From IMG/VR virus record IMGVR_UViG_3300025789_000018: a stretch of 64,000 nucleotides of DNA. The stretch is one strand, 5' to 3'. Numbering within the stretch: the stretch's first letter is position 1; every line of letters begins with the position of its first letter. The position numbers and the translations under genes were made by a program. The DNA comes from a virus (Duplodnaviria; Caudoviricetes). This document shows positions 1 to 64,000 of the stretch, piece after piece. The notes under the pieces were generated by a model. It did no database searches. It was not told the DNA's origin and saw only the letters and a program-made list of their open reading frames with translations.

Positions 1-619
1 CAGCTTCAACAGCTTCCGTGATTTCGATCATTTTGTTCTGAGCGATTTCAGGAAAGTTGAAGTCAATGTCGATTTCGTAGGTAGGAAAAGTATCGATGTT
101 ATAGATGTGATATTCAGGATAATGAATATCAAACTCACCGACAGGAAGCCAGCGAGTAGTTTCATCAGCAAAGACGACCTTCACTGCAAACACAACAAAC
201 ATCTTGTCCAGACCAGTAAGAGCAACACCCTTTTGGATATTACCACCGCACCATTCTCCAAACACTGCAACTTTGGTAATAATCTGATCAGGTAAAAAGA
301 TTTCAATCATAGCTTGATCGACAACATCACGAATAACTTCTTCATGCTTCATCATAGCAAGCATGAAGCCAGCGTTATCAGAAGTCAAAGACAGTTCACG
401 TTCACGCGACTGGTAGCTAATAGTGTCGGTGGCAACGTCATACACGATACCAGCATTGGTACCATGCAGCTTGACAGTACCATAAAACTTCAGCGTAGGA
501 AGCGGGCGAGAATGATCATACACAGCATTGCCATCAGCATCCTTGCCAGCATACCGCGTATGGTTCTTGACATGATGAATCGTGGAACGGAACTGTTCGA
601 TAGAAGGAAACTTAAACAA
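1..619 (-). CDS. RNA ligase 2 (Rnl2)-like nucleotidyltransferase, 3' end runs off the window
   Basis: Not in the ORF track; manual translation from TTG at 619 (AAGGAG SD 7 nt upstream): MFKFPSIEQFR...GTVKLHGTNAGI (motif I KxHGxN)...VFGEWCGGNIQKG (motif III). Frame stays open to position 1. Confidence 0.8.
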   Translation of the reverse strand, partial: MFKFPSIEQFRSTIHHVKNHTRYAGKDADGNAVYDHSRPLPTLKFYGTVKLHGTNAGIVYDVATDTISYQSRERELSLTSDNAGFMLAMMKHEEVIRDVVDQAMIEIFLPDQIITKVAVFGEWCGGNIQKGVALTGLDKMFVVFAVKVVFADETTRWLPVGEFDIHYPEYHIYNIDTFPTYEIDIDFNFPEIAQNKMIEITEAVEA

Positions 620-803
620 GTGCAATCTCCTTTTCTTTGCATGGCATATTATGCCCCGTATTAAAATCTACGATATATGGAAAGGGCTGCCATTCTTCTA
701 GAACATCAATAACTTTGCCTACTTGAAGTTCATCAACTTCAGCACCAATGTTTTGAACAGCATATACACTATCACCAATCTTAAACATAATCTTCATCCT
801 CAA
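612..803 (-). CDS. hypothetical protein
   Basis: 63-aa ORF co-oriented and overlapping its neighbours. Confidence 0.55.
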   Translation of the reverse strand: MRMKIMFKIGDSVYAVQNIGAEVDELQVGKVIDVLEEWQPFPYIVDFNTGHNMPCKEKEIALV

Positions 804-939
804 TCAGGAAGCCTTCACCACCACAAGTGATGCAGGTTTCGCCATATTCTACACCAATGCCACCACAGACCATACAGTCGACGGGATTATACCCTCGCCG
901 ACCATATGCGTCTTCATAGATGTCAGGATCAATCGTCAT
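781..939 (-). CDS. small protein with DnaJ-type CxxCxGxG zinc-finger repeats
   Basis: Manual translation MTIDPDIY...CMVCGGIG...CITCGGEG..., 52 aa; ATGA overlap with the upstream stop. Confidence 0.6.
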   Translation of the reverse strand: MTIDPDIYEDAYGRRGYNPVDCMVCGGIGVEYGETCITCGGEGFLIEDEDYV

Positions 940-1745
940 TGTTTGCAACAAGTCACGCGGGCCATACGTTCCCAGTTGTTGGGATTGGTACGACGAAGAG
1001 CAGCCAGCTTGATAACCATACGCAGTGAAAGCTCACGAAGAGTATCAGAATTCTCAAGGATGAAGTCCATGATATCATCTTCCTCTTCCTGACTATAGCC
1101 ATTCTTAGAAAGCATACCAGCATCAAGAACCATCTGAATACGAATGAGATAGTCGCGACGAGTCTTCATAGCCAAGTCAATATAATGACTACGCGAAATC
1201 AGAGCAGAGAAATGCGGAGCCAGCTTAGAGCCGCGAGCAATCTCACCATCAAGGTCCATGTTGGTAATGAAGATGATGGAACCGTCAAACGCAAAGCTCT
1301 TAGGGATGATGCCACCATCCCCGTCTTCCATCTCATTCTCAGTGCGATACGAGATGACTCGCTTGTCAAGAGTGTCGCAAGCAGCTTTGAGCAGGTTAAG
1401 AGAAACCTCATCAAAGAATACCGAGTCAGCATCATCAAACACTAGAACATTACCGGGGTGACGATACTCATAGAGCAAACGAATGATACCCGTGGGCCGC
1501 AGATAACCGCGAACAATAGTATAAACAGACTCAGTATCATCGTAGTCGTTCAGTACTTCTTCGACCATGTAGGACTTGCCGAGGCCAGCAGGACCAGAAA
1601 CAACAAGTGCTCGGCAATCGCCCATAGTAGTAGCAACAGCCAGATCATTGAGTACGCTGAATCGATCAGCCAGCTTTGCGCGGATCTGATCATCAGTTTC
1701 GGTAATGTTATCAATCGGCATTCGTGCAAGTTTACGGCGAGCCAT
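936..1745 (-). CDS. P-loop (AAA-like) NTPase
   Basis: Walker A SGPAGLGKS, Walker B VLVFDDAD. Confidence 0.75.
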   Translation of the reverse strand: MARRKLARMPIDNITETDDQIRAKLADRFSVLNDLAVATTMGDCRALVVSGPAGLGKSYMVEEVLNDYDDTESVYTIVRGYLRPTGIIRLLYEYRHPGNVLVFDDADSVFFDEVSLNLLKAACDTLDKRVISYRTENEMEDGDGGIIPKSFAFDGSIIFITNMDLDGEIARGSKLAPHFSALISRSHYIDLAMKTRRDYLIRIQMVLDAGMLSKNGYSQEEEDDIMDFILENSDTLRELSLRMVIKLAALRRTNPNNWERMARVTCCKQ

Positions 1746-1770
1746 AGTTTCCCTTTCAAGCTATAATTGC

Positions 1771-1799
1771 ATACTACCTTAACCGGACTGAGAAGTCAA
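1771..1799 (-). promoter_or_regulatory. sigma70-type early promoter
   Basis: TTGACT-17-TAGTAT upstream of the ATPase. Confidence 0.6.
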
Positions 1800-2263
1800 G
1801 TGATATATTTGATGTTCGTAAACCCTTCGCCATTGCTCGGAGGAACATAAGAATCTCGCATCCTATCGATAGCATCTTGAGGAATATTCTTTCCTGGCCG
1901 AGAATTCAGTCGGCGCTGCCATTCATCCCAACTTGGAGTAGCGAACACAACAGCATCGATCTGATAATCATATGGCTTTAGGAAATTGATATACTTCGCT
2001 CGACTCTTTTGGCTGAGGTTTGTACGATCGATGACGAAATCAACACCTTCATCAACAGACCACTGAATGTGTTTCCACATAACAGTCTCGGCAAACTTAA
2101 TAAGATCTTTGAATCCCTCATTGTATGTCATGTTGTATATGTTAGAGACATACTCAATAACAGTATCAGTAGACATGACATTAGCCATGGGATCGTGGTG
2201 TTTAATCCATGTTGACTTCCCAGAAGCAGGTACACCGATAAGGATAGTACAGGTCTTAGTCAT
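1796..2263 (-). CDS. polynucleotide-kinase-type (AAA_33) P-loop kinase, stand-alone kinase domain
   Basis: GVPASGKST Walker A, STD, VIDRTNLS...R motifs as in the T4 PseT kinase domain; no phosphatase domain. Confidence 0.75.
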   Translation of the reverse strand: MTKTCTILIGVPASGKSTWIKHHDPMANVMSTDTVIEYVSNIYNMTYNEGFKDLIKFAETVMWKHIQWSVDEGVDFVIDRTNLSQKSRAKYINFLKPYDYQIDAVVFATPSWDEWQRRLNSRPGKNIPQDAIDRMRDSYVPPSNGEGFTNIKYIT

Positions 2264-2423
2264 CTTCTTTTTCCTTCAATAGATTGCGAGTTCGTTCCAC
2301 AATACAGTTGCCTTTGTCTTCCAAAAAATGTGCCTGACAATAGCCATGATGATCATGATGACACGGTTCATCATGAATGTCAAGCCATTCTTGCAAGAGT
2401 GCAGACATTTCCTTTTTAGACAT
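2256..2423 (-). CDS. hypothetical protein
   Basis: 55 aa from MSKKEM; His/Cys cluster CHHDHHGYCQAH. Confidence 0.55.
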   Translation of the reverse strand: MSKKEMSALLQEWLDIHDEPCHHDHHGYCQAHFLEDKGNCIVERTRNLLKEKEDD

Positions 2424-2562
2424 CTTTGTTCTCCAACCGCTGCTTGATGATAGCAATCGTTTCATCAAGAAACTCGTGAGAAGAGGTGCCATCCATCTTA
2501 ATCATAAACTTTGCAAGTTCAAGACGATCAAGTGCAAGTTTTAAAAGTTCTCTATCAGTCAT
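2416..2562 (-). CDS. hypothetical protein
   Basis: 48 aa from MTDRELL, coupled to the ligase stop. Confidence 0.5.
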   Translation of the reverse strand: MTDRELLKLALDRLELAKFMIKMDGTSSHEFLDETIAIIKQRLENKDV

Positions 2563-3124
2563 TATAAGCCAATCCCGGAAACCAAGCATCACGAATGGCT
2601 TCATACTTTGCCGTGCGACCAAGGTTATTACGGATCGTATTGCGAACAGTATCATAGACCTTAGACTTATCTTCCCAACAACTAAACACCGTAGAACGAG
2701 TGTACTGATCAAAGTTAGGAGCAATATCTAGAGCAAAAGTTTTACGATCTATACCCTCATCTTCAATCCGTTCTAGGATATGTTCAATAGAAAGACATTT
2801 AAATGCAACTTCAATGTTGTAATAATGCTCAAACTCAGACAGCCGATCACGATCTTCGGCAGGCAGATGAGCCTTGATGTCATCCAGCTTTTCATCCAGA
2901 ATGATTTCAACGATGTTGCGATCTTGTAGAATTGCTTCCTTTGCACGATGAATCTGGAGATACCACTGACACTTCAATTTCAACATATGTCCATCATCAA
3001 AGCGAACCACGAATCCTTCAAGGTCTTCCAGATCACGAACGTATTCAAGGAAAGCCTTCATATCATTCTGAGGTTCGAATGCACGAACTACAGGGATATT
3101 ATATCGAGAAATAAGATTAAACAT
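2555..3124 (-). CDS. rnlA: RNA ligase 1 (T4 gp63/RnlA-like), C-terminal fragment
   Basis: EGFVVRFDDGHMLKLKCQWY = motifs IV and V (T4 [20 protein letters not shown]); ATG at 3124 overlaps the stop of the upstream small ORF. Confidence 0.8.
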   Translation of the reverse strand: MFNLISRYNIPVVRAFEPQNDMKAFLEYVRDLEDLEGFVVRFDDGHMLKLKCQWYLQIHRAKEAILQDRNIVEIILDEKLDDIKAHLPAEDRDRLSEFEHYYNIEVAFKCLSIEHILERIEDEGIDRKTFALDIAPNFDQYTRSTVFSCWEDKSKVYDTVRNTIRNNLGRTAKYEAIRDAWFPGLAYND

Positions 3125-3332
3125 TATGAAATTCCGATTCTTCAATATGGAACTGAGGTACCCAGTCACCTACATTTTCTCCGACATCGCGCATCACGTC
3201 AATCCAATCTTGGGACTTCTCACGCTCCCAATCACCTGCAGCTTTCGCGGCATCATAGGTTTCATACACTCCAAACACATACCGATCGCCGTTATAATCA
3301 GTTTCGTCCTTGATAAGTACAAAAACTTTCAT
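3117..3332 (-). CDS. hypothetical protein inside the ligase-splitting cassette
   Basis: 71 aa MKVFVLIKDE..., GGAG SD, directly downstream of a TTGACA/TATACT promoter. Confidence 0.65.
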   Translation of the reverse strand: MKVFVLIKDETDYNGDRYVFGVYETYDAAKAAGDWEREKSQDWIDVMRDVGENVGDWVPQFHIEESEFHNV

Positions 3333-3356
3333 GTCAATCTCCATTCCTTATAGTTT

Positions 3357-3385
3357 AGTATACCACGGTTTTGGAAAAATGTCAA
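3357..3385 (-). promoter_or_regulatory. sigma70-type early promoter driving the small ORF and ligase C-fragment
   Basis: TTGACA-17-TATACT. Confidence 0.8.
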
Positions 3386-3392
3386 CTATTTT

Positions 3393-3460
3393 TATAAATA
3401 AGATGGCTGTCGCGGTATCCCCATACCCACAGCCTCTAACGCTAAACAGGAGCATCAGCT
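3393..3460 (+). promoter_or_regulatory. T4 late promoter plus conserved structured leader of the endonuclease
   Basis: TATAAATA, then stem GGCTGT/ACAGCC enclosing CGC-GGTAT-CCCC-ATACC-C, then TCTAA and AGGAG; same architecture at 11852-11914. Confidence 0.7.
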
Positions 3461-4087
3461 ATGGGTATTTATTGTACGTATCTTATCACATATAAAGGCA
3501 ACAAACTGCCGCCATTCTATATCGGATCGTCTAATATTAATAGATTAGAAGAAGGATACAGAGGAAGTGTATCTTCTGTTAGATATGGTAAGATATGGAA
3601 ACAAGAATTAAAAGAAAATCCTCATCTATTTAAATATCATATAATCACTACTCATGATACTAGAAAAGAAGCAACAGAAAAAGAACTTCAACTACAAATA
3701 ACCTTTAAGGTCATGCACAACCCAATGTATATTAATGAATCATATGCTAGAATTAATGGAGTTCATGGGTTATCTTTATCTGGTAAGAATCATTGGTCTA
3801 AACAACCAGGAAAACTTCATAATGCTAAGATAAACCATCCTAGAGGAATGCTTGGTAAGAAACATACAGATGAATTTAAGCAATTTATTTCAGAAGTTCA
3901 AATTGGTGAAAAGAATCACTTTTATGGAAAGAAACATTCACCCAAAGCTTTAGAGAAAATGAGAATAGCGGCATCAAATACCATATGGATTACCAATGGT
4001 ATAGATTCAACTCGACATCCTAAAGATGCCGCTATTCCAGAAGGTTGGTTTAGAGGTCGTCGCTTAAAGAAGCATATTGACCAGTAA
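3461..4087 (+). mobile_element. free-standing GIY-YIG homing endonuclease (Seg-like) with NUMOD3-type modules, antisense to the host gene
   Basis: IYCTYLIT...FYIGSS...YRGS N-terminus; GMLGKKHTDE and FYGKKHSPK NUMOD3 repeats. Confidence 0.85.
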
Positions 4088-4682
4088 CCATATGACGAAT
4101 AGCAGTTAATGTTAGAGTAGGTTCTTTACCATAATCAATTACAATACGCTTTTGAGGATGCATCCATTCAAAAATTGGAGTGTGTCCGTTATTAATTACA
4201 TCCCAGCAAAATGCTTCATAATCAATATCTGACAACTTTACAAATTGTTTAATCATTTCATGAAAATCTTGAGCAACCATTTTGGTGCCCCAGATAAGTT
4301 TACCTTCATGAGCAAAAACTGAGCACATTGATCCGTCTAGCTTCTCAAGGATAGCATGAGGGCGCGAAAGATCAATGACATGCTCCTGCGTCTCCTCACG
4401 CTCATTCACATTGAAGAACTTGTGGAAAGGACGACGGATGATGTCACCAGTCTTGGAGTCGAAGATGATACCACGAAGTTCGCGACGAATCTTAGCATTA
4501 AAGTTCGTAATTGGTATCCCAGAGATAGTAGTAGAGTTTACATCAGGAAACGTATCAGCCATCATCACGTTGTAGTTGATGACGGTATATGACCCTTTAT
4601 CGGCGACTACAAACTCATCGCGACCTTCAATGGCAGGCAGCACATCAGCGATGTTGGTGATGTGGGGAAATTCATAATTCAT
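4050..4682 (-). CDS. rnlA: RNA ligase 1 (T4 gp63/RnlA-like), N-terminal fragment
   Basis: RELRGIIF, RPFHKFFNVNE, motif I EKLDGS, TPIFEW, LTAIR; stops prematurely inside the antisense endonuclease gene. Confidence 0.85.
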   Translation of the reverse strand: MNYEFPHITNIADVLPAIEGRDEFVVADKGSYTVINYNVMMADTFPDVNSTTISGIPITNFNAKIRRELRGIIFDSKTGDIIRRPFHKFFNVNEREETQEHVIDLSRPHAILEKLDGSMCSVFAHEGKLIWGTKMVAQDFHEMIKQFVKLSDIDYEAFCWDVINNGHTPIFEWMHPQKRIVIDYGKEPTLTLTAIRHMVTGQYASLSDDL

Positions 4683-4705
4683 TATATATCCTTTCAATTA
4701 CGCTT

Positions 4706-4734
4706 ATTATACCCCCACATCACACTAATGTCAA
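4706..4734 (-). promoter_or_regulatory. sigma70-type early promoter
   Basis: Perfect TTGACA-17-TATAAT. Confidence 0.85.
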
Positions 4735-4740
4735 GCGGTA

Positions 4741-5325
4741 TTAATCGTGGCTGTAATCCTCAATGATAACCTTTTCTGGCGTGAGGTAGACAGCAACGTG
4801 ATCGCCGTAGACTTCCTGTAGCACATCTTCATTATCGTTCAGCAACTTAACAAACGCAGAAATCTTCTTGTCATAACCAGGAAACTCTTCAAACTGGTTT
4901 TCAAGTCGCGCAATATATTTGAGATAGTATCCTTTAGCCCAATCGCTTACATTTGGTTGATTAAGCTTTTTCTTGTACTTAAGAAGTTGATCTTCAAGAG
5001 ACATATGACCAAAACCTACACATTCCAAAGTCTTGTATTCATCATCTTCTTCGTATTCATATGGATCCTTCAGATCATCTACATCAAATCCATCAACAAT
5101 AAAATGCGGATCATTGATACGGAATACACATTCTTCACCATCGTTGAAGTATGGAGTGTACTGCGACCAAACAACAGCCTGAACCTTGGGGCATTCCTCA
5201 AAGAACAACTTGATGATCTCGTTAAACGACGACTGAAGTTCCTTCATATGCGCCTTCTTAAGAGCATCGATTTCGGCATTCTTTTCAGCAATCTTCTTGG
5301 TAATATTATCAAAAGCACTCATCAC
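4741..5325 (-). CDS. hypothetical protein
   Basis: 194 aa; WxQYTPYFNDGxxCxF motif typical of large-phage early proteins. Confidence 0.7.
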   Translation of the reverse strand: MMSAFDNITKKIAEKNAEIDALKKAHMKELQSSFNEIIKLFFEECPKVQAVVWSQYTPYFNDGEECVFRINDPHFIVDGFDVDDLKDPYEYEEDDEYKTLECVGFGHMSLEDQLLKYKKKLNQPNVSDWAKGYYLKYIARLENQFEEFPGYDKKISAFVKLLNDNEDVLQEVYGDHVAVYLTPEKVIIEDYSHD

Positions 5326-5732
5326 TTCACCCTTTCATAAACAGTTTTGGTAATCACATATCTTCATCAGTCAATTCTTCGTCGGTCGTTGAAATTTGCC
5401 CTTTCTCGCTTTTTGTTCTAATCTGGAAAGAACAACTCTCTCTAATTTTTCTACAGTGTCCACTCCAAAAACAGTATCGGGATCGGCGGCTGTACCATCA
5501 TTGCCACCGGTTCTAAAGATTATCAGCGGCAAATCAAGATCCTCTGCCAGTTTCCGGGCGAGATCAATAGCATTACTTGTCATTTTTGTTGGCAACAAAA
5601 CGACGACTGAAGTTCCTTCATATGCGCCTTCTTAAGAGCATCGATTTCGGCATTCTTTTCAGCAATCTTCTTGGTAATATTATCAAAAGCACTCATCACT
5701 TCACCCTTTCATAAACAGTTTTGGTAATCACA
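5224..5732. repeat. 135-bp perfect direct repeat (5224-5358 and 5598-5732) flanking a 239-bp unique insert
   Basis: Base-by-base identity from AAACGACGACTGAAG to GGTAATCACA in both copies. Confidence 0.9.
5371..5598 (-). CDS. hypothetical protein encoded by the insert between the repeats
   Basis: 75-aa ORF (probable start MTSNAIDL). Confidence 0.4.
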   Translation of the reverse strand: MLPTKMTSNAIDLARKLAEDLDLPLIIFRTGGNDGTAADPDTVFGVDTVEKLERVVLSRLEQKARKGKFQRPTKN

Positions 5733-5959
5733 ACTTCTTTGGGAGTTACTTCATGGATTTCAGGATCATCGTAGTAGTAATCGGTGTAATACGATCCCGA
5801 ACGACACTCTTCAATTTCGTAGTACGTATCTTCAATCTTTATAATTGAAGTACAATAAGAACGCTTACCTTGATCGATCCAATCACCAACTTCAATTAAT
5901 TCGCATTCAGGATCTTCCTCCTGAAACATTTCAATGATTTCTTGTTTACTGTAAGCCAT
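5696..5959 (-). CDS. hypothetical protein
   Basis: 87-aa acidic ORF in a coupled string. Confidence 0.65.
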   Translation of the reverse strand: MAYSKQEIIEMFQEEDPECELIEVGDWIDQGKRSYCTSIIKIEDTYYEIEECRSGSYYTDYYYDDPEIHEVTPKEVVITKTVYERVK

Positions 5960-6309
5960 CAGTCGACCAACCTTTCTTCACGACGCTTCTTTGCTCCACC
6001 AGACATCCAAGGTTGCAATTCTATTTTACCTAGCCAATCTGATACTTCAGGAATAAAGCCAAGATCTTCTTGAATGTGTTCTTCTGCAAGGTCACGAACA
6101 GATACATCCTTTCCTTGCGCATTGGTGATGTATGTGCCGAAAATGCGTTCAGCCATATAACAACCAAAAGAGCTATGGAGAATTGCACGATGCCGAACAT
6201 CAGGCATGGCAATCTTTGATGAATCAATAAATTCATGGATGGGCAGATAGTCCTCTACACACCCACCATGACGCTTTACCGAAACTTTAGCGTGAATGAG
6301 AGGCTTCAT
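5959..6309 (-). CDS. conserved phage protein (DUF6915-like)
   Basis: HAKxSVKRxGG...YxxIH..IDxSK...RHRxxLH...HIxEDLG pattern. Confidence 0.65.
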   Translation of the reverse strand: MKPLIHAKVSVKRHGGCVEDYLPIHEFIDSSKIAMPDVRHRAILHSSFGCYMAERIFGTYITNAQGKDVSVRDLAEEHIQEDLGFIPEVSDWLGKIELQPWMSGGAKKRREERLVD

Positions 6310-6575
6310 TCTTCAACACCCAAAGCACGCGCGAGACCTGAGCGAACCCGTTCTGGGTCCCAATTGATGATCTTACCTGTATCAAGATCAATATCCAAGA
6401 TCAGATAATCGCCCCAATGGTCTCCGGGAAAGAACGAAGGAACATAACCCTCTTGTTCTTTAACGACCTCACCCGTATCATCAAGATACTGATAAAAGCC
6501 TTCATCACGAACCTTAACGTGGACACAAACAGTCTTGATATCAACATCAACAGGCTTTGAGATAGAAACTTTCAT
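6306..6575 (-). CDS. hypothetical protein
   Basis: 89 aa; GYVPxFFPGxHxGDYxxLxIDxxTGxIxNW phage motif. Confidence 0.7.
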   Translation of the reverse strand: MKVSISKPVDVDIKTVCVHVKVRDEGFYQYLDDTGEVVKEQEGYVPSFFPGDHWGDYLILDIDLDTGKIINWDPERVRSGLARALGVEE

Positions 6576-6895
6576 CGTTCATCTCCAACAGCAGCAACAG
6601 TGCCGTTCTTGTAGTGAATATAGCTAGGAATACCCCAACCACCCGTAACAGGACCACCATACATCGTGGGAGTTTCGGTGCCGCGATCATCAGACCAAAC
6701 AGACGACCAACGATCACCGCAACAAGGGCAATCACGATCATCATCGCAACCATTGAAATAGATACCTTTCGACTCAGCGAGCATATTTGCTTCTTCGGCC
6801 GAATCTGCTTCAATGATTACATGATAACCAATACCGTGGAACGAATCATGGTGGAAGTTACCACCAGAATTGTTTTGACTAAAATCATAAAACAT
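6572..6895 (-). CDS. hypothetical protein
   Basis: 107 aa; FxQNNSGG...IEAxSAEEAN...DCxCCGDRW phage motif. Confidence 0.7.
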   Translation of the reverse strand: MFYDFSQNNSGGNFHHDSFHGIGYHVIIEADSAEEANMLAESKGIYFNGCDDDRDCPCCGDRWSSVWSDDRGTETPTMYGGPVTGGWGIPSYIHYKNGTVAAVGDER

Positions 6896-7371
6896 TATGC
6901 ATCCTCCGAACCATAAGCATACTCATCATCGTATTCATCATATTCATCATATTCATCTTCATCATAGTCGGGATTGGTATCAACTACCAAATCACCGAAA
7001 TAGATCTTACCGGGACGCTGTTCATGCGGGTCCGTATACCCAGTCTCAAACGGATCATGGAATGTATGAACGTTACCGAGATTAAGGTTTTTGCGCTCAT
7101 CTTCAGCAATATCGCTGACGCGAATGCATCCGATCAGTCCAGCATCAACGCCGTAGCTGTTTCCGTAGTTGTCTTCATATTGACCATCGCCCCAAGCAGT
7201 GCCATACGAAGCGAAACGAGTACCATCTTCAAGAACAAACTCACCATCAACACAATCATAACCGTTGATGGTCTTATCGCATACCTTATCCCAGCGATCG
7301 TGCATCACATACGCCAAATCGCCCACATAGTAGATTCCTGCCGTCATAGTCATAAGAAATTCCTTCCACAC
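6895..7371 (-). CDS. hypothetical protein with acidic tail
   Basis: 158 aa; YYVGDLxYV...TxxGDG...VDAGLIG motif. Confidence 0.7.
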   Translation of the reverse strand: MWKEFLMTMTAGIYYVGDLAYVMHDRWDKVCDKTINGYDCVDGEFVLEDGTRFASYGTAWGDGQYEDNYGNSYGVDAGLIGCIRVSDIAEDERKNLNLGNVHTFHDPFETGYTDPHEQRPGKIYFGDLVVDTNPDYDEDEYDEYDEYDDEYAYGSEDA

Positions 7372-7392
7372 TACATTTCACACTACAATTGC

Positions 7393-7421
7393 ATTATACT
7401 CTTATAACAATTAAAAGTCAA
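7393..7421 (-). promoter_or_regulatory. sigma70-type early promoter
   Basis: TTGACT-17-TATAAT. Confidence 0.8.
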
Positions 7422-7430
7422 GTTGTTTTA

Positions 7431-7706
7431 TTATGACTCAGGTTCTGTTTTAGCCTTGAACCCAAGAGCAGCGCCACCACCAGCAAGAGTTCCACCAAGA
7501 CCAAGACCATATTCGCTTGCTTTGAATGCGTTATGTAAAATAACAGTATCATAGACAGCAAGACCAAAAAAGATCAAGACGCCAATAGCCCAAAGGATAC
7601 GGCCAATATCTGGTGTGTGGTTATCTTTACCTGTGAAGGTAAGAACAAAGAAAGATTCTATTGATTTAAGCATTTCATTCCCCGTCAACAATGAACGATA
7701 GTCCAT
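7431..7706 (-). CDS. small membrane protein (2 TM)
   Basis: Hydrophobic segments ILWAIGVLIFFGLAV and GLGLGGTLAGGGAALGF. Confidence 0.6.
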   Translation of the reverse strand: MDYRSLLTGNEMLKSIESFFVLTFTGKDNHTPDIGRILWAIGVLIFFGLAVYDTVILHNAFKASEYGLGLGGTLAGGGAALGFKAKTEPES

Positions 7707-8085
7707 TATTTAGGGATACGCGCTTGGGTAAAGAAGTCCCTGCAGGAAACACAACTCTGTATTCTTTATCATCTAACATAAAATTGATTATAGTATCGTT
7801 ACCGAGATACTTTTCTGGCAACAAAATCTTACTTGTGTTCTTGCTTATAAATCTATAATATCTATCTTCTTTGCCACTTGGGACGAATTTTGGTTTCTGC
7901 TGTATATAATGTTTTTGTAAAAAGGTAAATGCATCATTAACAAGACGAAAATCATTTATTGCTGTCTCTGCTTTGTTGTGATCTGGATGATACTTAAGAG
8001 CCATCTTTCGATAGCTCTTTTTTATTTCTTCAAGACTATTTGTGGGTGTGCAACTCAGCAAAGAATATGCGATATTATGATTCAT
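7675..8085 (-). CDS. DnaJ J-domain protein
   Basis: EIKKSYRKMALKYHPDHN (HPD motif), FRLVNDAF. Confidence 0.85.
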   Translation of the reverse strand: MNHNIAYSLLSCTPTNSLEEIKKSYRKMALKYHPDHNKAETAINDFRLVNDAFTFLQKHYIQQKPKFVPSGKEDRYYRFISKNTSKILLPEKYLGNDTIINFMLDDKEYRVVFPAGTSLPKRVSLNNGLSFIVDGE

Positions 8086-8245
8086 CTTCTGTTAATTCTT
8101 CAGCAATAAGTTGACTGATGGCACTCTTAAGATTTCTAAGAGTGGTGATAATTTCTTGATTACTTATGCCTTCAGCCTTCATATGCGCACAACCCATACC
8201 AATCATGATGCAGGCTTCATCGAAGAATTCATTCTGAGTGTTCAT
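8075..8245 (-). CDS. hypothetical protein
   Basis: Short ORF from MNTQNEF in a coupled string. Confidence 0.45.
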   Translation of the reverse strand: MNTQNEFFDEACIMIGMGCAHMKAEGISNQEIITTLRNLKSAISQLIAEELTEDES

Positions 8246-8471
8246 AAAGTTCTTTAATACATTCCAAGAGAATACCAAAAGTAGCAGGCAACATTGCAAA
8301 TTGAGCAACAATATTAGATTCTTTATCTACTATTTGAATAGCGAGACTATCCGATTTAGTATCATCATCAAAGATGAGATCACCGAACGCAACAGTAACA
8401 GCGCCGCCAGAAGGAGTGGCTTTTGTTACATCTTTGATGCCAACAAACTTTTTACTTTTCATTTCTACCAC
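8229..8471 (-). CDS. hypothetical protein
   Basis: ORF track, co-oriented. Confidence 0.5.
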   Translation of the reverse strand: MVEMKSKKFVGIKDVTKATPSGGAVTVAFGDLIFDDDTKSDSLAIQIVDKESNIVAQFAMLPATFGILLECIKELYEHSE

Positions 8472-8770
8472 TCCGGACCAAAAGTTTCATCGGTCTTTTT
8501 ATAAACAACAAACCAATCACAACCATAGGCAGGACACACATGAATTGTCTCTGGCAAACGATTAGCATCCTTGCCACCACCTTCACCACAGATGAAGTAA
8601 CGATCACCAAGTTTTTCTGCTAGAATGGTGTGATCGATAAGACTATGAAACTTACGAAGATGTTCTAGTTCACCTTCATAGGCTTCTACTTGAAGTTTAT
8701 TATTAGAAAAATACTCTTCCATTTTCTCTTCAAATGAGTCATCATGAATATCAGGCACAATTGCCTCCAT
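8465..8770 (-). CDS. hypothetical protein
   Basis: 101 aa; FICGEGG...LPExIxVCPAYG motif. Confidence 0.65.
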   Translation of the reverse strand: MEAIVPDIHDDSFEEKMEEYFSNNKLQVEAYEGELEHLRKFHSLIDHTILAEKLGDRYFICGEGGGKDANRLPETIHVCPAYGCDWFVVYKKTDETFGPEW

Positions 8771-8966
8771 GTTCTTTTACAAACTCATTATGCGCTTTGA
8801 GGTTTTGTTCGACAACCCATTGAAAGACTTTCTTGGCACCTTCCTTATTGATAGTGCCATCGATCATGGCGCAGACAATCTTCGCTTCCTGTTCCAGTAG
8901 AATAGGACACTTTAGAAACTTTTCTAGCCACTTTTCAAAGTCTTTAGTTTCAGATTCAGTCATCAA
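8751..8966 (-). CDS. hypothetical protein
   Basis: ORF track, coupled. Confidence 0.55.
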   Translation of the reverse strand: MMTESETKDFEKWLEKFLKCPILLEQEAKIVCAMIDGTINKEGAKKVFQWVVEQNLKAHNEFVKEHGGNCA

Positions 8967-9322
8967 CCTCTCCGCATCTTAGCAATATCTTCAGCATCTT
9001 CCTGGCTGAATACAGGAACAAGATTAGACTTATGCATCACAGCAACACCAAGCAACTTTCGTTCGCCAGTATACACCTGTTCCTTACGAGCAAAAGCCAC
9101 ACCAACACCTTCACCTGAAGGATACATCTCTCGGTGGTCTTGCGCAACAGTACCAGCAAACAATTTACCGAGCTTCTTAGGTGCAGCTTTCTTCTTAGGA
9201 CCAGTTTCAAAGCCATACTTTTTCAGCAGCTTTTGGTAGGCAGGATCATTGGTGTTAGTCTTCTTGCGCTTCTTGCCACTACGGTTTGTGGTTACATAGG
9301 CGGGCATCAATTGCATAGTCAT
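8963..9322 (-). CDS. conserved T4-like hypothetical protein
   Basis: YTGxxxLLGxAxMHKSNLVPVF...AxDIAxMRR motif; follows an early promoter. Confidence 0.75.
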   Translation of the reverse strand: MTMQLMPAYVTTNRSGKKRKKTNTNDPAYQKLLKKYGFETGPKKKAAPKKLGKLFAGTVAQDHREMYPSGEGVGVAFARKEQVYTGERKLLGVAVMHKSNLVPVFSQEDAEDIAKMRRG

Positions 9323-9342
9323 AACAAATTCCTTTCACCCCT

Positions 9343-9371
9343 AGTATACCAAAAACAAAACCCAAAGTCAA
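9343..9371 (-). promoter_or_regulatory. sigma70-type early promoter
   Basis: TTGACT-17-TATACT. Confidence 0.75.
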
Positions 9372-9571
9372 GTTATTTTTAGTAGACGATAATACTCTTC
9401 AGCAATGATCTTAAGATCTTTATCCATGTCGCTATAGACACTAAAATCTAAAGCTGAGTCTATAATTTCCTGAATATCTTCTTCCATCAGCTCACCCTTG
9501 AGTTCTTGGAGAAATTCATCAGCACGAGATAAAGTCTTCTTTGTAAAATCTACTCTAACGACATTGTCCAT
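9368..9571 (-). CDS. hypothetical protein
   Basis: 67 aa; MDNVVRVDF start. Confidence 0.6.
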   Translation of the reverse strand: MDNVVRVDFTKKTLSRADEFLQELKGELMEEDIQEIIDSALDFSVYSDMDKDLKIIAEEYYRLLKIT

Positions 9572-9572
9572 A

Positions 9573-9794
9573 TTACTTCCTTTTTATAAAACGATAAACG
9601 ATAATAAACACAACGAAAAAATACATGTATGCACAATCGACAAACACAGGTAGAAAAACGTAGTGCCAGTCCCAGGTGATAAGATCCACCGATTTAAGAA
9701 CAGCAAAAACAATAGTCAAAAATATAGGATAACTAGAATCCATTAAATTCTCCATCATCAACCCGAGTCCAATGCGAGTCATATTCATCATCAA
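9573..9794 (-). CDS. small membrane protein
   Basis: FLTIVFAVLK...ITWDWHYVFLP transmembrane pattern. Confidence 0.55.
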   Translation of the reverse strand: MMMNMTRIGLGLMMENLMDSSYPIFLTIVFAVLKSVDLITWDWHYVFLPVFVDCAYMYFFVVFIIVYRFIKRK

Positions 9795-10053
9795 AGTCTA
9801 CGATTCCCAAAGGCTCATCAAACTCATCACGATATTTTTGTTCTGATTGTCGAAACTTAACATCACTCACAACTTCTTCCATTTGAATCTTTTGTTGTTT
9901 GCCCTTCTCAGTCTTAAGATACTCGCTCTGTTTCTTAGCCAAAAGGGCTCGACTCTCAGGACTGAATTGCCTGGAATTAGCACACTGACGACTGCAGAAT
10001 TTTCCTGGCTTTTCGTGTTCAGCGGAGCACTTCGGACAGATCTTTTTTGACAT
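9733..10053 (-). CDS. hypothetical protein with N-terminal zinc motif
   Basis: CPKC...KFCSRQCANSR. Confidence 0.6.
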   Translation of the reverse strand: MSKKICPKCSAEHEKPGKFCSRQCANSRQFSPESRALLAKKQSEYLKTEKGKQQKIQMEEVVSDVKFRQSEQKYRDEFDEPLGIVDFDDEYDSHWTRVDDGEFNGF

Positions 10054-10699
10054 AATAGTCCCTTATAAGTTCCATGGCATCTTTGATATAATCATCACGC
10101 TTACGAATGAATATCTTACCGTAATTACTTTCTTCAGCAGCCATAACAATAACAAGCTGAGGAACAGGAATTCCTGTCCGTTCTTCAAACATAACTGCAT
10201 ATATAGCTGTTTGCATAAAGTATGACTTGATCCATTCAGCAGGCTTGATCTTAGTGGATGACTTAAAGTCTACGATGGAGTTACGACCTTTCCACTCAGC
10301 AGCGCAGTCAATACGCCCACCAATCTTCAAGTAGTCAGAGGTGAGTGGAGTTTCAATACCACGAACAACACCGATGTTATCATCCAAATGATGTTTGATC
10401 TGATTGAATAACGATACTGTTGACGGAAGAGCTTTCTTGAGATAATCTGGATCATTAAGTAGATACTTCTCACAAACAGTATGAAGAGCAGTTCCTCTGC
10501 TCGCTGCTTGTCCAGATATCCTGAGTGCTTCAACAACACCAACTCTCTCGCGCCATTCCATTATGGCTTTCTTGGAATATTCGCCCATGATAGTTGTGAC
10601 GGAAGGATACTTTTTGCCTTCGGGTGATGTGTAGAACCGACCGCCGGATAGTGTTTCGACGATCGGTTCTGGGAGCGTTATGATTTCATGTTTGAACAT
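10019..10699 (-). CDS. PD-(D/E)XK (Cas4/RecB-like) exonuclease
   Basis: YPSVTT, RGTALH, GRIDC, IVDFKSS, YFMQxAxYA. Confidence 0.85.
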   Translation of the reverse strand: MFKHEIITLPEPIVETLSGGRFYTSPEGKKYPSVTTIMGEYSKKAIMEWRERVGVVEALRISGQAASRGTALHTVCEKYLLNDPDYLKKALPSTVSLFNQIKHHLDDNIGVVRGIETPLTSDYLKIGGRIDCAAEWKGRNSIVDFKSSTKIKPAEWIKSYFMQTAIYAVMFEERTGIPVPQLVIVMAAEESNYGKIFIRKRDDYIKDAMELIRDYYVKKDLSEVLR

Positions 10700-10704
10700 A
10701 ATAT

Positions 10705-10733
10705 ATTATACCCTGTTTGGGTCAGTAAGTCAA
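10705..10733 (-). promoter_or_regulatory. sigma70-type early promoter
   Basis: TTGACT-17-TATAAT. Confidence 0.75.
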
Positions 10734-11479
10734 TACAAACCTAGTTGATATTCAGCTTTAATAAAGTCTTTAACAAATCCTGAGCGAACGATATCTTCAA
10801 TCTCAAATTGCACAGTAGCCATACAATCCATGACATTAAAAACTTTCATCATCTCAGATAGACCACTGGATTCTTTGAATCTATCGCTAGTGAGGTCATC
10901 TTGCTTAGTGTCACCACATAAGATGATCCTGGAATTATCTCCTGTACGCGTGAGGACAGTGCGTAGCTCGACGTAACGCTGATTTTGTACCTCATCGACG
11001 AGAATAATTGCGTCGTCAATGGTCGTGCCACGTAAGAACGAGGTGCTGTGGAATTCAATAATCCCCTTTTGTTTGAGAATATCGTAAGCATCTCCTCTTC
11101 GGAATAATTCCGAGCAGATGGCTCTATAAGCAGACTCATAAACTTCCAGTTTTTGTTTCTCGGAACCAGGGAGGAATCCGATATCTTTAGACGATTGGGC
11201 GGTTCTAATAATGACCAATTTCTTTCGATCATTCTTTTCTGAAAATAGTTCTCTTAATGCTAGATAGATAGCACAAAAGGTTTTGCCTGTACCGGCGCAG
11301 CCATGCAAGAATAGATGATCACCGTCAGCATAATAATCAAATGTTTTTTGTTGGTTTTGTGTTATCGGAGTAATTGGATTTAGCACAAAACTTGGTGTTG
11401 CAGAAGATTCTCCTCTTTGGCTTCTTCTTAATTTCTTTAACTGAGTTTTAGTTAATGGTCTTTCCGTCTCGTCTATCAT
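10730..11479 (-). CDS. phoH: PhoH-like ATPase
   Basis: GCAGTGKT, IGFLPG, FLRGTT, ILVDEVQN, TRxG...ILCGDTKQDD, IVRSGFVK. Confidence 0.92.
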   Translation of the reverse strand: MIDETERPLTKTQLKKLRRSQRGESSATPSFVLNPITPITQNQQKTFDYYADGDHLFLHGCAGTGKTFCAIYLALRELFSEKNDRKKLVIIRTAQSSKDIGFLPGSEKQKLEVYESAYRAICSELFRRGDAYDILKQKGIIEFHSTSFLRGTTIDDAIILVDEVQNQRYVELRTVLTRTGDNSRIILCGDTKQDDLTSDRFKESSGLSEMMKVFNVMDCMATVQFEIEDIVRSGFVKDFIKAEYQLGLY

Positions 11480-11526
11480 AGAGATCCTTGTTTAACTGGA
11501 AGTTACCATAACCAATGGTGTTCACT

Positions 11527-11835
11527 CTAATTAAGCGGTCCTCCCACTTTGCTCTTCACCCTATTTACTGCATTACGTAACTTGGTTTCCGTTACACCCT
11601 TTGAACCTTCTTTCTGACCAAGAGGGGTATACGGATTAGCCTTAGCGATTTTCCCAATCATTTCTTTAAATCCATCGTCTGTTTTGATACCCCCGACACC
11701 GGAAACGATGGCGGGAGCACACGGGACTTTTACAATGTGGGGATTTTCGGAAAGATATACCTCTAGCGAAGAATATGACATAAACACGTCAAATTCTTCT
11801 TTAGATTCAGTGTTATAGAGTCCATACATTGGCAT
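11527..11835 (-). CDS. conserved T4-like hypothetical protein
   Basis: MPxY...YLxENPH...APAIVSGV...DGFKExxxKIxKA motif. Confidence 0.7.
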   Translation of the reverse strand: MPMYGLYNTESKEEFDVFMSYSSLEVYLSENPHIVKVPCAPAIVSGVGGIKTDDGFKEMIGKIAKANPYTPLGQKEGSKGVTETKLRNAVNRVKSKVGGPLN

Positions 11836-11851
11836 AGAATTAAAAATTCCT

Positions 11852-11914
11852 TATAAATAAAGTATCAGTCGCGGATGGCCGTCCCACTGATTCTAATCTT
11901 ACTAGGAGACCAGC
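11852..11914 (+). promoter_or_regulatory. T4 late promoter plus conserved structured leader (second copy)
   Basis: TATAAATA; stem ATCAGT/ACTGAT enclosing CGC-GGAT-GGCC-GTCC-C; TCTAA; AGGAG. Confidence 0.7.
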
Positions 11915-12469
11915 ATGACTATTTATTACGTTTACGCATACATTAATAAGAAAACAGGACTGCCATACTATATTGGCAAAGGCAAAAATAAAAGAGCTTA
12001 TTCCAAACATCATGGGATTTCAGTACCTAAAGATACTACAAAAATAGTATTTTTAGAAAGAAACTTAACAGAACTTGGAGCATTTGCTCTTGAGCGCAGA
12101 TACATTCGTTGGTATGGAAGAAAAGACATAGAAACAGGAATTCTTTTAAATAGAACAGATGGGGGTGAGGGAGCCACAAATACTGTTCGAAAAAAAGGAA
12201 TAAAAATGTCTGAATCTGCCAGAATTAACATAAGAAACGGACAATTAAATTCTCCCAACAAGAATAATAATAGAAGCAAAGCAGCAAACACAAATAAAAT
12301 AAAATATGGAGTAGTTACCCCGTTACAACAAAAATACGTAATAGAAAAAGTGGCATTAAAAAATAAACAAAGAAATTCAATTATAGATACCTGCCCTCAC
12401 TGTAATAAAGTCGGACAATTAGTAGCTATGCAAAGATGGCATTTTGATAATTGCAAACAAAACAAATAA
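11915..12469 (+). mobile_element. free-standing GIY-YIG-family homing endonuclease, antisense
   Basis: YYVYAY...[33 protein letters not shown]; C-terminal CPHC...RWHFDNCK. Confidence 0.8.
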
Positions 12470-12491
12470 CTCCTTTGCATTATTTATTAAA

Positions 12492-12854
12492 TCAATCAGC
12501 CTGGCGGGTGATAAAATTCTTCCGAATCTTAGAAGGATTAAAATATTTCTTAACAATTGCCACGGCCAGATCGTCGTCATATTCTTTACAAGAAAAGATA
12601 TCGATGTATCCTTCTCCAGTATGATCATTGAAGTGTGCAATGATGTTACTGGTTTCAATCAGCTGAATAACAGTCCATCCTTCCAGATGGATTTCATTGT
12701 GACCGAAATGAAGAATCTGAGGTTCGCCGTAGGGAACCATTTCTATTTCTACAACCAACTCTTTTACCCAATTGCGTAGGGTATCAGGATTAGTAATCGC
12801 TTCGAGATTGCAATCGCTGCAATCTAATAGTGTGTGGTATCCCCAGTAAGACAT
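12492..12854 (-). CDS. speD: S-adenosylmethionine decarboxylase-like proenzyme
   Basis: GYHTLLDC...C, GWTVIQLIETSNIIAHF, YIDIFSCK. Confidence 0.75.
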   Translation of the reverse strand: MSYWGYHTLLDCSDCNLEAITNPDTLRNWVKELVVEIEMVPYGEPQILHFGHNEIHLEGWTVIQLIETSNIIAHFNDHTGEGYIDIFSCKEYDDDLAVAIVKKYFNPSKIRKNFITRQAD

Positions 12855-12898
12855 CGCATAAAGACTCCAATTACAAGTATTAAAAAGATATTTATGAC

Positions 12899-13078
12899 TT
12901 AATAATCTTCGTCTTCATCAAGATCCATCAACGTATCAACATCAAGAGTCTTTAACGCTCTTTGAATTACCTTGTTTTTACGTTTGTCTTTAAACTTCTT
13001 TTCGCGCTTCGGATCATAATAGTCATCATCATAATCCGAAAAGGTATTATTGTGGCGCGAATTCTTACTTTTGCTCAT
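12899..13078 (-). CDS. small highly charged protein
   Basis: Manual translation MSKSKNSRH...DEDEDY, 59 aa. Confidence 0.6.
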   Translation of the reverse strand: MSKSKNSRHNNTFSDYDDDYYDPKREKKFKDKRKNKVIQRALKTLDVDTLMDLDEDEDY

Positions 13079-13514
13079 CCGACAGCATCCCAGGAAAAGT
13101 TTCTTCTACAATCTTGCGGGTAATCTTCTTATAAGGAAGTTTCTTGTTCTTTGCATGTAACAGAAGTTTTGCATCTTCAGGATCAATAGATTCTAAGACC
13201 TGAATGAAAAGAACTTCCCTCTTAGTTTGGTGAATATCAGGACCACCAACCATGAAGTACTGCATCTTACGAATTTCCTGATGCAGACGACCATGCTGAT
13301 CAATAGCCTCACATGGCTTATACGGCGGATCACCAGGAGGTAGTGCGAACTGCAGATTGCTGTCCATAGCGAGACGAATCACCTGAATCGCTGCAGGTAC
13401 TTGTGCATTGGCCTGACGCAATGCAGCCTTACGAGCTTCAACATCTTTTACGTTGTCGATCATCGTAAGAATTTCATGAATAGACTTAATTGCCATTGTA
13501 TTAAAAATCTCCAA
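13065..13514 (-). CDS. conserved T4-like protein (DUF6433-like)
   Basis: LPPGxPPY...KRExLFIQxLEsIxPxDAxLL..AKxKKLPY...VxExFP. Confidence 0.75.
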   Translation of the reverse strand: MEIFNTMAIKSIHEILTMIDNVKDVEARKAALRQANAQVPAAIQVIRLAMDSNLQFALPPGDPPYKPCEAIDQHGRLHQEIRKMQYFMVGGPDIHQTKREVLFIQVLESIDPEDAKLLLHAKNKKLPYKKITRKIVEETFPGMLSDEQK

Positions 13515-14358
13515 TCGTTTCCATTAAATTCTTCAACTTGTGTGTGATGAAATAGTTAAACAGCTTAGACCTATCGGTCGCACCTTCTGGGTTTTCATAC
13601 TGCTTAATGATTTCCTCTTCTATATATGCCGGAACATTATCCAAGTCAATAAGAGTTTTATTCCTCGAATAGTTACGAAGCACCATGGTGCTCATAACAT
13701 CTTGAGGTTCAGCATCAATATATACAGCGATACGTTTGGCAGTAAGCGGAGTTTGCCTACCACCATCAACAAAAACGCTGTCAGTTGATAGAATATTAGG
13801 AACACCATCAGAGCTATCACCCTTGAGAATCTGTTCCTTCAGAAACTTCTCAGGATCATTACAAACCACATTCTTCTTAAGAACAGGGTTGTATTGAAAG
13901 ATGTTGCGATACTTTTGAAGCTGCTGGAAATCCTTATCTCCAGACAGAATCATAATCTTGCCGTGAGGATGATATTCCTTACAAATGATTGCAATGATAT
14001 CATCAGCTTCAGCGCGCTCTACACGAATAACCTTATACGGAAAGTAGTCACGCAGCTCATCACGGATGGTGCTCATACACTCAAAGAATTCATTCCAATT
14101 AAGCGACGAAGCATCACGATCAATCTTACGACGAGCCTTGTAATAGGGGAAGACATCCTTGCGCCAAACATTACCACTATCGCAAGCGATAACAACATCA
14201 TCACCAAATTCGTCTTTAAACTTATTGATATTGGTTCTAAGAGTATTCAGAACCATATGCCGAATAAGATTAACATCCAATTCAATGTCACTTTGCTTAC
14301 CCTTAAGCGACGACATAATTGTAGAAACCATAACTTGTGACAAATCCACAATAATCAT
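13501..14358 (-). CDS. rnh: RNase H / 5'-3' exonuclease (T4 rnh)
   Basis: IIVDLSQ, IACDS, WRK..FPYYKA.R, EADDII, ILSGDKDFxQL, GDSSDGVPNI. Confidence 0.93.
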   Translation of the reverse strand: MIIVDLSQVMVSTIMSSLKGKQSDIELDVNLIRHMVLNTLRTNINKFKDEFGDDVVIACDSGNVWRKDVFPYYKARRKIDRDASSLNWNEFFECMSTIRDELRDYFPYKVIRVERAEADDIIAIICKEYHPHGKIMILSGDKDFQQLQKYRNIFQYNPVLKKNVVCNDPEKFLKEQILKGDSSDGVPNILSTDSVFVDGGRQTPLTAKRIAVYIDAEPQDVMSTMVLRNYSRNKTLIDLDNVPAYIEEEIIKQYENPEGATDRSKLFNYFITHKLKNLMETIGDF

Positions 14359-14679
14359 TTAATTTTCCTCAGTTGTTTCCTCAGCATCTTCTAATGAAAT
14401 CATATCAGTAGCAACTGCTTGAAGTGGGTGTTCAGCGTTCACACTACGGGCAAGTAAAGACTTAATAGATTCAGCAACGAGTAACGCATCCTTAAAACAT
14501 TCATCACCTGAGATAGTGAATCCCATCATATCAATAGCAACAAAGAGATTTTCAATAAGATTCTCTGATGCCATATCTATTAGTTCTTCTTTAGACTCTC
14601 GAATAACTTCTTTAACCTGTTCGGGATCAGGTGCTCTTGGATTGTGTTTAGGAAACGTTACTACATTGTTTTCATTCAT
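14359..14679 (-). CDS. hypothetical protein
   Basis: 106 aa; NVVTFP start. Confidence 0.65.
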   Translation of the reverse strand: MNENNVVTFPKHNPRAPDPEQVKEVIRESKEELIDMASENLIENLFVAIDMMGFTISGDECFKDALLVAESIKSLLARSVNAEHPLQAVATDMISLEDAEETTEEN

Positions 14680-15752
14680 TTGATAACCCTTAGCAGAATG
14701 GTATCGGAGTTTATCCTTCCAGTCAGCTTAATTTCAGCTGTCTTGATACCACCCAGCAGGTTGCGTTGGGTTACTTTGCCCGCAGACATTACCTGAGGAA
14801 GAACCTCTTCAGGCTTCCTGAGCTTCTTGCCGATAGACAGGTCTGGATCAAATCCAGTAATCGTAGTACCCTTCACTGACAATCCCTTTGGGTTATTGGT
14901 ATGGTAAACACCAAGGACTCTATATTTATGATTATAGACCCATAGGGAAGTTGCACCAACGATATTGGCAGGAGCAGCAGAAACCAGTTTCAGTTCAGGG
15001 AATGCAGAAGCATACTTAACATTCTTGACCAAGTCAACAGCAGTCTTAGCCTTGAAAGTCTTAGGCTTACGAACCTTAACGACTTTCTTGTTCTGAATGT
15101 ATCGATCAACATTAGTGATGAAGTCAGTCCAGTATTCCTGATGTTCCTTGAACTTCTTCTTACCACAAACATCAATCACATCAGCGTGAGGGGTTTCCCA
15201 GTCAAGGTATGACTTGAGATAATAGTCACAAAGAGTAGTAGCTGCCTGCTGAGTAGCTTCCTTGTTTTGCAACCAAGTGTAGATGTCAAGATTAGGATCA
15301 TTGTCAAGAGCTTCTTCGCAATCAGTGATAAGCTGATCAATCTTAGCCCGAACACGATCTTGAATAGAAACCACATTCGTTTCTTCAGCTTTAGCTTCTT
15401 TAGCAATTTCTGCATGATTAGCAGCATCAGTCAGGCGACCGTAAAAACGATCCATCACAGGCTTAGAAAAGACAGTTCCATTGAGACACATACGTGCAAC
15501 CCAACAGCTAGTCGTTGGGATTCTCCAATCAGGCAGACTACGCAGACGCGCAATAAGCTGATTCTTATTTTCTTGCTTAAGATACTGAAACAACCACTTC
15601 TTACCCGTATCCACGGTATGCATGTAGTTGTACCAGTTCAGAGCAGTTGAGAACTGAGAATCAGTCAACTCTCCAAGAAACACAGGCTCAGGGCCATAAT
15701 GCCTTTCTTCGAGAGTCAACTGGGCGGAGCGGGATATAGCTTTCTTTTTCAT
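14676..15752 (-). CDS. conserved T4-like hypothetical protein
   Basis: 358 aa; ALNWYNY, LWVYNxKYRxLGVY, LSVKGTTI, KKLRKPEE, GRINxDTILL. Confidence 0.75.
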   Translation of the reverse strand: MKKKAISRSAQLTLEERHYGPEPVFLGELTDSQFSTALNWYNYMHTVDTGKKWLFQYLKQENKNQLIARLRSLPDWRIPTTSCWVARMCLNGTVFSKPVMDRFYGRLTDAANHAEIAKEAKAEETNVVSIQDRVRAKIDQLITDCEEALDNDPNLDIYTWLQNKEATQQAATTLCDYYLKSYLDWETPHADVIDVCGKKKFKEHQEYWTDFITNVDRYIQNKKVVKVRKPKTFKAKTAVDLVKNVKYASAFPELKLVSAAPANIVGATSLWVYNHKYRVLGVYHTNNPKGLSVKGTTITGFDPDLSIGKKLRKPEEVLPQVMSAGKVTQRNLLGGIKTAEIKLTGRINSDTILLRVIK

Positions 15753-15758
15753 GACACC

Positions 15759-15787
15759 TTTATACTATAGGTTGCCGGTAAAGTCAA
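15759..15787 (-). promoter_or_regulatory. sigma70-type early promoter
   Basis: TTGACT-17-TATAAA. Confidence 0.6.
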
Positions 15788-16803
15788 GCTGTTTTATAGC
15801 TGAACATCTGCGAAGGAGGAGCCAGCGACTTGTCCTTATATTCTTCAAGCAGTGACAAGAACAGACCTTCCCACTTAGGACCAATCACTTCCCATGAGAA
15901 GCGACGTTCGGCATACTGTTGAACAAATTCAAGATGACCTTGAGCCTGTTGCACAATGTTAATTGCATGCCCAAGTGTAGAATAGAACAGACTTGCATGA
16001 ACATTAGGATCCATATCGAAGTCATACATCAGAGTCTGACCACCAGCAGTGTCAGCCAAAGCAGCAAGATTCGGATGAACACACAGACAACCAGCCATCA
16101 TCGCTTCAATAAGAACACGACAAGAAGTTTCCTGCCAAATGCTAGGATATGCAAGAATGTGTGCATCAACCATGGCCTTACGAACAGTCTTGTTATCCAC
16201 AGAACCATGATAGTTGATCTTCGGATGATCTCGACAAGCCTGATACAGCGCCTCATATTCCTTATCGCGGTCAGACCACCCATACAGTTCAAAAGAACTA
16301 TACACATCAAGAACAATGTTAGGATTATGCTTAGCAAGTTCAATAAACACAGGAACAAGCAGAGCCAAGCCGCGATGAGGGGTCGAGGCGTAGATCAAAC
16401 GAATAGGACCAGAAAAGTCCTTGGGTTTGATAGCCATCTTAAACGAATCAATACCGTTTTCGATAACAGTCGACTTAACATCAAAAGGAACGCCAAGATA
16501 ATCGCGATACTGATTGGCTTGCCAATTTGAAACAAAGACTAGCTTATGAAAGCGATTACGAAGATTAGCGTTTTCAAGATGCTTAGACTCTGGATCCACA
16601 GCAAGATCATGAAGATGAAGAATACGAATCTTATCTTCATGAATCTCGCGAACGCGAGAAGCAATAAACTGAAACTTATCTAGATTACCCTTCAGCAGAG
16701 AAGAACTTTCTACAGCACGCTGCACACCTTCTACAGCAAGTTCAGTTCCGCCTTTAGAGTTCTGGTTGGTTTCATTACGTGCGAATGGTGTATATTCAGT
16801 CAT
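15784..16803 (-). CDS. glycosyltransferase, GT-B fold (GT4-like)
   Basis: GGTE, VIENGI, LIYASTPHRGL, YPSIWQETSCxxLIEAMxAG. Confidence 0.85.
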   Translation of the reverse strand: MTEYTPFARNETNQNSKGGTELAVEGVQRAVESSSLLKGNLDKFQFIASRVREIHEDKIRILHLHDLAVDPESKHLENANLRNRFHKLVFVSNWQANQYRDYLGVPFDVKSTVIENGIDSFKMAIKPKDFSGPIRLIYASTPHRGLALLVPVFIELAKHNPNIVLDVYSSFELYGWSDRDKEYEALYQACRDHPKINYHGSVDNKTVRKAMVDAHILAYPSIWQETSCRVLIEAMMAGCLCVHPNLAALADTAGGQTLMYDFDMDPNVHASLFYSTLGHAINIVQQAQGHLEFVQQYAERRFSWEVIGPKWEGLFLSLLEEYKDKSLAPPSQMFSYKTA

Positions 16804-16969
16804 TATATTCCTCATTTTCTTGTGCTTCATATGTACTATAATACATATCAGCAACTTCTAAGCAAAGGGCAGTAACAGCCAATGGGCTAATTCTAGATGC
16901 GACATTAACCACTAGCCACTTTGCTATTACTGCCTTCCAATATTCCCAACCAGAAAGTTCATGCTTCAT
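16796..16969 (-). CDS. hypothetical protein
   Basis: Manual translation MKHELSGWEYW..., 57 aa, stop overlaps the GT start. Confidence 0.5.
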   Translation of the reverse strand: MKHELSGWEYWKAVIAKWLVVNVASRISPLAVTALCLEVADMYYSTYEAQENEEYND

Positions 16970-16971
16970 TA

Positions 16972-17475
16972 TTACATTCCAACCGGGAAGGGCGAAACGA
17001 TTACGTGCGGTTCGATATAGACAGGCTTGACATTATCCTTGCCAGGAACTTTACAGAGAACCCAAGTACCATCGGCAGAAACAGGGCTAAACAGACCATT
17101 AGGATCAGCCTGAGGCATCGGAATACGGCCATGGTCATTGTTCCAGCTGGAAACGAGCTTCTGAGGGCTGGTATACTGAGTAGCGTAAGGCAGACCATAC
17201 CCAATCGAGTCGCAAATCTTGTGCGGGCGACCATTCAAATCAAGAATATAGGTATACGTAACAAGATTCGGCTGATCACGAAGTTCAAGAATATCCTTGA
17301 AGATGCGCTTTTCCTGAAAGTTATGGATCGCAGGCAAACCAACAGATTCTACGCTCTGCTTGCTCAGTTCTTCCTGCTTTTGATTCTGAATCGTATCAGA
17401 GGACTGAGGAATATCGTTACACCCAGCAAGAGCAAGAGTAGCAGCGAGTCCAACAAAAGTAATAAACTTGTTCAT
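16972..17475 (-). CDS. lipoprotein (paralog 1)
   Basis: Lipobox LALAGC; SIGYGLPYATQYTSPQ, PQADPNGL.SP.SADGTWVLC. Confidence 0.8.
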   Translation of the reverse strand: MNKFITFVGLAATLALAGCNDIPQSSDTIQNQKQEELSKQSVESVGLPAIHNFQEKRIFKDILELRDQPNLVTYTYILDLNGRPHKICDSIGYGLPYATQYTSPQKLVSSWNNDHGRIPMPQADPNGLFSPVSADGTWVLCKVPGKDNVKPVYIEPHVIVSPFPVGM

Positions 17476-17486
17476 AATATATTTCC

Positions 17487-17987
17487 TTAATTAGTAAGAG
17501 GGAAAGTAGTCACAAGAACATGAGGCTCAATGTACTGCGGTTCTAGCTTATCTTTGCCAGGAACTTTACAGAGAACCCAAGTACCATCGGCACTTATTGG
17601 ACTATAGAGTCCATTCGGATCAGCCTGCGGCAACGCCAGTTGATAGCTGTGATCCGATTCCTTCTGCGGAGAAGTGTACTGTGTCGCATACGGGAGACCA
17701 TAACCGATAGAGTTACAAATCTTGTGGAAATGGCCGTTCATGTCCTGAGTATACGTGTATGTAACCAGCTTAGGATCATCGCGCATTTCAAGAATGTCCT
17801 TCATCAATCGCTTCTCTTGGAAGTTCTTGATAGCAGGAAGACCGACTGATTCGACACCCTGCTTAGACATTTCTTCCTGCTTTTGATTCTGAATTTCATC
17901 GGCAGTGTACTGGCGAGGCTGCGCTTCAGAACATGCACTCAGAGCAACCGATGTTGCCAGAGCAGCAATAACAAGAACCTTGTTCAT
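17487..17987 (-). CDS. lipoprotein (paralog 2)
   Basis: Lipobox ALSAC; same conserved blocks as 16972-17475. Confidence 0.8.
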   Translation of the reverse strand: MNKVLVIAALATSVALSACSEAQPRQYTADEIQNQKQEEMSKQGVESVGLPAIKNFQEKRLMKDILEMRDDPKLVTYTYTQDMNGHFHKICNSIGYGLPYATQYTSPQKESDHSYQLALPQADPNGLYSPISADGTWVLCKVPGKDKLEPQYIEPHVLVTTFPLTN

Positions 17988-17998
17988 GCTACTTTTCC

Positions 17999-18322
17999 TT
18001 ACTTAATGGAGTCGTAGAAGTTGCGAAGATCAGCTGGCATCTTGTCTTCCGGATAGACTTCAAAACGATGACGAATGATGGGACGCAGTGCTTCCTTACC
18101 CTCTTCATCAGCAGTTACATACTGACGCTGCAGTTCAGTAAGATCGCGGACCATACCTTCATTGTACTGTTCCGACTCGTGGAATACCTTGCTGTCAACA
18201 GCACGATAACGAGGAGCGAAGAACCCATACTCAGCATAGCCGAGATAATCAAGTCCAAAGCCCAACCCAAGAAGAGCAACAAACCCAAGAATGCTTGCTA
18301 GAATAATCTTACCCATAATCAA
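17999..18322 (-). CDS. membrane-anchored hypothetical protein
   Basis: N-terminal TM helix followed by a helical domain. Confidence 0.7.
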   Translation of the reverse strand: MIMGKIILASILGFVALLGLGFGLDYLGYAEYGFFAPRYRAVDSKVFHESEQYNEGMVRDLTELQRQYVTADEEGKEALRPIIRHRFEVYPEDKMPADLRNFYDSIK

Positions 18323-18561
18323 TCCTTTGTAATCTTGGTATTAAACAGAAGCGAAGTCAGAATCATAAGTCCCCATGCCTGAACCCAACTAATAGGATGG
18401 GCAAACGTAACAGCAGGAACAAGTGAGTCATTCCAGATCCACATGACAGGTAGTGCACAAAGCATGCCAAACATACAAGAAATGGCAATAGCACCAAGCA
18501 CACTAAACAGCCCGACCATAAACTTATCCATAATTTCTCTCTCAAAAAATGGGGCGATCAA
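18319..18561 (-). CDS. membrane protein
   Basis: PVMWIWN...ISWVQAWGLxIL phage membrane motif. Confidence 0.6.
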   Translation of the reverse strand: MIAPFFEREIMDKFMVGLFSVLGAIAISCMFGMLCALPVMWIWNDSLVPAVTFAHPISWVQAWGLMILTSLLFNTKITKD

Positions 18562-18572
18562 TAGACCGCCCC
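18544..18572 (-). terminator. rho-independent terminator
   Basis: GGGGCGGTC-TATT-GATCGCCCC followed by a U-tract. Confidence 0.8.
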
Positions 18573-18580
18573 AACAGTAA

Positions 18581-19075
18581 TTACTTGTAGAGCTTCACAT
18601 TGAAGTCAATAACGCTGTCCTTACGGAACGAACGCCAGCCTTCATTTTCAAGATCCCAAACAGCAATAGTGTCAGGGCTGGAAGCGCGACCGCTACCGCT
18701 AACCGAACCTTCAGGAATGATCGACTGATCACGAGTACCCCAAAGTTTACGGACCGATCCGTCAGCCTTAGTAAATTCTACCATAACTGCGCTCTTGTTC
18801 AGATAGTTTTCAAGAGCAGCGATATCTACACGAGTTTGATTCAAATGTTCCATAAGTGCGGCATAGCCTCCAATAATAGTGTCACCAATAAGAATGATAG
18901 GAACGCTTCTGGCATTCGGAACACGCATCTTGAGATCATCAAGATTTGCTTCCTCTTGTACATTAAGTTCAATATAAGCAAGACCACGGCTCTCTAGCAG
19001 CTTCTTAGCAGCATCGCAGTAACCGCATGCGGGCTTGGAATATACCTTAATTTTCTCCATAATCAAATCCTTCAT
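18581..19075 (-). CDS. glutaredoxin fused to a WYL_2/SH3-like domain
   Basis: N-term YSKPACGYC..AKKLL...RSVPxI.IG...IGGY; C-term VEFTKADGSVRxL.GT...VWDLExxGWRSFR. Confidence 0.8.
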   Translation of the reverse strand: MKDLIMEKIKVYSKPACGYCDAAKKLLESRGLAYIELNVQEEANLDDLKMRVPNARSVPIILIGDTIIGGYAALMEHLNQTRVDIAALENYLNKSAVMVEFTKADGSVRKLWGTRDQSIIPEGSVSGSGRASSPDTIAVWDLENEGWRSFRKDSVIDFNVKLYK

Positions 19076-19277
19076 CTATTTGGTAACCAAGTTTCAACAA
19101 AATGTTTTTATAAATGTCTGACTCAGACCAATGGTCTCCGCCAAAACAGCTTGCATGAGGAATCATTTCGAGAAGAACCTCCTCGTTCAAATATACGATT
19201 GCGCCTTCTGCCCAGCTCATGCCGCAGGTTTCACAATCAGATGTGTCGGAAAGGTGTTCTATCTTAATGTTCATCAT
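19047..19277 (-). CDS. hypothetical protein
   Basis: 76 aa; DCETCG...PxASCF motif; downstream of a promoter. Confidence 0.65.
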   Translation of the reverse strand: MMNIKIEHLSDTSDCETCGMSWAEGAIVYLNEEVLLEMIPHASCFGGDHWSESDIYKNILLKLGYQIDEGFDYGEN

Positions 19278-19284
19278 GGTACTA

Positions 19285-19313
19285 ATTATACCTCATTATA
19301 TATGGGAAGTCAA
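19285..19313 (-). promoter_or_regulatory. sigma70-type early promoter
   Basis: TTGACT-17-TATAAT. Confidence 0.75.
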
Positions 19314-19315
19314 GT

Positions 19316-19350
19316 AAAAAATGGGGTAGCAATTTTTATTTTGCCACCCC
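19316..19350 (-). terminator. rho-independent terminator after tRNA-Thr
   Basis: GGGGTGGCAA/TTGCTACCCC stem plus U-tract. Confidence 0.7.
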
Positions 19351-19357
19351 ACAATTA

Positions 19358-19432
19358 TGGTGCCGGATGCGGGATTCGAACTCGCGACCTACCGCTTACA
19401 AGGCGGTTGCTCTACCACTGAGCTAATCCGGC
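19358..19432 (-). tRNA. tRNA-Thr(UGU)
   Basis: Cloverleaf, loop CT-TGT-AA, TTCGAAT T-loop, encoded CCA. Confidence 0.95.
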
Positions 19433-19439
19433 GAAGTTA

Positions 19440-19835
19440 TTAACTTCTATTATTTAGTTCATCAATTTTAAATGTAAGTTCATCGAACTTTTCATCAAGA
19501 TCATCAAAGTGTTCATCTAAATGTTTTTCTAGCAAAAGCATCTTTTTATGCTGGCCAGTTTCTAAGTTGTAAATATCAATAGATCTTTGTCTATCTAACG
19601 TTTCGACTCTATTTTGAGCCATCATAATAACAGGGGCAGCGTATGCAGCCTGGAAACTCAAAGCTAAGTTCAGGAATATAAAGGGATATGGATCAAACGG
19701 ATGGTTAGAAACCGTGTTCCAGAGAATATAAAGCATCAAAATCAGAGTTTGGGAAATAATAAATTTCCAGGAACCCATAAGGGTTGCGCACTTATCTGCC
19801 AACCTCTCACCAAGAGAGAGTTGGGTATTTGGCAC
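19440..19835 (-). CDS. DUF1003-like membrane protein
   Basis: GERLAD...GSW.FII.Q...FDPYPFIFLNL.LS.QAAYAAPVIMMAQNR. Confidence 0.9.
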   Translation of the reverse strand: MPNTQLSLGERLADKCATLMGSWKFIISQTLILMLYILWNTVSNHPFDPYPFIFLNLALSFQAAYAAPVIMMAQNRVETLDRQRSIDIYNLETGQHKKMLLLEKHLDEHFDDLDEKFDELTFKIDELNNRS

Positions 19836-19897
19836 TTTTAGTCTCCTTTATTAGTGCTTTCTAGATTCCATAATATACATTATTTATATCATCCGTA

Positions 19898-20101
19898 TCA
19901 ACAAAAATCCTTAAACATGCCTTTTCTTCCTTCTTCACCGAGTTGTTGGTCGAAAATATCTTTACACTTAGTGAGCATCGCGCAAGCAAGCATCAAAATC
20001 TCATTAGGATCAGCAAGCATAATACTACCATCAATGAATTGCATCATTTCGTTCATACGAGTCTTAACCTCGTCAGGACTCATACGTTTTCCTTTAGCCA
20101 T
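19898..20101 (-). CDS. hypothetical protein
   Basis: 67-aa ORF. Confidence 0.6.
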   Translation of the reverse strand: MAKGKRMSPDEVKTRMNEMMQFIDGSIMLADPNEILMLACAMLTKCKDIFDQQLGEEGRKGMFKDFC

Positions 20102-20622
20102 GCCAATACATTCTGAGGAGAGCTTTCACCGTAAGGATCATCATCAGCATCCCAACGCTTACCTGGCTCAATGAACCACTTTTCGATCTTGCCATTATTG
20201 ACAACTACTGCGTAACGCCAAGAACGAATACCAAATCCAAGATTATACTTACTAACATCCATACCCATATTACGAGTAAATTCGGCATTACCATCAGGAA
20301 TAACTTTGACTTTCTTCAGCTTCTGCTGTTTTGCCCAAGCATTCATAACAAAAGCATCATTGACGCTTACGCAATAAATGTCCTTGATACCTAGCTTCTT
20401 AAAATCAGGATAGAGCTTTTCAAAATCAGGAAGCTGATATGTCGAACAGGTAGGAGTAAACGCTCCCGGAAGAGAGAAAAGAACAACTCGCTTACCTGCA
20501 AACAACTCAAACGTGGTAACATCTTGCCAGCGATACGGATTCGGTCCTTCGATAGAATCATCGCGGACACGAGTATTAAACAATACGCTAGGAACCAACG
20601 TCGGTAGAAGGTCAATATCCAT
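20080..20622 (-). CDS. peroxiredoxin (Prx5/glutaredoxin-dependent type)
   Basis: VVLFSLPGAFTPTCS, CVSVNDAFVMNAW, PDGNAEFT, GIRSWRYA. Confidence 0.93.
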   Translation of the reverse strand: MDIDLLPTLVPSVLFNTRVRDDSIEGPNPYRWQDVTTFELFAGKRVVLFSLPGAFTPTCSTYQLPDFEKLYPDFKKLGIKDIYCVSVNDAFVMNAWAKQQKLKKVKVIPDGNAEFTRNMGMDVSKYNLGFGIRSWRYAVVVNNGKIEKWFIEPGKRWDADDDPYGESSPQNVLAWLKENV

Positions 20623-20633
20623 AATAAAATTCC

Positions 20634-20810
20634 TTACGGCTCAATAACAACAAGTTCAGTAGGCAGCTGCTTACGATGTAAGACAAGAACTGAATCAAGA
20701 GGAGAGAAAAAGTCAGATTCTTCCATAATCTTAGTATAAGAAGAAACTGTCTCATCAATAGCTCCAGAAGGGATATCATCCACATTTACATATAGTACAT
20801 ACTTTGCCAT
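20634..20810 (-). CDS. hypothetical protein
   Basis: Manual translation MAKYVLYV..., 58 aa. Confidence 0.5.
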   Translation of the reverse strand: MAKYVLYVNVDDIPSGAIDETVSSYTKIMEESDFFSPLDSVLVLHRKQLPTELVVIEP

Positions 20811-20847
20811 ATTTTATGCTCCAATAATTCCGAATAACTCCAAAAAA

Positions 20848-20931
20848 TGGCTCCTGCGGTAGGACTCGAACCTACAATGCGTGAGCGGTTGATTAACAGT
20901 CAACTGGGTCTACCAATTCCCCCACACAGGA
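20848..20931 (-). tRNA. tRNA-Asn(GUU) with an atypically long variable region
   Basis: Acceptor TCCTGTG/CGCAGGA, G73, anticodon arm GTTGA-CTGTTAA-TCAAC, 12-nt variable region, CCA. Confidence 0.85.
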
Positions 20932-20936
20932 ACAAA

Positions 20937-21566
20937 CTAAATACCTCTTTTTTTACCATTCTGAGAAACAAACTCTTCAAGCAAATCAGAACATCTAGTT
21001 ACAAAGTTTGATTTTGTATACTTATAGTCAACTATTGTGACGAACTTTTCCCATCCATATTCACAATAAATCTTATAATATTCTCTATAAACTTCTATAT
21101 TTTTTAATCTGCGAAGTTCTAGTTTTGATTGAGATTTGATCTTTTGTTTCTTAACTCTACCTTTATTCCAACCAGTTGGTACCACAGAATCGATTGTTAT
21201 TTTCTTGGAAATAACACCATCATTTATCCACATGGTTCCAAACTGAGAGTTGCCCGAGCCAGATTGAGATTCTGACATTACTTTACTAAAACTTCTTCTT
21301 ATCCAACCATATAACTTATTTGAAGAACGATTGGGTATCATCATCTGAGCGGCCATAATCAACTTAAAGTTGTTAGGATATATTTTCACCAAAAGTTGAT
21401 GTGCCACATAGTGTTCTTCTGGGGTTAGATATACCAGATTTGATTTATCATCAGAACCACCCATACAACGAGGAACAATATGATGTTCTTCATAATATGT
21501 TTGGTCATCTCTGAATCTATTAAGACCCCGATCAATGAGTGATTTGTATATCTTCTGGTAATCCAT
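20937..21566 (-). mobile_element. free-standing HNH homing endonuclease (MobE-like)
   Basis: MDYQKIY...YYEEHHIVPRCMGGSDD..NLV.LTPEEHYVAH.LL.KIYP. Confidence 0.88.
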
Positions 21567-21576
21567 GAGCAATCCT

Positions 21577-21623
21577 ACTGTTAATCTATATTACTTATAT
21601 AAAAGTAGTTTTTGATTAACAGT
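21577..21623 (-). promoter_or_regulatory. RBS-occluding hairpin with an internal late-promoter variant
   Basis: 10-bp inverted repeat ACTGTTAATC/GATTAACAGT (21577-86, 21614-23) abutting the AGG SD; TATAAGTA lies between the arms. Confidence 0.7.
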
Positions 21624-21641
21624 GAGAATATAACTTATTTA

Positions 21642-21718
21642 TGGCGCGCCCGACAGGAGTCGAACCTGTGACCTCAAGATTAGAAGTCTCGCGCTCTATC
21701 CAGCTGAGCTACGGGCGC
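21642..21718 (-). tRNA. tRNA-Arg(UCU)
   Basis: Cloverleaf, CT-TCT-AA, CCA. Confidence 0.95.
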
Positions 21719-21729
21719 ATTCAATATTA

Positions 21730-21758
21730 CTTATACGCTATATCAAAAACAAAGTCAA
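21730..21758 (-). promoter_or_regulatory. sigma70-type promoter
   Basis: TTGACT-17-TATAAG. Confidence 0.6.
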
Positions 21759-21761
21759 GTT

Positions 21762-22532
21762 TTATTTTGTGACTGTCCAAAAATCGCTGGCAAGATCACG
21801 GTCAGTAATATATGCATATGGCATGTAGAAATAGCCATTATCTCCCCAAGCAGAACCCCATGAGTTACGAACGATAACACGCTGTTTTGCATCGTCATAT
21901 CCTACCATAAGGACAGCATGACCGCCAATAGGAGTAGCGTTATGAGGAGGCATGTGAAGAACACCAGTTGCAGCGACGTCTTCTGATTGAAATTCATCGA
22001 ATACACTAAAGCCAAAGACAATAGGATATCCCGATGAAAGAACTTTCTTGATATCATCCATTCCGTTATCGCGACTTACACGAGCAGAAGCAGTAATCTT
22101 TCGGGTAGCAGCATCAGCATAGGCAGCATCAGCAGGTTTGATGAAAATCTTTCCAGTGCTGTATGGCCACAAGGCTTCAGTACAAACACCAGTATTTGTG
22201 ATAGAAGCAATACCATCGCTAATTTGTGCACCAGCATCTTGGTTGACACTGTTTTCAATCGATCGTTCGTTATAGTAAACAAACAGACGACTTAGCGAAA
22301 TTAAAGTATTGTCCTTTTCAAAATCATGATCTTTATTCTCTAGGAACTCAACAGCAGCCACAATGGCATTCCCTGTACAAGAGCCAATCGTACCCTGGTC
22401 AAATACAGGCGGGCAAATCTTGCGAAGGTCAACGGTTGGATGCGAGGTCTTAACTAAAGTAAAAGCAGGATGATTCTGTACGTATACATCTCTGGCGTCG
22501 TGGTAATCTCTTTTCCAGTTATACAATCCCAT
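21762..22532 (-). CDS. papain-like cysteine protease (C1A)
   Basis: DQGTIGSCTGNA (Gln/Cys), GGHAVLMVGY (His), VRNSWGSAWGDNGYF (Asn). Confidence 0.93.
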   Translation of the reverse strand: MGLYNWKRDYHDARDVYVQNHPAFTLVKTSHPTVDLRKICPPVFDQGTIGSCTGNAIVAAVEFLENKDHDFEKDNTLISLSRLFVYYNERSIENSVNQDAGAQISDGIASITNTGVCTEALWPYSTGKIFIKPADAAYADAATRKITASARVSRDNGMDDIKKVLSSGYPIVFGFSVFDEFQSEDVAATGVLHMPPHNATPIGGHAVLMVGYDDAKQRVIVRNSWGSAWGDNGYFYMPYAYITDRDLASDFWTVTK

Positions 22533-22549
22533 TGCAGTATCCTTATATT

Positions 22550-22636
22550 TGGTGGGGAAGGATGGATTCGAACCAACTCACCGGTTAAAGATCAGATTTA
22601 CAGTCTGACGCACCTCTCCAACTGTGCCGCTTCCCC
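22550..22636 (-). tRNA. tRNA-Tyr(GUA)
   Basis: Class II cloverleaf, CT-GTA-AA, CCA. Confidence 0.93.
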
Positions 22637-22641
22637 AAATT

Positions 22642-22715
22642 TGGATGCCCTCCAAGGACTCGAACCTTGATTGACGGAGTCAGAGTCCGCTCTCTTACCA
22701 TTAGAGGAAAGGGCA
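22642..22715 (-). tRNA. tRNA-Gln(CUG)
   Basis: Cloverleaf, CT-CTG-AC, CCA. Confidence 0.93.
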
Positions 22716-22716
22716 A

Positions 22717-22905
22717 TTACATCATATTTATATCAACAATATTACGATTCAGCAAATGGCGAGCCATGCGATGTTCAAGTTTTTTATCGCGGCTACGAGC
22801 CTTTTTGCTACGCCGATTATTGTAGGTTTCAGTAGGAAAAGTATCATGACCCGGACAGCAACGCTCGATCAGGCTGGGCTTAACAAAATAAATGTCGCGC
22901 TTCAT
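22717..22905 (-). CDS. small basic hypothetical protein
   Basis: 62 aa from MKRDIY; CCPGHD...R.SKKARS. Confidence 0.6.
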   Translation of the reverse strand: MKRDIYFVKPSLIERCCPGHDTFPTETYNNRRSKKARSRDKKLEHRMARHLLNRNIVDINMM

Positions 22906-22919
22906 ACATTCTCCTATAT

Positions 22920-22997
22920 TGGAGCACCGAGCCAGATTCGAACTGGCGACTTTAGTGCTTTGCAGGCACTTGCAATGGACCACTCTGCCATCGGCGC
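22920..22997 (-). tRNA. tRNA-Cys(GCA)
   Basis: AGTGC-CTGCAAA-GCACT, U73, CCA. Confidence 0.93.
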
Positions 22998-23013
22998 ATT
23001 CATTCTATTTATA

Positions 23014-23087
23014 TGGTGCGCAAGGGAAGAATCGAACTTCCGTCGACCGATTATCAGTCGGGTGCTCTACCATTGAGCTACATGCGC
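23014..23087 (-). tRNA. tRNA-Ile(GAU)
   Basis: Cloverleaf, CT-GAT-AA, CCA. Confidence 0.92.
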
Positions 23088-23091
23088 ATTA

Positions 23092-23167
23092 TGGCGACTC
23101 GTACGGGAATTGAACCCGTGGTCTCTTGCGTGACAGGCAAGCGTCTTAACCACTCGACTAACGAGCC
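23092..23167 (-). tRNA. tRNA-Asp(GUC)
   Basis: Cloverleaf, CT-GTC-AC, G73, CCA. Confidence 0.94.
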
Positions 23168-23250
23168 AAACTGTTTAGAAGAACACACAGGAGTAAGCAT
23201 CCTGCTTTTTAAGCTACACCGTGAGAACCTGTGTATTCATCAAAATAGAT

Positions 23251-23399
23251 TGGTGGGAGCGGCGGGACTCGAACCCGCACGGTCAAAAGACCACAAGATT
23301 TTAATAGGCGAGGATTCCGGATTCGCACCGTCAGTCTTACTGATCTACGCTTTCGCGCTTTCCTCGGTCTCGGGCGTCTACCAATTCCGCCACGCTCCC
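23251..23399 (-). tRNA. tRNA-Leu(UAA) interrupted by a 62-nt structured intervening sequence (23305-23366)
   Basis: 5' half GGGAGCG-TG-GCGGAATTGGTAGACGC-C-CGAGA-C; 3' half TTAAAA-TCTTG, variable arm GGTC-TTTT-GACC, GCGGG-TTCGAGT-CCCGC, CGCTCCC-A-CCA; joining the halves restores loop CTTAAAA. Confidence 0.85.
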
Positions 23400-23407
23400 A
23401 CTATATT

Positions 23408-23483
23408 TGGTGCCTCCGGAGAGAGTCGAACTCCCGACGCCCAGATCTTCAATCTGGCGCTCTACCAACTGAGCTACAGAGGC
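23408..23483 (-). tRNA. tRNA-Phe(GAA)
   Basis: Cloverleaf, TT-GAA-GA, CCA. Confidence 0.95.
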
Positions 23484-23491
23484 ATTAAAAC

Positions 23492-23548
23492 ATTCGACGC
23501 CCGGAGTCGAACCGGCTTAGTGCACTAGCGCCCACACGCACGTCGAAT
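23492..23548 (-). ncRNA. putative tRNA-like mini-RNA (T-arm plus closing stem, no CCA)
   Basis: ATTCGACG/CGTCGAAT closing stem and CCGG-TTCGACT-CCGG T-arm. Confidence 0.4.
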
Positions 23549-23553
23549 AACAT

Positions 23554-23628
23554 TGGTGGGGGAAGGTAGATTCGAACTACCAGCCTATGGCGTATGAGAC
23601 CATCGCTCCACCGTTGAGCTATTCCCCC
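23554..23628 (-). tRNA. tRNA with CAU anticodon (Met or Ile2)
   Basis: GGGGGAA/TTCCCCC acceptor, CT-CAT-AC, CCA. Confidence 0.88.
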
Positions 23629-23629
23629 A

Positions 23630-23704
23630 TGGTACTCGGTGAGAGATTTGAACTCCCGACCCTCTCCGTGTAAAGGAGTTGCGCTACCACTGCGCCAACC
23701 GAGC
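23630..23704 (-). tRNA. tRNA-Val(UAC)
   Basis: Cloverleaf, TT-TAC-AC, CCA. Confidence 0.9.
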
Positions 23705-23713
23705 ATTATTCTT

Positions 23714-23796
23714 TGGTGCCCGTGGAGGGACTCGAACCCCCACCCTCTCGGACTGGTACCTAAAACCAGCGCGTCTACCAATTCCACCACACGGGC
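23714..23796 (-). tRNA. tRNA-Leu(UAG)
   Basis: Class II cloverleaf, TT-TAG-GT, CCA. Confidence 0.94.
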
Positions 23797-23807
23797 AAAT
23801 AAACTAT

Positions 23808-24035
23808 TTATGCAATCAACTGTTCAATCTTGGCCTTAACAGACTTAGCACGATCAATATGACCAACCTTAACAATACGCTTCTCAGCTAGTTTCGTTTC
23901 GGTTTCAACAATCTTGACGACATTGTTTTCTTCACGAGTAACAAAATCATCTAGTTCTTGTGATACACGATTAAATGTATTCAAAATAGTATGAATAGAC
24001 TTGATACCAAACAAAGCCAAAATACGCTCAACCAT
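23808..24035 (-). CDS. hypothetical helical protein
   Basis: 75-aa ORF with SD AGGA between tRNA genes. Confidence 0.55.
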   Translation of the reverse strand: MVERILALFGIKSIHTILNTFNRVSQELDDFVTREENNVVKIVETETKLAEKRIVKVGHIDRAKSVKAKIEQLIA

Positions 24036-24082
24036 AATATATGTCTTTCCTGTAAGAGCTAATTACACAATTATTTATATAG

Positions 24083-24159
24083 TGGTGGACCCTCTGGGAC
24101 TCGAACCCAGCACCTTCCGATTAAAAGTCGGACGCTCTAACCAACTGAGCTAAGGGTCC
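24083..24159 (-). tRNA. tRNA-Lys(UUU)
   Basis: Cloverleaf, CT-TTT-AA, CCA. Confidence 0.95.
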
Positions 24160-24178
24160 ATATTCACTTAACATTGAC

Positions 24179-24207
24179 AGTATACCAAAACAAAGGTGCA
24201 AAGTCAA
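24179..24207 (-). promoter_or_regulatory. sigma70-type promoter within the tRNA cluster
   Basis: TTGACT-17-TATACT. Confidence 0.75.
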
Positions 24208-24217
24208 GCTAAAAATT

Positions 24218-24294
24218 TGGCGCACCCAATAGGACTCGAACCTATAACCTTCGGCTTCGTAGGCCGACGCTCTATCCAGTTGAGCTATGAGTGC
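24218..24294 (-). tRNA. tRNA-Arg(ACG)
   Basis: Cloverleaf, CT-ACG-AA, CCA. Confidence 0.95.
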
Positions 24295-24309
24295 ATAAAA
24301 TATTATTTA

Positions 24310-24386
24310 TGGTGTGACGTGAGAGATTCGAACTCTCTATCTTCGGCTCCACAAGCCGACGCATCATCCATGTCTGCCTACGTCAC
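24310..24386 (-). tRNA. tRNA-His(GUG), A73 discriminator
   Basis: TCGGC-TTGTGGA-GCCGA; 3' end ACGTCAC-A-CCA. Confidence 0.9.
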
Positions 24387-24390
24387 CACA

Positions 24391-24482
24391 TGGCGGAAGA
24401 TCAGGGAGTCGAACCCACGGAACCTATTTCTAGGCTCAACACCTTAGCAGGGTGCCGATTTCAACCACTCATCCAACTCACC
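24391..24482 (-). tRNA. tRNA-Ser(GCU), chimeric, with mispaired acceptor and T stems
   Basis: GCACC-CTGCTAA-GGTGT anticodon arm and long variable arm; 5' GGTGAGT pairs poorly with 3' ATCTTCC; 5' part overlaps the last codons of the upstream endonuclease. Confidence 0.7.
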
Positions 24483-25064
24483 AATTTCTTTTTTTCTTAA
24501 CACCTTTAATGTTAACTCTTTAGGGAATTGATCCCATTTTGCTTTATCCATTTCCGTCTCATAACCTTTTATTTCAATATAAGAATTCCAATCTTCGACA
24601 AAAAAGTCTGGAAGATATGTAGAAGGCTTACCATCAGGTTTAATGTATGGAAATCTTTTCTTATTTCTTAACCAAGTTAATTTATTGGCATCTGCATATT
24701 TACAAAATATCAATTCCCATGAACCATCAACTTTAATTTCACCAGCAATAGGAGAAGAATATGGATATTTTTTGCATCTTCCAGCAACACATTCCCAACC
24801 ATTTGCATATCGTTCATTAATTTTATCAGACAATTTTTTCTTAGATTTATCAGAATGTTTTCTGCCTAAGAAGGTGCCTGGTTTGTTTTTTGTTCCTACG
24901 TCATAATGTAGAGTTTTGCCTTTATTCCATGGGGTAGGATTTTCAGCTTTATATCGTTTGAATGGAGATTCTTGTTTTTGAGGATTTTCTTTGCACATTC
25001 GTTCATGATTGCACAAAGAATTTTTATTTTTACATTCTTTTTGACAGTAACAGCACAATAACAT
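24444..25064 (-). mobile_element. free-standing PD-(D/E)XK endonuclease with zinc finger and NUMOD3-type motif, inserted in the tRNA-Ser locus
   Basis: CCYC...LCNHERMC zinc finger; FLGRKHS..SKKKLS; GSWE..F; YLPDFF...YIEIKGY; TATAAATA late promoter at 25084-25091. Confidence 0.8.
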
Positions 25065-25097
25065 AAGGGCACCTCCTTGTTATTATTTATAATAAAT

Positions 25098-25130
25098 CAG
25101 TGCGCTGCATTACCGTCCTGCCCATCTTCC
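25098..25130 (-). pseudogene. orphan 5' half of a tRNA-Ser
   Basis: GGAAGAT-GG-GCA-GGACGGTAA-TGC-A-GCGCA-CTG; GGAAGAT is the perfect partner of ATCTTCC at the 3' end of 24391-24482. Confidence 0.75.
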
Positions 25131-25140
25131 AACAGTTTAT

Positions 25141-25314
25141 TTAGTATGGAATAAACTCATCAGTAGGTAAACCAACGGGCGAATCAACAGAATAGATACC
25201 ACCGAATGACATGTTACCAACAGCATCCCATGCCTCTTCAACAGTGTTACACTCTGTTCTTTCAGTACCCTTGAAGGAATGTGTCACCACAACGTAGTTT
25301 GGCTTCTTATCCAT
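25141..25314 (-). CDS. hypothetical protein
   Basis: 57 aa from MDKKP. Confidence 0.5.
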   Translation of the reverse strand: MDKKPNYVVVTHSFKGTERTECNTVEEAWDAVGNMSFGGIYSVDSPVGLPTDEFIPY

Positions 25315-25931
25315 TAGTTGGGTCCACTTCCATTGCCCCAAGCCTTACCAACAGGTGCATAACCAGTATCAGCCCAACGCTTCTGAATACGTGCTTCCAC
25401 TTCTTCAAAAGACAGAGGCTCATAGTTGGTGTGTTCAACCGAGACGCACAGATACCTCGGATCAGGTTCTTGCATATGTCGAAGTTCTGGAACTTGCATC
25501 CGTCGCATAACTTCATTTGCATGAAGATGTCCATGAACGTTGACGCGGAAACGTTCTGACACACAATCGGGGTGAAGTGGAATATGGCTCAAAATGAACT
25601 GGTCCACAAACACCCGAACACCATACAGGCTATCAAACCCAGCATCACGATAATCTTGATCCTTGAAGATATCATGGTTGCCGCGAACCAGACGCTTCTT
25701 GCCGTTCAGGCGCTTGACATGATGCAGAGACTTGCGATTGATAACAACATCGCCCAGATGATACACCGTGTCATTAGGACCGACCTTAGCGTTCCAACGC
25801 TCTACCATCGTTTCGTCCATTTCCTCAGTGGAAGTGAACGGGCGAAGAGGCTCGCCGTTGGGCAGCTTGAACTTTTCCCAAGAGTTGGTGTGACCAAAGT
25901 GAGTGTCAGAGATTACAAAACGATTAGACAT
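25314..25931 (-). CDS. calcineurin-like metallophosphoesterase
   Basis: ISDTHFGH, YHLGDV, RGNHD, LSHIP, NVHGHLH; real start MSNRF. Confidence 0.92.
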   Translation of the reverse strand: MSNRFVISDTHFGHTNSWEKFKLPNGEPLRPFTSTEEMDETMVERWNAKVGPNDTVYHLGDVVINRKSLHHVKRLNGKKRLVRGNHDIFKDQDYRDAGFDSLYGVRVFVDQFILSHIPLHPDCVSERFRVNVHGHLHANEVMRRMQVPELRHMQEPDPRYLCVSVEHTNYEPLSFEEVEARIQKRWADTGYAPVGKAWGNGSGPN

Positions 25932-25945
25932 TATAAATTCCTTCT

Positions 25946-26019
25946 TGGCACAGGAGGTAGGAGTCGAACCCACGCTTGCTGGGTTGGAGCCAGCCGTGCT
26001 ACCATAACACTTCCCCTGC
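25946..26019 (-). tRNA. tRNA-Gly(UCC)
   Basis: Cloverleaf, CT-TCC-type loop CTCCAAC region, CCA. Confidence 0.88.
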
Positions 26020-26048
26020 ATTATGCATATTTTATTTAATAAAGTCAA
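26020..26048 (-). promoter_or_regulatory. sigma70-type promoter
   Basis: TTGACT-17-CATAAT. Confidence 0.6.
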
Positions 26049-26057
26049 GCTAAAATT

Positions 26058-26148
26058 TGGTGCGCCCGTCGAGACTTGAACTCGAACCAACCCCTAATCT
26101 GGGCATCCGGGATATAAATCCGGTCGTGCTACCTTACACTACAAGCGC
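26058..26148 (-). tRNA. atypical tRNA, best read as Ile(UAU), long variable arm
   Basis: Acceptor GCGCTTG/CGGGCGC, CCGG-A-TTTATAT-C-CCGG anticodon arm, about 21-nt variable arm, TCGAG-TTCAAGT-CTCGA, CCA. Confidence 0.65.
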
Positions 26149-26155
26149 ATTTATA

Positions 26156-26231
26156 TGGTGGAACCAGTCGGACTCGAACCGACCACCTTCTGCGTGCAAG
26201 GCAGACGCTCTCCCAGATGAGCTATGGCCCC
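26156..26231 (-). tRNA. tRNA-Ala(UGC)
   Basis: G3-U70 acceptor GGGGCCA/TGGTTCC, CT-TGC-AC, CCA. Confidence 0.95.
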
Positions 26232-26295
26232 ATAAACTTATTTATCAATTTCAGTAACTAGTATGATACCGTTTCAAACACCGCGCGACAGAATA

Positions 26296-26372
26296 TGGTA
26301 CACCGAGAGGGACTTGAACCCCCAACCTATCCGTTATGAGCGGACAGCTCTAACCAATTGAGCTATCGGTGC
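26296..26372 (-). tRNA. tRNA with CAU anticodon (Ile2 or Met)
   Basis: Cloverleaf, CT-CAT-AA, CCA. Confidence 0.9.
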
Positions 26373-26377
26373 ATTAT

Positions 26378-26788
26378 TTAGTTAAAATCAACAGACTTTA
26401 CGATTTCTTTATATCCATTAGCATTAGGATGAATCTTATCAGAAGATAAATGCCGAACAGGAATCACAACATCTCCATACTCTTTAGCAATAGCAAAGAT
26501 TATATGATTACTGTGGTCAACATTATATGAAGGAAGTATCCAGTAAACCTTTTTACTATGAACTTCTTTACGCATCTTTTCTAATTCATCACGAGTATGA
26601 ATATAGTTGCCATCATTAGTTCCCAAACTTATAACAACTATACCTGCTGTTAATGGCTTAGTCAAGTACTTTTTATTCCAATCTTTAGAATTTATTCCTA
26701 CTTGTGCATACGATATGCATTGCTTAGGAGCAAACATAGCAGTACCAACAGCGATACTATCGCCAAGAATAAGACAAGGAAACATCAA
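26378..26788 (-). CDS. SGNH/GDSL hydrolase-like protein
   Basis: ILGDSIAVG block I, SLGTND block III, DxIHP block V. Confidence 0.85.
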   Translation of the reverse strand: MMFPCLILGDSIAVGTAMFAPKQCISYAQVGINSKDWNKKYLTKPLTAGIVVISLGTNDGNYIHTRDELEKMRKEVHSKKVYWILPSYNVDHSNHIIFAIAKEYGDVVIPVRHLSSDKIHPNANGYKEIVKSVDFN

Positions 26789-27513
26789 AATTCAATAACA
26801 GCATCATGAATGTGATAAGTCTTGGTATACTTGTGCTTATTCACCACATTATCCCACCAACATTCTGGCGGAAGAATATTGCGTCGTTCAGCCTGTTCAT
26901 GCTTCATAGTCTGCGACTTACCACGAACAACACCAACAATAGGATTAGGAACAACAATAGTGCGCTTTAGACCAAGCAGATTGTTGATGCTAATAACACC
27001 ATCGATGGGCATGGGCATCTTACGTTGAAGCATATCCAGACACTTCTGTGCAGTATTGGCAGTGATCCCATAGCCATGAGTACCAAAGAACCGAGGAACT
27101 ATAAACTGTTCAAACTCAGGATTCTCTGGAACTTCATAATCATCAGCACTATCCATACGATAGCCAAGGAAACTCAAATAGCCATCTTCAACATTGACCT
27201 TACGTAGATCAGTTTTGACAATAGCATCATGTTCCAGAACAGCTACAGTCTGCCCTTCATCAGCAATCTTTTCCCACATAAAGGCATGACCAAAGGAACA
27301 CATATACTCCTTACGCCAATCAGGATTGTAGTGAAAGCGATCAATATCCCAGTCGTAAATTTCTTTAATGTCGTCAATAGAACAATTTTCAACACCAAGA
27401 AACAATTCATAAGGGACACCGAACTTCTCGCACGATTCTGCGCATTCATTAGCGTATTGCACAGATGCGTCATTCGACGTATGTAGAATCAAAGCCTTTT
27501 CAATAAACGACAT
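26785..27513 (-). CDS. glycosyltransferase family 25-like protein
   Basis: CSFGHAFMWEKI, VLEHDA, GTHGYGIT...AQK, PIDG. Confidence 0.7.
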   Translation of the reverse strand: MSFIEKALILHTSNDASVQYANECAESCEKFGVPYELFLGVENCSIDDIKEIYDWDIDRFHYNPDWRKEYMCSFGHAFMWEKIADEGQTVAVLEHDAIVKTDLRKVNVEDGYLSFLGYRMDSADDYEVPENPEFEQFIVPRFFGTHGYGITANTAQKCLDMLQRKMPMPIDGVISINNLLGLKRTIVVPNPIVGVVRGKSQTMKHEQAERRNILPPECWWDNVVNKHKYTKTYHIHDAVIEF

Positions 27514-27521
27514 AATACCTC

Positions 27522-27689
27522 TCAATAATAATAAGACAAATAATAATCTGCCCAATCCATCCAATCTTTTTCTTCACGGGAAAGTTTCTTCCCTGTGCGG
27601 TATCTATGATACAGCTCAGAATGCTTCAACTTAATCTTTGAATACCCGTCTGATGCGACAGGAAAATTATAGAATTTGATATCAACCAT
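27522..27689 (-). CDS. hypothetical protein
   Basis: 55 aa from MVDIKF, GGAG SD, promoter upstream. Confidence 0.55.
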   Translation of the reverse strand: MVDIKFYNFPVASDGYSKIKLKHSELYHRYRTGKKLSREEKDWMDWADYYLSYYY

Positions 27690-27716
27690 AACTCCTCCAT
27701 CAGTTATACATATATA

Positions 27717-27745
27717 ATTATACCCCAAAAGCGGCAAAAGGTCAA
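27717..27745 (-). promoter_or_regulatory. sigma70-type promoter
   Basis: TTGACC-17-TATAAT. Confidence 0.7.
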
Positions 27746-27778
27746 GTCCTTTTTACTATTTAGGCCGTTTCTCAAAAA

Positions 27779-27786
27779 TATAAATA
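27779..27786 (+). promoter_or_regulatory. T4 late promoter
   Basis: TATAAATA upstream of the plus-strand structural gene. Confidence 0.7.
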
Positions 27787-27831
27787 GATGGAAGATACAC
27801 TCTTATTTTGATAAATAAAGGATTCGAAAAT

Positions 27832-29595
27832 ATGGCACAGTTTACCGTTGTTAACTCAGCATTCTTAGCAAGTAATAAATCTATCTTTGACGTCGTTATG
27901 TTAGCAGGGGCCAATGGTGGTCTACTTTCGCAAACAACAATGGCTAATGGTTTCCCAATTTCAGGAACCTCAACTTATCTAAATGCTTACCCACCGCAGA
28001 GAATGAATGACGCTCTAGGTCGTGTAAGAATTGCAAAACACCAAAACATCTATGAAGCTGACTTCGAATATGGTCTACAGCCTCTTCGTTGGGAAGCCTT
28101 CACATATAATACAGGCGCTGCTGGTGCGCAGTCATCAATTACTGCACGTTCAGACCTTGGTGGTGTTCAGATGACAATCGGTAACACTGCTGGTGATACC
28201 ACAATCCGTCAGTCTCGTCCATATCAGCGTTATCAGCCAGGTAAGACCATGTTCATGGCTACTGCTATGTGGTTTGGTCCAGCAGCTAACGGACAGCTAC
28301 AGCGCGTAGGCTTCTTTGATGACGGCAACGGCATTTTCTTTGAGCAGGCTAATACAGTTGCAGGCACAACAACAGGAACAAACAACGGAACTGGTATGGG
28401 TGTTGTTCTTCGTTCGGATGTGAGCGGTCTACAATACGCAAACTCCACTCCAGGACAGTATCCGTTCAATACAGACACTCGTATCGAAATGAGTGACTGG
28501 AATGGCGACAAGGCAATTATCAATAGCATTAACTGGAACTCAATCCAGATGATGTGGATGGAATACACATGGTATGGCGCAGGATGTGTGCGTTGGGGTG
28601 TATTCCTTGATGGACAGCCTTACGAACTTCACCGCATGGCAATGGGCAACAAGACTGCAACAAGCACATATCTAGCAAACTCAAGCCCATGGGCAAGAAC
28701 AGGAAACCTGCCTGTTCGTTATGAACAGAGAAACGTTACCAACCAAGCTGGCGCTGGTGCAATCAATAACATGTATCACTTCGGCGTATCGGTTATGGTT
28801 GAAGGTGGTGTTGACCCACAGCGCGGATTTACCTATTCGTATGGTATGTCACCGCAGACTCCACGCAGAACCATTAACGCGGGTGTAACTCGTTATCCTG
28901 TTCTTACAGTCCAAGCCCGTCCTATGGGAACGCAGGAATATGGTTCTCCTGGTCAGGGTATTACCAGCAACTCGGCAATTACTTCGGGTAACTCAACATC
29001 GATTACTGTAACTGGTACTCCTTGGACAGCTAACCAATGGACAGGCCGTTGCATCTATTTCTCGAACAGCAGCGGCGGTAAAGCTATTGCAAGAATTACA
29101 TCAACTAACGCTACATCGATTACGTTCCAGGACAACGTCCTTGGCACAGCAAACTCGACTGGTGTTCCTGCTGGTCTAACTGGTGCGGGTAACACCTACA
29201 TTATTGGTCAGCCTAATCGTGGACAGCTACTTCCGCAGCAGCTTCTTGTATCTTCTGATGCTCTTTGTGTTGTTGAGCTTATCGCTGGCTCACAGGTTAA
29301 CTCTCCTGTAACTCTATCGAACGCCTCGTTTACTCCAATGACAAGCCTTGGTTCTGCTTATTCATTCGGTACTAGAGACGTTTCGGCTAACTCTATGTCT
29401 GGTGGCGAAGTTACCATGGCGTTTACCGCTCCCGCAGGTGGATCTGGTCTACAACAGATTGACTTGAGCAACTTCTTCCCTCTATATAATAATATTAGAG
29501 GATCTTCACCAGATACGCTGACCGTTGCTGTTACTACATCTTCGAGTGCAGCTAACGTTGGTGTTCACATTATTGGTCAGGAAGCTATGTCTTAA
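27832..29595 (+). CDS. probable virion structural protein (G/T/N/S-rich, beta-rich)
   Basis: Late promoter; RQSRPYQRYQPGK...QRVGFFDDGNGIFFE...WYGAGCVRWG block typical of myovirus structural proteins. Confidence 0.7.
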   Translation: MAQFTVVNSAFLASNKSIFDVVMLAGANGGLLSQTTMANGFPISGTSTYLNAYPPQRMNDALGRVRIAKHQNIYEADFEYGLQPLRWEAFTYNTGAAGAQSSITARSDLGGVQMTIGNTAGDTTIRQSRPYQRYQPGKTMFMATAMWFGPAANGQLQRVGFFDDGNGIFFEQANTVAGTTTGTNNGTGMGVVLRSDVSGLQYANSTPGQYPFNTDTRIEMSDWNGDKAIINSINWNSIQMMWMEYTWYGAGCVRWGVFLDGQPYELHRMAMGNKTATSTYLANSSPWARTGNLPVRYEQRNVTNQAGAGAINNMYHFGVSVMVEGGVDPQRGFTYSYGMSPQTPRRTINAGVTRYPVLTVQARPMGTQEYGSPGQGITSNSAITSGNSTSITVTGTPWTANQWTGRCIYFSNSSGGKAIARITSTNATSITFQDNVLGTANSTGVPAGLTGAGNTYIIGQPNRGQLLPQQLLVSSDALCVVELIAGSQVNSPVTLSNASFTPMTSLGSAYSFGTRDVSANSMSGGEVTMAFTAPAGGSGLQQIDLSNFFPLYNNIRGSSPDTLTVAVTTSSSAANVGVHIIGQEAMS

Positions 29596-29989
29596 TAGAC
29601 TTTACGTGTATTGCTGATATTTTGCAGCTGATCCATTCATTGTAATAGCTCTCGCTAAGAATGGCATCGGCTGCAAATATTTCTTTTGATTCGTAATAAG
29701 AGCATTCAGTTCTGTTATAACAGATTCTAACAATTTCTCTACGGAATTGTTCTTTACCAAATTTCTCTATATCTAATTTGAGTGATGGCGAGCTACCGAA
29801 GTAGTCTCGCCAATCACTTTCTACACGGATCTTTTTTCTTTTACCCTTAACAGTTTTATATCCTGCTTTGGTGAAGAACTTTCTTCCGATATATTTCTTA
29901 TTAGTAGGAATGTGAGTAATTAGATAGACAAACCCGTATGACTTCTCAGGAATATCTACTAACTCTTTTCCTTTATAAAGCCAGCTCAC
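29585..29989 (-). CDS. GIY-YIG nuclease-family protein conserved in T4-like phages
   Basis: GFVYLIT...KKYIGRK...ESDWRDYFGSS...FRREI. Confidence 0.8.
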   Translation of the reverse strand: MSWLYKGKELVDIPEKSYGFVYLITHIPTNKKYIGRKFFTKAGYKTVKGKRKKIRVESDWRDYFGSSPSLKLDIEKFGKEQFRREIVRICYNRTECSYYESKEIFAADAILSESYYNEWISCKISAIHVKSIKT

Positions 29990-30150
29990 TCGTCTTCATC
30001 AAATGCAAAATCAGAGTCATCTTGCTCCAGTTCTGATGCACAGAATGGACAAAATTCTATATTTCCACTTGATACTACTGTTAGTATTTTAAATTCAGCA
30101 TCGCATGATTCGCAAGTAATCCAGCTATCCCAATCTTTATCTGAGATCAT
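29986..30150 (-). CDS. small zinc-ribbon protein
   Basis: Manual translation with CESC...FCPFC, 54 aa. Confidence 0.65.
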   Translation of the reverse strand: MISDKDWDSWITCESCDAEFKILTVVSSGNIEFCPFCASELEQDDSDFAFDEDE

Positions 30151-30654
30151 TTATTCCTCCGGTGTTAGTAAATCCTTATAAAGATCCACACCAACACCGC
30201 ATTTAATAAGAAAATCAATGCCAGAGGAATCTTTATACTCCTCTTTATATATAACGTGAGAAATCCGCGCTTGGTAGATTAGTTTTGCGCAACCCATACA
30301 AGGAGCATGGGTAATGAAAAGAATAGCGCCTTCTGACGATTCAGTAGAAGCAGCCAACTTTAATAGAGCGTTAGCTTCTGCATGAAGAACTTCTTCTTTA
30401 GTTTTCAAGTTATACGGTCTACCAGTTTCATCTTGGTAATTCCATATATCATTATCAATGCTCCATTCATTGGCATATATACGATCTTCGCAATTATTAT
30501 CCCAGCCCGATGGAGTACCGTTATATCCAAATGAAAGAATTCGTTTATCTTTCACAATAACACAGCCGACTTGCAGTCTGCGTGCATAAGACAAAGCCGC
30601 CGATTCTTCAGCCACTTTCATAAAATATTTAATGAACTTATCTTTCATAATCAC
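30151..30654 (-). CDS. cd: dCMP deaminase
   Basis: VGCVIVK, GYNGTPSG, LHAEANA, THAPCMGCAKLI. Confidence 0.93.
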   Translation of the reverse strand: MIMKDKFIKYFMKVAEESAALSYARRLQVGCVIVKDKRILSFGYNGTPSGWDNNCEDRIYANEWSIDNDIWNYQDETGRPYNLKTKEEVLHAEANALLKLAASTESSEGAILFITHAPCMGCAKLIYQARISHVIYKEEYKDSSGIDFLIKCGVGVDLYKDLLTPEE

Positions 30655-30845
30655 AACTCTCGATGTATGGTTAAATTCTTTTGTATAGTAATATCTTTAT
30701 TTGACCAAGTCCAGCACTGACCATCGCTATCATTAAAACACACCCACATAAGATCATGTTCTAACCCATAATCTAATAAGAAATGAGCGAACGCTTTGCC
30801 TTTTGGAGTGTTTAATGGTATAGGAGGGTCAAGCTGAAGGATCAC
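30651..30845 (-). CDS. hypothetical protein
   Basis: LxPPIPLxTPKGxAxAHFLxDYG...WVCF...GxCWTW phage motif. Confidence 0.7.
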   Translation of the reverse strand: MILQLDPPIPLNTPKGKAFAHFLLDYGLEHDLMWVCFNDSDGQCWTWSNKDITIQKNLTIHREL

Positions 30846-31480
30846 TTAAAATTAATTCCAGACAGTTTATCTACATCAGCAAGAGTAACTTCTGTTACCA
30901 AAGCCTTTGGTATATTGTTTGCTGTATACGATTTAATTGTGCCATCCTTAAGATATACAATCTTGTAGTATAATGTGGGTACAGGAACTTTATGCGCGCC
31001 TATGGTTTTTGGTGTTGAAGAATATACTGCACCAGTAACAACATATTTTGCAGGCATTTCTCTAACATGAGCCTCAAGCATTCTCCAAGATACTCTATTT
31101 ACTGTAGGTTCTTGAGGCGTCATATTTGTCATCAAAAAAGTATCGTGCATTTGACTTTCGGTTGCAGCGTCTGCAGCTGGAGTGAGATGACCTCTATCAA
31201 ATCCCGTGTTGTTATAATCGGACGGAACAGGAGAGTCCTGCAATCTATCATCTGCGTGGAAGTCGTTGGTTCTTTCCACTTTATTTGTGTGGGGCTGAAA
31301 TACTTCTGTCGAGAATAAGGCAGCTTTATGGGAAATATCGTAGACAGTAGCGTAAAAGTTGTTGCAATAAACTGTTGTATCTGATACTGCAACCTCCTTT
31401 CCATTAGGAAAGAATTGGTCACAAGGAGATGCATAAACAGGAGTTGCCCAAAGTAAAACGGCAAATAGAAGTTTTCTCAT
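30842..31480 (-). CDS. DNA/RNA non-specific endonuclease (NucA family) with signal peptide
   Basis: FDRGHLTPAAD, TFLMTNMTPQ, NRxxWxxLE, VPVPTxYYK; N-terminal hydrophobic leader. Confidence 0.9.
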   Translation of the reverse strand: MRKLLFAVLLWATPVYASPCDQFFPNGKEVAVSDTTVYCNNFYATVYDISHKAALFSTEVFQPHTNKVERTNDFHADDRLQDSPVPSDYNNTGFDRGHLTPAADAATESQMHDTFLMTNMTPQEPTVNRVSWRMLEAHVREMPAKYVVTGAVYSSTPKTIGAHKVPVPTLYYKIVYLKDGTIKSYTANNIPKALVTEVTLADVDKLSGINFK

Positions 31481-32574
31481 AAGGTGAATCCTTTAAACGT
31501 GTTTTCATCTACATCTTTGTTGACGCCACCAATTATATATGATGTGATTTCTGTTTCCTGTGGAGCAACTTGTACATCAGAACCAGCAATCCATTTTTGA
31601 GTCCATGGGAGAGGATTAGCACCAGCCTTACCATTAAGACCAATGTTGCCCATACGTTTGGCAGCAATGTGATCAATATAATCACACAGCAACTGTTCGT
31701 TTAAACCAATCATAGACCCATCTTTGAATAGGTAACGAGCCCACGCCTTTTCCTGTGCAACGACATTATAGAACATGCGTATGCACTCATCCCTTGTCTC
31801 ATCAGCAATTTTCGCAAAGTCAGGATCCTCTTTTGGTAGAATCTTGAGGAGCTGCTGAGTCGAGGCCAAGTGAACATTTTCGTCACGGGCAATGAGTTTG
31901 ATAATCTTGGCGTTGCCTTCCATCTTTTTGACTTCGGCAAATGCCCACGAACAGGCGAACGAGACATAGAATCTTACTCCTTCAAGAGCATTGACAGCAT
32001 TGAGACATAGCCAAAGTGCTGTCTTGTGACCGTATATATTTGGAAGCGAAAAGCCTTGAGTATAACCTCTATATGCTACTTCATTATTAAATGCAATCAA
32101 AGCATCATAATACTTACTGATGTCACCGGCACAGTCTACGATTTCTTGGATGTCAAGCATCCCATCAAAAACTCTAGATGGATCAGAGTAAACATTACGA
32201 ATAATGTGTGTATAAGACCTTGAATGGATTGTTTCACTAAATGCCCACGTTTGAATCCAAGTCTCAAGTTCTGGAAGTGAACAAATAGGAAGAAACGCCA
32301 ATGAAGGAGCGCGGCCTTGTACAGAATCCAAGAGTATCTGACGTTTGAGATTACTCGTAAATATGTGCTTTTCATGTTCATTCAATCCCTTAAAATCTTT
32401 ACCGTCTCGAGACAAATCTATTTCTGTTGGTTGCCAGAAAAAAGAATTTTGTTTTTCTGTTAATTTTTCAAAAATAGGATATTTCTGCCGATCGTATCGG
32501 GCAGTATTAACTGTATTGCCGAAGAAACATGTTTCTTTAGTAGCATCATTATATACAGAATTAAATACTGACAT
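31477..32574 (-). CDS. nrdB: ribonucleotide reductase class Ia beta subunit
   Basis: FFWQPTEIDL, LDSVQGR, SETIHSRSY, EGVRFYVSF, IARDENVH, VAPQETEI..Y. Confidence 0.97.
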   Translation of the reverse strand: MSVFNSVYNDATKETCFFGNTVNTARYDRQKYPIFEKLTEKQNSFFWQPTEIDLSRDGKDFKGLNEHEKHIFTSNLKRQILLDSVQGRAPSLAFLPICSLPELETWIQTWAFSETIHSRSYTHIIRNVYSDPSRVFDGMLDIQEIVDCAGDISKYYDALIAFNNEVAYRGYTQGFSLPNIYGHKTALWLCLNAVNALEGVRFYVSFACSWAFAEVKKMEGNAKIIKLIARDENVHLASTQQLLKILPKEDPDFAKIADETRDECIRMFYNVVAQEKAWARYLFKDGSMIGLNEQLLCDYIDHIAAKRMGNIGLNGKAGANPLPWTQKWIAGSDVQVAPQETEITSYIIGGVNKDVDENTFKGFTL

Positions 32575-33142
32575 TAATATGTACCTTCATATGATTTTTG
32601 ACATTAGCTTTTGTTATTTCTTTACCACAAACTTCGCATTGAACTCTTGGTCTGTTCTTTGCTGCTTCTGATATGTTTTTAGCATGGGATTCTGATTTAG
32701 ATTTGAAGTACCCTGTTTTGTTTAATTTTGGTCTAGAAGCTCTTCTTTTTTGTTCTTCAGAGAATTTTTCTGGGTCATTTTCTCGTCGTTTACGTATAGA
32801 ATTCCTCATCTTAATTTTAGATTCTTCTGTATGGAAACGTCCTGTATGGTCTATAGAATTCTGCTGAGAAAATTTTCTTTTTATCCACCCATATGATTTG
32901 TTATTTCTATTTGCCATCATATTTGCAGCATATATTAGTTTATATTCGTTTGGATATATTTTTACTAGCAATAGATGCGCTATATAGTGTTCTTCTGGAA
33001 GAAGATATACTAAATTATCAGAATCGTCATTACCATCCATACACTTAGGAATGATATGGTGCTGTTCATAGTATTTTTGTTTATCTTTCGTTCTATCTAT
33101 GGATTTTTGGATTAATTTGTTATAGTGTGAGCGATAGTCCAT
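32561..33142 (-). mobile_element. mobE: free-standing HNH homing endonuclease (MobE-like) between nrdA and nrdB
   Basis: YYEQHHIIPKCMDG.DD..NLV.L.PEEHYIAH.LL.KIYP; paralog of 20937-21566; T4 mobE position. Confidence 0.8.
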
Positions 33143-33185
33143 ACAAAAATCTCCTTTACTTTATTTATGAGCCAGAAGAATCCTA

Positions 33186-33674
33186 TTATGGAATACGGAC
33201 ATTTATTTCTTTCTCCATTAGAAAACCATGCTTGTTATGGTCGTAATAGTGTTTTAATAATTTAAGATTGGCAAATCCTAACGATTCATATAGCTTTCTA
33301 GCAGCGATATTATCTTCGCGAACATGTAGCCTTGCATACTTATACTTCATTGTATTGATGAAGTCAAGCACGTTTTCAACAATAATGCGGCCATACCCTT
33401 TGCCGCGATGAGCTTCGGATATGGCCACACTTTGTATATACGTATATCTTCGTTTGCGAATTATCCAGCAGTAACCAATTACTATTTCTGGATTACTCTG
33501 AATAAAAATAGGAGACTTCACAGTTAAGATGAATATCTCATTATCATTAAGAGCCAATTTAATATCTTTTTTGCGAATGATTATGTTCGCATCAAAAGAA
33601 GTCTTTTCTATTGCATAAATTTCTTTAAGATGCTCTTTTGTAGCGAGCTTAAAGGATGGGTTATAGAGCGCCAC
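33186..33674 (-). CDS. GNAT acetyltransferase (RimI-like)
   Basis: IQSVAI...HRGKGYG, LHVREDN..A..LYESLGF. Confidence 0.88.
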   Translation of the reverse strand: MALYNPSFKLATKEHLKEIYAIEKTSFDANIIIRKKDIKLALNDNEIFILTVKSPIFIQSNPEIVIGYCWIIRKRRYTYIQSVAISEAHRGKGYGRIIVENVLDFINTMKYKYARLHVREDNIAARKLYESLGFANLKLLKHYYDHNKHGFLMEKEINVRIP

Positions 33675-33825
33675 TATCTTCGCTAATTACTTCTATAGAG
33701 TATTCAGGAACTTCATTTAGCTTCAGCAAACCCTTATATTCTACAACAAGAGAATTCTTGGGTGTATGGAAATCAATGAGTTCTGAATCATCTAGATGGG
33801 TAGGTGTAACGGTAACATATTCCAT
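33661..33825 (-). CDS. hypothetical protein
   Basis: Manual translation MEYVTVTP..., 54 aa, AGGAG SD. Confidence 0.5.
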   Translation of the reverse strand: MEYVTVTPTHLDDSELIDFHTPKNSLVVEYKGLLKLNEVPEYSIEVISEDSGAL

Positions 33826-33842
33826 TTTATATCTCCTAAAAT

Positions 33843-34853
33843 TTACAACTTACAAGAATCGCAATCAACCTCAGCTTCGTCAACCATACTTATGGGTAAT
33901 GGCTTATCTTCCATTTCTCCAGCACCATCATTAGTGTTGAAGTAGTATAAAGTCTTACCACCATATTTATAGTGCATAAGGATATGCCCAAGGATTTCAG
34001 ACATGGGAATTTTATTATCAGGATAATGTGTTGGATTATATGATGTGTTGACCGATATGGCCTGATCAATAAACTTCTGCAACACAGCCATGATCTTCAG
34101 ATAGCCTTCGGGTGATTTCTGGTCCCATAGCAATTCGTATTTATTCTTTAGTGTACGGATACCAGGTACGACCTGCTTTAGTACACCATCCTTAGACTGC
34201 TTAATTGATACAAGCGCGCGAGGTGGTTCAATACCATTTGTTGAATTACTTATCTGAGCTGATGTCTCTGCTGGCATGAGTGCCATTAGAGTAGAGTTAC
34301 GAATACCAACCGTAGCTGCACGAAGAGCAAGACTGTCCCAATCCATCTTATAGTTTGGTTGAACTAGTTCATCGACTTCCTTCTTGTATGTATCAATAGG
34401 CATGATTCCACCTGAGTAAAGCGTATCAGTATGCTTAGGACATGGATCTACTTCTTCTGCCAAGTCGACCGAGGCTTTGATAAGATAATAACTCCATGCT
34501 TCAGCATACTCATGCACAAGATCGAGATCTGGATCAGAGTAACTGCTATCATTACGAGCCAGCCAATAAGCAAAATTAATGATGCCGATGCCAAGAGGAC
34601 GACGGTTGCGAGTACCAATAGCAGCGGCTCTAACAGGATAGTCTTGATAATCCAGTAGGGCATCCAGAGCGCGTACAGCAATGGTGCATGGCTTTTCGAA
34701 GTCAGCTGGCTTTCTAATCTTTCCCCAATTGATCGCACTTAACGTACACAACGATATTTCTGATTTACAATCAGATTCGAAAACTTCTGTAACATAAACA
34801 TGTTCCTTATCTTTAGTGTCGATACTGTCGACAATTTCATATTTAAAATCCAT
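33843..34853 (-). CDS. nrdA: ribonucleotide reductase alpha subunit, C-terminal fragment (NrdA-b) with novel N-terminal tail
   Basis: About 31-aa non-RNR tail then EISLCTLSAINWG, RRPLGIG, RNSTLMALMPAETS, KTLYY, C-terminal CDSCKL. Confidence 0.93.
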   Translation of the reverse strand: MDFKYEIVDSIDTKDKEHVYVTEVFESDCKSEISLCTLSAINWGKIRKPADFEKPCTIAVRALDALLDYQDYPVRAAAIGTRNRRPLGIGIINFAYWLARNDSSYSDPDLDLVHEYAEAWSYYLIKASVDLAEEVDPCPKHTDTLYSGGIMPIDTYKKEVDELVQPNYKMDWDSLALRAATVGIRNSTLMALMPAETSAQISNSTNGIEPPRALVSIKQSKDGVLKQVVPGIRTLKNKYELLWDQKSPEGYLKIMAVLQKFIDQAISVNTSYNPTHYPDNKIPMSEILGHILMHYKYGGKTLYYFNTNDGAGEMEDKPLPISMVDEAEVDCDSCKL

Positions 34854-35448
34854 TTTGTTTCCTTAAATGCTTTGCTAGATTCCCCAGATCCCATTCACGG
34901 CGGCAGCACACACAACAGGCTTTCTTTCCTTGTAAGTGTTTCGTGCCATTGGGCTGTTTTTTAAGATTATACTTACCGCGTTTCTTTCCTAATTTTGCTA
35001 ACCGCATCTTTTCTTTAGTTTCATCTGACGCCTTGACAACACCGACTAAACCTTTATTCCAGGCTTTTTGACCCATATGACCTAAAGAATTGTTGATTCT
35101 ATGTTCCGTCGATTGCGGACCTATCTTTCTACCTTTAGTTTTTATACTCATGGCGGCATAATCTCTAAAAGCAGACGTATCTCCACCACTTCCATTTTCT
35201 TCAATAAAATTAGCCCAGTTAGGAGAATTAACCACATCCCATAATTTGGAATAGTATAACCCTTGTTCTTTTATTTCTAATATATCATCAGATTGAAATA
35301 GAATCTCTGTCTCAATATCTTTACCATATTTGTTCAGTTCTCTTTTCCATCTCTTCCCTGAACCCAGGTATTCGAACGGATTTTGTTCTGTCTTACCAAG
35401 ATATTTAAGTCCAGTAACTTTATGCGTTTTAACATATAGTGTAATCAT
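34843..35448 (-). mobile_element. GIY-YIG homing endonuclease splitting nrdA
   Basis: LYVKTH..TGLKYLGKT...Y.GSG..W; NUMOD-like GQKAWNKGL and ETKEKMR.AKLGK. Confidence 0.88.
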
Positions 35449-35476
35449 AGTAGTGTTCTCCTCACTACTATTTATA
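35448..35476 (-). promoter_or_regulatory. late promoter overlapping an RBS/start-sequestering hairpin
   Basis: TATAAA-TAGTAGTG-AGGAGAA-CACTACTA-TG: 8-bp stem, SD in the loop, A of ATG in the stem. Confidence 0.8.
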
Positions 35477-35478
35477 CT

Positions 35479-36933
35479 TTATCTGCTTTTAATTGGGGTG
35501 TTTAGATTATTTTTCTTCCATTCAAGATATTTTTGATACTCTTCTTTAGTCATTTTCATTGTTTTGACTACTGGGGCACCATCATTAATATCCTTTAAAG
35601 GTGTGGTGGGAAGTGTAATTTCCGCGCAGAGATTGCTCATCTTGATCAATGCCTTCTTTTTGTCAAATGAACCATGATCATTGGCATGGTCAACATTCAT
35701 CAGATAGATTCGTCCTGTATCTTTTCGCTCCTGAGCGAAGGCGCTGAATAGATCAATTGCAGGGATGCTTTTCTTTCTGATCTTTCCATTTCGTTCATAC
35801 TTCTCGTAAAGAGTACGGAACTTCTCAACATCAGAAAAGAATGCCTGGTAGAGATCCGGGCAGTCATGAGGTGAAAAGAGGGTGATATTACCTCCAGAAA
35901 GAAGTCTTTCATACATTACCTTATTAAACTGCACGCCATAATCAAGATGACGAACTCGGTTATCTTCAGTACCCTTATTGTTCTTAAGTACCAGAAGATC
36001 TTCTACTTCTAGATGCCAAATGGGATAATAGAGAGTAGCTGCCCCACCCCGAACCCCACCTTGGCTGCAGGATTTAACAGATGATTGCCAAAGACGATAA
36101 TAAGGAACAACGCCAGTAGTAATAACAGAACCATTACGAACAGGGCTATTAACGGCACGAAGACTGCCGCCGCCAATACCAATACCAGCTTTGTTAGCAA
36201 CGTATCTACCGATAGCCGTAGCACTAGCAAAAATCGAGTTAAGCGAGTCATCCGATTCGATGAGAACGCAGGAAGAGAATTGGCGGTCTGGAGTACGGAC
36301 ACCAGCCATAATAGGAGTAGGAAGGCTAATGTCGAATAGAGATAATGCATCATAAAGTTCCTTTACCCACTTAGTGCGGTCTGTTTTATAGTTCTGAAAA
36401 AGAGTCATGGCAATCAACATGAACGCCATCTGAGGCGTTTCATAAAACTGGCCAGTTTCTCTCGATTTTACTAGATACTTTCCACGAAACTGCTCCATTG
36501 CAGCATAGGTAAGAAGATTGTCTCGAGTATGATCAATGTATTTTCCAAGGTCAATCCATTCTTCATGACTATATGCAGTGTTTAGCTGCGGATCATAATA
36601 TCCAGCGCGCATAACAGCATCATAATGCATTAGTAGTGAATTTGGCTCATACTGACCATAAACTTGCTTACGAAGATTATAGTTGATTAGGCGACCAGCA
36701 ACGTATTGGTAATTAGGAGCGTCTTCATCAATAAGATCAGCAGCAGCCTTAATAAGAGTTTCCTGAATATCAGAAGTCTTAATTCCATTATAAAACTGAA
36801 TATGCGTCTTAATTTCAAGATCTGAAACAGAAACACCAGCCAAACCTTCACACGCAAATTCAGCTACTTTATGGAACTTATTAAGATCTAGCGTCTCTTT
36901 AGTTCCATCGCGCTTAATCACAAAAATCGTCAT
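35479..36933 (-). CDS. nrdA: ribonucleotide reductase alpha subunit, N-terminal fragment (NrdA-a) with novel C-terminal tail
   Basis: ATP cone VIKRDG, PTPIMAGVRT, QFSSCVL, QGGVRGG, SNLCAEITLPT, then about 33-aa non-RNR tail and stop. Confidence 0.95.
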   Translation of the reverse strand: MTIFVIKRDGTKETLDLNKFHKVAEFACEGLAGVSVSDLEIKTHIQFYNGIKTSDIQETLIKAAADLIDEDAPNYQYVAGRLINYNLRKQVYGQYEPNSLLMHYDAVMRAGYYDPQLNTAYSHEEWIDLGKYIDHTRDNLLTYAAMEQFRGKYLVKSRETGQFYETPQMAFMLIAMTLFQNYKTDRTKWVKELYDALSLFDISLPTPIMAGVRTPDRQFSSCVLIESDDSLNSIFASATAIGRYVANKAGIGIGGGSLRAVNSPVRNGSVITTGVVPYYRLWQSSVKSCSQGGVRGGAATLYYPIWHLEVEDLLVLKNNKGTEDNRVRHLDYGVQFNKVMYERLLSGGNITLFSPHDCPDLYQAFFSDVEKFRTLYEKYERNGKIRKKSIPAIDLFSAFAQERKDTGRIYLMNVDHANDHGSFDKKKALIKMSNLCAEITLPTTPLKDINDGAPVVKTMKMTKEEYQKYLEWKKNNLNTPIKSR

Positions 36934-37096
36934 CAGTAACCCTTCTGTATAATTTATCAACTTTTTGTTCTAGCTTATTTATTCTAGCTAGAAGGTGCGG
37001 AACACAACTATGAACCTGATACTCACCATCTTTGATCTCTTGGTTGCAGAGAGAACAACTTATTTTACTCTCTGTATAAATGAAGTCACGAATCAT
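36914..37096 (-). CDS. hypothetical protein
   Basis: 60-aa ORF with CxxC. Confidence 0.5.
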   Translation of the reverse strand: MIRDFIYTESKISCSLCNQEIKDGEYQVHSCVPHLLARINKLEQKVDKLYRRVTDDDFCD

Positions 37097-37772
37097 TCTT
37101 CAATGCCTCAATAATAGCAGGGAAGCGTTCACCAATGATTTCCCAGCACTGTTCTGCTACGATACGATGTTCCTTCTGTGTTGCTTTGTCCATGCGAATC
37201 TGACAGTAGTGAACCCAAGAGCGAAGCGAACCAGACATAATAAGCACAGATTCCATCATACCCTCCGGCAGTACTCCTCTTGCAACTTCCTTAGCAACAC
37301 CATTTTCGATTGCCCATTTATAGGATTTCAATGCTGCCCTTTTGACAATATCTTGCGCATCGTCCCATAATGCTTCCAGATAAATATCATCTACATCAAC
37401 ACTATTCTGACGGTTCTTTGGATCCTGCAAACGCGCTTCACGAGTAACGAACTTCAAGTCCTTAGTGGGATCAGCATAACGCTGGCTATACTCTTGAAAC
37501 GAGAACGAACGATGACGAAGAATCTGTCGGGCAATGTCGCGTGTGGTCTTAATCTCCATTGAGATATGGACCATTTCAAGGGGTGACCAATGCTGATTTG
37601 TGATCAGATACTTGAGCAGCTTTGGTGCAGTCTGTGTGTTGTTCTGGTTTGATGGATTCGATACACGGGCACACCATGCCACTAGTTCGGATGCATCTGT
37701 ACAACCAGTATACTCATAATCAGGCTGAGTAATGCCTACAAGATTAACACTGCTCATAATCATCACTTTCAT
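37086..37772 (-). CDS. thyX: FAD-dependent thymidylate synthase
   Basis: HWSPLE, IARQILRHRSFSFQEYSQRY, E.AR.VLP, GSLRSW.HY. Confidence 0.95.
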   Translation of the reverse strand: MKVMIMSSVNLVGITQPDYEYTGCTDASELVAWCARVSNPSNQNNTQTAPKLLKYLITNQHWSPLEMVHISMEIKTTRDIARQILRHRSFSFQEYSQRYADPTKDLKFVTREARLQDPKNRQNSVDVDDIYLEALWDDAQDIVKRAALKSYKWAIENGVAKEVARGVLPEGMMESVLIMSGSLRSWVHYCQIRMDKATQKEHRIVAEQCWEIIGERFPAIIEALKNDS

Positions 37773-38073
37773 AAAAATCAGAAACTGGAGGATTTACACT
37801 AATATAACTCACATCACCAATATCTACAGTTGTGCTAGAGTTACCCAATGCAGTAAAGGTAAAGGTGTGTTCACGATCATTTCTGTAGTCTTTATATTTC
37901 TTCAAGGCTACAGAGAAATCTTCATATGTAGTTCGAGCACTTGCTTCATCTTCAAAAAGAAACTTATTTGGTCCTGTCATATACTTGATATGCATTAGAA
38001 GTGACCAGTGCTTATGTTCTTTCAGAATAGATTTTAAATGTAGTGCATCATATTCATCTTTAGTCATGTTCAT
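37744..38073 (-). CDS. hypothetical protein
   Basis: ORF track, coupled. Confidence 0.55.
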   Translation of the reverse strand: MNMTKDEYDALHLKSILKEHKHWSLLMHIKYMTGPNKFLFEDEASARTTYEDFSVALKKYKDYRNDREHTFTFTALGNSSTTVDIGDVSYISVNPPVSDFYESDDYEQC

Positions 38074-38434
38074 TTAACTCCTTAATCATAGCAATTGCGT
38101 TTTCATATAGTTCTACATCTTCTTTTAGGTGACGGACTTCCCATTCCTCTTCTTTAGTCATCGGGATTGCACCCCAAGAGCCATCATCCTGAAGTCCAGT
38201 ACGGCGCTCAAGACACATTATTGTATCTTTCTTGAGCATTACATGACCGTCAATACGAGAAACTAAGTTATTGACAGGGTCTTTCAACCACTCATGTAAT
38301 CTGTTGAGTTCACCTGCAATTTCTTCCGCAGTTGGCTTTTTATCTGTCAAGCCAAGTTCATAGGCCGTGGTCACACCTATACGAGAGATATTATTATCTT
38401 CACGGTACTGCTTCAACTTTTCAATTTCACTCAT
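38060..38434 (-). CDS. hypothetical protein
   Basis: ORF track, coupled. Confidence 0.6.
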   Translation of the reverse strand: MSEIEKLKQYREDNNISRIGVTTAYELGLTDKKPTAEEIAGELNRLHEWLKDPVNNLVSRIDGHVMLKKDTIMCLERRTGLQDDGSWGAIPMTKEEEWEVRHLKEDVELYENAIAMIKELNEHD

Positions 38435-38819
38435 AAAAAGAATCCAATGTTGATAATGTAAGTTGCAGATGATATGGCTTCTTTTGTCGGATCATCTCAT
38501 CAATCATATTTCGAGTACCGTTAGACTTACCATCCCAGATAATGACTGCCGCATCTGCATATTCTGCCATCGCTTTATTTCTAGCAGCGCCGGCTCTCTT
38601 TCCGTATTTATTCCAATCTGCAGGCATTGATGTTACAGGAATACTTCTAGTTGTAGCCCATTGTTCACCAAGTTGATCTACACCAATTGCCGTACCGCTT
38701 ACAAGTTCAGTTATAAAGAAACCGCATGAATTGATAGCCTTTAGAACAAGTTCATAGTCATCAAAGATTGATTTGGCTTCAGGATCTTTATATCTGTTAC
38801 CTGCAACAATAACTTTCAT
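38427..38819 (-). CDS. SLOG/YspA-like (DUF2493) protein
   Basis: MKVIVAG.R, VSG.A.GVD.LGE.WA, ADW.KYGK.AG..RN..MA, WDGKS.GT..MI. Confidence 0.85.
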   Translation of the reverse strand: MKVIVAGNRYKDPEAKSIFDDYELVLKAINSCGFFITELVSGTAIGVDQLGEQWATTRSIPVTSMPADWNKYGKRAGAARNKAMAEYADAAVIIWDGKSNGTRNMIDEMIRQKKPYHLQLTLSTLDSFYE

Positions 38820-38820
38820 A

Positions 38821-39297
38821 TCAATCTGCCTTTGCTGGTGTAAAGTCTGTATCAAGTGGTTCGATGTGTGTCTTGGTAAAGACAATAGGAACCGAAGGTA
38901 GTTCTTCTGGTACAGCAGTATTACCATAGTCATAACTGACTGTAATATGTGGATTAAAGTCTGGATAGTCGTGAGTAGCACCAAATTGTGCTCTAATAGA
39001 ATTATGATGTTCTACAAGCTCTGGACAATCAATCAAAGCAACCAGACAGTTCTTGAAGATTTCCCACTTGGATATTGTACCGGTCAGTGGCAGATCAAGC
39101 TTATAGTCCTTAACATCAGGAACACCCTTACGACTATAAATGATTGTGGTGTGATACTGCTTGGGATCAGTTGCATTGGGAATATTATGTGTGGCAACCC
39201 AAGCAGCTAGATCTTTCTGAGTTTTAGTAGATACATTAGCACACATGTAAGTGCCACCAGCATGATTCTTCACTTTTAACTTCTCCAAGAAAAGCAT
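38821..39297 (-). CDS. acb1: T4 gp57B / Acb1-like 2H phosphodiesterase (anti-CBASS)
   Basis: HTTIIYSRK and GATHDYPDFNPHITVSY versus T4 57B HSTICYSR and GATHDFDDYTPHITLSY; C-terminal EPL. Confidence 0.85.
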   Translation of the reverse strand: MLFLEKLKVKNHAGGTYMCANVSTKTQKDLAAWVATHNIPNATDPKQYHTTIIYSRKGVPDVKDYKLDLPLTGTISKWEIFKNCLVALIDCPELVEHHNSIRAQFGATHDYPDFNPHITVSYDYGNTAVPEELPSVPIVFTKTHIEPLDTDFTPAKAD

Positions 39298-39407
39298 ACG
39301 TTTACGAAATGTCATCATATAATGTGTTTTATTCTTTATTTCCACACATCACTCATAAAGTTCACATTCAAAGTCTGTCTTGCACATGAAACCAGTCATT
39401 TTTTCAC

Positions 39408-40430
39408 TCATACTTTTCTCCATTCAGCCAGCTTCATTCGAGCCATCAATCCATTATATGTATTCGCATTAATAATGGCCTGGAGATCCTCGTTCTCATA
39501 TCCGGCAAGGATCATATCGTTGATATCTTTCTCGTGAACATTGCTGGGCCATATGCATACATTATACCCTTTTTCAATGTTCTTGTCAAGCAATTTTACA
39601 ATCTCTTTATTACGCGGCTCATTGTCCAGCACAATAGTAAAATCAGGAAAGCTAGGCAATGAAACATCAGAACCGGCCATAGCTACACTATTGCTTATGA
39701 ACATAGAGTCAATCGGTCCTTCGAAAACGAAAACCTTTTTGCTTTTGTTGACAGTATCTAACCCATAGATTTTGGTCTTGTCTTTACGCAACATGATACT
39801 AATATATCGAACAGCATCATTCTTCTTCAAAGACCTACCTTGATACCCAAAGAAATTCTTATCTTCATCAAAGAACGGAATAACCAGTCGTGGCTCATCC
39901 CCCTGCTCTAGATTAAACTTATTAGGAATCATGGTGTTCGTCCATGCTTTAAACTTAGGAGCATAGAACATCTTTGAATGGTAGTAATTGGGAATCTTCC
40001 TACTAACCACATACTGCTTGACAGGATGATCCCACTTCAGCTGAGAAATCTTCTTCAGCTTAGAAAGCGGCTCACCCTTACGCAAATGATCAGGAAAAGA
40101 AAATTCTAGATTTTCAGTCTTTTTCTCAACCTTCTTGACTTCACCATCATTAAGGAAACGTTCTTTGACGTATTCATTATGAAGATCAGGATTGACTGTC
40201 TTAAGAAAGAATGGGAAAGTCATTCCCGCACCACAGTTGTGGCAGCGAAATCGCAGCTTGTCTTTGTTTTGGTAGATGTAGCCACGAGCCTTTGATGCAT
40301 TCTTTGTCGAGTCGCCACAGATTGGGCAACGACAATTGGCCAAGTAAGGCTCGTTCGCCTTTACCTTGAACCTTTTAAGACTTGATGAGAGTAGGTTGGC
40401 GTACTTGACGTCCATCCATGTATGATACAT
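39408..40430 (-). CDS. 61: DNA primase (gp61)
   Basis: NCRCPICGDS..KARGY..FRCHNCG, PRLVIPF, GYQGR, FEGPIDSMF, DNEPRN, KDIND. Confidence 0.95.
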   Translation of the reverse strand: MYHTWMDVKYANLLSSSLKRFKVKANEPYLANCRCPICGDSTKNASKARGYIYQNKDKLRFRCHNCGAGMTFPFFLKTVNPDLHNEYVKERFLNDGEVKKVEKKTENLEFSFPDHLRKGEPLSKLKKISQLKWDHPVKQYVVSRKIPNYYHSKMFYAPKFKAWTNTMIPNKFNLEQGDEPRLVIPFFDEDKNFFGYQGRSLKKNDAVRYISIMLRKDKTKIYGLDTVNKSKKVFVFEGPIDSMFISNSVAMAGSDVSLPSFPDFTIVLDNEPRNKEIVKLLDKNIEKGYNVCIWPSNVHEKDINDMILAGYENEDLQAIINANTYNGLMARMKLAEWRKV

Positions 40431-40499
40431 AAGCGTTATCCATTATCAAAACCACATTAGTGATTATACCACAACAAGCAAAAATAGCAAGTTCTTTTT

Positions 40500-40826
40500 T
40501 TAATGAATAAGTCGCATTCCAAAAGTTATAGCAGTCATGATGATAACACTAATAACAGCAGAGATCCCGCTCAATTTCCACTTCCAGCTTTCAAGATCAG
40601 CGATTCTTTCTATGATCTCATCAAACATTTCTTTATTATATTCTTTAGTTTCCATGTTAGAAGTTTCAATGTGTTCAATTTTAACTTCATGAACAGCAAT
40701 CATTTTCTCTAAAGACACACTAACATCAGTAAGTTTTTCAATAGATGTGTCAATTCTATCGCAAAGATTAGCAATCTGATCAATATCTCTTTCTATTAGA
40801 GAAATTTTAGTATCTAATCCAGTCAT
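40500..40826 (-). CDS. coiled-coil protein with C-terminal TM helix (possible holin-like)
   Basis: IxxLExWKW followed by a hydrophobic tail; adjacent to the spanins. Confidence 0.6.
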   Translation of the reverse strand: MTGLDTKISLIERDIDQIANLCDRIDTSIEKLTDVSVSLEKMIAVHEVKIEHIETSNMETKEYNKEMFDEIIERIADLESWKWKLSGISAVISVIIMTAITFGMRLIH

Positions 40827-41083
40827 TATTTTGCCTTACAGAATTTATTGATGTGATTGATTAGTGCGTTTTTATCTAGAATAACAGAATTTAGTCTCTG
40901 GTCATCAGTCAGCCAATATTGTAAAATTTGCTGTTCTGTTAGAGTAGTTTCTTTTATTGGTGGAACAGGCTGCTCCAATACCATAATAGAACTAGGAGGA
41001 TTACAAGAAACCGTAACGATAGGTGCGGGTGTAGCAACACATCCAGCAAGCAATAAAGAAAATACAATACTCAGTTTTTTCAT
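40826..41083 (-). CDS. o-spanin-like lipoprotein
   Basis: Lipobox LLAGC, Pro-rich; directly follows the i-spanin candidate. Confidence 0.7.
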   Translation of the reverse strand: MKKLSIVFSLLLAGCVATPAPIVTVSCNPPSSIMVLEQPVPPIKETTLTEQQILQYWLTDDQRLNSVILDKNALINHINKFCKAK

Positions 41084-41424
41084 TTCTTAGTTCCACTTCT
41101 AGCAATATTTATCTGAGAAATGACATCCTCATGAATATCGCAGTTGGCATTTACAGGAACTTTTTTGATGATTGTGTGCACAACATCATTTGTTACGACT
41201 TGTATTTTATTCTTTTGGTCTTTAAGCTGAGCAATTTGTACTTCATCATCATCGTATTGTTTCTTCAAATTATCATATTTTATCTTTTCAGCATTATATT
41301 CAGACTTATTGATACTTGCTGAGCATTGTTTCTCTGCTGCGTAGAATCCAGCAAAGAATATTGCTACTAAGAAAAGGATAAAGACGAGGAATTTAATTAA
41401 TTGCCCTAGAGCATCACTGATCAT
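41080..41424 (-). CDS. i-spanin-like protein
   Basis: N-terminal TM, coiled coil, C-terminal C...IN.AR. Confidence 0.7.
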   Translation of the reverse strand: MISDALGQLIKFLVFILFLVAIFFAGFYAAEKQCSASINKSEYNAEKIKYDNLKKQYDDDEVQIAQLKDQKNKIQVVTNDVVHTIIKKVPVNANCDIHEDVISQINIARSGTKK

Positions 41425-41798
41425 TTTAACATACCTCTAAAACTTTTAAGAAGAGCTGCTTGACTTTCAGCACCCTTTTTCTGTTTACGCTTTTGCATAT
41501 CACTAAACACAGGAACAATCTTTTGCGGATTATCGCCACCACCAGCTACATTACCTGCAGAATTAGCAGGAGCAGCAGCTGCAGCACCATCTTCAGCGAC
41601 GATGGGTTTAGACTTCTTTGTGAGATTATCAGGAGGTCTTTTAAACTTTTTCTTTGGTGAAGCTACATCATAATCTTTTGGTGCGCTAGGGTAGCCTCCA
41701 GGAGCAGTAGGACCATCAGCAGCGCCGTTGCCGCCGTATCCACCATAGTCGCCTGTATTATAGTCATATGCTTCTAAGAAGTCTTTATAACTTTTCAT
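41421..41798 (-). CDS. probable capsid-internal protein
   Basis: MKSYKDFLE resembles the T4 capsid-targeting sequence MKT(Y/F)xEFIxE. Confidence 0.55.
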   Translation of the reverse strand: MKSYKDFLEAYDYNTGDYGGYGGNGAADGPTAPGGYPSAPKDYDVASPKKKFKRPPDNLTKKSKPIVAEDGAAAAAPANSAGNVAGGGDNPQKIVPVFSDMQKRKQKKGAESQAALLKSFRGMLK

Positions 41799-42007
41799 GG
41801 TAACATGTCCAATAGTTGTTTTGTTTTAGAGTCTATTGCGCGAACTCTATTGTTTTTAAATTTCTTCTTAGCATCTTGCATATGACGAAGAATGTATAGC
41901 GGCTGATTAATGGAAACTGTAATAGTTTTCCAAGTTCCAGCTATATCCTGAAACTGAATTTCAGCATTTCCTGCTGCCTCAATCATGAATTGTTTTAGAG
42001 TCTTCAT
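41795..42007 (-). CDS. probable capsid-internal protein
   Basis: MKTLKQFMIE CTS-like start. Confidence 0.55.
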   Translation of the reverse strand: MKTLKQFMIEAAGNAEIQFQDIAGTWKTITVSINQPLYILRHMQDAKKKFKNNRVRAIDSKTKQLLDMLP

Positions 42008-42399
42008 TAAATGGCCCCCAGGATTAGTTTAATATATTGATCAGATTCTATGTCTTTACTATAAAATGTTTCATTCTTCACACCAATGTTTCTTATCGCT
42101 TCCGGCATAATACCAAGTAATTCAAGAAATGGCTTTAATTGTTCATGTCTATTTTTAATTTTAAGAAACAACATCCGAGCAGTCGGTTCTGCTCCAAACA
42201 AATTATACAGTACAATAATATGGTTCAAAATAAGACGCTCTTTAATTTCGCCTGTTTCAACATACTGATTAAGTAATCTTTTTATATAATTAAACTTCTT
42301 CAAGTCATCATAAAATTCTATTGTGTCATAACACGCATGATTATCATAATGTTTTGCAGCATAAAGAAGAATATTAGACTCGTCAAGTTTTTCAATCAT
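42007..42399 (-). CDS. conserved T4-like hypothetical protein
   Basis: LYAAKHYDN...EFYDDLK...YIKRLL..Y...G...ERLILNHII.LYN.FG. Confidence 0.8.
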   Translation of the reverse strand: MIEKLDESNILLYAAKHYDNHACYDTIEFYDDLKKFNYIKRLLNQYVETGEIKERLILNHIIVLYNLFGAEPTARMLFLKIKNRHEQLKPFLELLGIMPEAIRNIGVKNETFYSKDIESDQYIKLILGAI

Positions 42400-42418
42400 T
42401 TAAGTAATCAATCATAAA

Positions 42419-42817
42419 TTAAGATGCAGTATATCCTTGAGCATTCACATAGACATTACCAGGAACAGAGGTCACAAGCTGAAAGTTCAGCGCATTACCC
42501 AACGAACTGCGTAGAGGAGTAGGCAATTCATACAGAACACCAGTCATTGCTTGTGTTCCCAAACGTCCACGAAAAATTACGGTAGAAGCACCGTCTGTGA
42601 TAGTGAATTCAGTAACATCACCAGTAACATCTTTATCAATAAGAAGAGCGGTAAGGTAGTTTTTTTGGTTTGTAGTTCCTGCAACCAAAACAATAGGAGA
42701 TGTGCTGTTGTTAATACCGCCGCTGGCTGCAGCATATGTCCAATCTAGAGCGCCAGTAGAATAAGGCTTAACAACTTCAACACCATCTGGTGTTGTTACG
42801 CCGGGGAAATATGCCAT
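42419..42817 (-). CDS. probable structural protein
   Basis: Beta-rich G/T/S composition, late block. Confidence 0.6.
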   Translation of the reverse strand: MAYFPGVTTPDGVEVVKPYSTGALDWTYAAASGGINNSTSPIVLVAGTTNQKNYLTALLIDKDVTGDVTEFTITDGASTVIFRGRLGTQAMTGVLYELPTPLRSSLGNALNFQLVTSVPGNVYVNAQGYTAS

Positions 42818-42833
42818 TAAAACAGTTCCTTAA

Positions 42834-43253
42834 TTAAAGAATAAACCAACTAGAAGCATTTGAAACAAGTCCAACAGCGGAATACAATGTACTGATTACC
42901 AACGACGAGTTACCGTCGATTTTGTCAGAACCTGTTGTATTGATTGTTACAGTTTGGCCAATATTCTTAACCTGAATAGGAAGATATGGCATACTGCTTG
43001 ATGCTGGTAATGTTATTGTCGAATTTGCTGCGAGAATGATAAAATCGGTATTAGTAACACTATAAGATGTGCTATTAATATTCTTTACTGATACTACTCT
43101 GGGGATAGTCGAAGTATAAGTTGCAATGGTAATTGCATTCACGCCATTAGTTACAGGAGTAGTGTATAACCCTTGGCTTACAGGGAGAACATCGGAATTG
43201 CTCAACCCTGTAGCCGGAGTTAACCCAGATATTTTTACTGGACTGGTAGTCAT
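42834..43253 (-). CDS. probable structural (tail/baseplate-associated) protein
   Basis: VKISGL start; TITLP..S....IQVKN...VTI.T.GSDKIDG motif. Confidence 0.6.
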   Translation of the reverse strand: MTTSPVKISGLTPATGLSNSDVLPVSQGLYTTPVTNGVNAITIATYTSTIPRVVSVKNINSTSYSVTNTDFIILAANSTITLPASSSMPYLPIQVKNIGQTVTINTTGSDKIDGNSSLVISTLYSAVGLVSNASSWFIL

Positions 43254-43267
43254 ATTCTAATTACCCC

Positions 43268-44206
43268 TTATGAGTTAGGGAATACAGCGTTATCAGCAGG
43301 ATTTTCAGACTTGATATGCATTGCAACTAGAGATTCATACTGAACACGACCAGCACGACCACCAGCAGTTGCGCTAAAGGTAGCACCAGTTCCAGTAATT
43401 GTACCACCAGTAGCATTAGTAGCCACAATATTTGCTGTTGCGTTAACAGCAAGGAAGCCGTAACCATTAGCAGTAATGTTTAGTGCAAGAGAACCACCAG
43501 TTGAGTTTGTTGTGATAGTTACCGAAGCATTACCACCAGCAGCAGGAGAAGCAATTGTTAGCTTATCTGTGTTGCTGTATCCAGTTGCTGTTCCAGTATA
43601 ACCTACAGCAATGATACCACCAGTACCATTTCTTCTTTCGATCCAACCACCAGTAATAGCTTTTCTGACTGAAGAGTTAGCGCGCTGAGCACGAACTTCA
43701 GTAGCATCAACAGCAAAAACACCAACAGCAACTAGGTTCTGGAAAGCATTAACAGTTGTGTTACCATAAAGAATATCACCACGAACTGATGATGCAAAGT
43801 TTACAGAAAACCCAGTTACAGAAGAGTTACCAGCAGCAGTACCACCAGTCGCGTTAGCGATAGAGAAATTGGCTGTCGCAGCATTAGCTGAGAAAGATCC
43901 TCTCGAAACTGCACCAACCTGCTGAATATATCCAGTAGCATTGGTTACCATTGTGTATGTTGCGTTTGCGTAAGTAACTGCAGGAGCAGCTGCTACTACA
44001 GTGATAATATCTGCGTTGTTATATCCAGAACCAGTCGAGAATGAGTTTACAGTAAACACTGTTCCATTCGACGTTGCTGGATTTGATGGTGAAAATAAAC
44101 CACCAGTGTGTGTATATACGTTAGCGTAATTGATAAAAGATGCATCAATTACACCCTTTGATTTAGGTGCATTATTTGCTTGATCTAGACTACCCCAAGA
44201 TGACAT
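43268..44206 (-). CDS. probable structural protein with TNATGG-type repeats
   Basis: MSSWG..D start, G/T/A/N-rich, GRAGRVQYESLVAM; late-promoter-like CATAAATA upstream. Confidence 0.7.
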   Translation of the reverse strand: MSSWGSLDQANNAPKSKGVIDASFINYANVYTHTGGLFSPSNPATSNGTVFTVNSFSTGSGYNNADIITVVAAAPAVTYANATYTMVTNATGYIQQVGAVSRGSFSANAATANFSIANATGGTAAGNSSVTGFSVNFASSVRGDILYGNTTVNAFQNLVAVGVFAVDATEVRAQRANSSVRKAITGGWIERRNGTGGIIAVGYTGTATGYSNTDKLTIASPAAGGNASVTITTNSTGGSLALNITANGYGFLAVNATANIVATNATGGTITGTGATFSATAGGRAGRVQYESLVAMHIKSENPADNAVFPNS

Positions 44207-44242
44207 TTTAGTTTCTCCTTAATTTCTTTTTCTATTTATGTT

Positions 44243-44446
44243 TTATTTCGGCGAAAGCATATTTACATAATCTGGGTTTTCAGTCAGAGAAATAGTCACC
44301 GCAGGAGTAGTTAGATTCACTTCAATTTTATCTTCATTACGAATAGTTTTAACTGGTTCGCCGTGTTTGGTTAGCTTTATTTCTGTGCCGTTGATTGAGT
44401 CCAGTTTCACTCCAGCAACGATATATTCTTGATCCTTAGTCAACAT
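44243..44446 (-). CDS. hypothetical protein
   Basis: 67 aa from MLTKDQ. Confidence 0.5.
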   Translation of the reverse strand: MLTKDQEYIVAGVKLDSINGTEIKLTKHGEPVKTIRNEDKIEVNLTTPAVTISLTENPDYVNMLSPK

Positions 44447-46139
44447 CTTTGTATCTTGATTCCTCAGCTTCCTTGCGGATATTTGACTTAGCTGCCATAA
44501 CCTGCGCAATTTTGGCTTCTAGAGTCAAGTCTCTTTTTGAGTTAGGATTGAAAGGCGAAAGAACATCTGACTGTGTTTCTTCAGTAGCATTTACTTTAGC
44601 TTTACCTGTGATTGTTTTATCTTTATACATCTTCAAACCTTTGACTCTTTTTTTAACAATAGCTTCTGCTTTATCTCGATCATCAACTGTTTTTGCTTTA
44701 AACACACCATGTTGAGCGCGAACACCCGAATCTGCTGCTTTAGGGAAATACTTTTTAACCAGCATTTCTTTTGAGACTTCAGAAACGTATTCTACACCTT
44801 CAGACATAGATACCAGTTTGCCATTCTTGACATGATAATCTCTTACTGTGCGGTCAGCATGCTCAGTAGCTTCATGTCTACCTTCTTTTCCTTCACCATG
44901 GTATGATACTGGACCTTCGCCAAGGTGTTTGCCCATGTGATAGTGGTGGACTTGATATTCCTGCCAGTCTGGATCGTAGCGAACTTCAGCGTGGTGTCCG
45001 TCTGTACCTTCATGTCTTGAAATTAGACGAGTACCTTTTGTTGGACTATCTCCACGAGGACCCTCGACGATAAACTTGTCTAGGTAAGAAACAGTAGATG
45101 CTACATCTTCCGAGATACCCATTAGTTTACCTGCAGCCTTTGCTGTCTTGTGATATGACCCATCTTCAAAATTATGAATTGTGGTTCCGTCGCGGAAGTG
45201 GTGAAGAGCGTCGCTCTTGCCGTGGATCATTGTTGGCCATGCACCAAGCATAGCAGCAACACCACCCTTTACATGGAGAACGTCGCCATCTTTAATCTTA
45301 CCGCTTGTCTGAGTATGGTCATATACTTCGCCGTGATCCATATGACGAAGGTCATGAACTTTTGGTTCTCTTGCTTGTCTTTCGGTTTTACTCTTTTCAT
45401 CTTGACGACGCATAGTTTCTTTGTCTACTGCATCCATTGTTTTACGAAACATCTTTTGGCGAGCAGCTGGCATTTCAGGCTTTACTGTACCTGGTTTATC
45501 ATCAACATGTTTTAGATGCTTCTTCCAAGTTCCATGAACCCATGCTTTTTTCATTTCGTGAGAAATTTCATTAAGGGGAGCGAACTTGTCTAGATATTTA
45601 ACAGTTTCTGTAATTGCCGAAATTTCTTCATTAACTGACTTTGTTTCTGTTGCTTCCGAAACATCACCATCTGACGTTGCAAGATAGTTATAGATGGTGT
45701 CAACATAGTCCTGAGCAAGAGTCAGCTTTGACTCCACCCAATCAGGAAGTTCTTGATCTGTAGGAATTAGACCCATTAGGTTCTGAGCATTCATCACGAT
45801 GCTCTTTAGCTGATGCATAGCCATTTCGCCATGCTTGTATTCTGAATCTTTGGCTTCAGTTTTTAACGACCCTTTAAATGGTGGCAGTTTTGAACTGCGT
45901 GGCTTAACTTCAATTTCTGCTGGAGTTGGCTTAGACATAGTTACCTTATATGTTCTGCCCGTAGAATCCGTATGAGTTGATGTTTTAGCGCCTTCCATTT
46001 TCTTAGCCATAATTTGCTTATAGAGTTGGTCTCCACCTTCCATGATGGCAGAAACATCTACTCCAGCATACTTTTCAGCGAAATCTTCACTGCTTAGGGT
46101 ATCAATATCATTAAGGATTTCAGCTTTAGTAAATGCCAT
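44436..46139 (-). CDS. large low-complexity probable capsid-internal protein
   Basis: 567 aa; MAxxQL..I...A..L.......LP.WVxSKLT.A.DY...YL block; many (I/L/V/M)xE sites. Confidence 0.65.
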   Translation of the reverse strand: MAFTKAEILNDIDTLSSEDFAEKYAGVDVSAIMEGGDQLYKQIMAKKMEGAKTSTHTDSTGRTYKVTMSKPTPAEIEVKPRSSKLPPFKGSLKTEAKDSEYKHGEMAMHQLKSIVMNAQNLMGLIPTDQELPDWVESKLTLAQDYVDTIYNYLATSDGDVSEATETKSVNEEISAITETVKYLDKFAPLNEISHEMKKAWVHGTWKKHLKHVDDKPGTVKPEMPAARQKMFRKTMDAVDKETMRRQDEKSKTERQAREPKVHDLRHMDHGEVYDHTQTSGKIKDGDVLHVKGGVAAMLGAWPTMIHGKSDALHHFRDGTTIHNFEDGSYHKTAKAAGKLMGISEDVASTVSYLDKFIVEGPRGDSPTKGTRLISRHEGTDGHHAEVRYDPDWQEYQVHHYHMGKHLGEGPVSYHGEGKEGRHEATEHADRTVRDYHVKNGKLVSMSEGVEYVSEVSKEMLVKKYFPKAADSGVRAQHGVFKAKTVDDRDKAEAIVKKRVKGLKMYKDKTITGKAKVNATEETQSDVLSPFNPNSKRDLTLEAKIAQVMAAKSNIRKEAEESRYKDVD

Positions 46140-46190
46140 GTTCGTTCTCCGAGTGTGTAGGTATTTTGTTATATTTATAAAAAAAGGATG

Positions 46191-46646
46191 TTATCTATTC
46201 TTAATTGTGGCTTTAAACATCCATTGATGCTTATTATGGATGTCAATTCTGTCTTGCAAGAAATTTGCCACACCAACCTCACCTACTTGTTCGGCTAACT
46301 TCTGCGATACTTTTAATCTAGAAATGACCTTATCGTTGTCTTCAGCCAGCTGTTTGATCATATCAAGACCAGTTTCTGGGAATCCAGTTTCGTCTTTTAT
46401 AACAGTAAGTTCAGAATATCTACTGAATGATCCTGGAGCGTATTCTCCAATAGCTCTAATGTGCTCAGCAATAGCATCAACTGCTTCCCATAGCTCATTA
46501 TAGATATCATCCAGAAACTTATGATACTCGTAGAAGTTTTCGCCTTCGACATTCCAATGATAGTTGTGTGTCTTAAGATACAAGGCAAATGTATCTGCTA
46601 AATTCATTCTTAAGTCATCGCCTAATTGTGACATTATTTTCTCCAT
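46191..46646 (-). CDS. dps: Dps (DNA-binding ferritin-like protein)
   Basis: LYLKTHNYHWNVEG..F...H..LD..Y.E.....D.IAE.IRA.G, HxKHxWM. Confidence 0.93.
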   Translation of the reverse strand: MEKIMSQLGDDLRMNLADTFALYLKTHNYHWNVEGENFYEYHKFLDDIYNELWEAVDAIAEHIRAIGEYAPGSFSRYSELTVIKDETGFPETGLDMIKQLAEDNDKVISRLKVSQKLAEQVGEVGVANFLQDRIDIHNKHQWMFKATIKNR

Positions 46647-47821
46647 TTTCCACGAATAGCTCTTCCTGTTGTATTCACAGCACGACCTGATGTTGTAACT
46701 AAACGTCTACCAGCAGGAGATGTTGATCCAGTATTTGGATTTGGTGGAGTAGGAGCAGCAGCAGGCGGTCTTTTTGGTTTAGTTGGTGTTGGTGGTGTGG
46801 GTGTTGGGTTCGCTGTTGGTGGCGTTCCCATAACAGGTTTAGCTGGTTTTGTCTTTACTGTTGGTGATGTTGGTTTGGGTGGCTGTTCTGTAGTTGCTGG
46901 TGCTGCAGATTTAGCTGCAAGTTTCTTTCTAGCAACCTCAGCCTTCGCAGCAACATCAGGATGAATAGTAACAGGCGATCCTGCAGTTTGTGTTCTTTTT
47001 GAAGCAGGTCTTTCTGGAGTTACTAGCTTTCTTGCTGCGATAGATTTTTCAATTTCTTTAGCCGTGTCTACTTTAATCTTACCGCGCTCAGCATGTGCTG
47101 CTGTTCTGGCTGCATTAGTAGCCACAACTTGATTTAATTGTGCTTCTCTTTTCGTTTGGTCTTGCTTATGTCTAGCTCTTTGCAGTCTTGATCTTGACAA
47201 AGCAGCTCTGGCAGCAGTCTTTAACCTTAGAGCAGCAGCTGCTTCTCGTTCAGCTTGTCTTGCTTCACGTTTTTTCGCATCAACGCTCAATGATGTTTGT
47301 GTAGACGTTTCGCGTTCTTTCATTCTTTCTGCGCGTTTTTGTGCCTCAGCATCACTTCTCATTTTAATATTCGCTGCTTTTCTAGCTTCTCTATCAGCAA
47401 TTGCAGAAGAACTGATATCAGTTTTTGCTTTATGCTGTCCTAATTTAACATCAGAAAGAGCTTTGTTTAATTCTAATTTAGATTTTTGTTTGCCGTGGAA
47501 AGAAGTATCTCTTTCTGCATTGGCGCTGCTTCTTAATTTGGCAGCAGCTTCTCTATCTGCAGCACTTATCCCAACTTTACTTTGGTGATGCTGAAGTTTG
47601 ATATCATGAATATCTTTAGTATGCTGAAGGCGCGCATTAAGTCTTTCTTTATATGCCTTTTCTTTATCAGTAGGTTTCTTGCGGAAAGGAGAAGCCAGTA
47701 CTGATCCAAGTTTTTTAGCACCTTTAACTACGGATCCAGCGAATCGGCCATTTGTTTTTGATGCATTAACAAAACTAATGGCTTCTAATAGACGCTGGCC
47801 TTTATTTTTATCTTCAATCAT
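46634..47821 (-). CDS. very basic Ala/Lys/Arg-rich protein with Pro/Thr-rich tail (possible internal DNA-condensing protein)
   Basis: Composition; LLE processing-like site near the N-terminus. Confidence 0.6.
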   Translation of the reverse strand: MIEDKNKGQRLLEAISFVNASKTNGRFAGSVVKGAKKLGSVLASPFRKKPTDKEKAYKERLNARLQHTKDIHDIKLQHHQSKVGISAADREAAAKLRSSANAERDTSFHGKQKSKLELNKALSDVKLGQHKAKTDISSSAIADREARKAANIKMRSDAEAQKRAERMKERETSTQTSLSVDAKKREARQAEREAAAALRLKTAARAALSRSRLQRARHKQDQTKREAQLNQVVATNAARTAAHAERGKIKVDTAKEIEKSIAARKLVTPERPASKRTQTAGSPVTIHPDVAAKAEVARKKLAAKSAAPATTEQPPKPTSPTVKTKPAKPVMGTPPTANPTPTPPTPTKPKRPPAAAPTPPNPNTGSTSPAGRRLVTTSGRAVNTTGRAIRGKWRK

Positions 47822-49047
47822 TTCTTGACATATCCCTTGATTCTATTCATTGGTTTTCTAGGTTTAACTGGATCGTTATTCATACCAGCTTCATCACCAA
47901 CAGATAGCTTTCCACCAGGGCCAGCATTACCAGCGAAAGGAACACCACCTCCCATAAAACTTTCTTGACTATACATTCCTTTGCCTGATACAAAATACTT
48001 ACCAGTAGCAGGATCTAATCCAACAACACCGCCATAATATTTGGCCCATTTTCTTGCTGTTTCTAGATTAGAAAATAGTCTACCTTTATTTGGTTTATCG
48101 CTACCAGAATCTTCTTTAACTAGACCATCTTTGGGGCATTTCTTTTTACCATGCTTGGGGCAAGATACACCAGCAGGAGTATGCATGCATGGAGTTGTGT
48201 CTGGAAATTTATCTTGATACTCGCTACCGTATTGGTTCTCGCTACCAGCGGAACCATCAAGATCAGTGAATCCCTCTTTTACTGCCTTACACTTATCACA
48301 ACCGCAAGGCTTTTTTGGCTTTCTTTGTCCACCAAGAGTTTCTGAATTATTCGCAGAAATCCCGCCCATGCCTTCAGCCTGAGCGGGTTCATTCATTTCT
48401 TCGCCGTACATGATACTCTCAACTGCACGAACTAATCTTGCTTGACGGCGACGAGGCATTTGGTCGCCTGCTGGAGTTAAATCTGGTCTATCAGCAACCA
48501 TCTTGTCTGCGCCTAGAAGATGCATTGCCTCATTTTCTTTTGGTCTTGTGAAAGGAACAACAGGTCTGTCTGGAGTTCTTAATTGTTTCTTTCTACGCTC
48601 TTCTCCAGGTTCTTTTGTTGTTGACTTAATTGGTGATTGTCCTGGAGTATCTTTGGCATAAGCATTGACTAGATCAACAGTACCCATTCCACGTTTAATA
48701 GAAGCATCAGTAGCTTCATTAGTATTTCTTGTGGTTGTCTTTACTGGATCAACTCCTGGGGTTGTTCCTTCTTTAGATCTTTTTTCAGAATCAAGAACAT
48801 TTTTTGGAGAGTGTCCACTTAATGCAGTTTTAGTTCTTGCCTGTAGACTAGTATTTTTTTCTGGTCTTTTCTTAGGAAGTTCTGGAGTTTGTGATAGTCT
48901 ATCTTCACCTAAAGGATCGTACGATTCAGTTCTTCTATTATCAATAGTAGGATTAATGATGATGGGTTCTTTCTTTTCTCCGGTCATGGTAAGTCCGCCC
49001 TTACCACTCTGAAGAATCATTAATACCTTGTCTAGAAGTTTACCCAT
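47818..49047 (-). CDS. hypothetical low-complexity late protein
   Basis: 409 aa; LVNAYAKDTPGQ motif; CPKHG repeat; several xKE/xxE sites. Confidence 0.6.
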   Translation of the reverse strand: MGKLLDKVLMILQSGKGGLTMTGEKKEPIIINPTIDNRRTESYDPLGEDRLSQTPELPKKRPEKNTSLQARTKTALSGHSPKNVLDSEKRSKEGTTPGVDPVKTTTRNTNEATDASIKRGMGTVDLVNAYAKDTPGQSPIKSTTKEPGEERRKKQLRTPDRPVVPFTRPKENEAMHLLGADKMVADRPDLTPAGDQMPRRRQARLVRAVESIMYGEEMNEPAQAEGMGGISANNSETLGGQRKPKKPCGCDKCKAVKEGFTDLDGSAGSENQYGSEYQDKFPDTTPCMHTPAGVSCPKHGKKKCPKDGLVKEDSGSDKPNKGRLFSNLETARKWAKYYGGVVGLDPATGKYFVSGKGMYSQESFMGGGVPFAGNAGPGGKLSVGDEAGMNNDPVKPRKPMNRIKGYVKK

Positions 49048-49056
49048 CTCTTATCC

Positions 49057-49674
49057 TTATATTCTTTTTATTGTTATAGTAGTTTTGCCTGTTTCAGAAT
49101 TATGGTGAACATGATGTGCAGTAAATTTAACTTTGGGATATTCTTTTTTCAAACTTAAGAAACTATCTAGATTAGCTTCATCGTCATCATATAAATGCAC
49201 ACTTGTAAGTCCTCTTTCTTTAATTTGGTCTGAAACAATCTTCTTCTTAGCCTCTGGTGTAGGCATATCCAAATTGCCTGCTCTCCGTACATGTATCTTA
49301 TTTATATCTATTCCATATTTCTTAAAATGATCAGCAAAAGTTTGCTTATCGTCTAAGTCAGGACGAGCGGTCAAGAACTGAGCATCACCACCAGTATGTT
49401 GTAGTAGCTTGACCTTCGCTATGATCTTGCGAATTGGTCTAGATTCTGCAAACTTCTTTGCGCTACTAAATTCACTAAAGTCTAAATGATGCCCTGGCTC
49501 TTTCTTATATGTTGTGTATTCATACGGAGTCAAAGATTTAATATGATTTCCATTTGCATCATATACTTGAACTCTTACAGCATTAGGTCCATATGATGGG
49601 TCAAAGGTTGTGCCATCTATGTCAAAATAATGCGCAGCAGCATGCTCGCTAAAGAAATCAGTGAAGATTTTCAT
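49057..49674 (-). CDS. HAD-superfamily phosphatase-like protein with CTS-like N-terminus
   Basis: FDIDGT motif I, FLTARP motif II, YDDDEANL motif IV; starts MKIFTDFFSE. Confidence 0.7.
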   Translation of the reverse strand: MKIFTDFFSEHAAAHYFDIDGTTFDPSYGPNAVRVQVYDANGNHIKSLTPYEYTTYKKEPGHHLDFSEFSSAKKFAESRPIRKIIAKVKLLQHTGGDAQFLTARPDLDDKQTFADHFKKYGIDINKIHVRRAGNLDMPTPEAKKKIVSDQIKERGLTSVHLYDDDEANLDSFLSLKKEYPKVKFTAHHVHHNSETGKTTITIKRI

Positions 49675-49688
49675 TATAACCTCAATTA

Positions 49689-50240
49689 TTAGTCAACACT
49701 ATTTAGGTTAAACCAGTCTGGGACGGGTCGATTCTTCCAAGAATGCATGGATTTCTTACCTTTTATGTAGTAATTTCGGTAATTTACAACAGGATCATCG
49801 CTAATGATATATTCTTGATCCATACAAGAAGGCATGGGAGTCATAGGCCATTCTTTAATATTTTCAGGAATAGCTTCTAGGTGATATGCCAGTTTTTCGA
49901 TAGTTGCATGAATCTTGCCGTATCGATAAGTATATTCTTCACCAAGAGCAACAAAGTGCTCATACAACCAAATATAGTTGCGCACAGATTCTCGGCACCA
50001 AACCGCACTAGGATGGTTTACGTGAGTTGCTGAGTATAGATGCTCTTCCCTTGCATCATATAGCTTCCATCGTTTTGCTTTACGACCTGTTTTAGATTGG
50101 CCTTCATATTCTACACCATCCACAACACGATGAGCAGTAGAAAGAAGCTGTGCAGATTCCAGAATCATCTTAACAACATGGCGGTCTACCATGTTTTGCG
50201 CTGCAACAACAGGGTCAGTATCAATATAAAAAATATTCAC
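49689..50240 (-). CDS. pyrimidine-dimer DNA glycosylase (DenV)-family protein
   Basis: MNIFY.D.DP..AA....D.HVVKMILESAQLLSTAH, Y.ATH.NHPS.VW.R. Confidence 0.8.
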   Translation of the reverse strand: MNIFYIDTDPVVAAQNMVDRHVVKMILESAQLLSTAHRVVDGVEYEGQSKTGRKAKRWKLYDAREEHLYSATHVNHPSAVWCRESVRNYIWLYEHFVALGEEYTYRYGKIHATIEKLAYHLEAIPENIKEWPMTPMPSCMDQEYIISDDPVVNYRNYYIKGKKSMHSWKNRPVPDWFNLNSVD

Positions 50241-50283
50241 AGGATACTCCTAACATAATTAGAAGCCCATTATAAACTAACTG

Positions 50284-50841
50284 TCAATAAAAGTCAACTA
50301 TCTCGTCAGCTATACCGTATTTGACAGCTTCTTTAGCTGACAACCAACGATCTTCAGGAGGAAGAAGATATTCACGAACTTCTTTTTCTGTCAGTCCTGT
50401 ACACTTTTTATAATGTTCAAGAATTCTAACACTGACCAAATTAAATTCTTTCATCTTAGCAAACAGCTCATGCTCTTTATCCCAAGCAAATCCTGTATAC
50501 TGGTGGCTAAGAATTGATGTGTTTCTTGTAATAAATCTTTTACCCTTGGCACCAGCCATAAACGTAAGCAAACCACAACTAGCAATTAGCCCAAGACCAT
50601 ATGTATGAATAGGAACCCTAGAACCTTTGATAGTATCAATCAAAGCAAATGCACTAGGAACCTCACCGCCTGGAGAATTAATTAGTAGCTTAATTTCCTT
50701 TGGTCTTTTTGGAGCTAGATTGCGCTCAAGAATAAACTTAATTAGTTCTCCAGTAGAAGACGAGGTAAAGTCGCTATTGAACAAATAATAATTATGCCGT
50801 TCTAATGATGGAATTTCGTTGTTCTTGGTTTCTATATTCAT
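50284..50841 (-). CDS. clpP: ClpP-like serine protease
   Basis: LLINSPGG, GLIASCG (Ser), SILSHQ (His), DRWLSA.EA..YGIAD.I. Confidence 0.9.
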   Translation of the reverse strand: MNIETKNNEIPSLERHNYYLFNSDFTSSSTGELIKFILERNLAPKRPKEIKLLINSPGGEVPSAFALIDTIKGSRVPIHTYGLGLIASCGLLTFMAGAKGKRFITRNTSILSHQYTGFAWDKEHELFAKMKEFNLVSVRILEHYKKCTGLTEKEVREYLLPPEDRWLSAKEAVKYGIADEIVDFY

Positions 50842-50999
50842 GGATTCTCTTTCTCAATCAATTTTTCAACGACCCAGCCGCGCTGCGGATCGAAGTATGT
50901 GTTACAATGTTGTAGATTATTTTGATCAATTGCCACAAACATATCTTCTTTATTTTTAAAGCAATAAACTTCACGAGCAGCGTTTTCGGGATATACCAT
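50838..50999 (-). CDS. hypothetical protein
   Basis: Manual translation MVYPENAA..., 53 aa. Confidence 0.45.
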   Translation of the reverse strand: MVYPENAAREVYCFKNKEDMFVAIDQNNLQHCNTYFDPQRGWVVEKLIEKENP

Positions 51000-51010
51000 A
51001 ATACTTTCCT

Positions 51011-51463
51011 TTATTGGATGGTTTCAACATTTCTAACGGCATGATCTGCAGCTTTACTTGCGCACCATGCGTCAGGCTTTAGCACGGGATCAAACCCGAA
51101 CATTCCTCTAACGTACCCCAATGCTTCTTTTACAGCAATTGAAGATTTGTGTTTTGGATTTGGATTAATATCTAAATGTATAGAAAGCGGGCGGTCACCC
51201 ATAACCTCAATTAGTTCTGAGGCAAGTTCGGTTACATAACTGACTTCAGTCATTAACCTCATTTTTAGATTTCCATAATCTGGAATTGTTCTAACATCAT
51301 GAAATAATTTACATCCATGTTTACTGTCCACATGAAGAACGATAACAGTGCAATATCTGGCGTACCAGACGTCTTTCTTTTTGAACCTAATAGAATCACA
51401 ACCAATATAGACTGATGATTCTTTAGAAGAATTTAATATTGCAATTTTGGCTTCTTCGATCAT
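51011..51463 (-). CDS. RNase H-like (YkuK family) protein
   Basis: VYIGCDS, RLMTEV, IHLDINP, KPDAW.AS.AAD. Confidence 0.8.
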   Translation of the reverse strand: MIEEAKIAILNSSKESSVYIGCDSIRFKKKDVWYARYCTVIVLHVDSKHGCKLFHDVRTIPDYGNLKMRLMTEVSYVTELASELIEVMGDRPLSIHLDINPNPKHKSSIAVKEALGYVRGMFGFDPVLKPDAWCASKAADHAVRNVETIQ

Positions 51464-51475
51464 AATATATAGCTT

Positions 51476-51946
51476 TCATTCTATTTTAAAGTTTTTGTAC
51501 TCTGTATATTGTTTTTTGAACAAAGTGAACAATTTCTTTTCATTAGAAAATGCCTCAATTTCCCAAGGCATGTTTAGATATTCATTGTGGTTTTTATCAT
51601 CAGCAATATACGTTTTCTTTTTCCATTTGTAAGAAAGACCTTTACCATCCTTTAGTTCAGAAAGAGCATACTGTTTAAGGTGTATGATTTCATGAGCCAA
51701 AGTAACCAAGGCAGAAGCAACATTTCCATCTTTCAACAATTCTATCTCAAATACTCTTGGCTTATAGTTATAGTCATCTAGATACGTGCAATAACCTAAA
51801 GCGTCAAGCCCAGACTTTATACGAATGTCTAATTTAATATTCTTCGAAAGTCTTTCTGAGATATACTGACGAACATAAAACTCAGCCGCCGCCTTTAATA
51901 CTTTACGGAGTTCGTAGTTTCTTGTTCCAGTAACTGAAATGTTCAT
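51476..51946 (-). CDS. HExxH zinc-metallopeptidase-like protein
   Basis: TLAHEIIHLKQY, PWEIEA. Confidence 0.7.
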   Translation of the reverse strand: MNISVTGTRNYELRKVLKAAAEFYVRQYISERLSKNIKLDIRIKSGLDALGYCTYLDDYNYKPRVFEIELLKDGNVASALVTLAHEIIHLKQYALSELKDGKGLSYKWKKKTYIADDKNHNEYLNMPWEIEAFSNEKKLFTLFKKQYTEYKNFKIE

Positions 51947-52137
51947 TGCTCAAACAATTTTTTATATGATAAGTCTAAAAAGAAATTTGGAGTGTATCCA
52001 GCAAATCCGCAATTTTTGTGCAGTTTTGCTATTACTGATATTGCTTCTTTTCTACTATCAGAAGAGAAAATAACACGATCAGTTTTTGTTTCTACAACTG
52101 TAGTTTTACCTTTATTCGTATTTAGTGTGTAATTCAT
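51943..52137 (-). CDS. hypothetical protein
   Basis: 64 aa; GFAGYTPNFF motif seen after gp41 in T4-like phages. Confidence 0.6.
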   Translation of the reverse strand: MNYTLNTNKGKTTVVETKTDRVIFSSDSRKEAISVIAKLHKNCGFAGYTPNFFLDLSYKKLFEQ

Positions 52138-53561
52138 TTAAGTTTTAACCCAGCAAAATCCCTCTTAGCAACACCTCGGCTCATGAATTTATCTTCAGTT
52201 CCGAATGAGCTGTTGTCCATTACTGGAGTGTCATTCTTCTTACCCTTGTATTTAGGTTCTGACATAACTTGATCTTGTGCATGAGACTCAACATCATAAA
52301 GTTTCATCTTTGCTCGTTCAATCCCAATAACAAACCGCTTATCTTTATTAACGTCATTATATCGATTCTTAAGCTGGATAACCATCATCTGACCAATAGC
52401 TTCCATGTCTTCATTAGAAACCAGGGCAAACATCATATCTGCAGTCGCAGGAAGTCCGAAAGATTCACTTGTGTTCTCAAGACCAGGATCACTATTAGAG
52501 TAACCATCACGATTGGTTTGTGTTGCTGTGAAGATAGGAACATTATATTCTACAGCGAGTCCACGAATTTCTTCAGCGATGGCTTTAATGTAAGAATACG
52601 TGTTGATACTAGACCCCAACTTCAAACGCATCGACATACAGATATTGATATAGTCGATGTAAATGACATCAGGAAGAAAGTTCTTCTTGATCTTCAGCTC
52701 ATTGATAAGGTGGCGGAAATGCCCAGCACCTGCAGCTGAAGTTGGATACTCCTTAACAATAAGACGACCATTAGTCTTTTTCTTTAGATTTTCTATCTTC
52801 TTCAGATAAGATTCTTTAGGAAGCTCATGAAGTTCATCCATAGTCAAGTTAAGGCGATTAGCGTCAATACGTTCGGCGATACGTTCTTCAGCCATTTCCA
52901 TGGTAATATACAGAACATTCTTACCCAACGAAAGATGGCCAGCCGCGCAATGAGTCATGAACAAAGTTTTACCAACGCCAGTACCAGCCAGAATAACATT
53001 CAAAGACTTCTTGGGAATACCTCCGCGAGTAATCTTATTGAACATCTCAAGGTCAAATTCTAGCTTAGATTCTGCCTTATGATAGAACTCATAACGATCT
53101 TCAGCATTCTCAAGAAAATCGTGACCGATGCTAGTATCAAATGACACACTCAATGCATCGGTCAGGATTTGTGGGATAGCACCCTTGTCTTTCTTGTCTT
53201 TGTTGCCACCATCAATAATAGTAATTGATTCACGGATCGCATTGAAAATGGCGCGATCTTGACAATACTTCTCAGTCTGATCAACCAACCACTGCTGGTC
53301 AACCTTCGGATCATCTTGTATTTTATCAATAGTTTCAATTACTTCTTTATATTGATCTTCATTTACACTGAGCTTATCGACCTCAAGCATAAGTGTGACC
53401 TTGTTGGGCACACTGTTGTAAGCATCAATAAAATTCTTGACCACATTGAATAGAATCTTATTCGAAGGTGTAACAAAATACTCCTCTTTCAAGAAAGGCA
53501 AAACCTTACGGCAAAATTCATCATTAGTAACAATATGGTTAAGAATTGTTTCTTCAATCAT
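52134..53561 (-). CDS. 41: replicative DNA helicase (gp41)
   Basis: LAGTGVGKTL, YITMEMAEERIAERID, KEYPT, IDYINI, ATQTNR, SESFGLPATAD, KNRY. Confidence 0.97.
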   Translation of the reverse strand: MIEETILNHIVTNDEFCRKVLPFLKEEYFVTPSNKILFNVVKNFIDAYNSVPNKVTLMLEVDKLSVNEDQYKEVIETIDKIQDDPKVDQQWLVDQTEKYCQDRAIFNAIRESITIIDGGNKDKKDKGAIPQILTDALSVSFDTSIGHDFLENAEDRYEFYHKAESKLEFDLEMFNKITRGGIPKKSLNVILAGTGVGKTLFMTHCAAGHLSLGKNVLYITMEMAEERIAERIDANRLNLTMDELHELPKESYLKKIENLKKKTNGRLIVKEYPTSAAGAGHFRHLINELKIKKNFLPDVIYIDYINICMSMRLKLGSSINTYSYIKAIAEEIRGLAVEYNVPIFTATQTNRDGYSNSDPGLENTSESFGLPATADMMFALVSNEDMEAIGQMMVIQLKNRYNDVNKDKRFVIGIERAKMKLYDVESHAQDQVMSEPKYKGKKNDTPVMDNSSFGTEDKFMSRGVAKRDFAGLKLK

Positions 53562-54619
53562 TCAACTTCTCCGTAAACGTCTTTCATATCTTCATTAGAA
53601 ATCATATCATCATGAGAAAGCATATAGTTATCTTCAATATACTTACGGAACGACTTTGATCTAAGAACAGGAAGCCAGAAATCCTTGTTATCTGTCTCTG
53701 CGCGACGATAATTCTTTTCAGAAACTTCCCCAGTTTCTAGATCAACTCGCTGATACCAACCGTTCTTTGGCTTAACCACATGACCGGATTCTAGAGCAAC
53801 ATCAAGCAGACCAGACCAAGTGCTAATTCCACCTTCAAACCGAACTTCGATAGGAATCTTTGACTTCTCACGAACGTAACGCGACTTTTCTACATTAATG
53901 ATAAAGTTGTAGCCAGTAATGTCAGTTCCATCCTTTTCCTGCTGACGACCAATAATGAAGATATTGTCAGCCGAATAGTAGATGCCAGTACCACCAGAAA
54001 CAACAGCCTTGGAATACATTTCCTGAGTCTGGTAGGTATGATTAACCACAACCATCGGAATATCCTTGATAGTCAGATGCGGTGTAATGATACGGAACAG
54101 AGACTTGAGCTGCTTAGCACGAGTCATATCTGCAACAGACTTACCTTCAAGAGCGTCTTCAACTTCTTTCTTAGAAGCAAGGTTGCCTACCGAGTCAACA
54201 AAGATAATGACCTTGTCGCCACGCTGAATTTCCTTCATCTGAGACGTAGCATCAAACTTTAGCTGTTCAATATCAGTAATGGGACTATGAATAACTCGAG
54301 TCATATCAATACCCATCGATTCAAAATATTTCTTACCAGCACCAAATTCCGAGTCATAAAACAGACAGATTGCTTCAGGATACTTGTCTAAGTATGCCTT
54401 AACTTCAAGCAAGCAAAAGAACGATTTGAAGTGCTTCGAAGGGCCGCACCAAAGAGTAAGTCCAGGAGTGATGCCACCATCAAGACTGCCAGACAAAGCG
54501 ACATTAATCATAGGAACAGTGGTTTGTACCATATCTTTCTTATTAAAGAATTTCGATTCAGAAAGAATGTCAGCTTCTTTAATTGTAGTGTTTTTCTTTA
54601 GTCTATCTAGAATGCTCAT
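53558..54619 (-). CDS. uvsX: RecA-like recombinase UvsX
   Basis: NVALSGS, GPSKHFKS, FYDSEFG, DSVGNLASKKE, DMTRAK, VSGGTG.YYSAD. Confidence 0.97.
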   Translation of the reverse strand: MSILDRLKKNTTIKEADILSESKFFNKKDMVQTTVPMINVALSGSLDGGITPGLTLWCGPSKHFKSFFCLLEVKAYLDKYPEAICLFYDSEFGAGKKYFESMGIDMTRVIHSPITDIEQLKFDATSQMKEIQRGDKVIIFVDSVGNLASKKEVEDALEGKSVADMTRAKQLKSLFRIITPHLTIKDIPMVVVNHTYQTQEMYSKAVVSGGTGIYYSADNIFIIGRQQEKDGTDITGYNFIINVEKSRYVREKSKIPIEVRFEGGISTWSGLLDVALESGHVVKPKNGWYQRVDLETGEVSEKNYRRAETDNKDFWLPVLRSKSFRKYIEDNYMLSHDDMISNEDMKDVYGEVE

Positions 54620-54631
54620 AAAACCTCCGTA

Positions 54632-57130
54632 TTAATCATTGAAAAAATCTTCTAGAGTGTTAACGTATTCAGTTTTCCACCCAATTGCATTGCTAATTAT
54701 TCGCAACGGGTCGAGAAAGGCTTTGTTAAATTGAGTTTCGTAGTCGATGTATTTGTCCAAGTCCAATGACTTTGGCAAATTATTAACCACAGATATTACG
54801 TTTTCTTTTAGAGTATTGGGCGTAGTCATGTAACAGAACTTAATCTTTTCACCTTCCTGAACGCCTGGAAATTTACTATCCAATCCCTTTTCTTTAAGGA
54901 AATGATTATAAACTAGAGCGCCTCTGACATGAATCGGAGTCGATAGTCTATAGATGGTGGATGGACTGGAAAACTTAGCAAGATTATTGCAGCCCCGAGG
55001 AAAGGCAATTTCTTCAAAGGGCAAAGTTTCAAACTCATCTTTGAATTGTTCAATAAATTCGACCAGCTGATCCTCTGTTCCTTCCATCATAATCCTCAGA
55101 GCTTGCTTAATCTTTTCTCTGCAAGAAGAAGGAGTTGATGATTTAACAGCTTCAATACCCATCATCTTTAGCTTAGGTGCAGGATACCGGATTCCTTCAC
55201 TATCCCACACGTTAAGAATATACCGCTTCTTGGCAGTCCAGATGCCCTTGTCTGCAATAGCTTCACGCTTCATAGAAAGAAACGAGTTATATGCTTTAGT
55301 ATACACAGCAAAAGCATCAAGAGTTTTTGCGATATAAGGCTCTAGCTTTTCCTTACAAATTTTATCAACAATGTTGATCTTTTGCTCAAGAGTTTTGCCA
55401 TCAGCAATTTTATCGACAAGTTTCCCCAGTTTAACGTAGTTGGAATCGGTATCTACAGCAATAACATAATCTTCATCTTTAGTGCCAAGTATCTTATTCA
55501 GATACAGGTTCATATTTGTTTCTACATATCTAATGGCAAGCTGGCCAGATAGGGTAATTGCTTCAGCAAAAGCCAAACTATACCACCGACAATAAGCATT
55601 TCCAATAGCGCCATAAAGAGAGTTGAGCTGAATTTTACGAGCCATCTGCATGTTGTTGTATCTAGCGATAGCATTCTTGAGTTCCTTTGTGGGATTCTTT
55701 TGGTATTCTCTTTCAGCCTCAAACATCTTATTCTTATATGCCTTACGGTCTTTCATCATCTTTTCGACAATCTCAGGGAAAATTCCCTTTTTAGATTTGT
55801 CCCAGAAAGAACCGTTGGCTGCAAGAGTATAGTTTTTCTCAGTCAGTTCCTTATCATATTTAGCCAAAGCATTGTTATAAAGTTGGTCATCAACACTCCA
55901 AAACCCATCAATTTTTCCAACATAGGTTTCCGGCGATAGATTATACTGAACAATCAGAGAAGGGTACAGCGAGGTAACGTCAAACGACACAACCCATTCA
56001 TGCATACCTACCTGCGGATCTTTAACGAAAGCGCCAGCATATTGATCACCTTTGCTGGTAATCTTATTCTGAGGAATGACCAGCTTTTTGTCCATCATGT
56101 AGTTATGAATAATAACGTCCCAAAGACGCACAGAAGTGAATACGTCTTCAAGGTTGATCTTAGCGTCATAAGCAATAGTAAACGCTTGATCCATAAGATT
56201 CAAACGCTCATCCAACTTATCAACAAGAATAACGTCATGAATGTTATATTCAATAAACTTCTGATAGTCATTCAAGAAGAAGTCATGCATGTTATCATAT
56301 TCAGAATAGTCTAGCTTATTCTCACCAATCTCAACGTAGGCGATGTGATCCAGCCGATACGATTCCTGCTGCGTATAGGTAAATTTCTTATACAGCTGCT
56401 GATAATCCATGATAACAATACCCATAGGATTATAGGTTTGCTGCTCCTTACCAAAGATTTCAACCTTAGATTCCAAAAGAATCTTCCAAGGCGAAAGACG
56501 TTTAGCGAAGTCGTGACCAAGAACATTCGTGATACGGTTTACCAGATATGGAATATCGAAAAACTCAATGTTCCATCCAGTAATGACATCGATGTCAAAT
56601 TCTTCCCAACAATCAAGGAATTTGAGAAGCAGCTCTTCTTCATCACGACAGTTATAATAAACTGCGCCTGTATCCTTTACATCAAATTCTCCGCATCCAA
56701 AGACACGGATTTTGTTACCCTTCTTCAAGGTAATAGCTGTAACTTCTCGGTCAGCTGCACGAATATCAGGGAACCCACCATCGGAATTAACTTCGATGTC
56801 AACAGTTGCAACGTTCATACGCTCTTTGTCGTATCGAACTTCACCAGGATATTCATCATTAATGAACGCATAGACAAACTTATCAATACCATAAATGGGA
56901 AAGTTCGACAAGTCGTCATACTTCTTTAGAAACTCTTTGCCTTCCTGAAGGTTTTCGAAATCATATTTGGCTACAGGATTTCCATCTAGAGTATGATACT
57001 CCGACTCTTCTTTGCATGGAACAAACAAATATGGCTTATACTGTACCTTATGGTGTTCGCGCTTTGCACCATTCCAACCTCTAACAAAGATGTAATTTCC
57101 GCGCTGTATAGCGGACGTGTAAAATCGCAT
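54632..57130 (-). CDS. 43: family B DNA polymerase (gp43)
   Basis: DIEV exonuclease motif, SFDVTSLYPS, KIQLNSLYG, DTDS, KKRY, KMMGIEAVKSSTP. Confidence 0.98.
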   Translation of the reverse strand: MRFYTSAIQRGNYIFVRGWNGAKREHHKVQYKPYLFVPCKEESEYHTLDGNPVAKYDFENLQEGKEFLKKYDDLSNFPIYGIDKFVYAFINDEYPGEVRYDKERMNVATVDIEVNSDGGFPDIRAADREVTAITLKKGNKIRVFGCGEFDVKDTGAVYYNCRDEEELLLKFLDCWEEFDIDVITGWNIEFFDIPYLVNRITNVLGHDFAKRLSPWKILLESKVEIFGKEQQTYNPMGIVIMDYQQLYKKFTYTQQESYRLDHIAYVEIGENKLDYSEYDNMHDFFLNDYQKFIEYNIHDVILVDKLDERLNLMDQAFTIAYDAKINLEDVFTSVRLWDVIIHNYMMDKKLVIPQNKITSKGDQYAGAFVKDPQVGMHEWVVSFDVTSLYPSLIVQYNLSPETYVGKIDGFWSVDDQLYNNALAKYDKELTEKNYTLAANGSFWDKSKKGIFPEIVEKMMKDRKAYKNKMFEAEREYQKNPTKELKNAIARYNNMQMARKIQLNSLYGAIGNAYCRWYSLAFAEAITLSGQLAIRYVETNMNLYLNKILGTKDEDYVIAVDTDSNYVKLGKLVDKIADGKTLEQKINIVDKICKEKLEPYIAKTLDAFAVYTKAYNSFLSMKREAIADKGIWTAKKRYILNVWDSEGIRYPAPKLKMMGIEAVKSSTPSSCREKIKQALRIMMEGTEDQLVEFIEQFKDEFETLPFEEIAFPRGCNNLAKFSSPSTIYRLSTPIHVRGALVYNHFLKEKGLDSKFPGVQEGEKIKFCYMTTPNTLKENVISVVNNLPKSLDLDKYIDYETQFNKAFLDPLRIISNAIGWKTEYVNTLEDFFND

Positions 57131-57178
57131 TCAGAACTCCTTCAGTTCTTACAAGTATACCTAATTTTTCAGGTGAAG

Positions 57179-57787
57179 TCAAGCCAAAACTAGTTTAGCT
57201 TTGTTGTAATATTTCGTTCTAGACGCTAGAGCAAGTTTTGCTGCATTAACGTGTGCTGTAATTTGTTCAATATTATCAGCATCAGCATACTGATTTATTG
57301 CTCTATAGTTCCAATACCATCCAGCAGAACGAGCAGCGCCTTCTTTTGTTTGTAGATAATCTTGAACATTATCAAGAGGCATTTTAATATACGCTGCAAA
57401 TAGAGAATGTAAATCTTTTCCAGTTAGCTGAATAAGACCCATACCTCTATACTTCCATCCATCGCCTGTTGGCTCTCCGCCATTCCCTAATCTATTAGCA
57501 TATGCCAAATTAGCTATCTTTTCTGGCTTGTGCTCGTATGTAGCAGCATTGTATTTGTTAAACACATGAGGAAATGTTGCTATCAAGCCTGGAGCAGAGT
57601 AGTTTAAGTTTTCTATAACACGTGTCAAAAGGCTGGACTCGACTCCAATTTGGGAGAGGAATCCAGCCTTACGATTTACGGTATTGATGTTGAATTCAGC
57701 AAATGTCTTTTCTAACGGCTCAAGATAAGAAGGAAATACTGAGCTTTTTACTTCATAGATTTCTTCTAGATGTTGTGCTGTTATCAT
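57179..57787 (-). CDS. glycoside hydrolase family 19 (probable endolysin)
   Basis: AGFLSQIGVES, ENLNYSA, IAN..YANRLGNG, DGWKYRG.GLIQLTG. Confidence 0.9.
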   Translation of the reverse strand: MITAQHLEEIYEVKSSVFPSYLEPLEKTFAEFNINTVNRKAGFLSQIGVESSLLTRVIENLNYSAPGLIATFPHVFNKYNAATYEHKPEKIANLAYANRLGNGGEPTGDGWKYRGMGLIQLTGKDLHSLFAAYIKMPLDNVQDYLQTKEGAARSAGWYWNYRAINQYADADNIEQITAHVNAAKLALASRTKYYNKAKLVLA

Positions 57788-57963
57788 CTCAATTTAGTCC
57801 ATTTGCTTTTAAGAGTTAGTTTTGTTATTAGCCTTTTGTAGAGACTAACATTATTCATAAATTCAATCTTAAGATCACCATCCCCAAAAACCTCCCAAAC
57901 CCATTTGGGTTCACGAGGAACTGGGACGTAGCCTAAGCGTTCATCCCATTTTAATTGTTCCAT
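57784..57963 (-). CDS. hypothetical protein
   Basis: Manual translation MEQLKW..., 59 aa, coupled to regA and the endolysin. Confidence 0.5.
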   Translation of the reverse strand: MEQLKWDERLGYVPVPREPKWVWEVFGDGDLKIEFMNNVSLYKRLITKLTLKSKWTKLR

Positions 57964-58359
57964 TTATTTCTTTCCGATCGAATACTTTGGAATTAACTTC
58001 CAATCACCTTTCTCTTTATATGATACAATTTTGATCTGACTCATAGGAGCAATTGGCTCCTCAGTCATGGTCTTGTCTACAATCTCTACAAGACCCCATT
58101 CGGCCAGTAGGTTTGCGATTGTATTTCTGCGTGCAATATCGCCTTCCGAAAAGTCAGTGGGCTTTCCGTCAAGAACAAACATCTGCTTAAAGTGCACAAT
58201 ATAGTATTTGCCTTTTTTGTGCAAAATGTGACAAGACTGATAGAGTATCTTTTCTTTGCGTGAAGCTACACCAATTCTTGTTAAAGTCTCTTTGACTTTT
58301 AAGAAATCGTCTGGTTTTTGCAGGGTAACTTCAACCATTGTTTCTAGTATGTCACTCAT
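57964..58359 (-). CDS. regA: translational repressor RegA
   Basis: DDFLKVKETLTRIG.AS, LYQSCHILHKKGKYYIVHFK, RRNTI..LL..WGL. Confidence 0.97.
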   Translation of the reverse strand: MSDILETMVEVTLQKPDDFLKVKETLTRIGVASRKEKILYQSCHILHKKGKYYIVHFKQMFVLDGKPTDFSEGDIARRNTIANLLAEWGLVEIVDKTMTEEPIAPMSQIKIVSYKEKGDWKLIPKYSIGKK

Positions 58360-58363
58360 ATCG

Positions 58364-58765
58364 TCACCTTTGTTCTTGTTTTGCTTTCAATAGTGCTATT
58401 TGCTGTTCAGTCAGAATAGATAGAGCAGCTTCAGCCTTCGGTTTAGTATAACCGTAAGTAAGCATAACAATATCTAAATTACTCAAACCCTTTTCTTTCT
58501 TATACCATTGGGTTTTCGCTCTTTTCCGACTTCTCACACTATTTATAAGATAGTCAAACTGGAGACGATTATCGAGTTTATGATACAGATTCATGACATT
58601 TGCATCATGTACTGTATCAATATAGTGCGATAATGCTTTATTTACAATATATGGATTGTAATCCTTTTCTGCTTGTTCCGGAGATTCACTATTCTTTATG
58701 ATATTCTTTTTACCTGAAGAAATATCAAACACATAATCAAAAGGATTACTCATTTGAACGAACAC
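58364..58765 (-). CDS. 62: clamp loader small subunit (gp62)
   Basis: Y.PYIVNKALS...DT...AN.MN, QFDYL.N..R..KR; position after gp44. Confidence 0.9.
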   Translation of the reverse strand: MFVQMSNPFDYVFDISSGKKNIIKNSESPEQAEKDYNPYIVNKALSHYIDTVHDANVMNLYHKLDNRLQFDYLINSVRSRKRAKTQWYKKEKGLSNLDIVMLTYGYTKPKAEAALSILTEQQIALLKAKQEQR

Positions 58766-59700
58766 TGCAGCATAACATCAGTCAGAAAAGCGACTGTGTT
58801 AATTTCAGGATTAGCAACAAAGGCATGCTTGAACTGATAGTCAGCAGCAACAAGAATGAAGTTAGCTACTGAATCAGTTTCAAGATAGTCCGAACAAGTG
58901 TCATAAAGCATACGAAGCAAGGAAGCAAAGTCCAGATCAGAGTTCTGAGCAACCCAGCGCCGCATCTTATTGAAGTCCTTTTCTTTCAAATAACTAACGA
59001 TAGTTTTGAAAGACTCAGTATTAAAGTTGGAAAGAATACCTGTGTCAATCTTACCAGTAGCCGAATACTTCTGCAGTTCGTTAATGATCTTACGAAAGTC
59101 AGGAAAGTGCAGGCTTACAAGTTCAGCAACTGCAGCTTTATCGTATTCAATTTCTTCTTTGTTTAGAACATCAAGAATACGCTTGAAGAAATCAATACAA
59201 ATCTGTTCCTTATCTTTCTTTTGAATCTTAAATTCAACAGTCGAACAACGCGAACGCAATGGCTCAATCAGCTTATTCTTATAATTACAGGTGAGGATGA
59301 ACCCACAATTTGACGAAAATTCTTCAATGAAGTTACGAAGTGCAGGCTGAACAGAGTCAGCAGTCAAATAGTCAGCTTCGTCTAGGATAACGTACTTACG
59401 GCGACCTGTGAAAGAAACAGTCGAAGCAAAGTCACGAATATAAGTTCTCAGAGTGTCAATACGACGACCTTCATCCGAGCCATTGATTACAATATAATCA
59501 GCATCAAGTTCTTTGAGCATAGCCTTGGCTACAGTCGTTTTACCTGTTCCTGGAGGACCAGAAAGCAACAGATTAGGGATTTCGCCCTTTTCTACAAACT
59601 GCTTGAAGGTATTTTTGAGACTAGTGGGAAGAATACAATCATCAATTTTTACAGGGCGGTACTTTTCCGTCCAGAGAAACTCGTCCATAATAATCTCCAT
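58750..59700 (-). CDS. 44: clamp loader large subunit (gp44)
   Basis: LWTEKYRP, GPPGTGKTT, INGSDE, LDEADYL, Q.ALR.FIE, SRC. Confidence 0.97.
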   Translation of the reverse strand: MEIIMDEFLWTEKYRPVKIDDCILPTSLKNTFKQFVEKGEIPNLLLSGPPGTGKTTVAKAMLKELDADYIVINGSDEGRRIDTLRTYIRDFASTVSFTGRRKYVILDEADYLTADSVQPALRNFIEEFSSNCGFILTCNYKNKLIEPLRSRCSTVEFKIQKKDKEQICIDFFKRILDVLNKEEIEYDKAAVAELVSLHFPDFRKIINELQKYSATGKIDTGILSNFNTESFKTIVSYLKEKDFNKMRRWVAQNSDLDFASLLRMLYDTCSDYLETDSVANFILVAADYQFKHAFVANPEINTVAFLTDVMLQCSFK

Positions 59701-59708
59701 AATAAAAT

Positions 59709-59752
59709 AAAAAGCAGAAGCGTCAACGGTGGTGCAGGCACCTACGCTTCTG
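59709..59752 (-). terminator. terminator-like hairpin between gp45 and gp44
   Basis: CAGAAGCGT/ACGCTTCTG stem followed by CTTTT; large loop. Confidence 0.45.
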
Positions 59753-59778
59753 AGTCTTCCTGCACTACATCAGATAGA

Positions 59779-60435
59779 TTAAGCCTTGCGAATTTCCGTC
59801 GCAATCCAATACTGACGAGCATCATTATCAAAAAATGCCAGTCCCTTAGAAGAAACCGTAACGGCATAGTCAAGAGGCTGAACCTTCAGATTGTCAGCCT
59901 TAAACACAACACGAAACTCAGAGTCAGTTTCCCCAAGATCGATCTTAAAGGTATCGCTGCCGCCCCGCTTGGCCACATCTTCTGCGCTAACAGTAACTCG
60001 ACCATCTTCTCCCATGATTACAATTTCAGGAACCTGAAGAATAGAAGCAGCACGATGAATCTTAGTAATTGCTTCAGACGAGAGACGGAAGGCAGAATCC
60101 TGCGAAGGAAGCACAAGATCTTTCTTAGGAGGAACTACAATAGTGTCCTCTGCAGCATAGAAAATTGTAGTAACGTTCTTGTTCTTGTCCTTAATGATAA
60201 CTCGATCATTCTTGAAATCGCAATCAGGCTCATCCATGATGCTAAGTGCACCAAGGAATTTCGAAAGATTGGCAAGAGCCAGATTGTTGGGGAAATTATC
60301 CTCAACACTAGTCTTGGCTACGATAGTCTTTGACGTCGAAACAGTCTTGATAACATTACCCGCCTGAATAGCAATAGACGGGTTAATGCTAGAAAACTCC
60401 TTAAGAACACTTACAGTTGCATCACTTAGTTTCAT
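59779..60435 (-). CDS. 45: sliding clamp (gp45)
   Basis: MKLS..T..VLK.FS.IN.SI, L.KFLG.LS, DY.V.VS..G...F...YWIA.E; position. Confidence 0.92.
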   Translation of the reverse strand: MKLSDATVSVLKEFSSINPSIAIQAGNVIKTVSTSKTIVAKTSVEDNFPNNLALANLSKFLGALSIMDEPDCDFKNDRVIIKDKNKNVTTIFYAAEDTIVVPPKKDLVLPSQDSAFRLSSEAITKIHRAASILQVPEIVIMGEDGRVTVSAEDVAKRGGSDTFKIDLGETDSEFRVVFKADNLKVQPLDYAVTVSSKGLAFFDNDARQYWIATEIRKA

Positions 60436-60462
60436 ATTTCACTCCTTCATTATTAAAGTATT

Positions 60463-60491
60463 ATTATATAACATATTGACTGCGAAGTCAA
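60463..60491 (-). promoter_or_regulatory. sigma70-type promoter for the gp45-44-62-regA operon
   Basis: TTGACT-17-TATAAT. Confidence 0.8.
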
Positions 60492-61454
60492 TTACTTTTT
60501 GCTTCCCAGCTTGGTGGGATCAACAGTAGCGGCTGCGCCTACCTGAGCAAGATCGTTTAACGAACCAGCAAAGATATACGAACCAACGTGCTGCAGAGCA
60601 ATCCAAGGAGCAAGCCAAACCTTCAGACCAGCTTCACGAGCCCACTGACAGAACATATAATCTTCTGACAGATAACGGTTCGAGTATTCATGACCAAAAG
60701 CCGAATGCTTGGTGTCAGCAATAAAGTCCATAACTTCCTGTGGAGTAGCCTTTGGATTCTTCTTGAAGAACTCAGCAATTTCCTTGTTGATTCGAGCAGT
60801 CTTGTTGTCGATAAGAGCATCAAACATGCACATAATCTCACGCGAACCGTCGAATGCAGCAGTACGAACGTGGTCTGGTCTGTACATAAGTTCAGCGTAA
60901 GTAGCCGACATCTTATCCAGCGCCGAACGCTTGATCATCATAAAGCCAGTACCAGCTTCAAGAACTTCTGCAGGCTCAGAGATACGGATTTCATTAGCAC
61001 CATTAGCAGGATTAAACACATAGTCACCGACGAACTTTTCAAGAACGTTAGGGTCTTCATCTGCAATACCCTTGTCTACTGCAGTCTTGATCTTTTCCCA
61101 AGCAATGCACTTCTTAGGATAAGGGGCGCAAAGAATGTCATATGGTGAATCATCACCCTGAAGAGCAAGCATAGCAAATACATCCTGAGCATTGAAACCA
61201 ATGTCAGAGTCAATGAATAGCATGTGAGTGCAGTCCGAACGAAGAAATTCGTCTACGCAATAGTTACGAGCGCGAGTAATCAGCGACTCGTTGAAAAGAT
61301 AATAGAATCGTACTTCGATTCCATAGTGAACAGCCATCGCCGATAGGTCATTCGATGAACGAGCAAACATACCTGCGCACATACCACCATACATGGGGGT
61401 AGCAACAAATAGCTTACGCTTACGCATTTCTTCAATAGGAACATTAATATCCAT
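60492..61454 (-). CDS. GT-A fold glycosyltransferase-like protein
   Basis: LFVATPMYGG, ESLITRARN, THMLFIDSDIGF (DxD), GTGFMMIKR, YLSEDY.FC. Confidence 0.8.
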   Translation of the reverse strand: MDINVPIEEMRKRKLFVATPMYGGMCAGMFARSSNDLSAMAVHYGIEVRFYYLFNESLITRARNYCVDEFLRSDCTHMLFIDSDIGFNAQDVFAMLALQGDDSPYDILCAPYPKKCIAWEKIKTAVDKGIADEDPNVLEKFVGDYVFNPANGANEIRISEPAEVLEAGTGFMMIKRSALDKMSATYAELMYRPDHVRTAAFDGSREIMCMFDALIDNKTARINKEIAEFFKKNPKATPQEVMDFIADTKHSAFGHEYSNRYLSEDYMFCQWAREAGLKVWLAPWIALQHVGSYIFAGSLNDLAQVGAAATVDPTKLGSKK

Positions 61455-61457
61455 AAT

Positions 61458-62093
61458 TTACTTTACCTTTACGTCGAGAGACATATTCATTGCAGCGCCG
61501 ACGGTAGCATATGCAATAGTGTTTGATGAGAGATCAGCAGTCATAGTTGCTGTTGCCCACTTGTTGTTAAAATCAACATTGCGCATCTTAGTCGAAGCAA
61601 GACCTGATGCACTGGTATAAGTTGTGACATCGAAGTTAGCGCCAAGGAAGATAACTTCCCAGTTCTTTTCCTGAAGAACCTTGACCTTATTCTTAATCTT
61701 AGCCTGAGTGTATTCCTGCGACTGGTTTTCTTCACCGTCAGTTAGAATGACAACAACAGTACGCTTTGCATTGCGTTCTAGAGCGCGATCCATTACATGA
61801 GCAGCAGCATCATAAAGAGGAGTGCCGCCAGAAGGTTGCAGAACATCATAACGAAGTGGTTCAAAGTAAGCAATACTTTGACTTTCCGTAATAGTTTCAA
61901 GTCTAGTTGTAGAACCCTGAAGAATATAGGCGGAATCAAATGCAACAATAGTTACTTCGCCTTCAATCTTTTCCTTCTGAAGTCCCTTGATGTAATCATT
62001 TAGTGAGGTGATAGCAGTAGTCCAGCGTTCACCATTCATAGAACCTGAGCGGTCCAGAGCAACAAACACGGCAAAATCATTTTTGCTTGTCAT
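61458..62093 (-). CDS. von Willebrand factor A domain protein
   Basis: MIDAS LDRSGSM, GGTPLYDA, ILTDGEEN.S, IFLGAN. Confidence 0.92.
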   Translation of the reverse strand: MTSKNDFAVFVALDRSGSMNGERWTTAITSLNDYIKGLQKEKIEGEVTIVAFDSAYILQGSTTRLETITESQSIAYFEPLRYDVLQPSGGTPLYDAAAHVMDRALERNAKRTVVVILTDGEENQSQEYTQAKIKNKVKVLQEKNWEVIFLGANFDVTTYTSASGLASTKMRNVDFNNKWATATMTADLSSNTIAYATVGAAMNMSLDVKVK

Positions 62094-62094
62094 A

Positions 62095-62469
62095 TTATAC
62101 TTCCTTCTTGTTTTCTAGATCATGTACATGTAATGCGATGATGGCATAATGAATAACCTTCATCAAATCTTTGCGCCAATCTTCTACTCCACCTTTCTGG
62201 CCATAGCGACCAGAATACTTGTCGACGTTACCTAAGCAAAAGCCTAGACCCCGACCTCGGTCTATAGCGATTTCAGTTGATTGGATATTGCCTTGGGCAT
62301 AGTGTTCGCCATATGTCTTATCAATGTAAGTGGCGATTTCTTGAAGGTATTTACCTTCGTTGTACTTATAGTTGATTTTTGGGTAGTTTTGTGTGTGCAC
62401 AGTCTTTACATAGAATTTTGCACTTGGTTCAATTATAGTTTCTTGTATGTCTTGTATGCGTGGTGTCAT
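62095..62469 (-). CDS. DUF3310-like protein
   Basis: TY..HY, GFCLGN..KY..RYG.K, DLMK.IHYA. Confidence 0.75.
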   Translation of the reverse strand: MTPRIQDIQETIIEPSAKFYVKTVHTQNYPKINYKYNEGKYLQEIATYIDKTYGEHYAQGNIQSTEIAIDRGRGLGFCLGNVDKYSGRYGQKGGVEDWRKDLMKVIHYAIIALHVHDLENKKEV

Positions 62470-62478
62470 ATTGTAACC

Positions 62479-63027
62479 TCAATTATTAGCATCATGTATA
62501 ACAGTATTTATATAACTCACAATGGTATTTTGCTCATCATACGTATTATTTTCTAGGTGTTCTATGATAAACAGCAGATTAAGATTACTCAAAATATTAG
62601 CAACCTTAGTTTCTCTACCTCGCAACCAGGTTTCATCTTGGTTGCTGCCTCGACTTTCATATCTCAATTCTCTTTCTTTCTTTTGAGTAGAAAGATAAAT
62701 TATAGAAAGATCGAAGTTATCGTTACAATGCTCTAAGAAAGAGTTGTTGAATAGCCTATCGCCTTCAAACAAAACAATAGAATTGTCAGGAATAGAAGAT
62801 AGAAATTTTATAGCTTCTGGCTGAACCGCCATACTCATTCTATCAGTTCCAGCAAACACCTGATCATCTTCATATTTACCTAGAACATATAGATTATCTT
62901 TCTGATGGTAAGGAACCAATTTGAAATCATCTTTGAACTCATCAATTTTATATTGATCAATTATCTTTCTCATAAGAGTAGATTTGCCAGCTCCAGGCTC
63001 TCCACCAATTGCAATAATCTTAACCAT
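62479..63027 (-). CDS. P-loop nucleotide kinase of base-modification clusters
   Basis: GGEPGAGKST, LGKY...FAGTDRMSM.V, FEGDRL, R..RGS.Q. Confidence 0.7.
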   Translation of the reverse strand: MVKIIAIGGEPGAGKSTLMRKIIDQYKIDEFKDDFKLVPYHQKDNLYVLGKYEDDQVFAGTDRMSMAVQPEAIKFLSSIPDNSIVLFEGDRLFNNSFLEHCNDNFDLSIIYLSTQKKERELRYESRGSNQDETWLRGRETKVANILSNLNLLFIIEHLENNTYDEQNTIVSYINTVIHDANN

Positions 63028-64000
63028 AGAACATCTCCAATCCTTGTTTTACTTCTCCTTCATCAGAGAACATCCAATTCAGCTTTTCTATTTTACCTGT
63101 ATTAAGAAAAGAAGTAAACTTATTTTTATCAATCTTATTAGTAAGCAGTCTGTTATCTAGGGACTCTTGGCGAGCTTGCCAAAGAACATTCCACTCAATA
63201 CCAGGCCAGTTATCTTCTTCTAGTTGAAATATTTCTTCAGCTTGCCTATCCAAATAATATCCCAAATACCTGCCATGTTTTTCTCTAAAGATTTTCTTAA
63301 AAGAACAAAGGCAAGTTTCCATAGTATAGTAGTTAGCTTCTGATGCTAGATGCGGAAATCTAGTTTTGATTTCAACAAGAATATCTTTTGCTTCTGCTTC
63401 TAAATATGAATATTCTTTTTGTGTCAACTTAGTATCAATCCAATCTGATCGATCAAGCGCCAGCAAAAAGCCATTACGGTGAGAACGACTGCCAGAATAG
63501 TCAGAAAGCATAAGGCTGGTTGGTTCAAGAATAAGACCTGCAGTGCTATGTAAAGACTGCATGTAAAACCAAGTAGTGTATCTTCCAAACTTATGAAACT
63601 CTTTGTTTACAACATTCCAAACATTGTCAAAATTCTGAGATTCATTATCCCCATAATAATTCTCTAGAACTTCTTTTTGAGAAGAGTTTCCTACAAACTT
63701 TTGATAGGACTCAAACATAGAAGGCAAATGCCCCTTGTTGTATTTGGTATCAGTTTGATAACGGAGTCTTTTATAATTTGCAGTGTTCCATTGACTGATT
63801 CTGTCTACAGTTGCAAGCTCGTAGTCGGGAAATTCATTCTTAAGGACCCACGAAGTAGGAAGATAATATGTGTTGGCATATAGCCAGCAAAGCCATACTC
63901 TCTCTTCGCTATTATGCTCATACCTGTTATTAAGATAATTCATCATCCAAATGGCAGGATCGCAATCTTTATACTCTAAAGACCACGCATACCATCGGAT
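63020..64000 (-). CDS. aGPT-Pplase2 / amino-acid:DNA transferase-like protein (5' end off the window)
   Basis: Frame open to 64000 (..KDCDPAIWMMNY..); WLY..TY, FGRYT.WFY.Q.L, SGS.SHRNG, ETCLC.FKK, Y.GYY.DRQ..EI. Confidence 0.7.
   Translation of the reverse strand: MRWYAWSLEYKDCDPAIWMMNYLNNRYEHNSEERVWLCWLYANTYYLPTSWVLKNEFPDYELATVDRISQWNTANYKRLRYQTDTKYNKGHLPSMFESYQKFVGNSSQKEVLENYYGDNESQNFDNVWNVVNKEFHKFGRYTTWFYMQSLHSTAGLILEPTSLMLSDYSGSRSHRNGFLLALDRSDWIDTKLTQKEYSYLEAEAKDILVEIKTRFPHLASEANYYTMETCLCSFKKIFREKHGRYLGYYLDRQAEEIFQLEEDNWPGIEWNVLWQARQESLDNRLLTNKIDKNKFTSFLNTGKIEKLNWMFSDEGEVKQGLEMFYG

Follow-up and report, generated by a model that had tools for sequence, protein, structure and literature searches.

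A putative free-standing homing-endonuclease cassette within a phage tRNA-Ser(GCT) gene, carrying a spare tRNA that is damaged in this copy

In the window, the 64,000-nucleotide stretch of DNA analyzed here, a tRNA-Ser(GCT) gene of an uncultured freshwater T4-like phage is interrupted by what we interpret, at a probability of about three in four, as a free-standing homing-endonuclease cassette whose spare tRNA has been damaged. The mobile unit would comprise a nuclease gene (zinc knuckle and PD-(D/E)XK domain), preceded by a T4-type late promoter and a ribosome-binding site, and a divergent tRNA-Ser(GCT), hereafter called B-type; the resident gene is called A-type.

Anatomy of the interrupted tRNA-Ser locus

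All sequence features of the locus were re-read on the minus strand, on which every feature given below lies. The first of them is an orphan 5′ fragment of the resident A-type tRNA-Ser(GCT) (25098..25130), which is 33 nt long, covers tRNA positions 1 to approximately 34, and is broken after CTG. This fragment consists of the acceptor strand, a 3-bp D arm, and the 5′ strand of the anticodon stem, and its terminal CTG lies in the anticodon loop. Within the window, its 18-nt D-arm motif was found once, with 0 copies expected, and the fragment shared 28 nt at 100% identity with an intact tRNA-Ser(GCT), that of phage contig L152; given these two results, we judged the fragment not to be a chance resemblance. 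The T-loop, 3′ T-stem strand, and acceptor strand of the same L152 tRNA also matched the 3′ part of the window's tRNA.

The orphan is followed by a T4-type late promoter motif, TATAAATA (25084..25091), which forms the left end of the cassette and was found 14 times in the window against 5 expected copies. At the equivalent place in the six related Ser cassettes examined, either TATAAATA or a one-base variant of it (TATATATA, CATAAATA) occurred. A Shine-Dalgarno sequence read from the DNA, AAGGAGG (25072..25078), lies 7 nt ahead of the ATG of an endonuclease gene of 206 codons (24444..25064), which encodes a zinc knuckle and a PD-(D/E)XK domain. The open reading frame (ORF) thus has its own promoter motif and ribosome-binding site, and with no intron match at the locus it was classed as free-standing. 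Its 3′ end lies inside a tRNA gene: the first 39 bases of a tRNA-Ser(GCT) are at the same time the last 13 codons of the ORF, stop included, and the TAA stop forms the final three bases of the anticodon loop. A preliminary description had already recognized the orphan half broken in the anticodon loop, with a late promoter and a PD-(D/E)XK endonuclease behind it, and had noted that the final codons of the ORF also spell the 5′ half of another tRNA-Ser; the re-reading, the fold match, and the position of the ORF end (24444, within the tRNA at 24482-24391) bear it out on both points. The next gene of the cluster, tRNA-His(GTG) (24310..24386; Rfam, 52.7 bits), marks the right boundary of the disturbed region. 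Together these features support the reading of the locus as a resident tRNA-Ser(GCT) gene that was invaded by an endonuclease cassette.

The overlapped tRNA-Ser(GCT), predicted by ARAGORN at 24391..24482 (92 nt), was then aligned with A-type and B-type genes. Positions 1-66 (24417..24482) are the B-type, cassette-borne portion, positions 67-74 (24409..24416) are the 8 bases GGGTTCGA common to both types, and positions 75-92 (24391..24408) are the resident A-type 3′ end, with the end of the T-loop, the 3′ T-stem strand, the 3′ acceptor strand, G73, and CCA. Diagnostic bases were of B-type 5′ of GGGTTCGA and of A-type 3′ of it, and the alignment thereby confirmed this tRNA as an A/B chimera with its switch point within the 8 shared T-arm bases. 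Except in the variable arm, the B-type portion closely matched the endonuclease-free tRNA-Ser genes of L206, L207, and L209, with the first 20 nt identical. Through the T-loop end, the 3′ T-stem strand, and the acceptor strand, the 3′ end of the window's tRNA equals L152 and L162, from which its discriminator base differs.

The two parts of the chimera fit each other poorly, as the preliminary description had reported. The 3′ acceptor strand (24395-24401) forms 7/7 Watson-Crick pairs with the orphan (25124-25130), whereas with the incoming 5′ half it yields only 3 Watson-Crick pairs, 2 G-U pairs, and 2 mismatches in place of seven pairs, and 3/5 positions of the T stem (GTGGG/CCCTG) are paired. 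The chimera scored 29.4 bits as an Rfam tRNA, just reaching the threshold of 29, against 59.1, 56.8, and 54.7 bits for the cassette tRNAs of L215, L218, and L217 and 59.4 bits for a B-type gene without endonuclease; the chimera therefore fell well short of its homologues (54.7-59.4 bits). Neither its lowest-energy fold nor its centroid fold was a cloverleaf, whereas the tRNAs of the three relatives folded as cloverleaves. To call this tRNA "rebuilt", as had been done earlier, was hence an overstatement. The mismatched acceptor and T stems suggest that the tRNA is crippled, and it is probably non-functional or weak.

Related cassettes and the origin of the chimera

Close relatives of the cassette were found in other viral contigs. 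L075/L215 repeats the orphan, the promoter, and the ORF (81% identical), after which a complete B-type tRNA-Ser follows. In L215, a resident 3′ remnant that starts with TTCGA lies directly after the CCA of the spare tRNA, and the acceptor strand of this remnant pairs with the orphan of the same locus; L150 holds the exact uninterrupted counterpart of both L215 remnants. In L217 and L218, the cassette tRNA is complete and matched and a 3′ remnant is absent; their orphans, like that of L216, lack a 3′ partner. Both remnants are present in L219, where the cassette tRNA is broken by an internal deletion, indicating that decay of the spare tRNA is tolerated. Because relatives carry the cassette with a complete and matched B-type tRNA, the copy in the window is read as a derived, damaged form. 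The earlier proposal that the endonuclease carries a replacement 5′ half therefore holds only in part: the tail of the ORF is indeed a tRNA 5′ half, but the cassettes of L215, L217, and L218 bring a B-type tRNA-Ser that is whole and whose acceptor strands match.

In the comparison with endonuclease-free relatives that had been called for, approximately 117 of 125 matches to the A-type D-arm motif in viral contigs were uninterrupted tRNA-Ser(GCT) genes, and B-type tRNA-Ser genes lacking any endonuclease occurred in L206-L209. The match in L204 lies inside a protein gene and was discarded as chance. Set against the uninterrupted genes, seven interrupted A-type genes were all broken at one anticodon-loop junction, a presence/absence polymorphism. 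The left junction was identical across the Ser cassettes (anticodon loop, then promoter), while the flanking genes and the acceptor sequences of the orphans varied, and 5/7 orphans were 100% identical to a living intact allele. A constant junction within differing surroundings, together with living alleles of the orphans, fits repeated site-specific invasion by the Ser cassettes. An endonuclease-free version of the exact neighborhood of the window was not found among its relatives that share a phosphoesterase neighbor (L001-L017), which mostly lack downstream tRNA genes. Furthermore, none of 50,697 phage records matched the locus by megablast, and distant blastn gave generic tRNA-Ser similarity only.

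In the window, the 3′ T-stem and acceptor strands of the spare tRNA would have been lost, and its remainder fused to the resident 3′ end within GGGTTCGA. Either of two routes could have led there: the repair that accompanied invasion may have been resolved in the T arm, or a 23-nt deletion between two TTCGA repeats may have followed later. The preliminary description had seen a snapshot of homing with its boundary in the T-loop; the chimera and the switch in the T arm stand, and the sequence is compatible with homing and with the later deletion alike. A deletion between TTCGA direct repeats in an L215-like ancestor, which would leave no snapshot of homing, is a serious contender that we rate somewhat below an even chance. 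L215 has exactly the precursor layout required, with its TTCGA-starting remnant right behind the CCA of the spare, and removal from TTCGA to TTCGA would recreate the sequence architecture of the window. A pattern of CCA with a T-loop remnant directly behind it gave 17 matches, 16 in unrelated coding sequence and one in the known L075 contig. However, an L215-like variant of the window's own lineage was not found in IMG/VR, and resolution of break repair within GGGTTCGA would yield an identical product. In addition, the remnants in the window belong to an A-type allele different from that of L215, so at least one separate invasion or conversion would be needed in any case, which counts against the deletion route.

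By the same history, the chimeric tRNA could still be in use, and the locus truly rebuilt, provided that RNase P, CCA handling, and seryl-tRNA synthetase tolerate imperfect stems. In Escherichia coli, tRNA-Ser is recognized mainly through G1-C72, G2-C71, G73, the variable arm, and the anticodon arm. The chimera keeps G1-C72 and G2-C71, an intact anticodon arm with the GCU anticodon in a 7-nt loop, a long variable arm of 7 bp, G73, and an encoded CCA; given these retained identity elements, it may have some function. ARAGORN calls it a tRNA, the Rfam threshold is just passed, and the allele was unchanged in four metagenome runs, all of them freshwater samples of 2017 and perhaps from one campaign, hence not fully independent. 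Its persistence in several samples shows that the chimera is not strongly harmful. Against a functional tRNA stand the two mismatches, both internal to the acceptor stem, with two G-U pairs besides, the loss of 2/5 T-stem pairs, a score approximately 25-30 bits under that of every intact relative, folds unlike those of the three relatives, and the L219 cassette, whose spare is broken as well. We thus regard a functional chimera as unlikely.

An alternative raised in the preliminary description was that two halves on either side of the ORF base-pair and mature into a tRNA. In that case, the orphan and the 3′ part of one long transcript would be cut and joined to an A-type tRNA-Ser, for example, by phage RNA-repair enzymes. 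The perfect acceptor complementarity between the two is what such a split tRNA would need. Its anticodon stem, however, would consist of G-U, C-G, G-U, C-G, and A-G (2 Watson-Crick and 2 G-U of 5), its T stem would remain at 3/5, and the product would be of B-type from the anticodon to the T stem. Moreover, three relatives (L216, L217, and L218) offer the orphan no 3′ partner, the A-type middle is absent in L215, and no guide or bulge-helix-bulge element was seen at the locus, which makes this processing very improbable.

An assembly artefact, in which an A-type strain and a cassette strain were joined at the conserved T loop, is slightly less probable still. In its favor are the metagenomic origin of the window and the presence of both types of tRNA-Ser within single samples, as loose contig ends indicate. 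Nevertheless, the stretch shared by the two types is 8 nt, shorter than any assembler word, and the T-arm junction was crossed with 0 differences by Logan contigs of runs X5 (24200-24885), X6 (24200-24750), and X7 (24200-24476), while further contigs of the same three runs covered the orphan region, again with 0 differences. The verification of the assembly asked for earlier was thus obtained from separately assembled contigs, which speak against misassembly. The exact 30-nt chimeric junction had 0 matches in IMG/VR. One X6 contig has a loose end that extends the orphan sequence into an intact anticodon loop, suggesting that a possible target allele co-occurs with the cassette. Least probable of all is a group I intron of the kind found in cyanobacterial tRNA-fMet, placed in the anticodon loop and carrying an endonuclease gene: the insertion point does lie in that loop, but Rfam, at E up to 1 over 23900-25700, found neither a group I nor a group II intron (apart from tRNAs, it gave chance matches only), the ORF is followed by a second complete 5′ half and not by a 3′ exon, and the orphan belongs to another allele than the downstream gene.

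The endonuclease and its family

The 206-aa protein has an N-terminal C-C-H-C zinc knuckle with conserved C4, C7, H20, and C24. Across 30 homologues, E117, D153 (in PDF), and K166 (in E-I-K-G) were invariant or nearly so, and the residue two before the lysine of the catalytic motif was E or D, as in the PD-(D/E)XK motif. In the AF2 model (mean pLDDT, 86.4), VIA-align gave TnsA as the best match (Z, 9.0; rmsd, 3.1 Å; 129 residues aligned), ahead of VRR_NUC (6.3), the catalytic domain of the homing endonuclease I-Bth0305I (6.3), and Vsr (6.0). These four matches all fell on residues 97-204, and the top rows were mostly nucleases of the PD-(D/E)XK fold. TnsA was also the best Foldseek match in the PDB, at an E value of 0.01, with none at E ≤0.001. 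Pfam returned weak matches to TnsA-like N (E, 0.11), NUMOD3-like, and DUF7487, the PHROG match was phrog_15137 ("endonuclease"), and the GIY-YIG family was absent from both results; by sequence, no PDB entry was matched at E up to 10. On the basis of VIA-align and the conserved motif, the C-terminal part of the protein is predicted to have a PD-(D/E)XK fold closest to that of TnsA.

We propose that this nuclease would cut an endonuclease-free A-type tRNA-Ser gene at or near the anticodon, around position 34/35. Repair off the cassette-bearing genome would then copy the nuclease gene and the linked spare tRNA into the break, and the resident 5′ part, sometimes with the resident 3′ end, would remain behind as scars.

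The layout extends well beyond tRNA-Ser. In about 30 of 49 homologous loci, those of cultured Kuttervirus phages included, the ORF overlaps a tRNA gene on the same strand, and at 14 loci an orphan 5′ fragment of the same identity as the overlapped tRNA (Ser, Phe, Met, Pro, or Ile) lies upstream. These 14 orphans end at approximately position 25-35, mostly in or beside the anticodon loop. In phage PhaxI, for example, the homologue overlaps tRNA-Met and sits behind the first 27 nt of a resident tRNA-Met, and in S117 the same resident tRNA-Met is intact and the endonuclease absent.

Such a layout could mean that the family is a widespread and active "cut and rescue" drive acting on the tRNA genes of T4-like, Kuttervirus, and other phages, which would cut at least five, perhaps nine, tRNA identities in the anticodon region and would always be joined to a divergent, immune spare of the same identity. 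A spare that is always joined to the nuclease would make drive and rescue inseparable by recombination. The anticodon loops of A-type and B-type are identical, however, which counts against immunity of the B-type to cutting, and for us the balance on this broader reading is even. Less likely, the spare alleles also serve as cargo that escapes host nucleases directed at the anticodon or the variable loop.

Known systems and biological meaning

It is already known that free-standing homing endonucleases shuffle phage genes and that SegB acts in the T4 tRNA cluster. SegB is a free-standing endonuclease whose site includes a motif of the T-psi-C stem-loop (PMC2330249; also PMC13096335), and its activity and its spread with neighboring tRNA genes by intronless homing in coinfections have been demonstrated (PMC2330249; PMC13096335). 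The gene in the window likewise is a free-standing endonuclease gene inside the tRNA cluster of a T4-like phage. SegB, however, is a GIY-YIG enzyme, whereas the window's enzyme combines a zinc knuckle with a TnsA-like PD-(D/E)XK domain, and its activity and homing are predicted. The segB gene does not overlap a tRNA, and neither orphan halves nor a bundled spare tRNA of the same identity have been described for it. In our literature search, we met no case in which an endonuclease gene is physically linked to a second copy of the tRNA gene that it destroys.

The nearest published parallel to the cassette-plus-spare design is found in the mORFs of fungal mitochondria, which make gene hybrids in atp6 of Allomyces macrogynus and in atp6, atp9, cox2, and nad3 of Glomus (PMC3630166). 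There, too, an ORF brings a foreign and more divergent copy of the gene part that it displaces, and the native part stays behind as a duplicate that is not used. The mORFs differ in that their hosts are mitochondrial protein genes, that the foreign C-terminal coding end stands before the ORF, and that other enzyme families are involved; in the window, the cassette sits in a phage tRNA gene, and its spare, a whole gene, lies behind the ORF and overlaps it.

An endonuclease encoded in a tRNA intron resembles the present one in targeting the anticodon region of a tRNA gene, as the window's nuclease would, and in having its gene in the anticodon loop; in that case, a self-splicing intron restores the tRNA at the RNA level, whereas in the window rescue would come at the DNA level from a second tRNA gene. 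This tRNA-intron endonuclease has a PD-(D/E)XK fold, and no match of the window's enzyme to it was obtained by sequence (PDB) or by structure. T4-like phages also have genes split by free-standing endonuclease genes, such as nrdA-a/mobE/nrdA-b of Aeh1, in which both halves are used as two subunits. This split shares with the window the T4-like host, a selfish insert in a gene of essential function, and late-promoter control, but in the window the old halves persist as scars beside a full copy that is supplied separately. Integrases of prophages and genomic islands are reported to replace part of a tRNA gene and leave tRNA gene fragments in prokaryote genomes (PMC9897764). These elements likewise insert into a tRNA gene, carry a copy of the displaced part, and leave a partial-gene scar; they are, however, large, use site-specific recombinases, and replace the 3′ end with a near-identical one, whereas the window has a 0.7-kb nuclease cassette, a 5′ orphan, and a divergent spare allele.

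The cassette layout accounts for orphan tRNA halves and "pseudo-tRNAs" in phage genomes, as well as for the overlap of annotated endonuclease genes with tRNA genes in PhaxI and other cultured phages. Since the element is present in some cultured Kuttervirus phages and absent from others, homing and the recognition of tRNA genes are directly testable. The endonuclease gene in the window is intact while its tRNA is damaged, and a spare can therefore be lost or damaged without loss of the nuclease gene; this suggests that the phage tRNA-Ser is dispensable, at least temporarily, and that drives of this kind can wear down the tRNA repertoire of phages. If the cut-and-rescue reading is true, the turnover of tRNA alleles would be driven across phages, and the window would show a drive that continues although its rescue has failed.

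The split tRNA-Ser locus and its two alleles

In the minus-strand tRNA cluster of the window, which comprised 20 genes, a resident tRNA-Ser(GCT) gene had been interrupted. Its detached 5′ part (the orphan; 25130-25098, minus strand) was 33 nt long; it comprised the 5′ strands of the acceptor and anticodon stems and a D arm of 3 bp, and ended with CTG in the anticodon loop. On the same strand there followed the promoter motif TATAAATA (25091-25084), of which the window carried 14 copies versus 5 expected, the ribosome-binding site AAGGAGG (25078-25072), and an open reading frame (ORF) for a 206-aa endonuclease (25064-24444). ARAGORN called a tRNA-Ser(GCT) at 24482-24391 (minus strand), the first 39 nt of which were the last 13 codons plus stop of this ORF. 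The orphan acceptor strand formed 7/7 pairs with the 3′ acceptor strand of this tRNA, whereas the ORF-embedded strand faced it as G-C, G-C, U.U, G-U, A.C, G-U, and U-A. Only 3/5 pairs were formed in the T stem, and the Rfam score of 29.4 bits was barely over the threshold of 29, compared with 53-74 for neighboring tRNAs. The orphan, promoter, overlap of ORF tail and tRNA, and pairing patterns reported in the preliminary description were correct in every detail. Elsewhere in the cluster, a 211-aa HNH-type ORF (20937-21572, minus strand) stopped 5 nt short of a tRNA-Asn(GTT) (20848-20931, minus strand) of unusual length (84 nt), possibly another case of an endonuclease gene paired with a tRNA gene. 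In addition, the tRNA-Ile(TAT) call (26058-26148, minus strand) may hold an insert, because its 91 nt far exceed the usual 74-77 nt.

The orphan D-arm motif had 125 matches in viral contigs, and approximately 117 were uninterrupted ordinary tRNA-Ser(GCT) genes (A-type). Two of these contigs, L152 and L162, had the same acceptor strand as the orphan and also the same T-loop end and 3′ T-stem and acceptor strands as the window. The ORF-embedded 5′ half belonged to another allele (B-type), which contigs L206-L209 carried as an ordinary tRNA gene without an endonuclease, identical over the first 20 nt; in L209, a gene homologous to the phosphoesterase gene of the window lay upstream of it. Because the B-type gene exists free of the endonuclease, this comparison indicates that the ORF-tail sequence is dictated by a pre-existing tRNA and not the reverse. 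Alignment determined that the window's tRNA-Ser was B-type up to and including position 66 and A-type beginning with position 75, with only GGGTTCGA (24416-24409) in between being common to both. The intact tRNA-Ser genes of L022 (6610-6696), L167, and L182 combined an A-type D arm with a B-type anticodon stem (GCACC/GGTGT), and may be mosaics from partial gene conversion between the two types.

Related cassettes and the family-wide layout

The related contig L075/L215 (ORF 81% identical) carried an orphan, promoter, ORF, and a B-type tRNA-Ser that was complete and had matching acceptor strands. The resident 3′ remnant, starting from TTCGA, came immediately after this spare tRNA and its acceptor strand paired with its own orphan; L150 contained the corresponding uninterrupted gene, which matched both remnants exactly. 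L217 and L218/L189 had the orphan, ORF, and a complete matched tRNA without the 3′ remnant. In L219 (2040-2200), both remnants were present, the 3′ one starting in the variable arm after the cassette tRNA, which had lost the 3′ strand of the D stem and the 5′ strand of the anticodon stem through an internal deletion and scored 36 bits in Rfam. L216 and L269 (both 2091-2177) had a linked tRNA-Ser(GCT) with a matched acceptor stem that fell below the Rfam tRNA threshold; its D arm was atypical, with G8 and a stem of 4-6 bp, and its best model was tRNA-Sec (34 bits). The broken spare of L219 and the low-scoring tRNAs of L216 and L269 show that decay of the putative rescue tRNA is not unique to the window.

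In all Ser cassettes the left junction, anticodon loop followed by promoter, was identical, and the flanks varied among tRNA-Glu, tRNA-Val, and protein genes. The orphans had six different acceptor sequences, and 5/7 matched an extant intact allele at 100% identity along 27-33 nt. Given this constant junction, the varying flanks, and the differing orphans that match living alleles, repeated site-specific invasion of A-type genes fits better than one old, vertically inherited insertion.

An alignment-based search of viral and metagenome contigs yielded 49 non-redundant loci. The ORF 3′ end overlapped a same-strand tRNA gene in 30 of them, with Ser-GCT, Ser-GGA, Phe, Met, Val, Thr, Ile, Lys, and Pro identities. 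Within 130 nt upstream, 14 of the 49 loci had an orphan 5′ fragment whose tRNA identity agreed with that of the overlapped gene; it started at tRNA position 1-8 and ended at about 25-35, and in most cases a TATAAATA-like motif came next. The 3′ remnants were also kept in L233 (Met) and L220 (Ser). A permuted tmRNA with the tag ANDNNAYEGLALAA (ARAGORN) adjoined the tRNA cluster of a related phage contig (L044, 7368-8029).

Origin and state of the chimeric tRNA

These data indicate that the window holds a damaged cassette copy, and two possible routes lead to the same product. Double-strand-break repair could have been resolved inside the 8 common T-arm bases, the co-conversion boundary of the preliminary description, or an arrangement like that of L215 could have undergone a 23-nt deletion between its two TTCGA repeats. 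The chimera may still function, given its intact first two acceptor pairs, G73, variable arm, and anticodon arm, although this is improbable. Intact cassette tRNAs scored 54.7-59.1 bits and folded into cloverleaves, whereas the window's tRNA did not. The interpretation in the preliminary description was supported in part; the alignment upheld its chimeric tRNA, with the switch in the T arm. Its alternative, in which the orphan and the 3′ part are joined at the RNA level, draws on their 7/7 acceptor pairing but is unlikely, because the anticodon stem would be poor, the T stem would stay defective, and relatives lack partners for the orphan. Misassembly was rejected, as the stretch common to both alleles is only 8 nt and Logan contigs from three further metagenome runs (X5, X6, and X7; all freshwater, 2017, and perhaps one campaign) crossed the T-arm junction with no differences; further contigs of these runs covered the orphan region likewise. 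Within the reach of Rfam, a group I intron was also excluded. The loose end of one X6 contig extended the orphan sequence through to an unbroken anticodon loop, so a possible target allele inhabits the same water as the chimera.

The endonuclease and its proposed mode of spread

Pfam gave only weak matches for the 206-aa protein (TnsA-like N, NUMOD3, and DUF7487), and PHROGs assigned it to phrog_15137 'endonuclease' (1.7e-14). Across 30 aligned homologues, C4, C7, H20, and C24 were invariant, fitting a zinc knuckle, and E117, D153 (in PDF), and K166 (in ExK) were conserved. The window's copy retains every conserved residue, and so is probably active. In the AF2 model (mean pLDDT 86.4), residues 97-204 adopted a restriction-endonuclease-like fold by VIA-align, best matching TnsA (Z 9.0, rmsd 3.1 Å, 129 aligned), followed by VRR_NUC, the I-Bth0305I homing endonuclease domain, Vsr, and Bax1; Foldseek alone gave a weak match.

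The cassette, with its joined spare tRNA, was present in some tRNA genes and absent from others, and its left junction lay constantly in or beside the anticodon loop. We infer that the enzyme would cut endonuclease-free tRNA genes near the anticodon, and that repair would then copy in the nuclease gene together with the spare tRNA, the zero distance between the two keeping drive linked to rescue. The late promoter would confer late expression, like that of other T4 free-standing endonucleases. The closest characterized system is T4 SegB, a free-standing endonuclease of the tRNA cluster; the T-psi-C motif is part of its site, and it is inherited at near 100% in crosses (PMC2330249). SegB, however, is a GIY-YIG enzyme without orphan halves or a joined spare tRNA. 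The closest published design is that of mitochondrial mORF gene hybrids, in which a foreign version of the gene end arrives with the endonuclease ORF, and the native end that it displaces goes unused (PMC3630166). Our literature search turned up no account of a phage endonuclease gene being fused to a spare tRNA. Intronless homing is known (reviewed in PMC3984707); what is added here is the bundled rescue gene and a PD-(D/E)XK family as carrier.

The family extended to cultured phages at 28% identity. In Kuttervirus PhaxI (NC_019452, 1437-2300), an annotated 'endonuclease' overlapped a tRNA-Met gene by 10 nt and had the initial 27 nt of the resident tRNA-Met in front of it; homology to relatives picked up again at the last 6 nt of that resident gene. 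Salmonella phage S117 (MH370370, 439-514) had this tRNA-Met intact without the endonuclease. In the spread sample of a 265-record search, most relatives lacked the gene. Cba120 instead had an HNH gene annotated near the PhaxI-endonuclease site, and Dhakavirus IME341 carried a homologue in the T4 'Trna' region. In the window's lineage, rescue would have failed, and the phage presumably depends on host tRNA-Ser(GCU). The cultured phage pairs allow a direct test and, together with the family-wide rule, are the main source of interest.

Follow-up and report, generated by a model that had tools for sequence, protein, structure and literature searches.

A Split Phage nrdA Gene With a GIY-YIG Endonuclease Gene Between Conserved, Oppositely Charged Tails: a Probable Mobile Cassette

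Gene Arrangement at the Split nrdA Locus

The window, by which we mean the whole stretch of 64,000 nucleotides that was analyzed, carries on its minus strand the large-subunit gene of a class Ia ribonucleotide reductase (RNR) in two pieces with an endonuclease gene between them, the three genes lying where an earlier note on this DNA had put them. The first piece, nrdA-a (36933..35479; ATG at 36933, stop at 35479-35481), encodes 484 amino acids and was recognized from its reading frame, start context and Pfam matches as the N-terminal part of the subunit, comprising the ATP-cone (PF03477), the all-alpha domain (PF00317) and positions 1-222 of the 523 positions of the barrel domain (PF02867). 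The second, nrdA-b (34853..33843; 336 amino acids), encodes the C-terminal part with barrel positions 213-523 in the Pfam match. NrdA-a retains the equivalent of Cys225 and the Asn, Cys and Glu of SNLCAE; NrdA-b begins, as had been noted, with a tail in front of EISLC (Cys462 equivalent) and keeps the YY pair and the C-terminal CxxC. The break divides the active-site residues over two ORFs. It lies between the Cys439 and Cys462 equivalents, in the loop joining the barrel strands that carry the thiyl-radical cysteine (Cys439 equivalent) and the redox cysteine (Cys462 equivalent), and the catalytic and radical-transfer residues are all present across NrdA-a and NrdA-b.

Two details of the earlier note needed correction. 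NrdA-a does end with SNLCAE and a tail, but the tail is not everything that follows LPT: the core continues through LPTTPLKDINDG, and the tail is made up of the last 32 residues. Likewise nrdA-b has its own Shine-Dalgarno sequence at the end of the endonuclease gene (AAGGA, 34864-34860, minus strand), which is situated within the last codons of that gene rather than over its stop, 6 nt ahead of the ATG; the endonuclease and nrdA-b ORFs share 11 nt.

The context of the split is formed by three more genes on the minus strand: a GNAT acetyltransferase gene (33186..33674), which is inserted between nrdA-b and nrdB and lies outside the split, the gene of a MobE-like HNH homing endonuclease (32561..33142), which overlaps the start of nrdB by 14 nt, and an intact nrdB (31477..32574) for the RNR small subunit. 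That a separate MobE-like HNH gene precedes nrdB, as had been claimed, was borne out by a match to phrog_655 (3.8e-49) and by 47% identity to the N-terminus of MobE from Aeromonas phage Aeh1.

The Endonuclease Gene and Its Putative Late Promoter

The gene between the two halves (35448..34843, minus strand) encodes a Seg-like free-standing GIY-YIG homing endonuclease of 201 amino acids, which consists of a catalytic domain (residues 1-85), a NUMOD3-like linker and a Cys-rich C-terminal DNA-binding end. Searched alone against PF01541 and PF19835, the protein gave no match even at E 10, except a weak one to NUMOD3; among its 14 aligned relatives, three are matched by PF01541 and five by PF19835. 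The assignment as a GIY-YIG enzyme, and thus to a different endonuclease family from that of Aeh1, was made in the earlier note and holds on three other grounds: the family profile matches the catalytic domain of I-TevI (1LN0) with E 3e-5, BLASTP connects the protein with a Pfam-positive GIY-YIG neighbor at 3e-6, and in an AF2 model the N-domain (pLDDT 85-94) has as its three best PDB matches only structures of I-TevI (TM 0.67-0.69). The motif pair has a spacing of about 11 residues, and the family alignment shows no variation at Y5, Y16, G18 and N80; KRWKRE is similar to the Arg27 region of I-TevI, and a Glu aligns in the helix preceding N80. With I-TevI and Seg of phage T4 the enzyme has in common the catalytic fold, the motifs, the NUMOD3-like linker and the predicted control by late promoter and hairpin, whereas its motif is divergent (LYV...YLG), PF01541 is not reached by the protein alone and its C-terminal end is Cys-rich.

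Just upstream of the endonuclease gene there is a T4-type late-promoter-like box, TATAAATA (35469..35476, minus strand). The window contains 14 such boxes versus 5 expected, several of them directly ahead of ORFs; the one at the split is conserved in relatives and mutated in L017, a decayed copy. In a 9-bp hairpin (35447..35471, minus strand) the Shine-Dalgarno sequence of the endonuclease gene (AGGAGAA) occupies the loop, and the 3' arm takes in the AU of its start codon. The hairpin is predicted at -15.6 kcal/mol (z -4.05; 0 of 200 shuffles), and L004 and L015 show a compensatory change from A:U to U:A. From this anatomy and the precedents of T4 and Aeh1, the hairpin would mask the endonuclease start in early read-through transcripts, and late transcripts starting just after TATAAATA, which lack the 5' arm, would permit translation of the endonuclease.

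Two Conserved Tails of Opposite Charge

Tail-a (35482..35577, minus strand) is a basic C-terminal extension of NrdA-a with 32 amino acids (pI 9.9, charge +4.8) and tail-b (34761..34853, minus strand) an acidic N-terminal extension of NrdA-b with 31 amino acids (pI 4.35, charge -5.4). Sixteen residues of tail-a are invariant across 12 relatives; in tail-b Y20 never varies, E26 is fixed in A1 and A2 and almost fixed in A6, and F3, E6 and V8 vary hardly or not at all. Neither tail is present in intact NrdA relatives; both are conserved among relatives with 65-80% NrdA identity, and the split NrdAs of a large metagenomic family share the same pair. For the combined tails dN/dS was 0.06-0.18 at pS 0.3-0.7, as expected under purifying selection, and separately 0.04-0.21 for tail-a and about 0.09-0.12 for tail-b; these values rest on tails of equal length, those for the core regions being unreliable because indels shift the ungapped windows. 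From their conservation together with the low dN/dS we conclude that the tails are translated and selected. The designation "de novo", under which they had first been described, had to be given up: they form an old, conserved family across many metagenomic phages that appears to move with the endonuclease.

When each tail together with the adjoining core was compared by tblastn with deposited phages, only the core part was matched, no cultured phage in the collection having these tails, and in 50,697 deposited phage genomes near-identical DNA was limited to a single match of 40 nt. A profile of tail-b plus EISLC retrieved five matches from 1.84 billion representatives, namely four NrdA-b fragments and one repetitive, low-complexity acidic protein; in this search, in which clustering at 50% may hide tail-bearing members, the tail occurred in no other context and in no intact NrdA as an insert.

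Distribution and Probable Mobility of the Split

The allele of the window is found on 17 contigs from several samples; the sequencing runs listed are freshwater DNA metagenomes only, with no RNA run among them. In comparison with two relatives an identity of about 65-70% gives way to one of 96-100% where the first codon of the tail is reached. With L011 it rises from about 60-80% to 97-100% at 35588, the left edge of the block near the start of tail-a, and with L012 a block of 96-100% identity extends from 35589 to about 35109 between flanks of 52-79%. On a tree of NrdA-b cores (P0054 and P0112 left out) the tail state is polyphyletic and requires at least nine well-supported changes; its monophyly was rejected (delta lnL 840, AU p 1.4e-113). 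The core nearest to that of the window is of the intein type (P0002, 92%). Because identity jumps where the tail starts and the tail state is polyphyletic, we infer that the tails belong to mobile DNA and probably move with the endonuclease, although ordinary recombination at a conserved stretch could also produce sharp edges and a polyphyletic tail state without any action of the endonuclease. When nrdA was searched for repeats that could be target-site duplications or copies resembling the tails, only short matches at chance level turned up.

In L017 the endonuclease is reduced to a remnant of 87 amino acids, with split and tails retained; in L016 and L002, which have also kept both, another or a truncated N-domain is joined to the same C-terminal DNA-binding end. 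The remnant and the swaps indicate that the split persists stably even where the endonuclease is no longer intact. One phage group presents three states of the same active-site region: intact, interrupted by a split intein, and split with tails.

Modeled Assembly of NrdA-a and NrdA-b

Complex modeling of NrdA-a with NrdA-b yielded an ipSAE of 0.92 versus 0.00 for the best control (of solved complexes 58 of 80 attain this mark, of mismatched pairs 2 of 110). The runs agreed in at least 87% of the contacts, the partner pLDDT was 88, and the confident interface included residues 453-472 and 480-483 of tail-a and residues 1-11 and 17-31 of tail-b. In the AF2 model of NrdA-b alone the mean pLDDT was 60.7, and the tail was of low confidence (31-55). 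Both tails are thus placed in the predicted a/b interface, as one would look for in view of the earlier note, but two halves of one protein would be expected to pass when homologues of it have been solved, and the result reports likeness, not binding. The note had further taken the tails for a heterodimerization module. The precedent is a different one: in Aeh1 the tails are dispensable for the a/b heterodimer, and it is the dimerization of two such heterodimers that requires them (Crona et al., 2011; PMC3045599). Since the Aeh1 tails are not needed for a/b pairing, the modeled tail contacts may not be where the tails matter.

Proposed Function of the Cassette

We consider it probable that the locus encodes a class Ia RNR in pieces made by a mobile cassette, that the tails assist non-covalent assembly and that the cassette spreads by homing. 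The cassette would consist of tail-a, the late promoter with the ribosome-binding-site hairpin, the Seg-like GIY-YIG gene and tail-b. The two polypeptides would be translated independently and join non-covalently to a composite alpha subunit, in which basic tail-a and acidic tail-b, lying at the junction, would stabilize the pairing of a with b, the dimerization of such pairs as in Aeh1, or both; assembly stabilized in this way would render the insertion phenotypically neutral. The mosaic identity and the phylogeny suggest that the endonuclease cuts cassette-free nrdA alleles in co-infecting relatives and that repair copies the whole cassette, tails included, which would make the tails cargo of a selfish element. 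They would fill the role that splicing has for introns and inteins.

Relationship to the Split RNR of Phage Aeh1

The known split RNR is that of Aeh1, with the order nrdA-a, mobE, nrdA-b (Friedrich et al., 2007; Crona et al., 2011, PMC3045599). In both phages the interruption of a class Ia nrdA falls in the same inter-strand loop, after the Cys439 and before the Cys462 equivalent. The halves are separated by a free-standing gene for a homing endonuclease, which has a TATAAATA box and a ribosome-binding-site hairpin ahead of it and overlaps the start of nrdA-b, and neither an intron nor an intein is involved. In both, NrdA-a ends in a basic and NrdA-b opens with an acidic tail of about 30 amino acids each (pI 9.9 and 4.35 here, 10.4 and 3.8 in Aeh1; PMC3045599), and the C-side junction, tail then EISLC, is identical. 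The arrangement is therefore of the Aeh1 type, as had been proposed from the sequence. The differences are that the endonuclease of Aeh1 is the HNH enzyme MobE and that of the window a Seg-like GIY-YIG enzyme, the MobE-like gene of the window standing apart, before nrdB; that the N-side junction is shifted about 5 residues downstream in the window (LPTVPMG in Aeh1, LPTTPLKDINDG here); and that Aeh1 is a single phage whereas the window's arrangement belongs to a large, diverse family with signs of horizontal spread.

It is conceivable that there was one ancient split with one tail pair, after which the endonuclease was exchanged (HNH mobE for GIY-YIG or the reverse) and the tails diverged beyond recognition. 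The common loop and C-side junction, the tail polarity and similar tail lengths would fit, as would the demonstrable swapping of endonuclease N-domains inside the family and the MobE-like gene 1.7 kb downstream. In T-even phages segH and hef replace mobC and mobE. The alignment of the tails with those of Aeh1, for which the earlier note had called, revealed no significant likeness apart from a marginal global alignment of tail-b (p 0.049, with 146 of 3000 shuffles doing equally well). For tail-a the global p was 0.62, and the HMMs did no better than shuffles, of which 3644 of 5000 were as good for tail-b and 1110 of 5000 for tail-a, while the within-family control, equaled by 1 of 3000 shuffles, was highly significant. 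A resemblance of tail-b to the Aeh1 tail seen by eye thus found no support in the shuffle-controlled HMM and global alignments. Moreover, the N-side junctions differ and the NrdA cores are only about 48-50% identical. A shared event is therefore unlikely in our judgment. The lack of significant similarity despite the same charge pattern, together with the displaced N-side junction, favors the independent origin that the earlier note had considered: the tail pair of the metagenomic family most likely has a single origin of its own, separate from the mobE event of Aeh1, and the family represents a second, widespread and apparently independent version of the Aeh1-type split.

Relationship to Split Inteins and Other Fractured Genes

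The fractured genes described by Dassa et al. (2009; PMC2677866), which include NrdA-1 to NrdA-7, have the same order of N-half, endonuclease and C-half. Their endonuclease is often GIY-YIG, in others Vsr-like; hairpin and TATAAATA lie upstream, and its end overlaps the downstream half. Their NrdA splits are at the thiyl cysteine (SNL|C) and bear complete N- and C-intein halves that should trans-splice, whereas the insertion in the window is 19 codons further downstream and has the 32- and 31-residue tails without intein motifs. Essential enzymes split by a free-standing endonuclease gene and reassembled non-covalently are also known from the topoisomerase gp39/gp60 with mobA and from gp43, the polymerase of Aeromonas phage 25, with a GIY-YIG gene (PMC3045599, PMC2677866). 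Tail-like extensions have been noted on gp39 and gp60 (cited in PMC3045599 and PMC2677866); these cases differ in that other host genes are affected and no mobile cassette with conserved tails has been described.

A decayed split intein was one of the tail origins that Crona et al. considered for Aeh1 (PMC3045599), and the tails of the window might similarly be what is left of a split intein once present at the site, serving now only for non-covalent association. The relatives with the closest NrdA-b cores (92%) do have, 19 codons further upstream in nrdA, a true split intein and another GIY-YIG gene (L006, among the nearest relatives of the window, is of the split-intein type), split-intein halves also pair through opposite charges (PMC2677866), and the two-strand, VY-containing pattern of tail-b recalls the start of a C-intein. 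This last likeness, noticed by eye, was not supported by shuffle-controlled comparison of the L006 C-intein with tail-b (HMM, 3497 of 5000 shuffles as good; global alignment, 1355 of 3000). The sites of insertion are not the same (SNL|C versus DINDG|...|EISLC), neither half gives a PF14890 signal, and the tail-b profile found among the 1.84 billion representatives only NrdA-b fragments and the one low-complexity protein, so that we regard an intein remnant as quite improbable, less probable still than a common event with Aeh1.

Decay and Splicing as Explanations

Were the split nrdA decaying and non-functional, the phage would have to rely on the RNR of the host or on another RNR. The halves have nevertheless kept all catalytic and radical-transfer residues, an intact nrdB follows downstream, both ORFs are intact in dozens of relatives at 65-80% identity, the tails are under purifying selection, and the split enzyme of Aeh1 is fully active (PMC3045599); decay is very improbable.

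Group I introns and inteins are classically found in the RNR genes of phages (PMC3653736), and in-frame read-through into an intron can look like a tail. Rfam searches over 33500-37200 with E up to 10 found no intron family, and from the endonuclease stop to the renewed NrdA homology there are only about 90 nt, too few for an intron core. PF14890 was absent from both NrdA halves, the same family detecting the intein-type relatives as positive control. Position 1 of tail-a is not Cys or Ser (it is Ala, Gly, Lys and others), tail-b lacks the HN plus nucleophile of a C-intein end (it ends ...CKS before Glu), and the tails sum to 63 amino acids as compared with about 130 or more for a Hint domain. 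The split nrdA contains neither an intron nor an intein by its sequence, and restoration of a contiguous NrdA by RNA splicing (a group I intron with an endonuclease ORF) or protein trans-splicing, against which the conservation of both tails as protein through many synonymous changes also speaks, can practically be dismissed.

Implications

For almost twenty years the split RNR of Aeh1 has been a lone curiosity, and the idea that tails serve generally as an antidote to the fragmentation of genes, and that they arrive with the endonuclease, had to remain speculation for its authors (PMC3045599). The family described here adds a second tail pair, unrelated in sequence, in the same loop and with another class of endonuclease; it adds population-level evidence for tails as part of mobile DNA and alleles that are still split after decay of the endonuclease, and it offers dozens of natural variants with which to test which tail features matter.

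We tentatively propose, at slightly less than even confidence, that the tail-endonuclease-tail unit is a distinct selfish element: after introns and inteins it would be the third means by which a homing endonuclease enters an essential gene without harm, and it would bring its own coding "adaptor" tails that re-tether the halves. Such an element would home among freshwater T4-like phages, survive decay or domain replacement of its endonuclease, and rival the split-intein element for the nrdA hot spot. If this is true, Aeh1 would be a convergent instance of a general strategy. The intact, split-intein and tailed-split states, which occur side by side, provide a natural system for studying the competition between selfish elements and the tolerance of a protein to fission.

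Gene Order and the Split in nrdA

The window's DNA occurs in freshwater metagenomes and stems from an uncultured T4-like phage that encodes T4-type replication genes (gp43-type DNA polymerase, UvsX, gp41-type helicase and gp61-type primase) as well as ThyX. Late-promoter-like boxes (TATAAATA) are over-represented in the window (14 vs. 5 expected). They stand directly 5′ of several ORFs (at 3393, 11852, 25084, 27779, 46172 and others), one of them 22 nt before a virion protein gene at 27808, a placement that fits late promoters of the T4 type.

From thyX to nrdB all genes are on the minus strand. Between thyX (37772..37086) and nrdA-a lies a 60-aa ORF (37096..36914) that overlaps the end of the former and the start of the latter; it has a zinc-ribbon-like CxxC...HxC spacing, is called in all contigs of the window's phage (L041-L046) and matches no family.

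ORF coordinates, domain partition and active-site residues confirmed the earlier note's observation that NrdA, the large subunit of class Ia ribonucleotide reductase (RNR), is split. NrdA-a (36933..35479) comprises the ATP-cone, the all-alpha domain and positions 1-222 of the 523 barrel positions (Pfam), with the equivalent of Cys225 and SNLCAE; NrdA-b (34853..33843) comprises positions 213-523, with EISLC, the YY pair and the C-terminal CxxC. At the site intact relatives have ...LPTTPLKDI(N/H)DExGEISLC..., and therefore the break costs only 2-3 loop residues. The last 32 residues of NrdA-a (tail-a) and the first 31 of NrdA-b (tail-b) are extensions.

An intron at the split was rejected, since a permissive Rfam search over 33500-37200 found no intron family and NrdA homology resumes only about 90 nt past the endonuclease stop. 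An intein was likewise rejected, since neither half matches PF14890, which was detected in close intein-bearing relatives as positive control, and the tails total only 63 aa, lacking an N-terminal Cys/Ser and a C-terminal HN plus nucleophile. One 12-nt stretch that encodes NDGA occurs twice without a mismatch (35576-35587, at the core/tail-a junction, and 33922-33933, near the 3′ end of nrdA-b). This is probably meaningless; about 0.3 such chance matches are expected in 3 kb.

The Intervening Endonuclease Gene

The 201-aa ORF between the halves (35448..34843), by itself unrecognised by Pfam, matches phrog_314 "homing endonuclease" (1.3e-9), resembles Seg-like genes of rhizobiophages and finds by BLASTP the Pfam-positive GIY-YIG gene of the related metagenomic contig L006 (3e-6). 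Aligned with canonical GIY-YIG/NUMOD3 relatives, the protein shares invariant Y5, Y16, G18 and N80, and the profile of this alignment retrieves the I-TevI catalytic domain 1LN0 (E 3e-5). An AF2 model has pLDDT 85-94 over residues 1-85; its three best PDB matches are I-TevI (prob 1.00, TM 0.67-0.69). The earlier note had thus correctly called the gene GIY-YIG.

Directly after the nrdA-a stop a TATAAATA box (35476-35469) overlaps the 5′ arm of a predicted 9-bp hairpin (35471-35447), whose loop is the Shine-Dalgarno sequence (SD) AGGAGAA of the endonuclease gene and whose 3′ arm includes the AU of the start codon. The hairpin has a stability of −15.6 kcal/mol (z −4.05), equalled by none of 200 shuffles. 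Box and hairpin are kept in the more distant contigs L004 and L015, with a compensatory A:U to U:A change. In read-through transcripts the hairpin would mask the endonuclease start, which would be freed in late transcripts starting a few nt past the box. We infer that the endonuclease is under late-promoter/hairpin control, the same scheme as in T4 I-TevI and Aeromonas phage Aeh1 mobE and one also noted for fractured genes (PMC2677866).

Across three relatives the endonuclease resident in nrdA shows decay and shuffling of its domains. In L016 (2936-3811) a different GIY-type N-domain, preceded by both box and hairpin, is joined to the same C-terminal DNA-binding end; L002 (4409-5011) has an N-terminally truncated endonuclease of the L016 type; and in L017 an 87-aa in-frame remnant is left (4001-4264), with the box mutated to TATAAATG. 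The split and both tails are retained in all three. The SD of nrdA-b (AAGGA, 6-nt spacer) lies inside the last codons of the window's endonuclease gene, and all variants retain the endonuclease end that overlaps this SD and the nrdA-b start, a hint that the two genes are translationally coupled.

The Tails and Assembly of the Two Halves

A length-restricted search with NrdA-b, yielding proteins 65-90% identical in the core, revealed three states: intact (52 contiguous NrdA fragments in the tree set), with a C-intein at SNL|C (27 NrdA-b) and with an acidic tail clearly homologous to tail-b (34 NrdA-b). Tail-b has an invariant Y20; its E26 never varies in sequence sets A1 and A2 and hardly varies in A6, and F3, E6 and V8 show little or no variation. 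Tail-a is better conserved, with 16 of 32 positions invariant in 12 sequences. Equal-length tails gave pN 0.06-0.17 and pS 0.3-0.7, and from the dN/dS of 0.06-0.18 it follows that the tails are translated and under selection. Their charges are opposite: tail-a has +4.8 (pI 9.9), tail-b −5.4 (pI 4.35). By tblastn with each tail plus adjacent core, none of the deposited phage genomes has the window's tails.

Complex prediction with both full-length halves and family alignments (three runs, three controls) gave an ipSAE of 0.92 (runs 0.94, 0.92 and 0.92) vs. 0.00 for the best control. The mark that this score passes was attained by 58 of 80 solved complexes and by 2 of 110 mismatched pairs; with solved structures of NrdA available, the pass signifies likeness to the intact barrel, not binding. 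Contacts agreed between runs in at least 87% (partner pLDDT 88), and the confident interface includes residues 453-472 and 480-483 of tail-a and 1-11 and 17-31 of tail-b. The model suggests that both tails are packed where a and b meet. The Aeh1 a/b pair forms even without its tails; (a/b)2 and the holoenzyme need them (PMC3045599). Presumably the window's split RNR is functional and likewise tail dependent.

Comparison with Aeh1

Aeh1, whose nrdA is split by the HNH gene mobE, was called unique among 1200 nrdA sequences (PMC3045599), and in a phage RNR survey it was the sole intein-less, endonuclease-split case (PMC3653736). Ocean metagenomes have yielded NrdA loci with split inteins and GIY-YIG or Vsr-like endonucleases (PMC2677866). 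For the years after 2011, full-text searching of the literature on split or fragmented nrdA yielded nothing further.

The C-side junction in Aeh1, tail then EISLC, is identical to the window's, whereas its N-side core stops about 5 residues earlier; its tails (pI 10.4 and 3.8) have the same charge polarity (PMC3045599). The two pairs of tails could have diverged deeply from a common ancestor after an endonuclease swap. On alignment, as the earlier note had proposed, the Aeh1 tails matched the family HMMs no better than same-composition shuffles (3644 of 5000 as good for tail-b, 1110 of 5000 for tail-a). In global alignment p was 0.049 (tail-b) and 0.62 (tail-a), compared with 1/3000 in the within-family control. 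Shared ancestry is therefore less favored, and convergence on short, opposite-charge tails at the same loop is probably the better reading. Hence the earlier interpretation of an Aeh1-like arrangement with a different endonuclease stands, its independent origin probably so; the "de novo" tails, in contrast, are not new to the window's phage and are conserved cargo of a widespread mobile cassette.

Other Elements in and Around nrdA

In the alleles whose NrdA-b cores are nearest to the window's (JGI contigs L006:2641-6062 and L007, and P0002-P0004; 87-92% identity), a split intein breaks the gene at the thiyl Cys (SNL|C) and the two parts flank a 233-aa Pfam-positive GIY-YIG gene, the same arrangement as in the fractured genes of Dassa et al. 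(2009). This element is a competitor, 19 codons upstream of the window's insertion; its C-intein showed no similarity to tail-b in HMM and global-alignment shuffle tests.

In L002:1619-4392 (JGI 3300021138, a 156-kb contig), P0129 and P0131 NrdA is in three pieces, the tailed split being joined by an atypically split intein at ...KSC|C. A 277-aa GIY-like gene (DUF7487) separates its 13-aa N-intein (CLTPETWVEVIEE) from the C-intein, which is about 130 aa long and ends in THN|SQGG.

Downstream of nrdA-b, after a 54-aa ORF (33825..33661), a GNAT acetyltransferase gene (33674..33186) and a MobE-like HNH gene (33142..32561) are inserted before nrdB (32574..31477). The HNH gene extends 14 nt into nrdB and ends in a C2H2-like zinc finger. 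T4 mobE occupies the nrdA-nrdB spacer likewise; the spacer is a second hot spot, since relatives carry other fillers there (a 38-aa or 65-aa ORF, or further GIY-YIG genes).

Mobility and Distribution of the Cassette

The cassette consists of tail-a, the late promoter with its hairpin, the endonuclease gene and tail-b. L011 is identical to the window throughout the endonuclease and for 110 codons into nrdA-b, whereas its NrdA-a is only 77.5% identical. DNA identity steps up at about 35588, from 60-80% to 97-100%, the frequent mismatches ending no more than 3 codons from the core/tail-a junction. In the comparison with L012, identity is 96-100% between 35589 and about 35109, a block that spans tail-a, promoter, hairpin and catalytic domain; outside it, identity is 56-79% on the upstream and 52-56% on the downstream side. 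In the more distant L004 and L015 all three genes have co-diverged (66-73%).

On the NrdA-b core tree, built without tail and intein columns, the three states are interleaved, and the tail state changes at least 9 times over well-supported branches. A tree constrained to unite the 34 tail-bearing rows in one clade is worse by 840 log-likelihood units (AU p 1.4e-113), and the cores nearest to the window's are intein-type alleles (92%). Because the tails are homologous throughout the family, they have a single origin. From these comparisons, the nrdA flanking the cassette has many histories and the tails one.

The window's allele is on 17 contigs from several samples. Judged by sequence, the cassette is mobile, tails included, presumably by homing of its endonuclease, and is widespread in freshwater T4-like phages.
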